DNA of 30,876 nucleotides, from positions 267-31,142 of the forward strand of contig JBBISO010000002.1 of assembly GCA_037441325.1 (NCBI GenBank). The letters are read 5' to 3'. A model generated the notes under the pieces. That model ran no database searches, was not told the origin of the DNA, and saw nothing but the letters and a program-made list of their open reading frames with translations. The stretch is from Acidobacteriota bacterium (lineage in GTDB: Bacteria > Acidobacteriota > UBA6911). Shown one piece after another: positions 1 through 30,876 of the stretch (positions are counted from its first letter, which is position 1; every line of letters begins with the position of its first letter). A program made the translations under genes and the position numbers.

Positions 1-399
1 CGGCATCCGGGCATTGGGCGCATCGGGCATAATCTCCCGCAGGTGATTACGTCTATATTGGTCTCGAATCAAGGCAACGCCCGCCGAATCGATAGACACA
101 GGAACTTGATCCGGCCGTTCGACTGAATACAAATAGGGTATCAAGGGAATGGCGATCCAGTCATAGCCGCCAATCCGGTTATAGCGGCTGATAACCGCTC
201 CGGTCTCCCCGGCTTGGCAGCGCCTCAAGGCGGTTGGTGAATCCGCGCATACTCGCGACAGATAAACGGCGGCGTGCCCGGTCGGGTTAAAAGTCCCAAA
301 AGCTCCGTAGGGTTGCTGCAATAGGAGGGCGACGTCGGCGCGCAGCTGAGCCGCGGTTAGAAGAAGCAGCGGCAAAAGCAACCACGATTTATTCCGCAC
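1..399 (-). CDS. Exported hypothetical protein, 5' part only (runs off the window start)
   Basis: Open minus-strand frame from GTG at 399 to the window edge, translated by hand: (M)RNKSWLLLPLLLLTAAQLRA-DVALLLQQPYGAFGTFNPTGHAAVYLSRVCADSPTALRRC...GGYDWIAIPLIPYLYSVE. Signal-peptide-like N-terminus; resembles a hypothetical family I recall from Acidobacteria. Absent from the ORF track because it has no stop in the window. Start could be TTG at 423. Confidence 0.75.
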   Translation of the reverse strand, partial: MRNKSWLLLPLLLLTAAQLRADVALLLQQPYGAFGTFNPTGHAAVYLSRVCADSPTALRRCQAGETGAVISRYNRIGGYDWIAIPLIPYLYSVERPDQVPVSIDSAGVALIRDQYRRNHLREIMPDAPNARMP

Positions 400-534
400 A
401 ATGGCGATGCCTCTCAAACTCAATGCAATTTCCTCAAGCCGGTGGTTCCGAATATAACCGGCACTTGAGAGAAAACGCAACCATTAAGACGCCCGTTTCT
501 CGAGCCCGCTTGCGGCGGGCCGAGCTCTGTCCGG

Positions 535-1470
535 TCAGTTTGCCCCGGCGGGTTTGCTTTCCATCAGTTTTGCCATGGAGTCTTTAACCGCTTCCGCCCA
601 GATTTCATATCCCTTTGTCGATGGATGCAGCCCATCGCTCATTACGTCTTTGGGAATATTCCCTTCAGCGTCGAGGAACTTTGCCCCGATATCCAGGTAA
701 TGAATGCGGTCCCCATCATGCAGCCTGGCAATGATTTGGTTGATTTCGGATATGGTTTGGCGGACCGGATCGTTTGCCCGGCCGCGGGGGAAGACTCCCA
801 GGAGAAGGATTTTTGCTTTTGGAAAATCTTTTTGCATCTGCAATACCACCGCCCCGATTCCTTCGGCAATCTCGGCGGCGGTATTGCGATCGGTGTTATT
901 GGTGCCGATCATCAGCATAACGGCCTTGGGGCTGAAACCTTGGCCTTCTCCGTGCCGGAGCCGGTACAGGACACCCTGGGTCGTGTCTCCCGCGATTCCG
1001 AAGTTTGCGACCTTCAAGTGGCCGAAGTATTTGTCGAATACCGGCTTGCCTGCGAAGCTCCCTTCCGTGTTCCGCCAGAAGTCGGTAATTGAGTCCCCCA
1101 TGAAAAGGACGTCGATGTCGCCCTTTCGGGCTGCTTCAAGATTGGCCTGATGTTTGCTTTGAAAAAATGGAAGAAGGTTTGGGATAGTTGCCGAATTCGA
1201 AGGCGGAACCCTGACGGCGATCAGGCCGGGATATTTCAGGTTAAGCGCTTTGACCTCGGGGTCCGCGGTTTCAAGGAACTTCGCAAGACTGCGCCCGGCA
1301 AGTTGCACCTCTTCGGCCGTGGGTCTTGCAATGGCGACGGCGGCGGGGACGGGAGCGGGTTCAGCCGGCTGCCGCTGGCCGAAGGCATGGATTGCCGCAA
1401 GGTTTACGGAGAGAAGAATTCCAAGGCTGCGGGACAGCAGGGAAAATTGTGATGGAAATAAGCGTTTCAC
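535..1470 (-). CDS. SGNH/GDSL-family esterase/acetylhydrolase, exported
   Basis: SGNH blocks: FMGDSITDFW (Ser), NFGIAGDTT (Gly), MIGTNN (Asn), DGLHP (Asp/His). N-terminal hydrophobic signal followed by a Pro/Ala linker. Confidence 0.92.
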   Translation of the reverse strand: MKRLFPSQFSLLSRSLGILLSVNLAAIHAFGQRQPAEPAPVPAAVAIARPTAEEVQLAGRSLAKFLETADPEVKALNLKYPGLIAVRVPPSNSATIPNLLPFFQSKHQANLEAARKGDIDVLFMGDSITDFWRNTEGSFAGKPVFDKYFGHLKVANFGIAGDTTQGVLYRLRHGEGQGFSPKAVMLMIGTNNTDRNTAAEIAEGIGAVVLQMQKDFPKAKILLLGVFPRGRANDPVRQTISEINQIIARLHDGDRIHYLDIGAKFLDAEGNIPKDVMSDGLHPSTKGYEIWAEAVKDSMAKLMESKPAGAN

Positions 1471-1515
1471 TCTATACCTCCGGGGAAATTCTTAAAAGCC
1501 TCAAGCCCTTGATTA

Positions 1516-1592
1516 TTAGCCCGCATTCTCACAAGGCCGCGCCACGAATCAGACATATGCGGACGAGGCGCAGCGATGGAAATATGGGTCAA
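1516..1592. repeat. Short internally deleted copy of the CCYGCATTT-ended miniature element
   Basis: TTAG-CCCGCATTCTCACAAGG at 1516-1536 nearly matches TTAA-CCCGCATTTCTCACAAGG at 5075-5096. Degenerate right end GAAATATGGGTCAA at 1579-1592. Confidence 0.55.
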
Positions 1593-1814
1593 CTTCAAAG
1601 CTGTCTTACAACCCACATATTCCAAGCGGAAACAACCGCTGTCAACATGGAATTCTCGGGATAAAGGGGCAATCTCGGAGCCGGCGTGATTATATTTTGC
1701 GCATTGCGCCTTTGTTGTTGATAACGAGAAGAAATTGGGTAAGGCTAAAGGAAACGCGGCCGGCGTTTTTCCGGCCGGGATTGGCAACCGCCTGCAAAAG
1801 CGGAGGGCATATCG

Positions 1815-3635
1815 ATGAGGAAATCTGCATGGATAGCGACAATAACGGCTGCGGTTTTCATGAGTGTCGGCTCGCCGGCCGTTTTGGCGCCGGCGGCGCC
1901 CGAAGTTTCTTTGACCGTGATGAATCCCCGCGGGGAAATCGCGCCCCCGCCGCTTCTGGCGATCCGGGCGCGAATCTCCGATCTGTCCGGAAAGAAGATC
2001 GGAATATATTGGAACGGGAAAGCAGGGGGCAATCATTTTTGGAATGTAATTGAACAGCTTATGAAAGAAAAGCTCCCCAAGACGGCCGTCTTGCGTTATG
2101 ACGGCGCTTACGAAGTCAGCGAAACGGAGGCCCTCAAAATCGCGTCGGAAGTGGACGCCTTCTTATATGGCGTGGGAGACTGAGGATCCTGCACTTATGT
2201 CGGCGTGTCCGGCTACACCAGGATCGAAAAGCTGGGGAAACCCGGCGTGTTGGTCTGCACCGACAACTTTTACCTCGACGCGCTATCGGCGGCCGAGGAC
2301 TTCGGAATGCCGAAGGCGCGGCTGATCACTCTTCCTGCCGCTGATTTTTACCGGCTCAGAACGAGCGAAAAAGCAATCAGGCCGGTGGCGGAAGCCGCCG
2401 TCGACAAACTCATTGATGGCTTGAGACGCCCGCTGAGTCCGGAAGAGGCAAGCGTCACCGCAAAGAAGGAAGCCCTTGAGCCGGTCGCGGTCTCGGCAGA
2501 CAGTTACGCTCACGCAGTAAGAAAATTCAACGAGGTGTTCCTTGCGAATCGCTGGAGTGATGGGTTGCCCCTGGTCCCGCCGACCAAAGAAGCGGTTCAG
2601 GAGATGCTAAAAGGGACAAGCCGCTCTCCCAGCGAAGTGATAGGAACCGTCGCTCCCAAGAATGGAATCGTCACCATAGAGAAAATCGCGATCAACGCGG
2701 TCATGGCGGGGGCCCGGCCGGAATACCTGCCGGTCATTATCGCGGCCATGGAAGGGTTTACGGATCCGGCCTATGACGATCTGCACATTTTGACTTCGAG
2801 CGGTTCCTTCAATTTGGCGATCATGGTGAGCGGGCCGATCGCGAAGGAAATCAACGTGAATTCGGGGATCGGCATGCTGGGTTACGGCTGGCAGGCCAAC
2901 AGCACCATCGGGCGCGCAGTGAGACTGATCACGATCAACGCGGGCCGCTTGTGGCCTGCGGAAACCGATATGGCGCTTATTGGCCGGCCTTCCTCGCAAT
3001 TCTATGTTTTTGCGGAAAATCATGATCTCAGCCCCTGGGACCCTTTCCACGTGAGTCAGGGATTCAAACCGGAAGACAGTTGCGTGACCATATCCAGCGT
3101 AATGAGCTCTCCCGGCAATAATTTTGGGGGAGGAGCGGTTGAGCCGTGGACCCCGCAGCAGATCCTGGACAATATCACGAGGACTTTGCTGAGCAGCCGG
3201 CCGGCGATGCCCGGCTGGAAGCGTGGAGGGCCGAATCCCGGCCCCATGAAACACATTTTGATTTTCCAGCCGGAACTCGCAATCGAGCTGGATCGGCTTG
3301 GACACAAGCGGCCGAGCCTGCAGAAGCTTCTTTACGAACGCGCGACCATACCGTATGAGCAGCTTACGCCCGCCGAGGTCGCGTCCGTCAAGCGGAGAAT
3401 CGAGTCGGGGGAAATTTCCCCGGACCGCGTGCCCGTGTTCAGGGAAGCTCTCAAGCCCGGAGGGAAGCTGCCGATTTTGGACGGGCCGGAAGACATTCGC
3501 ATTGCTGTGGCCGGCGGCATCCCGGGGTATACGTTCGGCATGATGTATTACCGGGAAGGATTATACGCGCCGACCTCGGACCAGACCAGAAAGATCCGCG
3601 GCGCCACCCTCACCAAAGCCGGAAGGGGAAACTGA
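1815..3635 (+). CDS. UGSC-type selenoprotein (Sec123, UxxC motif) fused to a C-terminal 'WSDGLPLVPPT' domain of unknown function; 606 aa; predicted signal peptide
   Basis: Track ORFs 1815..2183 and 2205..3635 are in the same frame, separated only by TGA 2181-2183. Context GGC GTG GGA GAC TGA GGA TCC TGC = GVGD-U-G-S-C. SD GGAGGG at 1802-1807. SECIS-like hairpin follows the UGA, and tRNA-Sec is in the same window. Confidence 0.9.
2185..2225 (+). promoter_or_regulatory. Putative bacterial SECIS element
   Basis: Lower stem GATCCTG (2185-2191)/CAGGATC (2219-2225), 7 perfect bp. Upper stem GTCGG (2199-2203)/CCGGC (2209-2213). Apical loop CGTGT with G at position 2, starting 21 nt after the UGA. 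Folded by eye. Confidence 0.75.
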
Positions 3636-3641
3636 CGAACC

Positions 3642-5078
3642 ATGAGCGAGACAGCAGCGCAAGCGCAGGCCGGCGCAAATGGTTCGAAATCGACAAGGGA
3701 GATTGTGGGAATTCTGAGCGCGATCGCCGCCGGCGGCATGGTCCTGCTCCTCCCAACGCCGGATGGGCTCTCGGCCACAGGCCACCGCCTGGCAGCCCTT
3801 TTTGTGGCGACCCTCATCCTCTGGTCCACGGAAGCCCTACCCATCGCAGTCACTTCCATCATGATCCTGGCGTTTCAGCCGATCCTCGGCATCAAGGCCA
3901 TCGGGCCGGCGATCGCAAGTTTCATGAGCCCCATATTTTTCTTTGTGCTCCTGATGTTTATTGTTGCCCTGGCATGGGTCAAGACGGGACTGGCCCGAAG
4001 ATTCGGGCTGTGGATGATATCCAAGGGAGGCACTGACACAAAGCGCGTGGTTGTGGCCTTCATGGCCGGCTCTGCCCTGATCTCAATGATCGTCTCGGAT
4101 GTGCCCTGCACCGCGATCTTCATGGCCCTGGCGCTGAGCATATTCAACAAGCTGAAACTGCAGCCCGGACGGTCAAATTTCGGCAGGGTTTTGATGCTGG
4201 GCATTCCCATTGCCGCTCTGATAGGGGGCATTGGCACGCCTGCCGGCAGCTCGATCAATTTGCTCGGGCTCCAGATGATCGAGGAAAACGGAGGCGCGCG
4301 CATCCCATTCGTTCACTGGATGGCCATCGGAGTTCCGATGGCCGTTGTTCTGCTCCCCATCTCGGCCTGGGTGCTGCTGAAGATCTTTCCGCCCGAGTTC
4401 GGGTCCATCGGGGATATGAGCGGCATACTAGAAGATCGGCGCCAGATGGGGCCGGTCACGGCCGATGAGTGGAAGGTCATCGCGATCATGGGCGCAATGG
4501 TTACCTTGTGGATCTTGAGCTCGTGGTTTCCTTTGCTCAGCGTATACACGGTAGCGCTTTGCGGCGCCTCCGTCATGTTTCTGCCCGGAATAAAACTCTT
4601 TTCGTGGAAAGAAGCGGAAAGCGCCATCAGTTGGAGCACCCTGATGCTGATCGGAGGCGTGACGTGTCTGGGCACGGCCTCAAGCAGCACGGGTCTGGCG
4701 AAATGGCTTGCGGATGCCGTATTGGGCGGCGTTCCCGGCTGGAGCCTGGTGACGGGTCTTGTCGTCATCAGCGCCTTCACCGTTGTCATCCATCTAATGC
4801 TGCCTATCGCGCCCATCATCAACGCGGTCATGATTCCGCCCATCATGGCCATGGGCGCCGCCGCGGGCGCAGAGGCGACGCTGTATGCGCTGCCGGTGAT
4901 CTTCACCGCTTCCTGCGCGTTCCTGCTGCCGCTGGATGCGGTGCCTCTGGTTACTTATGCGAAGGGCTATTATCGGTTCTTCGACATGTTCACCCCCGGC
5001 CTTATCATCAGTATCGTGTGGGTTTTCGTTATGGCCGCCGCCATGGTGCTGATCGGCCCCATGCTGGGGCTCCTTTAA
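3642..5078 (+). CDS. DASS/SLC13-family anion (di/tricarboxylate or sulfate-type) transporter
   Basis: About 12-14 hydrophobic segments. WSTEALPIAVT, SMIVSDVPCT (SNT-like hairpin motif), GGIGTPAGSSIN, and C-terminal FLLPLDAVP (FMLPVATPPN-like). Confidence 0.9.
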   Translation: MSETAAQAQAGANGSKSTREIVGILSAIAAGGMVLLLPTPDGLSATGHRLAALFVATLILWSTEALPIAVTSIMILAFQPILGIKAIGPAIASFMSPIFFFVLLMFIVALAWVKTGLARRFGLWMISKGGTDTKRVVVAFMAGSALISMIVSDVPCTAIFMALALSIFNKLKLQPGRSNFGRVLMLGIPIAALIGGIGTPAGSSINLLGLQMIEENGGARIPFVHWMAIGVPMAVVLLPISAWVLLKIFPPEFGSIGDMSGILEDRRQMGPVTADEWKVIAIMGAMVTLWILSSWFPLLSVYTVALCGASVMFLPGIKLFSWKEAESAISWSTLMLIGGVTCLGTASSSTGLAKWLADAVLGGVPGWSLVTGLVVISAFTVVIHLMLPIAPIINAVMIPPIMAMGAAAGAEATLYALPVIFTASCAFLLPLDAVPLVTYAKGYYRFFDMFTPGLIISIVWVFVMAAAMVLIGPMLGLL

Positions 5079-5269
5079 CCCGCATTTCTCACAAGGTTCT
5101 TACTGCGGCGGCGCATCCAGGCATGTGTACTGCATTTTGCTGCCCGTGGGGACGGCTCTCCAGCAGCCGTCCTGGGCGGGTCTGGAGACCCGCCCCACAT
5201 GTCGCGCGCCTTGTATCCACACCCGTCTGCGACGCCTCGCGACGAAACCTTTAGAGAAATGCGGGTTAA
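5075..5269. repeat. 195-bp MITE/REP-like element with perfect 16-bp terminal inverted repeats
   Basis: TTAACCCGCATTTCTC (5075-5090) and GAGAAATGCGGGTTAA (5254-5269). Internal palindrome GGGCGGGTCT-GG-AGACCCGCCC (5174-5195). Left end overlaps the TAA stop of the transporter. Confidence 0.85.
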
Positions 5270-5274
5270 TGTCG

Positions 5275-6729
5275 TCAGACGCCGATGGTCTTTCTGGCGG
5301 CAATTTCGTGTTGCATCTGAAGGACGTGCGCCTCCTCGATTCGGTATCCGAAATAGAAGATCAGCGCGGCGATGGCATATCCGGCAGCCGGCGTGAGCGT
5401 CATCATGGATCGGATGCCTTCAATCACCCGCGGAGTGGGAGCCGCATTCGCCACGAATCCTATCGCCATCAGCCCCATGGTCACCGCGGCGCTTCTGATT
5501 AACACACCTGCTTTGATGGGAAGGTTCATTAAAGCCATGGTAAAGGCTCGGATGTTCTTGCCGGTCTTCCATTCTCCATAAACCACGGTGTCGGCAAACA
5601 GGGCCGTATTCATGGATGTCGCTACGGACACGAGCATGGTGGAAACGCAAAAAATCAGGGTGAATCCCCAAGGCCCGGCATCCAGAAATCCGGCGGAAGC
5701 AAATCCGGCCGCCGCCAGCGCGAAGAAGGTCCAGTAGGAATTGCGTTTGCCGAATTTGATTCCGATCAACGGAGCAACCAAGGTGCCGATTAATCGCGCG
5801 ATGCTGATCGCCAATATGAATAGAGACAAGAAGGCTGGATTGCCGGCGACATAAGTAAAATAAAATATGGCGAGAGAGGTGATGATAAAAAAACTGGTGC
5901 TGCTGAATACCTGCGTGAGGATTAAAAGCATAAGCGGGGGATTCTTGAATACCAGGCCGACGATTTCCTTCAGGGGTTGGCCGGATTTGTTTTGGGAAGT
6001 GTCTGCCGCCATTTCATCGTAAGGATCTTTGCCGGCGGTGATCCAGTATATATACAAGTAGCCGAGAATCATCAGCAAAGCATAGACACCCGCGGTGATC
6101 GTGACTCCTGTTATTTTGTTGGTGAGCGCCCCGAAATACAGGATCATGGGCATCGCGCTGGCGGAAAAAATCAGGCCCGCCACGGATATGCCCTGCGCCC
6201 GGCTGGCGGACAATATGGTCCTTTCATCGGGCAGTTGGCTAAGCCGACCCAACAGCGCGCCGCTGGCGGATACTACCACGTTGAACAGGAGATGGCTCGC
6301 GATAAAGCCGAATACGACAATCACGGCCGCCGTCAGATTGCCCCCAATCTTCGTAAATTGCAGGACGAATAACGGAGCGACGGCGGGAGGCCCGATTAGA
6401 AGCCACGAGCGGTATTTCCCGCCGTATTTTAGGGTCACCTTCTGGAGGATGACGCCGCCCGCGAGAGCGCACACAATATCGACCAAGCTGGTAAAGCCGA
6501 GGATCTCTCCGGCAACGATCAGTGAAAACTGGGCATAATCCGTGAGAAATGCGGTAAAAAAAAACACCTCCATGCTGATCATCAGGTTGAAAAAAAGATC
6601 CGCGGCTCCGTAGGTGTACAACAAAGTCTTCTTCAATCTCTCGGCCCTTTTTACTCCGACAGGAATTCCGATCGCGGCTCCGACCGCTTCCTGGGAACCG
6701 GGATTGTGCGGGCTAGGGACTTCAGGCAT
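5275..6729 (-). CDS. MFS glycoside-pentoside-hexuronide (GPH, MelB/GusB-like) cation symporter
   Basis: YTYGAADLFFNL N-terminal motif, KYGGKYRSWLL, ERTILSASR, NPPLMLL, ADTVVYGEWKTG (GPH signature); 12 TM pattern. Start placed at ATG 6729; the track extends to 6750. Confidence 0.9.
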   Translation of the reverse strand: MPEVPSPHNPGSQEAVGAAIGIPVGVKRAERLKKTLLYTYGAADLFFNLMISMEVFFFTAFLTDYAQFSLIVAGEILGFTSLVDIVCALAGGVILQKVTLKYGGKYRSWLLIGPPAVAPLFVLQFTKIGGNLTAAVIVVFGFIASHLLFNVVVSASGALLGRLSQLPDERTILSASRAQGISVAGLIFSASAMPMILYFGALTNKITGVTITAGVYALLMILGYLYIYWITAGKDPYDEMAADTSQNKSGQPLKEIVGLVFKNPPLMLLILTQVFSSTSFFIITSLAIFYFTYVAGNPAFLSLFILAISIARLIGTLVAPLIGIKFGKRNSYWTFFALAAAGFASAGFLDAGPWGFTLIFCVSTMLVSVATSMNTALFADTVVYGEWKTGKNIRAFTMALMNLPIKAGVLIRSAAVTMGLMAIGFVANAAPTPRVIEGIRSMMTLTPAAGYAIAALIFYFGYRIEEAHVLQMQHEIAARKTIGV

Positions 6730-6837
6730 TTTACAAAACCTTCGAAACAAATTTCTTTTATGCGTGCAATCTCAGGCGGCATTGGTCAATATACCACAAG
6801 CATAATCTCAATAGCTCCAACAAGGAGGCATATCGTT

Positions 6838-8358
6838 ATGACTGCCAAAGACCTCAAATCTGAAATTGTGATTATCGGGGGCGGGGGCGCCGGGCTGGCG
6901 GCAGCCATTGCCGCGGCTGAAAACGGGAGCAATAGTATCCTCGTTCTGGAGAAGGCGGGCTCGGCAGCCGGCAGCACGGCCATGGCCCACGATATTTTCG
7001 GCGCGGAAAGCCCGGTTCAGAAAAGGCAGGGCGTGGATGCCCGCCGGGACGAGCTTTTTAGGATCGCCATGGAATGGGCGCACTGGACGAAAATCAATCC
7101 CAGAATCGTGCGCGCGTTTATCGACAAATCCGGCGACACCATCGGCTGGCTGGAGAAAAAGGGATTGAGTTTTGAGCTCATACAATATTTTCCCAATCAG
7201 GTGCCCCTGGTCAGGCATTCGGTGAAAGGGCACGGCAACGCGTTGATGAAAACGCTGCGCGATAATTGCCGGGAACTGGGAGTGAAAATACTCACCCGCA
7301 CGCCGGGCCGGAAGTTGGTGCGCAACGAAAACGGCAAAATCAGCGGGGTCATGGCCGAATCCAAGGAAGGCGAGATCAAAATCGCGGCCGGGAGCGTCAT
7401 TATTGCCACCGGAGGCTACGGCAACAACAAGGAGATGCTGAAGAAATATTGTCCGCACTACCATGACACCATTACCTACGACGGTCCCCCCAGCAACACG
7501 GGAGACGGGATTATAATGGCTGCCGAAATAGGAGCGGCAACCGCAGGCCTGGGAACGGTGAATATCCACGGGCCTTTCCTCCGGCCGAAATCGGATTCGG
7601 AAATAATGAAGATAGACGCGCCTGGCCCGGACGGGTCGCCTATACGAATCAGTTTATGGTTTCTCGCATGGGAGCCGGAGATGCTCTGGGTCAACAGATA
7701 CGGCAAGCGGTTTGTCGACGAGGGTTATCAGCTTGCTTTTTTCGCCTTCGGAAACGCCGTCGCCCTGCAGCCGGACGGCATCACCTATACCCTTTTCGAC
7801 CATAGGACATTGCGGATTATTGAGAACGAGGGGTTGATAAGACCGGGAGCGGCCTCACACGCGAACTGGCTCCCCGTATCCGCAGCCACTCCGCTGCCCG
7901 GGTTGGAGCGGGAAGTGAGGAAACAGGCGGATAAGGGCGAATTGAAGATTACCCACTCATGGGACGAGATTGCCGGCTGGATGGCAGCCGACCCGGATGT
8001 TTTGCAGGCCACGATAACAGAATACAACGCCTTTTGTGACGATAAGCACGACGCCCTTTTTGCCAAGGATCGGAGATATCTGCTCCCCTTGCGGACTCCT
8101 CCTTATTACGCCATCAAGGGCCACCTGGGCCTGTGCGATGCGTACGGCGGGATCAAAATAAATGAGAGAATGGAAGCGCTTGACACCAAAGACAAGCCGA
8201 TTCCCGGCCTTTACGCCGCCGGTTCAACCACCGGCTGCTGGGAATCGGAAGCCTATTGTTACCGGCTTACAGGGCATCTGGTCGGATTCGCTCTCAACTC
8301 CGGCCGCATCGCGGGAGAAAATGCCGTTAGATATTTATCGAAAATAACAGGAGGATAA
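6838..8358 (+). CDS. FAD-dependent oxidoreductase, fumarate reductase/succinate dehydrogenase flavoprotein (FAD_binding_2) superfamily
   Basis: IIGGGGAGLAAA Rossmann motif, ATGGY, NTGDG, WVNRYGKRFVDE, IPGLYAAG. SD AGGAGG at 6823-6828 precedes ATG 6838; the track start at 6706 is too far upstream. Confidence 0.88.
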   Translation: MTAKDLKSEIVIIGGGGAGLAAAIAAAENGSNSILVLEKAGSAAGSTAMAHDIFGAESPVQKRQGVDARRDELFRIAMEWAHWTKINPRIVRAFIDKSGDTIGWLEKKGLSFELIQYFPNQVPLVRHSVKGHGNALMKTLRDNCRELGVKILTRTPGRKLVRNENGKISGVMAESKEGEIKIAAGSVIIATGGYGNNKEMLKKYCPHYHDTITYDGPPSNTGDGIIMAAEIGAATAGLGTVNIHGPFLRPKSDSEIMKIDAPGPDGSPIRISLWFLAWEPEMLWVNRYGKRFVDEGYQLAFFAFGNAVALQPDGITYTLFDHRTLRIIENEGLIRPGAASHANWLPVSAATPLPGLEREVRKQADKGELKITHSWDEIAGWMAADPDVLQATITEYNAFCDDKHDALFAKDRRYLLPLRTPPYYAIKGHLGLCDAYGGIKINERMEALDTKDKPIPGLYAAGSTTGCWESEAYCYRLTGHLVGFALNSGRIAGENAVRYLSKITGG

Positions 8359-8694
8359 GCAAAGATAGCCGAAAACGGCCCTGAGCCGGCCATGCTTCCT
8401 CCAGCGCACAGCCGCCGATCGGGATAAAGCGCCAAGCCATCAAAGACCGTACATCGCCTTCCAGTTATACTGGAAGTTCTGGAAGCGCTAAATCAAGGGC
8501 AGGCTTTGTTCACAGTACCACCCTTTAGAAACGGCAGCTGTCTGAGATGCTTCAATTGACCAGTCCGCGCCAAATAATCGAAGAGTAGGCTTTGAGCAAA
8601 GGAGTTTTAAAATCGTCGCTCTCGCTATCTTCGGCAGCGGATTCTCATGCTATCCTTGTAAAACCACAACAAAGCGATTTTCTATGGATTAACA

Positions 8695-9387
8695 ATGTCG
8701 GAGCCCGAATATCCTCACTATCTCAAGCACAGGCAACGGCTACGTGATCGTTTCCTCAAAACCGGCCTTTCAGGCTTTGCCGATTATGAGGTGGTGGAAC
8801 TGCTCCTTACACTTTGTATCCCCCGTAAGGATGTAAAGGAACGTGCGAAAGCGCTGCTGGCAGCATTTGGGACACTACGCGGCATTCTCGATGCACCAAT
8901 CTCCGAATTGAAGAATGTGGAGGGAATTGGAGAGGTGACACCCGTGGCGTTGCGTATCATCCGTGAAGCAGCAAATTTGTATTTACAGCAGAAAGCCGAA
9001 GGTTTGCCTTTTTTGGCTTCGCCTGAGGCTCTTGGATTTTTTTGGCGAAGCCGGCTCGGGAGTTTACCTAATGAAATCTTTGAAGTCGCCTATCTGGATT
9101 CCGCGTACCGGCTCATCCGGAATGGAATTGAAACTCTTGAGGAAGGCACCATTGATCGGGCTGCGGTTTACCCGCGGCGCGTAGTGGAGGCTGCTCTGCG
9201 CCGCGGCGCAGCTGGGCTTGTTGTCGCCCACAATCATCCTAATGGAGACGTGAGTCCATCGGAGCAAGACAAGATATTAACCAGAGCACTTGTGCTGGCT
9301 GCAACTTCTGTCCAGATTAAGATCGTTGATCACCTCATCGTTTCGGCAGATAAGGTATTTAGTTTTCGAGAAGCTGGGTTGCTGTGA
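8695..9387 (+). CDS. radC: RadC family protein (HhH plus JAB domain)
   Basis: HRQRLRDRF, DYEVVELLL, HhH VEGIGE, GTIDRAAVYPR, JAB motif HNHPNG...S..D, DHLIV. Confidence 0.93.
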   Translation: MSEPEYPHYLKHRQRLRDRFLKTGLSGFADYEVVELLLTLCIPRKDVKERAKALLAAFGTLRGILDAPISELKNVEGIGEVTPVALRIIREAANLYLQQKAEGLPFLASPEALGFFWRSRLGSLPNEIFEVAYLDSAYRLIRNGIETLEEGTIDRAAVYPRRVVEAALRRGAAGLVVAHNHPNGDVSPSEQDKILTRALVLAATSVQIKIVDHLIVSADKVFSFREAGLL

Positions 9388-11052
9388 TGGCTATTGCCCC
9401 ATAGATCTTGAAAGAATTTCCCGCCTTGAACGATGCACAGCGGGAAGTGGTAGCTCATCTGGATGGCCCGATGCTTGTAATTGCCGGTCCCGGTTCGGGC
9501 AAAACGTTCAGTCTCGTGTTGCGCGCTGTTAACCTGTTCCTCCTGGGCCGCTGCAAGCCTGCAGAGCTCATCCTTTGCACCTTTACCGAAAAGGCGGCAT
9601 ACGAGCTCCGCGATCGCATCACCGCCATGGCCCGTATGGTGCACTATCGAGAAGACCTTTCAGATCTGCGAGTGGGAACAATGCATGGCATCTGCAATCG
9701 CATCATCGCTCAGCACCGGCATCGCACGGCGCTCGGCAGCGGTTATGAAACGTTGGATGATCTCGGCCAGCTGCTTTTTATCTTTGATCATTTCGATGAG
9801 GTTTGCGGTCAGGATTCCGGGTTGCCCTACCTGGGCAGATGGCAAACCAAGTGGGGCGCAATTGAGGGATTGCGCGACTACTTCAACAAGATCACGGAAG
9901 AATTGGTTGATCCCGAGAGACTCGCGAACGACACTGATCCCTTCCTGCAGCAACTGGGACCCGCTTACATCAACTACCGCAATACGTTACTCCGAAACAA
10001 TCGCGTAGACTTCGCCCATCAGCAAAGCATCGTCCACGACCTTCTGCTCGACACGCATTTCCTGAGCACAATCGCTAACAACCGGATTCGACAGGATGCG
10101 CTTGCACTACGTCGCCTTTTCGCGCGCAGCAAAAATCCTCGCCCTTACCAGCGACGACAACCCCCGCGACCATTTCGCCCGCATCTGGCAAGGACTTCCC
10201 CAATGGCCCTATGTCCAGAAGGATTTGCTTGCTGCGCAGAAATTCGAGATCAAGGAGCGGATTCCCATCAAGCGGCGCTATAGCTTCACCGGTGATCTCA
10301 AGCTGTACGAGACCTGCCCGCGTCAATATGAGTTCTTCCGCGAATACGACTTCACGCCCTCCCGGTCGGCGGTCATCTTTTTCGGTTTGCTTGTTCACCA
10401 GACGATCGAGGAAATCCACCGGCATGTTATGGATGGCAAGCTCGAATCACTCGATGAAGCCGGTATTCGCGAGCTTTTTAACCGCACGTTCCATTTTCTA
10501 TCTTTGGCAGACGTCCGGCCTATCGGCCCGGCCGCCAGGGAATCAGCCTTTAAACAGGTAATGAATTATTTCAGCCAAAACCGGGCCGAGATGCAGCGTG
10601 TCATCCAGACTGAGGTGGATGTGTCGCTTGAAAAGGGTAGCTATATCCTTCATGGCAAGGTAGATCTGCTCATGGGCAGGGACGGCAAGCTGGAGATTCT
10701 CGATTTTAAGACCTCTGAGAAACCCTCAGCTTCACCTGAATTGCTTGCAGCTTACGAAGGGCAGCTTTGCACATGCGCCCACATCCTCGAAAATCGCTAT
10801 GGGAAGCGGCCTGAACGCTTATTGCTATACTGGACGGCCTAGCCTCGCAAGGAGGACGCCCTCATGGAATTCCCATACCGGCCGGAACTCGTAAAACAAG
10901 CCGGGGATAAATTCGATGCCGTCGTGGCAAAGATCCAAGCACGGGATTTTGCTATAGTGAAAAAGCCGGAGCGGAAAATCTGCAAGGAATGCGATTTGAG
11001 GAGCTTATGCCACATGGAAGGAATCGTTCCATCAGCGGAGATTTCCGCGTGA
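9387..11052 (+). pseudogene. UvrD/PcrA-like SF1 helicase with C-terminal PD-(D/E)XK (Cas4/RecB-like) nuclease; internally deleted, frameshifted, two in-frame TAG
   Basis: ATG 9387 overlaps the radC stop; TAG at 9402. LNDAQRE, Walker A AGPGSGKT, TFTEKAA and GTMHG are present. Motifs II (DEYQD) to V are absent after about 10050. Motif VI RLHYVAFSRA resumes in another frame, followed by CPRQY, GKVDLL, LDFKT, TAG at 10840, then C-terminal CKECDLRSLC. Confidence 0.88.
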
Positions 11053-11157
11053 TTTTCGGGGAGCAGCGAATCGCCGTCGCAATTGGATTGACGCAACCCG
11101 CGTGCGCGTGTGCGCTGCATCAAGGCAGGAAAAGGATGTAGCTTTGCAAACGGCATA

Positions 11158-11180
11158 CTCGGAAGCGCTATGCTTCCGAG
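11158..11180. repeat. Intergenic hairpin (9-bp perfect stem)
   Basis: CTCGGAAGC-GCTAT-GCTTCCGAG; no clear U-tract, role unknown. Confidence 0.5.
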
Positions 11181-11226
11181 CTCTTTCCGGGTGCACTGCC
11201 GAGCCGGAAACGGGAGTGACTGGACC

Positions 11227-11529
11227 ATGCCGAAAAAGGAAGATCTTATTATCACGGACTAGCTGGAAAACCTGATCTACGAGGTGCGCGGGCAAAAGAT
11301 CATGCTCGATGCCGATCCGGCTGCCGTCTATGGCGTAACGACCAAACGGCTAAATGAAGCGGTAAAACGCAACTCGCAACGCTTTCCGGCAGACTTTGTG
11401 TTTCGGCTTACCCCACGGGAATTTGCGGCTTTGAGGTCGCAATTTGCGACCTCAAACCGGCCGCAGATTGTGGCCGGTCCGGAAAGAAGCAAGGGCAATT
11501 ATCGCGTTCGCAGGTACGCAAGAGGGTGA
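11227..11529 (+). pseudogene. ORF6N-domain DNA-binding protein with in-frame TAG and probable internal deletion
   Basis: ATG 11227 gives MPKKEDLIITD*LENLIYEVRGQKIMLDAD...YGVTTKRLNEAVKRN..RFPADF.FRLT..E...LRSQFATS, the ORF6N signature. The usual PYAFTEHG segment that follows is missing. Confidence 0.82.
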
Positions 11530-11532
11530 ATC

Positions 11533-12687
11533 ATGGCAAAGATTGAGATTACCAAGACCGAGCTGATTTGGCCGGGCAAATATAACGAGGATGGATCGCG
11601 CAAAGAAGTGCCCCGCGTCAAGCTGCCCTTCCAAGTCATCGAAACCATCAACGAAAGCCGTGCAACCCGCGAAGCAAAAAAATCGGCTCAACCAACCCTG
11701 TTCGACGTCTGGGAAGGCAAGGAAGGCGACACCTTCGAGGAGGGCTGGAAAAACAAGCTCATCTGGGGCGACAACCTGCTGGTCATGTGCTCGCTGCTGG
11801 AAAAGTTCGCCGGCAAAATTGACCTCATATACATCGACCCGCCGTTTGCAACAGGAGCAGACTTTTTGTTTACCGCGGAGATCGGAGAACAAGAAATAGA
11901 AGCGGCCAAGGAACAGTCAATAATCGAGGAAAAGGTTTACCGCGACACTTGGGGCCAGGGTTTGGTGTCTTATTTAGCTATGATGTGCGATCGTCTTGTC
12001 CTAATCCGCGATCTGTTGGCCGAAACCGGCTGTGCATACATTCACGTGGATAATAGGATGGTGCATCCGCTGAAGTTCGTGATGGACGAGGTGTTTGGCA
12101 ACGAATCATTTCTAAACCATGTGATCTGGAGCTATCGTCGCTGGCCTTCGGTAGCCAGCAACTATCAGACGATGCATGATGACATCCTTTTTTACGTTAA
12201 GAATCCGAAGTCGAAGCGAGTATTCAATATCGACTATGAGCCTCCGTCTGAGAGTTACATCAAGCGGTTCAAAGGCAAGACGCAGGTTCTGGACCCAGAT
12301 ACAAAAACGCGCAAACTTGTGGTTGAGGAACCAACCAAGGGTCTTCCGATTCGCGATGTGTGGGACATCTCCATCGTGGCCGGTTTTAAGTCCGAGCGCA
12401 CTGGGTTTCCCACCCAAAAGCCCGAGGCCTTACTAGAGAGGGTCGTTAAAACATCCTCGAATGATGGGGACTTGGTTGCTGATTTTTTCTGTGGCTCTGG
12501 CACTAGCCTAGCGGTAGCAGAGAGGCTTGGTCGCCGATGGATAGGCTGCGATCTGTCGCGGTGGGCGATTCACGTCACCCGCAAGCGCCTACTGGAAATC
12601 GAACGCTGTAAGCCGTTCGAAGTGCTTAATCTCGGCAAATATGAGCGTAAGTACTGGCAAGGGATTACGTTCAGCGGCAAGGAGTGA
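11533..12687 (+). CDS. mod: Type III R-M Mod-like N6-adenine DNA methyltransferase; catalytic domain apparently intact, C-terminus truncated
   Basis: NKLIWGDNL, motif IV YIDPPF before motif I DFFCGSGT (beta class), FPTQKPEALLERVV, RRWIGCD. Confidence 0.88.
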   Translation: MAKIEITKTELIWPGKYNEDGSRKEVPRVKLPFQVIETINESRATREAKKSAQPTLFDVWEGKEGDTFEEGWKNKLIWGDNLLVMCSLLEKFAGKIDLIYIDPPFATGADFLFTAEIGEQEIEAAKEQSIIEEKVYRDTWGQGLVSYLAMMCDRLVLIRDLLAETGCAYIHVDNRMVHPLKFVMDEVFGNESFLNHVIWSYRRWPSVASNYQTMHDDILFYVKNPKSKRVFNIDYEPPSESYIKRFKGKTQVLDPDTKTRKLVVEEPTKGLPIRDVWDISIVAGFKSERTGFPTQKPEALLERVVKTSSNDGDLVADFFCGSGTSLAVAERLGRRWIGCDLSRWAIHVTRKRLLEIERCKPFEVLNLGKYERKYWQGITFSGKE

Positions 12688-13106
12688 AACTACTGCTGTT
12701 GAATATCCCGCGGGAAGTAATGGAACAGCAGGCCGTGGACAAGGGCGATATCAAGTTTTTTGAGGTGGCCCACCTGGAAGTGAAAATTAACAAGGAGAAA
12801 GGGCGCAAGGTCGCGGTGGAATTGAAGGATTTCGCTTTTCCGTATGCCGACCTGATTCCCGAGGAAGTACGCAGCAAAATCAAAAAGTGGTCCGACTACA
12901 TCGATTACCGGGCGGTGGATTGGGATTTTCAAAACGACACGTTCATGAACGGCTGGGTCGCTTACCGGACACGCAAGGAGCGCAAACTGGCATTGGAGTC
13001 CGACCAATACGTTTACCAAAAACCAGGCACATACACGATTATGGTCAAGGTGATTGACATTTTCGGCAACGATACCTCGCAGGCATTCGAAGTGGCAATG
13101 GGATGA
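12684..13106 (+). pseudogene. Detached C-terminal segment of the Mod protein
   Basis: (G)VKLLLLNIPREVMEQ...WSDYIDY.AVDWDF...YTIMVKVIDIFGNDT is a typical Mod C-terminus. It is joined out of frame to GITFSG at about 12680, consistent with an internal deletion. Confidence 0.75.
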
Positions 13107-13125
13107 TTTCGGCTTGGAGACAGGA

Positions 13126-13270
13126 ATGACGATCAGGATCGATCACCATACGTTGGAGCGCGCCGCCGAGCGGGGAACTGATCCCGGGGAAATCAGGGAT
13201 GTAATTGAGACCGGTATCCCGATCCCCGCGCGGGGAAACAGATTGGGCAAGGTCAAGGTTTATGCATTTG
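13126..13270 (+). pseudogene. DUF4258-like small protein, 5' remnant
   Basis: MTIRIDHHTLERAAERG...EIRDVIETG: the H...R..ER pattern of DUF4258/BrnT-like proteins. Breaks off at about 13270 into Res sequence. Confidence 0.6.
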
Positions 13271-14641
13271 GCCGAGAAGGAAGCGCTGGTTATTCACACC
13301 GACAAGGAAGGCGATGTGACCAAGGCGGATTTGGAGGAAGCACGCAAGGTTGCGCGCGACATTGACCTGCCGGCAAGCAAGGTAAATGCGATAGTGAGCG
13401 TCCTGATGCTGCGTGAGGGCTGGGACGTACGCAATGTCACCGTCGTGCTGGGTTTGCGTCCCTTCACCTCAAAGGCTCGAATTCTCCCGGAGCAAGGCGT
13501 CGGACGAGGCCTGCGCCTGATGCAGAGCATCAGCCCCGACCGGACTCAGACGCTTGAGGTTATGGGCACGCAGGCATTTGAGGATTTTGTGCGACAACTT
13601 GAAACTGAAGGCGTCGGCATCAAAACAACGAATATACCGCCCGCGCCTCCGGTGAAAATCGAGCCGGTGGCTGAGAACGCCAAATATGATATTGCCATCC
13701 CGATTACCAGGCCCGTCTATACCCATAATTACAGGAAGCTGTCGGAAATCCGTCCAGCTGACCTTGACGCAGTCTATGACCAGGCCGAGCTGGAAGAGAC
13801 TTATCGGATACGATTAAAAATGGATTTTGCCACTACTGATACAGAAGTTCACCGAGTGGATATTGAGGCCGGTCCTGCGCCGCTAACGCAGGACATGCTC
13901 GCTTCTATTACAAAGAAGACAATCGCGGCGGCAAATCTTCCCGGAGGATTTGCGGAACTGTTTCCCATTGTGCGCGAATACGTGGCCAAACGGTGCTTTG
14001 GCAGGAGAATCGATCTTGAGGACAAAAAGATTCGCGATTACTTGCGCGCTGTGCTGGTTCAAGAGGGCATCGCCAAATATCTGGCGCGCAAGATTGGCGA
14101 GCTTACCACGGAGAAGCGCGCCATCGAGTTTGAACGAAAGGATTACAGACTTTCACAAATAAAACCATTCACCTGGCGGCGCAATCTCCCGCTGCTGTCT
14201 TGCAGGAAGACGATTTTCAACCGTGTGGCCACGTTCAACGATTTCGAGAAAGAATTTGCCAAATTTCTGGAGCGGTGTCCCGATGTCCTGCGCTTCGCCT
14301 CCCTGGGCACAACCGAGCAGGAAAGCGGAGCGCAGTTCCGTGTGGATTACCTCAAGCCGAGCGGCGCCATTGGCTTCTACCACCCAGACTGGGTGGTTGC
14401 ACAAGAGACCGATGAGGGAGAGGCAAACTGGATCATTGAGACAAAGGGCCGGATTTGGGAAAGCACTGCTGCCAAGGACGCCGCCATTGAAGATTGGTGC
14501 AGGAAAGTTTCGGCTCAAACGAAGGTCGCTTGGCGATATAAAAGAATCAACCAGACGGTCTTTGAACGCGGTTCATTCGCAAGCTTCGGCAAGCTTCTTC
14601 AGGCACCGGAGTCGACACTCTATGGAAGATCCGGAGTATGA
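13262..14641 (+). pseudogene. res: Type III restriction endonuclease Res subunit, C-terminal half only
   Basis: LVIHTDK, VSVLMLREGWDVRNV (SF2 motif V), EQGVGRGLR (motif VI), C-terminal nuclease YHPDWVV...IIETKG. The N-terminal Walker A and DEAH motifs are absent. Confidence 0.85.
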
Positions 14642-14764
14642 AAATTCACAGGAAGCAGGATCGCTTGGAATGGATTTCATCCGCGTCCTTGGCCTGTTTT
14701 CTTAGTAAAAAACATAGCTATCACTAATTGATATAATGGCTTATCGTGGTCCGGCCCCTATTTA

Positions 14765-15035
14765 GTTTCTGTCGCCAAACTCTTGTTCCTACGCTCAGCT
14801 CCGAAGGAGCGAACAGAGGATAGCCCCGGGTGAGCAAAGCGAACCCGGGGCAGGATGTTTGATAATGTAAGAGCCCCGCAAGGGGCGCAAGATTTGGTAC
14901 GACAATGGCTTCTATCGCCCCTTCAGGGCTCCTTCCTTACAAATTCCTACCAGGGGTTCGCTGCGCTCACCCCCTGGCTATTCTCTGATCGCCCCTTGCG
15001 GGGCCTGGTCAAAAAACCGGTTTTGCGACAGAAAC
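14765..15035. mobile_element. 271-bp MITE: 16-bp TIRs, 6-bp TATTTA direct repeat, REP-like palindromic interior
   Basis: GTTTCTGTCGCCAAAC (14765-14780) versus the reverse complement of GTTTTGCGACAGAAAC (15020-15035): 15/16 match. TATTTA at 14759-14764 and 15036-15041. Internal GCCCC-GCAA-GGGGC and GGGTGAGC..AGCGAACCC modules are mirrored. Confidence 0.85.
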
Positions 15036-15038
15036 TAT

Positions 15039-17216
15039 TTACTCTTTCTCCGCTTTATACACCTTGCACAACAGCGCCGTATGCGGCCAGCCACCCACCT
15101 CAGGGTTGCAGTATTCGGGATCGATGGGGCAGAGCACATTGGAATTAGATTCCCAAATTCCGTGAAGCGACGGCTCTGCCGCGGGCCTGCCGGGAAACCA
15201 CCAGCCGTGTTGCGCTCTCAGCATCGCCGGATGGACTTCTTCCGTAAGACGCGCTCTCTGCTTTATTTTTCCCCGCCGTGTTTCGATCCAGATCCAGTCG
15301 CGGTCGGAAATGCTCAATTCCGCCGCTGTTTTTGGATGTATATCCGCGACCGGATCCGGCTGTTCCCGGATTGCTGATTGAATCTGGCGCAGCTCCGAAT
15401 GATAAAAGGGCATGAATTTGCCCGTCGCCATCAGGATGAGCGGATATTGCTCTGCAAGTTGGGGATTGCTCGCGGGGCTCTCCACCGGCTCGCGGTATAC
15501 CGGCAGAGGTTCCAGTCCGAACCGGGCGAAAATGCTCGCATGGATTTCCACCTTGCCCGAAGGGGTGCCGAAACCCTGGTTTTCATACTTCCTATATTTT
15601 ATTTCGGGCTTTAGTCCCCCCCGTTTCAGTGCTTGAGCGAAGGTGATGCCCAGCGGGGAAAGCCTGTAGTCGCAAACCTCCTCCACTGTTTTCCAGGGCC
15701 AGTATTCTTCCTGACCCAGCCTGGTCCCGAGTTCCCTCCAGAATTGGTAGTCATCCCGCCTTTCATAAAGCGGTTCCATGGCTTTTGGATAGGAAGGGAA
15801 ATCGTGCCGTTCAAGGGTGCATGCCGCAGGCAGCAGATAGTCGGCGAGCTCGGCGGTAGGCGTCGGGTAGTAATCCATGGCAACGGAAAGATCCAGGTTT
15901 GCGCTGCTAAGGGCTGTATATACGGTCCTGGTATCCGCCGCCTGGACCAATGTATTGTTGGACTGGCTGATGAACGCTTTGACCGGATAGGGTTTTCCGG
16001 TAATGATTGCCTGCCAGGTGTGCCGGGGGTGAGCGCAGCATGTCATTTCCGCAGTCGGCGGCCGAAAATAGGCCCCCGGTTTGTCGGAAGCTTCCCTGAT
16101 CATGTCCCATCCCGGAAAGCCGAAAAGCCCATACTCGCCCGAACCCAATTGTTTCTTTTTCTGTTGCGGAGAAATAGCATCATCAAGCTCCATTTGTTGA
16201 TTGGAAATTACGATGGCCTCATCGCCGGCCACGCCGAGGAGCTCCCCTCCGGGGACATCGAGATTACCCGTGATGGCGCGCAATATGCAGCGGGCGCGGA
16301 CGGCTTGCATGGCATTGACGCCCTGCAGGTCGATACCCAAGCCCCAGGTGATCGCTGAAGGTCTAGTCCGGGCATACATACCGGCCGCGGCAATAAGCTT
16401 GTCTTCCGGGACCCAGGATATGCGGGCAAGCTCTGCCAGAGAATACCGCTCCAGATGTTTTCTCAGTTGATCAAAACCTACGGTCCATTTTTCAACAAAC
16501 TCCCTGTCATACAAATTTTCTCCGATAATGATCTTGAGCCAGCCGAGCATGACGGCCACGTCCGTGCCCGGTCTTACCTGCAGCCAGAGATCCGCTAATT
16601 CTGCTTCCTTAGTGCGGCGCGGATCGACAACGATTATTGCGGCGCCCCGGGATTTGGCGGCGAGCAGCACGCGCCAATCGGGTATGAGGCGGGACTGGGA
16701 CGGCTGGAAGCCCCAAACCACAATACAGCGCGCGTTTCCGATATCCTGCCGGGCGAACGAGCCGTAGGTGCTCCACTCCACCGTGTGGGAGGGACACATG
16801 CAGATGTTGTTGGCTCCGATCATATTCGGACTTCCGAATAGGTTAAGAAACCGTTTCATTGCCCATCCGTAGGTTCGGTAGGTTCCGCGGGAAAAAGCGA
16901 GCGTCTCAGCCCCATGCCGGTCCCGCAAGCCTCCCAGTTTTTCTGCGATCTCATCCATTGCCTGTTCCCAGGTGATCTGCTTCCACTTCCCTTCTCCCCT
17001 TCGGCCGGCTCTTTTCAGCGGATAGTTCAAACGGTCAGGATTGTATAAATGTTCAAGGATGAGCTGGCCCCTCCTGCAGAGCGCCCCGCGGTTAAGCGGA
17101 TTCTCCGGGTCGCCCCGAACCCCGAGGGCGCGTCCGTTTTCAAACTGCACCAGCATGCCGCAGCGGATGTGACAGGGGCCGCACCAGCCTTTTCTGATTT
17201 CGATGTTGCTGCTCAT
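15039..17216 (-). CDS. Mo/W-bisPGD oxidoreductase (DMSO reductase superfamily), acetylene-hydratase-like clade
   Basis: [4Fe-4S] motif C12-x2-C15-x3-C19...GALC; DRLNYPLKR, GSPN...ICMC, VDPRRT, LADYLLPAACTLE, C-terminal molydop_binding domain (HPKTAAELSI, HGWW). No Tat signal. Confidence 0.92.
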   Translation of the reverse strand: MSSNIEIRKGWCGPCHIRCGMLVQFENGRALGVRGDPENPLNRGALCRRGQLILEHLYNPDRLNYPLKRAGRRGEGKWKQITWEQAMDEIAEKLGGLRDRHGAETLAFSRGTYRTYGWAMKRFLNLFGSPNMIGANNICMCPSHTVEWSTYGSFARQDIGNARCIVVWGFQPSQSRLIPDWRVLLAAKSRGAAIIVVDPRRTKEAELADLWLQVRPGTDVAVMLGWLKIIIGENLYDREFVEKWTVGFDQLRKHLERYSLAELARISWVPEDKLIAAAGMYARTRPSAITWGLGIDLQGVNAMQAVRARCILRAITGNLDVPGGELLGVAGDEAIVISNQQMELDDAISPQQKKKQLGSGEYGLFGFPGWDMIREASDKPGAYFRPPTAEMTCCAHPRHTWQAIITGKPYPVKAFISQSNNTLVQAADTRTVYTALSSANLDLSVAMDYYPTPTAELADYLLPAACTLERHDFPSYPKAMEPLYERRDDYQFWRELGTRLGQEEYWPWKTVEEVCDYRLSPLGITFAQALKRGGLKPEIKYRKYENQGFGTPSGKVEIHASIFARFGLEPLPVYREPVESPASNPQLAEQYPLILMATGKFMPFYHSELRQIQSAIREQPDPVADIHPKTAAELSISDRDWIWIETRRGKIKQRARLTEEVHPAMLRAQHGWWFPGRPAAEPSLHGIWESNSNVLCPIDPEYCNPEVGGWPHTALLCKVYKAEKE

Positions 17217-17396
17217 AACCGCCTCCTAAGCGTATGTATTAAGCGGAATGGCCTATGACCCTTGAATGCTTCATGGACGCACCTTTGTGGCGATGCAATC
17301 GACAGGGGGATGTCATTTGCCTATAATAGCCTTTGCGTCGGGCAACGTGCCTCTGTGTTAGGTAAATCTTACGCAAACAACCAGTGAGAGAGAAAA

Positions 17397-19010
17397 ATGC
17401 CGGAATTCAAATACCAGGATCCATTCCCTCTGTTTAAGGATGATACACCTTATCGCTTGCTGACCAAGGACTATGTCAGTACGACCAAACTCGACGGCCT
17501 GGAGATCATCAAAATCGCGCCTGAGGGTCTCGCTTTTCTAGCGCATGCGGCCATGCGGGACGTCTCCTTCCTGCTGCGGCCCAAGCATAACGAGCAGGTG
17601 GCGGCGATTCTGCGTGATCCCAAGGCCTCCAACAATGACCGGGGCGTCGCCATTGCGATGTTGCGCAACGCCGAGGTTTCCGCCAAATTTGAGCTGCCCT
17701 TCTGCCAGGACACGGGCACGGCCATCATCATCGGCAAGAAAGGCCAGAATGTCTGGACCGGCGGTAAGGATGAAGAATTCCTATCCAAAGGGGTCTTTAA
17801 AACCTATACCGAAGAGAACCTGCGATATTCCCAGACGGTTGCGCTGGATATGTATGCGGAAATCAACTCCGGCTGCAATCTCCCGGCCCAGATCGATCTA
17901 TATGCGGTCGAAGGAAACGAATACCAATTTTTGTTTATCGCTAAGGGCGGCGGCAGCGCCAACAAAACAATCTTGTTCCAGGAAACCAAAGCTCTTCTCA
18001 ATCCAGAGAACCTCGAAAAGTTCCTTGTGGCCAAGATGAAGACTTTGGGCACCGCGGCCTGCCCCCCTTATCATCTCGCTTTTGTCATCGGCGGCACAAG
18101 CGCCGAAAGCACGCTCAAAACCGTAAAGCTTGCCACCGCCGGTTATCTGGATCATTTGCCGGCGGCCGGCAACGAGGGCGGACAGGCTTTCCGCGATCTG
18201 GAAATGGAAGCCAGACTTTTGGAAGCGGCCATGGAGTGCGGCATCGGCGCACAGTTCGGCGGCAGATATTTTGCGCATGATGTGCGCGTGATCCGTTTGC
18301 CCCGGCATGGCGCTTCCTGCCCCATCGGTATGGGTGTTTCCTGTTCAGCGGACCGAAACATCAAAGCAAAAATCAACAAAGAGGGCATCTGGCTTGAGCA
18401 GCTGGATGATAATCCCGGCCGCCTGATCCCCGATAAGTATCGCGGCAAGCACGAGCATGGAGTTGTCAGGATCAACCTCAACCGGCCCATGAAGCAGATA
18501 CTGGCTGAATTGAGCAAGTACCCGGTCGCTACGCACATGTCTTTGACCGGCACCATCATTGTCGGCCGCGACATGGCCCACGCCAAGTTCAAGGAACTCC
18601 TCGATGCGGGGAAGCCTTTGCCCGACTATCTTAAGAACCATCCGATCTATTACGCGGGACCGGCTAAAACTCCGCCCGGGAAACCTTCGGGCTCCTTTGG
18701 GCCGACGACCGCAGGCCGCATGGATTCATACGTTGACCTGCTGCAGCAAAACGGGGGATCCATGATCATGATCGCCAAGGGTAATCGCTCTAAACAGGTA
18801 ACCGATGCCTGCAAGAAATATGGCGGCTTTTACCTTGGCTCCATCGGCGGGCCGGCGGCCGTGCTGGCGCAAGAGAACATCAAAAAGGTTGAATGCATCG
18901 ATTTTCCTGAATTAGGCATGGAGGCAGTCTGGAGGATCGAAGTCGAAGATTTCCCCGCATTCATTCTCGTGGATGACAAAGGGAACGATTTCTATAGCGG
19001 CCTGATGTAG
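17397..19010 (+). CDS. fumA: Class I (Fe-S) fumarate hydratase, fused alpha/beta form
   Basis: [53 protein letters not shown]. fumA versus fumB cannot be distinguished from sequence alone. Confidence 0.95.
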
Positions 19011-19121
19011 ATCTTGTTCGAAATTGGGCAGCCTGGCGGAGCGTAAACGCGCATGTGTGCGGTATGAATAGGTCCGGCGGCATCGCCTGCTGAATGGGAG
19101 GGTTTTCCAGGAGAATTCAAA

Positions 19122-20207
19122 ATGAGGAATATAGGAATGACGCTGCAGTTTGAATCGCCGGTGGTTGCGGCCGCGGTTTTGATATGCACATTATCTATCG
19201 GCATTGCCTTCGCACTAAACAGTCAGTCGAAGCCCGGTGCGGCAGCAAGTCAAAGAGGGAAGGTCCTGGGGCTCGCTTTCAAGAGCGTGCGGGTTTCCGA
19301 CTTGGAAAAAGCGACCATTTACTACCAGGCGTTGGGCTTCGCTGTCGCGGGTGATCCCGATCCGCCCTGGATCAAGAACGAGGCTGCGAACCGCCTGTAC
19401 AATACTCCGGGCGCCATGTCGCGCACCGCGACCCTTACGATCCCCAGCACCAACTCCGGACGGCCTTTTACATTATATTTGCGGGAGTATAAAAACGCCG
19501 GCGGTCGCGGCCGGATCGATTTTCCTCCCCGGCATCCATCGTCAACCCATTTTGGACTGATGGTGCCCGAAGCGGACAATTTGTGGGCGAAGTTGCGGGC
19601 AAGCGGACTGCTCCGGCCGCTATCCTGGGATGGAAAGCTGATCCGCATGCCGGGACAGGCCTCTGCCAGCATCGCTTATATAAGAGACGCGGATGGTTTC
19701 AACGTGGAAATCATCGGCGTCAGCCCGTCAGACCAGGCTAAGGGCCCGACTTTGCACCACATCGGCCATGCCGTCCTGAATTCCGCCAGGGCAAAGGCCT
19801 TTTATGGGGATCTGTTGGGCGCGAAGTTCCCGGATAAGCAGCCCGAATGGTTCAGCGGTGACATGTACGATGCGCCGGTCGGAGGCCATGGTTACGTCCT
19901 ACGGTTCTTCAATGGGGCATTTCCGGAAGCAGCCGCGCCCCAGACCACGATGAATCTTGAGCTGGTCGAGTATCAAAAGCCTGACCGGACGGAGATCGGC
20001 GATTACGCGTATGCTGATATTGCCGTAAGCTGCGTCGGCTTTGAGGTGGAGGGCATCGATGCCCTTTACGCCAGGCTGAAGGCCGCAGGCATAAGAACCT
20101 GGTCGCAGGGCGGCATTGTGCTGCGGTCCGATGGCGTCCGAGCCGTAGTTGTCCGCGATCCCGATGTCGGCGTTTTTATCGAGCTTTTTGAGAAACCGCG
20201 CCGCTAG
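19122..20207 (+). CDS. Two-domain VOC (glyoxalase/bleomycin-resistance) family protein, probably exported
   Basis: N-terminal hydrophobic segment; VSDLEKATIYYQALG, HFGL, RDADGFNVEI, HHIGH, LELVEY, RDPDVGVFIELFE. Confidence 0.8.
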   Translation: MRNIGMTLQFESPVVAAAVLICTLSIGIAFALNSQSKPGAAASQRGKVLGLAFKSVRVSDLEKATIYYQALGFAVAGDPDPPWIKNEAANRLYNTPGAMSRTATLTIPSTNSGRPFTLYLREYKNAGGRGRIDFPPRHPSSTHFGLMVPEADNLWAKLRASGLLRPLSWDGKLIRMPGQASASIAYIRDADGFNVEIIGVSPSDQAKGPTLHHIGHAVLNSARAKAFYGDLLGAKFPDKQPEWFSGDMYDAPVGGHGYVLRFFNGAFPEAAAPQTTMNLELVEYQKPDRTEIGDYAYADIAVSCVGFEVEGIDALYARLKAAGIRTWSQGGIVLRSDGVRAVVVRDPDVGVFIELFEKPRR

Positions 20208-20384
20208 CCTGCATTTCTTACCGGGTTTCGTCGCGGGGCGAGGCAGATGGGCATGTATACAAGGCGCGCGGCTTGTGCGGGCGGGTCTGAAGCCCCGTCC
20301 TCACCGGGAACGCAACGTGGTAGACATGCCCGGATCCGCCGGCGCGGTGAAGCGGGCCGACATGGCGATGGTATTCGCAGGATA
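20204..20384. repeat. Copy of the CCYGCATTT miniature element, inverted relative to 5075-5269
   Basis: Starts CTAG-CCTGCATTTCTTACC on the VOC stop codon. Its reverse complement aligns with copy 1 (…AGACCCGCCC…GCGCGCCTTGTAT…CGCGACGAAACC…AGAAATGC.GG). Confidence 0.8.
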
Positions 20385-20421
20385 TTCGCCTGAAGGGCTC
20401 CTTCACCATAGCCGCCGCCAC

Positions 20422-22014
20422 TCATTTATCCGGGAGTTCTTTCTCCAGAGATATTTCGGGGACGGTGCAGATAAGCAAGAAGGATATGAGCATCGCGATC
20501 GCGGCCATCCAGAAAATGCTCCTCAAACCAGCTTCCATAGAAATGCGGATGGCTTGAACGGTTTGCTGGAAGAGAGCCTGTCCGTTGCCGCCCATTTTAT
20601 TAAATGTTTCCTCAAGCGCGGCCATAGCCGGTTTCGATAGAAGCACGCGCGAATTGCCGATGGAAGCCATGGTCGCTTCGTCCGCCGCCTGTTTCAACTC
20701 CGGGGGGAGCGAAGTTGCAAGTTTTTTGGCGTAAGTGGCATTCATGGCCGAACCAAGAAGCGCGGGTGAAAGCGCGCCGCCCATGGAGACGCTGAAGAAA
20801 ATGGCGCCCATCACCACACCCAGAAGTCTTTTCGGAACGGAATTTTGAACGACCATCGTATTCACAGTCGGAATGGCGCCCAGTCCAAGGCCGGCCATCG
20901 TGGCGGCGACCACGCTCCACAAAACCGGAGTCTCGGCAGTAAAGAAGATGACTCCGAACATGTCGGTGGTCAGGATGGCGAAGCTAATAATGTATATCCA
21001 TTTATAGCGCTTTGTCCGCGCGAGCAGGAACCCGGTCGGCACCCCCATGAAGGCGAATAGAACACTAAAAGGAGTGACGATCTGCCCGCTCCGCGTGGCG
21101 CTGATGCTTTGAACGCCCTGGAGGAACATCGGAAAGTACATCATCATAGCGATCTGCGCGAAAAACGAAAGAAGGGTGGCGATGGCGACGGTCATAAAGG
21201 TCCGATTCCTCAGAACCTGGGGATCCAGAATAGGCTCTTTCACCTGTGCTTCGGCCCGCAGAAAGAGCGTCCAAAAGATCAGTGAAACGCCGAGCAGGCC
21301 GATGATTTGCGTGGATGTCCAGGCGTAGGTGCTGCCCGCAAATGAAAGGCCGAGGATCATGGTTGGGGCGGCTACCGCCACCAGAACGCACCCGCGGACA
21401 TCGATTTTATGAGCAACCCTTTTGACCAGCGATGGGACGCCTTTATGGACCAATAGAAAACAGGTCGCAAGGAGGGGCGCCGACATCCAGAAAATGTAGC
21501 GCCAGCTCAAATTATCTACAAACCATCCGCCCAGTGTGGGCCCGAAGAGAGCGAAAATACCGGCCGGTATATTGAGCATCCCGACCCATTTGCTACGCTC
21601 CGCGGGCGGATACATGTCTCCCAGCACCGAATAGCCGAGCATCATCACGGCGCTCGAACCCACGCGGGCTATTGAACTGGCGGCAATGAGAAATATAAAA
21701 GTCGGGCTGATTGCGCTCAGGACTACCCCCGCGAGGAAGAATCCCAGGGACACCAGCAGCATGATCCGGCGTCCATACATGTCGGAAAATTTGCCGAAAA
21801 TGAGGGTTACAAAAGCGGCTGCCAGCGCGGGAATCGAGATGGAATAGGAGTAAAGCGACATACCGTCCAGATCCGCCGCCATTCTCGGCCTGGCAATATT
21901 GATCGTCTGCACAAAATAATTCATAGTGCCGTAAACGGCGAAAACGGCAACCAGTCCCAGGATTACCTGATTCCTGGAGGATTGGAAATGCGCGGGAGAT
22001 TGCTCCGGGAGCAT
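20422..22014 (-). CDS. MFS DHA2 (EmrB/QacA-like, 14 TMS) efflux transporter
   Basis: Motif A GKFSDMYGRR, motif C FGPTLGGWF, WRYIFW, EPILDPQVLRNRTF. SD AGGAG precedes ATG 22014; the track start is 22056. Confidence 0.9.
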   Translation of the reverse strand: MLPEQSPAHFQSSRNQVILGLVAVFAVYGTMNYFVQTINIARPRMAADLDGMSLYSYSISIPALAAAFVTLIFGKFSDMYGRRIMLLVSLGFFLAGVVLSAISPTFIFLIAASSIARVGSSAVMMLGYSVLGDMYPPAERSKWVGMLNIPAGIFALFGPTLGGWFVDNLSWRYIFWMSAPLLATCFLLVHKGVPSLVKRVAHKIDVRGCVLVAVAAPTMILGLSFAGSTYAWTSTQIIGLLGVSLIFWTLFLRAEAQVKEPILDPQVLRNRTFMTVAIATLLSFFAQIAMMMYFPMFLQGVQSISATRSGQIVTPFSVLFAFMGVPTGFLLARTKRYKWIYIISFAILTTDMFGVIFFTAETPVLWSVVAATMAGLGLGAIPTVNTMVVQNSVPKRLLGVVMGAIFFSVSMGGALSPALLGSAMNATYAKKLATSLPPELKQAADEATMASIGNSRVLLSKPAMAALEETFNKMGGNGQALFQQTVQAIRISMEAGLRSIFWMAAIAMLISFLLICTVPEISLEKELPDK

Positions 22015-22083
22015 CTTTGTTTCTCCTCTTATGTTGCGAACGCGGATTTCAGACAAGGAAGGTCGATATCGGATTCAGCGTTG

Positions 22084-22097
22084 GTTTTCATGAAAAC
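22084..22097. promoter_or_regulatory. Perfect 14-bp palindrome, possible operator
   Basis: GTTTTCATGAAAAC, 70 bp upstream of the DHA2 MFS start in a divergent intergenic region. Function inferred only. Confidence 0.35.
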
Positions 22098-22532
22098 GAG
22101 AAGCAGATATAGATTCCTATTTCAAACCACATAGTCTGGAGCCCCTGCGCCATTTCGGTTCGCCTGCTTTTGGTAATAAGCTCTGAGGACTCATTCGAAA
22201 AGGGCGAGGCAGGATACGAAATAGTAAGACTCGGTGCAACTGAAATACTAATATTTAAAATCGGGGCCATGAATGAATGAGCTGCGGCCATTTCGTTGAT
22301 CAGAGCCATATGGAGAGATTCAATGTCTGAATGCGGCTGTAGTAATAAAGAAGGAACCGCCGACCTTGAAAGCAGGACGCTGCGGGTTCTTCTGGCAATC
22401 AATGCTCTCACATTTTAGTTTTTATGTTGCGCGGCGGAGCTCGAATCCTGGGGAGGCTTCGGAAGCTCGTTTGTTCGCGTAAGGGTCCACATCGGAACGA
22501 GAGATGAGCATCTTAGATAAGGGAGGGTGGAT

Positions 22533-23285
22533 ATGTTCAAGGTCAGAGCCACGGTTATTGGGTTCGGCGGTGATGAGGAAAAATATCCTTGCCACTTTCA
22601 GCATAAAATAGGCGACGAATTCATTTATGACGGAGAGAAGTATATCGGCCGGATCTGTCCCGGCATGTCGGCTGTTCTGGTGCCCAAAATGATGAGCATT
22701 TTTGCCGCAGGTCCCAGAAAAGTACCGCTGCCGACTTACTATTATGCCTTCTGGTACGCCCCGGTCAGCCGCAGGGATCTAAGCAAGAAAATATATGACG
22801 GCATCGGTTTCAGAAATGTTTTGCGCACCGAAATCGAGCCCAAAGGCTCGATTGCCGCCCTCCAGCCAAAGCATGCCTTTCAGTGGCCGCCCGTCAGTGA
22901 AAGAATTGTCGGCCTGGACACTTCCATCGTGGCCTGCGGGGACACGCGGACTTTGATGCAGATGAAAGTGGAAGCATTTGATCTGGCTGATAAGGGTGAT
23001 TCGGTGACTTATTTCAGGAGGGAGATGTCCATCCTGCACAAAGTGCAACCGAAGCCGGGCATTAAGGTAGCTAACATCCTCGAGGAATTTACCCGCGAAG
23101 AAATCGAGGAAATTTATCCGGCACTAAGCCCGATCATGATTCAAGTCCTGTCGGAGGAGCTCGAATTGATGGGATATCTGGAAATCAGGAAAGGGAGAGC
23201 CTCGGTCACCGAGAAAGGTGCGGCCAAACTTAAGGCGTTTAAGAAGAACCTGACTCCGGAGGAAAGAAGAGCCCTCAGGATGTAG
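22533..23285 (+). CDS. Conserved hypothetical: Cys-containing TIGR04076-like N-terminus plus winged-helix-like C-terminus
   Basis: SD GGGAGG at 22521-22526. KVRATV...YPCHFQHKIGDEF...GRICP resembles the TIGR04076 pattern. EELELMGYLEIRKGRASVTEKG resembles a wHTH wing. Confidence 0.65.
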   Translation: MFKVRATVIGFGGDEEKYPCHFQHKIGDEFIYDGEKYIGRICPGMSAVLVPKMMSIFAAGPRKVPLPTYYYAFWYAPVSRRDLSKKIYDGIGFRNVLRTEIEPKGSIAALQPKHAFQWPPVSERIVGLDTSIVACGDTRTLMQMKVEAFDLADKGDSVTYFRREMSILHKVQPKPGIKVANILEEFTREEIEEIYPALSPIMIQVLSEELELMGYLEIRKGRASVTEKGAAKLKAFKKNLTPEERRALRM

Positions 23286-23697
23286 GGGCGGCGTGGAGGG
23301 CACTCTTGCTTCCGGATGCAGCACCGCCTTTTGCCGTATTTGTCTTGAAAGCAGAAATGCCGAACCGCCGGGCTTTCGCGTGGCGGCGGCGCATGTGGGC
23401 GGTTTCAGTCCCGAATCTTGTCCGGAGGAGAATTGGGCCATGCGTCCCATCCTTGTCATAGCCGTTGTTGTTTCTTTTGTCCTCTTCAAATTTGGATTGA
23501 TCTTCGCGACCCGGCAAACGTATTCTCTTATTTCAAATTGAAAACCTTTTTTCAGGATGGGGGCAGCATGCCCATGTTTTCAATTCCGATGGAGTCGTGG
23601 CAAAGAGTGCCAGGCTCATTTTACTCATGAAGCATTTACAATTGTTGCCGGAATTTTTCTTAAGCTGGTACAACCAATCGCGTTACAGGAGGTTTCA

Positions 23698-24102
23698 ATG
23701 AATACTGCATTCGAGTTTTTAAAGGCCAATCCCGTTTTTCACCTTGCGACCGTTGATGGTGACAAGGCCAGGGTTCGTCCCTTTGGTTTTACGATGAAAA
23801 GGAATAATGCCCTTTACATGTGCACGAACAAAACAAAGGAAGTATTCAAACAGCTGGTCAAAAATCCCAATATTGAAATTTCCGCCATGGGCACCGAGGG
23901 AACTTGGCTGCGAGTCCGGGGCAAGGTTGCGGCAGACGACAGCCGCGAGGCGAAGGCTCAGGCATTTGCGGAAGCTTCCCAGCTTCTGCAGATCTATCCC
24001 AAAGGGGCGGACGACGAAACCTTTGTAACCTTATATTTTACTGAGGCGCAGGCGACCTTGTATTCGTTTGGCAAGCCTCCGAAAAGCCTGCCTTTGCTTT
24101 AA
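23698..24102 (+). CDS. Pyridoxamine 5'-phosphate oxidase-like (NimC/NimA-type) FMN-binding protein
   Basis: FHLATVDGDKARVRPFG, LYMCTNKTKEVFKQL..NP.IEI, WLRVRG. SD AGGAGG precedes ATG 23698. Confidence 0.9.
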   Translation: MNTAFEFLKANPVFHLATVDGDKARVRPFGFTMKRNNALYMCTNKTKEVFKQLVKNPNIEISAMGTEGTWLRVRGKVAADDSREAKAQAFAEASQLLQIYPKGADDETFVTLYFTEAQATLYSFGKPPKSLPLL

Positions 24103-24271
24103 CCTGCATTTATCGCAAGGTTTCCACTGCGGCGGCTCATCCGGGCATGTCCACTGTGTTGGGTTCCCATGTGGGGTTGCGCTTGGAGACCCGCCCGCGC
24201 ATGTCGCGCATCTTGTATTCATGCCCGTCTGCGCCGCCTCGCCGCCAACCCTTGTGAAAAATGCGGGCTGA
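24099..24271. repeat. Copy of the CCYGCATTT miniature element
   Basis: TTAA-CCTGCATTTATCGCAAGG on the stop codon; ends CCTTGTGAAAAATGCGGG-CTGA. Interior matches copy 1 (ACTGCGGCGGC.CATCC.GGCATGT, GGAGACCCGCCC, CTTGTAT..A..CCCGTCTGCG). Confidence 0.85.
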
Positions 24272-24646
24272 CGGCTTGGCGGATGCAGAATTTGCGCACA
24301 TGAGCGGCCCATATGCGGCGGACGCCCTGCGGTGCGCTTTTTCTCATAACATCCAGCCGTAACTGACCGATTGCTCCCTCCGGATTGCCTGCTGTTGATC
24401 CCAACCCACATCCGGCATACAATGCGATTCTTTTGCAGGTGATTGAAGAACCATATGCGCTTAAAAAGCAAACCGCAAAGACCTCCAAGCAAAAGGGATG
24501 CTTTGAGGTCTTGAAGGTCTTCGTGGTTGGAGGGAGCGTGCTAAAAAATGGATTGGAAATACCCTCTGGACCGGCGCATCTGAAAGCATAGGCATTAGAG
24601 GTAGTTCTTAAATCACCTAATTCTTTTGGCGTAATACCCGGAATCG

Positions 24647-26826
24647 ATGGATGGTGATATGGCGTTTTTTACTATTATGATGTTCTTGGCGGCGGCAAGT
24701 GCGCAAGGAATTAAAGACGAAATCATGCAGCATGAGCGGAGGCTGGAATCGGTCAAGATCAGCGAAAAAATAGTTATCGATGGGAAACTGGAAGAGGAAA
24801 GCTGGGGCAAGGCTCCCGTAGCAACCGGCTTCATTCAAAACGAACCTCAGCCCGGCGAACCTGCGTCAGAGCAAACGGAGGTGCGGGTGCTCTACGATAA
24901 CGAGAATATCTATTTCGGCTTTGTAATGAAGGAAAGCCGGATGGATGAGATCGTGATCAATGAACTGGACAAGGATTTTTCCCGGAGATACACCGACACC
25001 ATTGAGGTTATTCTGGACACGTTCCACGACAAGCGCAATGGGTACTTATTTTCGACCAACGCGGCCGGCGCCAAGTATGACGCACAGATGATCAACGAAG
25101 GACGGCCACGGACGCGGACTGGGATGGCATCTGGTATGTCAAGACCTCGCGCGCCGGGGACCACTGGATCGCCGAGATGGCCATACCCCTAAAAACTCTG
25201 AGGTTCCAGAACTCCGCCATCCAGACTTGGGGAATCAATTTCCACCGCAACTTGCGCAGCGGCGGCCGCAACGAAGACAGCTACTGGTCGCCGCTGCCGC
25301 GCATTTATGATGTTAGTCGTGTTTCCCTGGCGGGAACTCTGGAAAACCTCGAGGAAATCAAGCCGGGAGCAAATCTGAAGATCAAGCCGTATTTGTCGGG
25401 CAGCCTGCACAAAGCCGGTGATAGAAACACCGAAACCGACGCCGAGCTCGGATTCGACATAAAGTACGGCATTACCAACGGCTTCACATGGGATTTTACC
25501 TATAACACGGACTTTTCTCAGGTTGAAGCGGACGAGCAGCAAATTAATCTCACCCGTTTCAGCCTCTTTTTCCCCGAGAAGCGGGATTTTTTCCTGGAGA
25601 ATTCGGGAATTTTCAATTTCGGGTCCAGCGGCATATTCGGAATGAACAACGACATGATCTTCTTCTTCAGCCGCAGGATCGGGCTGTCGGATGACGGCAA
25701 AGCCATCCCGATTCTTGGAGGGACAAAAATAACCGGCCGGGCCGCCGACTGGGAACTCGGTTTTATTAACATGCAGCAGAAGGAATTCGAAAGCAACAGA
25801 GCCACAAACTTCACCGTGGGCCGATTGCGGCGGAACGTAATGGCCAATTCCGATGTGGGAATCATGCTGACGAACAAGGAGGTCGAAGGTCCCCACTACA
25901 ACCGGGTATTGGGAGCAGATGCCAATTTCCGTTTCGGTCAGGCCCTGAGCATCAACGGCTATCTGGCAAAATCGTTCAGTCCGCTGGCCGGCAGGGACGA
26001 AGAAAACCTGGCTTACAATGCGGGCATCGATTATCAGGACGGGACCTATATCGTCAACGCGACCTATACCGGCATTCAAAAGAGTTTTACCAACGAGATG
26101 GGTTTCGTCCCGCGCCGGGGAATCGGCAAGTTTTGGGGTTTTTTTGCTTACGACTGGCGTCCCGCTAGCCTGCGGAAATGGATTCGAAGTTTGAGACCTC
26201 ATGTGCCAATCACCTACATAAGCGATGCCGAAGGCAAAATTGAAACGCGCGAAGTGGACTATCACCTCGGCGTAAATTTCCAGAACGGCTCGGCAATAGA
26301 GATGGGAACAGGAGCATCGCTCGAGAATATTTATCAACCATTTACTATTTCCAACAACCGCATCAAGGTGCCGGCAAGTCTCTACAAGCACCGCAACTAC
26401 TTCATCCGGGGTAATTCAGACCGGTCGCGCCGCCTTTCCGGAAGCGGGCGGTTTGAAGTCGGCGAATTCTACGGGGGCTACAAGCATACTTATATGCTCG
26501 GCGCAAGCTACCGCTTCAACCATAAGCTGAACGCCGACTTTAATTACACCCACAACAACATTTCATTGCCGCAACCCAACGGGCACTTCAAAACCAACCT
26601 GCTGCTGATGAGATTTAATTATTCCTTCTCGACTACCGTATTCCTAAAGGCCCTGGTTCAGTACAACAGCGATTTGCGCCTGTGGAGCTCGAATATCCGT
26701 TTCAATATCATCCATCGCCCGCTGAGCGACTTCTTTCTGGTTTACAACGAACAGCGCGATGAGTTTTCGGGCAAACTCCTGGACCGGGCCGTCATCGCGA
26801 AATTCACCTACATGTTCGTGAAATAA
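24647..26826 (+). pseudogene. Carbohydrate-binding family 9-like/DUF5916 outer-membrane-type protein, single frameshift at about 25106
   Basis: IDGKLEEESW, VRVLYDNENIYFG, DTFHDKRNGYLFSTN in frame 1. (A)DWDGIWYVKT...WIAEMAIP...WGINF...NTDFSQVEAD...FFPEKRDFFLEN in the frame of 25177. One base is missing at GGACGG-CC-ACGGAC. Could be a sequencing error. Confidence 0.85.
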
Positions 26827-26827
26827 T

Positions 26828-26847
26828 AATCCGGCAGCCGCCGGATT
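26828..26847. terminator. Hairpin between convergent genes, possible terminator
   Basis: AATCCGGC-AGCC-GCCGGATT, 8-bp perfect stem. A U-rich tail exists only on the minus strand. Confidence 0.45.
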
Positions 26848-26868
26848 CAGGATTGCCTGCCGCGCTGG

Positions 26869-26905
26869 CCCGCATTTCTACCAGGGTTTCGCAGCGGATC
26901 CGCTG
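26869..26905. repeat. Terminal fragment of the CCYGCATTT miniature element
   Basis: CCCGCATTTCTACCAGGGTTTCG resembles CCTGCATTTCTTACCGGGTTTCG at 20208. Confidence 0.55.
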
Positions 26906-26927
26906 GGCTGCGAGTTGGTATTCTCCG

Positions 26928-27402
26928 TTTGAGAAGTTCACCGTGAATTCTCGGCGCCCCCCACATAGGATTTTCCTTAGCCATCTGCCGAATGATAGCT
27001 CGAACCTCGGCCTCGATTCTCGGCCTGCCAAAACTCTTTGTCCTCGATCGGATTCGCCAAAACGGACGAGATCCGGCTCGATGCCAGGCGATTACGGTTT
27101 CCGGCTTAACAATGGTCAGGGCATTGGACCAAGCGGGCCAAAGCTGGCGGAGCAGAATCCAAAACACGCGATCTCCCACCCTCAGTCGAGGGCGAGGATG
27201 TTTCCGCTTAAGTACGCCCAATTGCTGACGCAGGGCAATGATCTCGAGGCTGAGGTTGTGACGGGAACGGAAGAAGGCACTGAAAAAGGCGAGGAATCCT
27301 TGGAAAAATGGAATCATGATCCAGGATTTATAGCATGCGCGGCCACAACTGTGTCGGCTTTAGCTTATTGAATTTACCGCATTACGGACTTTTGGCGACA
27401 CA
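26928..27402 (-). mobile_element. Truncated IS remnant (integrase-core/rve transposase, IS3/IS481-like; N-terminal part only)
   Basis: EIIALRQQL.VLKR..PRPRL...DR.FW..L...W..W..AL.IVKPETV..WHRAG...GRPRI...IRQMAKENP.WGAPRIHGELLK, breaking at about 26928 before the DDE domain. TGT-initiated end TGTGTCGCCAAAAGTCC at about 27402. Confidence 0.85.
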
Positions 27403-27439
27403 CAAGCGGGTGGAAGGCTCGGGGAAGATCGAACGATCT

Positions 27440-27473
27440 CCGGCGCCGGCCGCGCCTGATGCCGATGTTAGGC
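27440..27473 (+). other. Right half of an attC-like site (core GTTAGGC)
   Basis: …CGCGCCTGATGCCGAT-GTTAGGC (27467-27473) matches the GTTRRRY core. The RYYYAAC half is not seen, and the IS end lies about 65 bp upstream. Confidence 0.55.
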
Positions 27474-27492
27474 TCATTTATAAAATGATCAG

Positions 27493-27521
27493 TTGATCCT
27501 TCAATTTATTCTGGCTATAAT
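27493..27521 (+). promoter_or_regulatory. Sigma70-type promoter for the TA operon
   Basis: TTGATC (27493-27498), 17-nt spacer, TATAAT (27516-27521). ATG follows 9 nt later with no SD. Confidence 0.7.
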
Positions 27522-27530
27522 CTGGCTAGA

Positions 27531-27824
27531 ATGCGTTACGAAATATTGCTGGCCCCGGAAGCAGCGAATGATTTGAAGCGCTTCAAGCCGCATCTGCGTG
27601 CCGAGGTCCGAAATGCTCTTGAGCGTCATCTCCGCCATGAGCCAATGAAGACCAGCAAGAGTCGTATCAAACGTCTGCGGGGGCTATCCAGGCCTCAGTA
27701 CCGACTTCGCGTTGGCGAAATCCGGATTTTCTACGATGTTTACAATGACGCCGTTGAAGTGCTCGCAATTGTCGCGAAATCACAAAGCGAGGCCAGGCTT
27801 AAAGAGGCAGGTGAATCCATATGA
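27531..27824 (+). CDS. RelE/ParE-family type II toxin
   Basis: YEILLAPEAANDL...IKRLRG...QYRLRVGEIRIFYDV...VEVLAI. Confidence 0.9.
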   Translation: MRYEILLAPEAANDLKRFKPHLRAEVRNALERHLRHEPMKTSKSRIKRLRGLSRPQYRLRVGEIRIFYDVYNDAVEVLAIVAKSQSEARLKEAGESI

Positions 27825-28069
27825 AAAAAGCGGCGCTCTCTGAAGTCAAAGACGATCTATCCAAGTATCTGCGGCATGCAGAGAAGGAGGAGGTTGTGAT
27901 TACAAGGCATGGTCGGCCGGCTGGCCTTTTAATCGGCTTCGCGACCGAGGAGGACTGGTTGGATTACCGGCTTGAACATGATCTCCGGTTTTTAGAACGA
28001 ATCGAAGCTGCGCGTCGAAGTATCAAGTCAGGCCGCGGCATTAGGGTTGAGGATATCGAAACCCTCTAA
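27821..28069 (+). CDS. Phd/YefM-family antitoxin
   Basis: LSEVKDDLSKYLR.AE.EEVVITRHGRPAGLL; ATGA overlap with the toxin stop. Confidence 0.9.
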   Translation: MKKAALSEVKDDLSKYLRHAEKEEVVITRHGRPAGLLIGFATEEDWLDYRLEHDLRFLERIEAARRSIKSGRGIRVEDIETL

Positions 28070-28084
28070 CCCACTAGAAAGAGA

Positions 28085-28148
28085 GCCTGACTATTCGCTG
28101 CAGCGGACGGCGCAAAAAGCGCGCCACGGCTGCGCTCAAACGTTGGGC
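28085..28148 (+). other. attC-like integron cassette recombination site (64 bp)
   Basis: R'' GCCTGAC ... R' GTTGGGC; L'' GCTGCAGC / L' GCTGCGC with one extrahelical base; central hairpin GGCGC-AAAAA-GCGCGCC. Lies 15 nt after the antitoxin stop. Confidence 0.75.
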
Positions 28149-28533
28149 AGTGTTCGCCGTCAGCAGAAGTGTAGGAACGCAGCTAGGCCTCGGTCCAGGA
28201 TATCCAGGGCTATTTCCAGGTCAGCGCACTCCCAAATCGCCCGTCATATGCAGCGCAAAGATAACCCTGCTATTAATAGTACTGCCAGAAAGCACCTTCC
28301 CTCAATCTGGCGGCCTAAATGGCCGTGATTGTGTCCTCGCCGATTTCGATGGGGCGCCAAGCCGAACCAAAGCGCAATTTCTGGCCCCCAAGTTGTTGCA
28401 CCGCTGGACACACTTCAATATTCCATAGGAACTGCGGCACCCGCGTAAAAATGGTAACCCCGCTGTCTGAATCACAGCGGCGGTGTTCGCTGTGCAGACC
28501 TCGGTCCGCGCCACTGCAGCCGGCACTCCGCTG

Positions 28534-28819
28534 CTACTTGGTTACTCTCTTGGCAACCATCTCTTGCGGCGGCTGTGGTCGTACAGCCGATCCGCTCGGA
28601 CTGGTCAAGCCCTCGGGAATCTTGGTTTCCGCCGTAAACTTGATCTCATTGCCGGAAACCTTGCCTTTGTATACGGTTCTTACCTCGTTCCCAAACATTT
28701 GACCGATGAGCACAAAAGAAACCTAATCACCGCTGACATTCCCCCTCGGAGATTTCCCGGGGTGGTCCTGTCTGGGTTTTGAGCACGCCGGTCATTATCG
28801 GCTTGCCTGCTTGTTCAGA
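28534..28819 (-). pseudogene. 3' remnant of a small exported beta-rich protein, with frameshift and in-frame TAG
   Basis: Hand translation: …MTGVLKTQTGPPREISEG/(+1 in G-run 28741-28745)NVSGD*VSF…YKGKVSGNEIKFT…PPQEMVAKR*. Resembles a family I recall from Acidobacteria (GKVSGDEISF…YKGKVSGDEIKF). TAG at 28723-28725. Confidence 0.65.
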
Positions 28820-29024
28820 TGCTATAAAGCGCTTGTCCATCCACCTCCGGAACACTTCCACCGCCCCATGACCCCCATGACCAGCGGTGATTGTCGAGGA
28901 ACTGTCGAACGCGTTCATCTATATTCTCAGAGGAAGGCGGATTCATCATTTCAGCCGGGCTTTTCGCCAGGCCAGCTGCAAGAAGAATCCCGGCAATAAT
29001 GAAAAACTTCACTGATTTGCTCAT
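28815..29024 (-). pseudogene. 5' remnant of an exported O-methyltransferase-like protein
   Basis: Signal peptide, then IDERVRQFLDNHR.SW...VPEVDGQALY. This resembles the N-terminus of class I SAM O-methyltransferases, but it stops before the EIGTS motif. Confidence 0.55.
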
Positions 29025-29154
29025 GACAAGAATCCTCGATTATTGATTGATCATAGATGCGGAACTTAAGTGCGGGTGTTGCCTTTTTTCGAAGGCGGCA
29101 TACGGTTAAGACAAATCCAGTGCGGAAAATTCTGCACCTCATTAAAAACAAAAC

Positions 29155-29252
29155 TGGCGGAGGTGCATGGGAATCGAACCCACCGAACCCGGCTCCCGCC
29201 GAATCCCACTGGATTTGAAGTCCAGGCCAGCCACCAGGCCAGATTCACCTCC
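29155..29252 (-). tRNA. selC: tRNA-Sec (anticodon UCA)
   Basis: GGAGGTGA…CTGGCC-TGGT-GGCTGG (6-bp D stem, 4-nt loop)…CTGGA-CT-TCA-AA-TCCAG…9-bp variable arm…GTGGG-TTCGATT-CCCAT-GCACCTCC-G-CCA. 98 nt, discriminator G, encoded CCA, anticodon at 29216-29218. Confidence 0.97.
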
Positions 29253-29458
29253 CGTGAGCCTGATTGTAACAGAAACCTGCAGGCATCCAACCGCAAATTA
29301 ACAGATTTATATCCAAAGAAGCGGTCTTTGGATCATAATGTAATTTCGTGGCGGAGCTTGAATTGCCTGCAAGTCACTGCGGGCATCTGTAGGCCGCGGA
29401 TTTTTGAAAGGCATTGAAAAGCAGCTTTCACTGATGAAGGGAGATTCCGGAGATAATC

Positions 29459-30649
29459 ATGAGCAATTATACTAAAGGTTTAAAAGGGCATCGGGACACC
29501 ATCGCGGTACATTGCGGCGAGAACCGCTGGTTGGGCAGCATCACCACGCCGATTGATATGGCCAGCACTTTTGTTTTTAGAGACGTCGCCGAGATGGTGG
29601 CTTTCGCCAACGGTCAGGTCGAGCACTATGAGTATGGCCGGTACGGCAATCCCACGCGTGAAGCCGCCGAGACAAAGCTGGCCGCACTGGAAGGCGCGGA
29701 GCGCTGCGTCCTGTTCGATTGCGGAATGAGCGCTGTGAGCGCAACCATCCTCTCCAATTGCAGCCAGGGCCAACATGTCGTTATTACCGACGATGCTTAT
29801 AAACAAACTCTGGTCTTCGTAACCCAAGTCATACCCCGATTCGGCATCAACTCAACGGTTGTCCCGATGGGCGATTACGAAGCCATGGAAAACGCCGTTA
29901 CGCCGGCGACCGTCATGATCATTTCCGAATCGCCCACCAATCCTTATCTCAACATCGCGGATGTGGATGAAGTCGTGCGGATCGCCCGCGCGCACAAGGT
30001 CCTCAGCGTCATCGACAGCACCTTCGCAACGCCTTACAACGCCCGGCCGATCGATCAGGGCATCGATATCGTCATCCACAGCACGACCAAATACCTGGCC
30101 GGCCACAATGACGTTCTTGGCGGCGCCGTTCTAGGCTCGGAAAAGATCATGGAATCGGTGTATCAGTGGCGGCGGATCACAGGCGGCGTCATCGATGCGA
30201 TGAGCTGCTACCTCTTAATCCGAGGACTCAAGACTTTCGGCGTGCGCATGGAACGGTTGAACAGCACGGCCCAGCAGGTCGCCGCCTTTCTCCAGGCGCA
30301 GCCCAAGGTCCGCCGTGTCTATTACCCGGGCCTTCCCGGCCACCGCCATTATGAGCTTGCCGGCCGGCAAATGAAAGGCTTCGGCGCCGTAGTTACTTTC
30401 GAGATTGACGGCAATCTCGAGCAGACCCTGAAATTTCTCGACGGCCTGGAATTATGCATGCTCGGCCCAAGCCTGGGAGGCCCGGAGACGCTGGTCACCC
30501 ACCCCGCGCTCAACAGCTATTACAACGTCAGCCGCGAAGAACGTTATCGCCTGGGTATCATCGACGAGCTCGTGCGCCTATCGGTAGGGCTCGAAGACCC
30601 CAGGGATATCATCAGCGATCTTGAGAGGGGTTTCGCACACATGGGTTAA
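29459..30649 (+). CDS. PLP-dependent trans-sulfuration enzyme (cystathionine gamma-synthase/gamma-lyase, MetB/MGL family)
   Basis: YGRYGNPT, FDCGMSA, ESPTNP, VIDSTFATP, PLP-lysine motif HSTTKYLAGHND, SLGGPETL, RLSVGLED. Confidence 0.93.
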   Translation: MSNYTKGLKGHRDTIAVHCGENRWLGSITTPIDMASTFVFRDVAEMVAFANGQVEHYEYGRYGNPTREAAETKLAALEGAERCVLFDCGMSAVSATILSNCSQGQHVVITDDAYKQTLVFVTQVIPRFGINSTVVPMGDYEAMENAVTPATVMIISESPTNPYLNIADVDEVVRIARAHKVLSVIDSTFATPYNARPIDQGIDIVIHSTTKYLAGHNDVLGGAVLGSEKIMESVYQWRRITGGVIDAMSCYLLIRGLKTFGVRMERLNSTAQQVAAFLQAQPKVRRVYYPGLPGHRHYELAGRQMKGFGAVVTFEIDGNLEQTLKFLDGLELCMLGPSLGGPETLVTHPALNSYYNVSREERYRLGIIDELVRLSVGLEDPRDIISDLERGFAHMG

Positions 30650-30876
30650 TCCGGCGTCGAGAAGGAGACATGGCCCGCTACAACCGGAGCCGGCATCGGC
30701 CCCCGGCGTTGGGGCAAATGCTATATGATCGTAATGGCGATTGCAGTCCCGATTCGCGCTGCCCGCTGCGAATTACAGCTGAGAAATGCCTGCCAACCAT
30801 GATAGATTGAGTTCAAAAAGAAAGAATTTCAGGAAGGATCTTACATTCAATGGCCGGGGTGTCAAAAACCCAATCC

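Follow-up and report, generated by a model that had tools for sequence, protein, structure and literature searches.

At position 15039 of the window (the whole 30,876-nucleotide stretch of DNA that we analyzed, to which all coordinates refer), a molybdopterin oxidoreductase gene ends directly against a long inverted-repeat element, which raises the question of what this element is and how it came to lie there. A preliminary description had read it as a MITE with IS-type ends, recently transposed and enclosing a REP-like doublet. From the evidence presented below, we think it probable that the element is a non-autonomous MITE that depends for its movement on an IS5-like DDE transposase acting in trans, and that its interior is the gene-less doublet of a Y1 element.

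Anatomy of the element and its insertion point

Reading the sequence directly, we find an element of 271 bp (14765–15035) with TIRs of 16 nt, and the left end is identical at 15 of 16 bases to the reverse complement of the right end (Table 1). A repeat search that counted the adjoining TA gave the same pair as 18 nt with 94% complementarity. Direct copies of TATTTA stand on both sides, so the TIR match and the flanking repeats both agree with the preliminary description. It had also called the whole element an imperfect inverted repeat with three mirrored modules, and all of these were recovered by the repeat search, which returned the mirrored pairs I1 (14828–14855 and 14945–14972, 82%), I2 (14804–14830 and 14971–14997, 81%) and I5 (14873–14887 and 14990–15004, 100%). 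When aligned with its own reverse complement, the element shows 70.7% identity over 290 columns and is palindromic over its whole length, which it owes to the hairpin doublet described below. The 283 nt of the element region, folded as single-stranded DNA, reach −73.9 kcal/mol, whereas shuffled sequences average −40.1 (z = −8.5), none of 200 folding as well. There is no transposase gene in the 271 bp, and the sole overlapping ORF of at least 60 aa (14855..15148, plus strand) extends beyond the element. The center of the element corresponds to the position of the Y1 transposase gene in a gene-bearing relative, and the right module has an extra base near 14970, where most contigs of other copies omit one letter.

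Table 1. Features of the element and the neighboring gene (window coordinates)
Feature	Position	Strand	Remarks
Left flanking direct repeat, TATTTA	14759..14764	.	Target-site duplication; family consensus TANNTA
Left TIR, GTTTCTGTCGCCAAAC	14765..14780	+	A at 14764 possibly part of the TIR; the 16-mer also bounds 2.0–2.2-kb ISs
Left hairpin module, Acido-Lenti-1-like	14797..14850	-	Two hairpins and a linker, reading outward to the left TIR; sub-threshold Rfam match
Central part with innermost hairpin pair	14863..14939	.	GCCCCGCAAGGGGC at 14873–14886 and a diverged mirror at about 14915–14930 (I4, I6)
Right hairpin module, mirror of the left	14945..15004	+	I1, I2, I5; reads outward to the right TIR
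Right TIR (reverse complement GTTTCTGTCGCAAAAC)	15020..15035	-	From the sequence and the repeat search
Right flanking direct repeat, TATTTA	15036..15041	.	15039–15041 is the TAA stop of the minus-strand gene
Molybdopterin oxidoreductase, 725 aa	15039..17216	-	Pfam Molybdopterin, Molydop_binding, Molybdop_Fe4S4; context, outside the element

The oxidoreductase stop codon does lie within the right TATTTA, as had been described, but the further claim that the insertion supplied this stop does not hold functionally, since under any duplication model this TAA would already have stood here before the element inserted. The target would have been the TAAATA that ends the oxidoreductase gene, with the stop codon retained through the duplication, and the 3′ untranslated region of the gene would now read into a long hairpin.

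No empty site was found in three oxidoreductase orthologues (~80% amino acid identity), which have different C-termini and different downstream DNA. The element may, as had also been suggested, mark the right border of the defence island; in the three closest relatives, synteny was absent on either side of the oxidoreductase gene. Logan contigs from four runs (of which X2–X4 are seemingly one data set filed three times) contained no empty-site joint, and metagenome contigs, when scanned for exact matches to the left flank and to the right flank, yielded 0 in both cases. The perfect repeat around the window copy, together with one other copy that is 97.5% identical to it, suggests that this copy may have transposed recently.

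Other copies and a partner insertion sequence

Allowing at most one mismatch, the 12-mer AGTTTCTGTCGC matched 120 times in the 2.76-Mb MAG, compared with 20 times in a reversed-sequence control. The repeats break assemblies, with 41 of these 120 TIR termini lying at contig ends. After 9 chance or duplicate pairs were removed from 45 automatic pairs, 36 complete copies remained in the MAG, and contig C200 holds the full copy that is 97.5% identical to the window element. Because of the excess of termini and the C200 copy, the window element is more than a chance arrangement. This TIR encloses three or more interiors unrelated to one another, in clusters of 26, 9 and 1 copies; all 9 copies of the 267–271-bp cluster are palindromic over their whole length, and none of the other 27 is.

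The flanks of the 36 copies form a perfect 6-mer repeat in 13 cases, agree perfectly in the inner 4 bases in 20 and in the inner 2 in 23, whereas the corresponding means with shuffled partners were 2.6, 4.7 and 6.5. At the 17 copies where the NN of the left flank is not palindromic, NN is repeated directly in 9 and inverted in 1; since the variable NN repeats directly and not inverted, a TA-only duplication in the style of IS630/mariner is ruled out. We then have 61 flank pairs when 25 pairs from other genomes are counted with those of the MAG, and among these, 22 are perfect over 6 bp, 1 is perfect over 7 bp and 13 have one mismatch, with the consensus TANNTA, while 25 have no repeat even at one mismatch. 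Within the 267–271-bp subfamily, 7 of 9 copies have perfect 6-bp repeats. The expectation that other copies would have flanking direct repeats is therefore borne out, with perfect repeats of 6 or 7 bp in 23 of 61 pairs and 0 of 2000 shuffles reaching the values observed in the MAG. As to the length of the duplication, the 6 bp of the preliminary description are visible at the window copy, but four flank pairs deviate symmetrically in a way that fits 4 bp better than 6 bp. Judged by this fit, a 4-bp duplication in which the terminal A/T belongs to the element would be an alternative.

Exact TIR pairs spaced 1.8–2.2 kb apart are present on 9 contigs from several phyla. ORFs of 557 and 562 aa from such TIR-bounded elements reach 422 and 403 bits against NF033593, the NCBIfam model "ISNCY family transposase" (IS5-like DDE; cut-off 325). 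Pfam gave no match to the IS ORFs at 1e-3, and the precomputed Pfam annotation of their homologues lists PF01609 and PF05598. In a congener (G005), a full 2043-bp copy of the IS is bounded by this TIR and encodes an intact transposase of 473 aa, with an ORF of 121 aa upstream of it. The ends of the MITE are thus IS-type, as had been proposed, in that the identical 16-mer bounds 2.0–2.2-kb elements with an ISNCY/IS5-like transposase. What the MITE and the IS share is about 20–25 terminal bases: when the 36 copies were queried against 7 full-length ISs, 34 gave a match, and the longest match was 19–28 nt and nearly always at the very ends.

The window's own assembly yielded no ISNCY-type transposase, and tblastn with the G005 transposase gave a best E of 0.85 there; completeness of the MAG is 87%, and ISs of this kind usually come out of assembly as separate contigs of ~2 kb. 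Matches to PF01609 and PF13358 are present in the window's genome, but these genes are ruled out as the partner transposase by having no matching TIRs nearby. We infer that an ISNCY-type transposase acts on the ends of the window element. It would recognize ends of 16–17 bp, (A)GTTTCTGTCGCGAAA, and a staggered cut at TANNTA-type sites would leave the direct repeat of 6 bp, sometimes 7 bp.

The hairpin interior and competing explanations

The left hairpin module matches Rfam RF01687 (Acido-Lenti-1) on the minus strand with 28.4 bits (E 5e-4), short of the gathering score (37), and for the right module Rfam returned nothing with an E of 1 or less. In six sister copies of this genome the score is 50 bits, above the threshold, and none of 9 full-length IS loci contains the motif. 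The sequences on either side of an IS200-like Y1 gene in the relative G012 align with both halves of the element (70% mean column identity over 131 columns). Among 16 Y1 loci examined in the genus, RF01687 modules flank the gene in 7, with an eighth found by BLAST, and the modules are also present without this TIR, as doublets and singlets, in the relatives G012 and G015. The window's own assembly (G000) has 0 matches to Y1_Tnp, and across 30 genomes the presence of a Y1 gene does not correlate with the count of Acido-Lenti-1.

These alignments make the earlier reading of a REP-like doublet between IS-type ends largely right, and the doublet is foreign to the IS, with which at most ~25 terminal bases are shared. 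The interior would be a gene-less pair of three-hairpin ends from an IS200-like Y1 (HUH) element, of REPIN/REPtron type, and the hairpin pair of the doublet would be what Rfam calls Acido-Lenti-1. The doublet was probably captured and did not arise in place. The element had also been set apart from the CCYGCATTT family, and rightly, that family having other ends and TTAA flanks. In another relative (G018), a second family carries the same modules in opposite orientation, with different ends and CTNNAG repeats, which suggests that such captures happened more than once.

The same homology to the flanks of Y1 genes, and the doublets and singlets that occur without this TIR, could be taken to mean that the whole element is a REPIN/REPtron-type doublet moved by a Y1 (IS200-like or RAYT-like) single-strand transposase, the outer repeats being simply the outermost part of the palindrome. 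The flanking direct repeats make this unlikely. Single-strand transposition by the HUH enzymes of IS200/IS605 is not expected to leave them, yet they are significant here, and the TIR is also joined to two non-palindromic interiors and to a DDE transposase gene, while no Y1 gene is present in the window's assembly. If the element were instead an ordinary internal-deletion derivative of the 2.1-kb IS, which is the textbook origin of many MITEs, its interior would be degraded IS sequence. TIRs shared exactly with the IS are what this would predict, but the matches to the IS stop at the very ends, RF01687 is missing from the IS loci, and the interior aligns with the Y1-gene flanks instead, so that of the readings considered here we find this one the hardest to credit.

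We also give very little weight to a functional RNA, be it an Acido-Lenti-1 small RNA or a 3′-end stabilizer or terminator of the oxidoreductase mRNA, kept by selection for its structure. The RF01687 match, the strong predicted fold and the position directly behind a stop codon all speak for it. So might the family termini at which the stop of an ORF of 100 codons or more falls within the flanking 6-mer (10 of 166, compared with 152 of 4848 TANNTA sites, or 3.1%), but this comparison is weak, as some of the 166 termini are chance matches and coding sites are counted in the control, and we do not uphold an enrichment of insertions at stop codons. Against an RNA, the score of the window copy falls short of the Rfam threshold and the extra base damages one of its modules, and there is no sigma-70-like promoter or intrinsic-terminator consensus in 14500–15300. 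The TIRs, the flanking repeats, the dozens of copies in unrelated contexts and the transposase-bearing partner point to mobility at the level of DNA. We therefore return to a MITE for which an IS5-like DDE transposase would act in trans, and we lean, by a small measure, toward a further view of it as a hitch-hiker in two layers, a Y1 doublet within unrelated DDE ends that may be movable by two enzymes, in which case Acido-Lenti-1, in this genus at least, would represent a mobile repeat in the DNA rather than a gene for an RNA. This would give the abundant orphan Rfam family Acido-Lenti-1 a concrete and testable identity and show how one type of transposon can take up the hairpin repeat of another as its cargo, and it would affect the annotation of intergenic "structured RNAs" in Acidobacteriota-type genomes. 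Among the papers listed by literature searches, and in the portions of text available, we came across none that connects Acido-Lenti-1 with MITEs or with Y1 transposons.

Comparison with known systems

ISfinder lists repeats of 6–7 bp for a subgroup of ISNCY. Within ISNCY (NF033593), the nearest annotated plasmid relatives are ISRle10 and ISRm17, at ~34% identity. ISRle10 has TAGTCTA on both sides, which is the 7-bp form also found in the window family, but its TIR (GTGCCCGTCC...) is unlike that of the window element, and the literature consulted on ISDol1, ISRm17 and ISRle10 gave no repeat lengths or ends. Unlike ISNCY insertion sequences, the window element is without a DDE transposase ORF.

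With REPIN/REPtron systems (RAYT or TnpA-Y1), the element shares the two inverted hairpin modules, the occurrence of the same modules around a Y1 gene in relatives and the tens to more than 100 matches per genome; what sets it apart is that DDE-type TIRs, themselves flanked by duplications, surround its doublet. In G012, the Y1 protein has the signature Y---Q--HH, and the passages of Quentin et al. 2018 (PMC6006769) on this signature place it in subclass 1.2, generally without such terminal structures. The hairpin-linker-hairpin layout is that of RF01687 as outlined in the relevant part of Weinberg et al. 2010 (PMC2864571), and the sister copies score accordingly; the window copy differs in its lower score and in that the motif is part of a mobile DNA repeat.

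Bacterial MITEs include Correia/NEMIS of Neisseria and RUP of Streptococcus pneumoniae. Like these, the window element is short (271 bp) and non-coding, with 16-bp TIRs, a short duplication and many, mostly intergenic copies, and it would depend on a transposase encoded elsewhere. Set beside the definition in the introductory section of PMC11602168, it has TIRs (for which at least 10–15 bp are expected), a flanking duplication (expected at 2–10 bp), a small size with no transposase, multiple copies in differing genomic contexts and, in other genomes, an autonomous element with the same ends. It differs from other bacterial MITEs in that its cognate IS is of a little-studied ISNCY/IS5-like type with a TANNTA target, and in that its interior, which is not derived from that IS, would consist of the paired ends of a second and mechanistically different mobile element.

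Anatomy of the element and its setting

The preliminary description of this element, a 271-bp imperfect palindrome with 16-bp TIRs and a TATTTA duplication holding the stop codon of the adjacent gene, agrees base for base with the window sequence. A repeat search found three mirrored inner modules (pairs I1, I2, and I5), alignment of the entire element with its reverse complement gives a 70.7% match, and the fold of 283 nt lies at z = -8.5 against shuffles, with 0 of 200 shuffles as good. Because the pre-insertion site reads TAAATA on the strand of the oxidoreductase gene under any duplication model, the stop codon of that gene was kept by the insertion, not created. No promoter or terminator consensus was found in the element, and effects on the neighbouring gene are a matter of speculation. 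The window copy scores 28.4 bits on the Rfam Acido-Lenti-1 model, below the gathering score of 37, and its right module is not detected by Rfam as Acido-Lenti-1, probably because of an extra base near 14970 that is absent from most other copies.

Features of the element and of its neighbourhood in the window
Feature	Position	Strand	Remark
RadC	8695-9387		left of element; Pfam
UvrD-helicase N-terminal domain ORF	9408-10283		overlaps next ORF; Pfam
PD-(D/E)XK nuclease domain ORF	10096-10842		overlaps previous ORF; Pfam
N6/N4 DNA methylase	11533-12687		left of element; Pfam
Flanking direct repeat TATTTA	14759-14764 and 15036-15041		one on each side of the element
Terminal inverted repeat, 16 nt	14765-14780 and 15020-15035		15/16 bases matching
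Molybdopterin oxidoreductase ORF	15039..17216	minus	TAA stop inside right TATTTA

To the left of the element (window 8695-14705), the UvrD and PD-(D/E)XK ORFs resemble one gene that has been split or frameshifted, three ORFs of 140, 478, and 160 aa have no Pfam match, and a defence-type context is plausible. The flanks of the oxidoreductase gene show no synteny in the three closest relatives, and the element may mark the right border of such an island, as had been proposed.

A different MITE-like repeat, the CCYGCATTT family, occurs at window 5075-5269 and 24099-24271, and also at 20208 and 26869, with inverted ends CCCGCATTTCTCACAAGGTT... / ...GAGAAATGCGGG about 165-190 bp apart. TTAA flanks the first copy on either side and the second on its left, and each of the two starts immediately behind a stop codon (ORFs 3642..5078 and 23557..24102). 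CCYGCATTT elements in turn harbour some copies of the window element's own family, for example with the flank 'tctcacaaggtttcg' on contigs C196 and C246.

Copies and flanking duplications

The genome of the window is a MAG of 288 contigs and 2.76 Mb, 87% complete. BLAST found in it a full copy on contig C200, 97.5% identical to the window element, a partial copy (92%) at the end of contig C206, and about 10 elements of 267 bp that have the right half of the window element in common at 79-86%. That one close copy, together with the perfect flanking repeat, may point to a recent insertion, as had been proposed. The end motif AGTTTCTGTCGC, with at most one mismatch, occurs 120 times, as opposed to 20 in a reversed-sequence control; for 41 of these 120 termini the contig ends within 120 nt, and the family therefore breaks assembly. 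Removal of 9 chance pairs or nested duplicates from 45 automatic pairs left 36 complete elements, which form two clusters, one with 26 members (160-312 bp) and one with 9 (267-271 bp) to which the window copy belongs, and leave one 137-bp singleton. The left interior of the window element occurs 3 times and the right interior 13 times. Palindromy over the whole length is confined to the 267-271-bp cluster, where the self-reverse-complement match spans 175-286 nt in all 9 copies; in the 27 copies outside it, the span is 10-90 nt.

The flanks of the 36 copies read T-A-N-N-T-A towards the element on either side. Perfect repeats cover the 6-mer in 13 copies, the inner 4 bp in 20, and the inner 2 bp in 23; random re-pairing of flanks averaged 2.6, 4.7, and 6.5, with none of 2000 trials reaching the observed values. 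Such flanks could also arise if only TA were duplicated, or if the 6-mer were a mere part of the inverted repeat, but among the 17 copies with a non-palindromic NN in the left flank this dinucleotide recurs in direct orientation in 9 and in inverted orientation in 1, and both readings are therefore excluded. In an enlarged set of 61 flank pairs (36 from this genome and 25 from others), 22 are perfect 6-bp repeats, one is perfect over 7 bp (TAGTCTA), and a further 13 have a single mismatch; no clean flanking repeat was seen in the remaining 25. Four pairs (C1-11323, C1-25987, C88, and L038) deviate symmetrically and in complementary fashion, e.g., CAATTA / TAATTG, and these fit a duplication of 4 bp (ANNT) in which the terminal A...T is element sequence, although at consensus sites the 4- and 6-bp models are inseparable and would stay so even if such a site were seen empty. 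An empty site was not found among oxidoreductase orthologues in relatives, in Logan contigs, or by exact flank scans of metagenome contigs. Neighbouring elements have exactly one 6-mer between them (contigs C3 and C198, and a loose end among the Logan contigs), as expected if the duplication regenerates the target.

Read in either orientation, the TANNTA target includes TAA or TAG. At 10 of 166 family termini, an ORF of 100 codons or more has its stop in the flanking 6-mer, compared with 3.1% of all TANNTA sites, which is a weak enrichment of insertions at stop codons. On contig C264 (1144-1422), two convergent ORFs of 133 and 262 codons face each other across a 267-bp copy, with their stop codons in the left and right TAGTTA repeats; before insertion, a single 6-mer would have served both stops.

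An insertion sequence with the same ends

An exact scan for AGTTTCTGTCGCGAAA, with one genome per species, returned at least 132 stretches. In 80 of these loci that were examined, 9 contigs (Acidobacteriota, Alpha- and Gammaproteobacteria, and other hosts) have the word in inverted pairs with a spacing of 1.8-2.2 kb, and there are 17 further short pairs. Each long element has a single long ORF. Two of these ORFs (557 and 562 aa) have no Pfam match at 1e-3; on NF033593 'ISNCY family transposase' (cut-off 325) they reach 422 and 403 bits, and their matches to IS5 and IS1182 are weaker. One genome of the window's genus, G005, contains a copy of 2043 bp with this TIR at its ends and TAGTTA / TAATTA as flanks; its 473-aa transposase is intact and shares 62-66% identity with the two longer ORFs. 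In that copy (L159 864-2647), a separate 121-aa upstream ORF overlaps the transposase ORF by 4 nt, whereas at L078 220-1893 and L088 384-2072 a single 557- or 562-aa ORF comprises the transposase plus an N-terminal extension of ~85 residues. The extension has no BLASTP match (E <= 1e-3) to the upstream ORF; alternative starts or a programmed frameshift are possible explanations of the split and fused forms.

In metagenomes, 6372 clusters of the transposase family were found at E <= 1e-30 among 8000 candidates scored, mostly on contigs of about 2-2.5 kb annotated 'IS5 family' (JGI) or 'ISNCY family' (NCBI). No copy of an ISNCY-type transposase was found in the window's 87% complete MAG, plausibly because such ISs assemble as ~2-2.5-kb contigs, though the absence still counts as a gap. 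Among annotated plasmid relatives, ISRle10 and ISRm17 come closest (about 34% identity), and ISRle10 has TAGTCTA on both sides, the same as the 7-bp variant in the element's family. For one ISNCY subgroup, ISfinder lists repeats of 6-7 bp.

Origin of the interior and classification

When the 36 copies were queried against seven full-length ISs, 34 matched, and the longest match, 19-28 nt, was essentially the TIR. The RF01687 (Acido-Lenti-1) motif was found in 0 of 9 full-length IS loci, while six sister copies in the window's genome score 50 bits on it. The interior of the MITE is thus foreign to its partner IS. Across the genus, RF01687 exceeds threshold in 24 of 30 genomes, with up to 127 matches per genome. 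The TIR is abundant in G006 (143 termini vs 6 in the control), where most RF01687 modules sit just inside a TIR, among the matches listed; G012 and G015 have the TIR only at background frequency, yet they have 36 and 109 RF01687 matches, as singlets and TIR-less doublets. G018 has its own ~285-bp palindromic family (10/10 copies examined), with ends AGGCTGTCTCAAAACTCGC, CTNNAG repeats, and modules facing inward, in contrast to the outward-facing modules of the window element. In each oriented G018 locus (L162-L171, positions ~215-500), the repeat is homogeneous, with CTTCAG/CTGAAG direct repeats and two inward-facing Acido-Lenti-1 modules, and it often splits a REP-like hairpin (GGGTCGGGGCT...AGCCCCGACCC) at the loop. 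A stretch in G015 (L008 879-1344) with strict 21-nt periodicity (15 registers reported) gives spurious microRNA-family matches in Rfam and is probably a heptad-repeat coding region.

Y1 (IS200-like) genes occur in 24 of the 30 genomes, none of them in the window's own, and their presence does not track RF01687 counts across the 30. Beside the Y1 gene, RF01687 matches (E <= 0.01) were found at 7 of 16 loci in the genus, three of which have above-threshold modules on both sides, outward-facing as in the window element. At an eighth locus, in G012, BLAST matches the window element on either side of the gene, a 148-aa ORF that scores 55.8 bits on NF033573 'IS200/IS605 family' (cut-off 55) and contains SYIARQKEHH, the Y---Q--HH signature given for TnpA-Y1 subclass 1.2 by Quentin et al. 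(PMC6006769). The two halves of the window interior align hairpin for hairpin with both flanks of this gene at 70% mean column identity, with ~100 nt where the 447-nt gene would sit. On this alignment, the interior is the pair of ends of such a Y1-type element, devoid of the gene.

A TIR-like word, (A/C)TTTCT(G/A/T)TCGCCCC, lies at L191 1203-1216, at window 14910-14923, and in the centres of 267-bp copies, adjoining the innermost hairpin in both the Y1-element flank and the MITE centre. The G012 version has 10 of 11 bases in common with the TIR core; the resemblance could be accidental, or could hint at the way in which the DDE ends joined this cargo. Tandem arrays of four Acido-Lenti-1-like modules lie downstream of Y1 genes in G015 (L188 1291-1884) and G043 (L196 1364-1840), with 183-nt and 143-nt spacing in a REPtron-like arrangement.

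Beyond the anatomy, copies, duplications, shared ends, and interior origin demonstrated here, we infer that a DDE transposase would bind the 16-mers and insert the element into TANNTA sites, with the hairpin doublet travelling as cargo, and a Y1 enzyme might still act on the hairpins so enclosed. By every criterion tested, the window element is a MITE, as defined in the introduction of PMC11602168. In the Acido-Lenti-1 and ISNCY/MITE literature searched, we did not find this combination, in which a MITE has an ISNCY/IS5-like IS as its partner and a REPIN/REPtron-like cargo.
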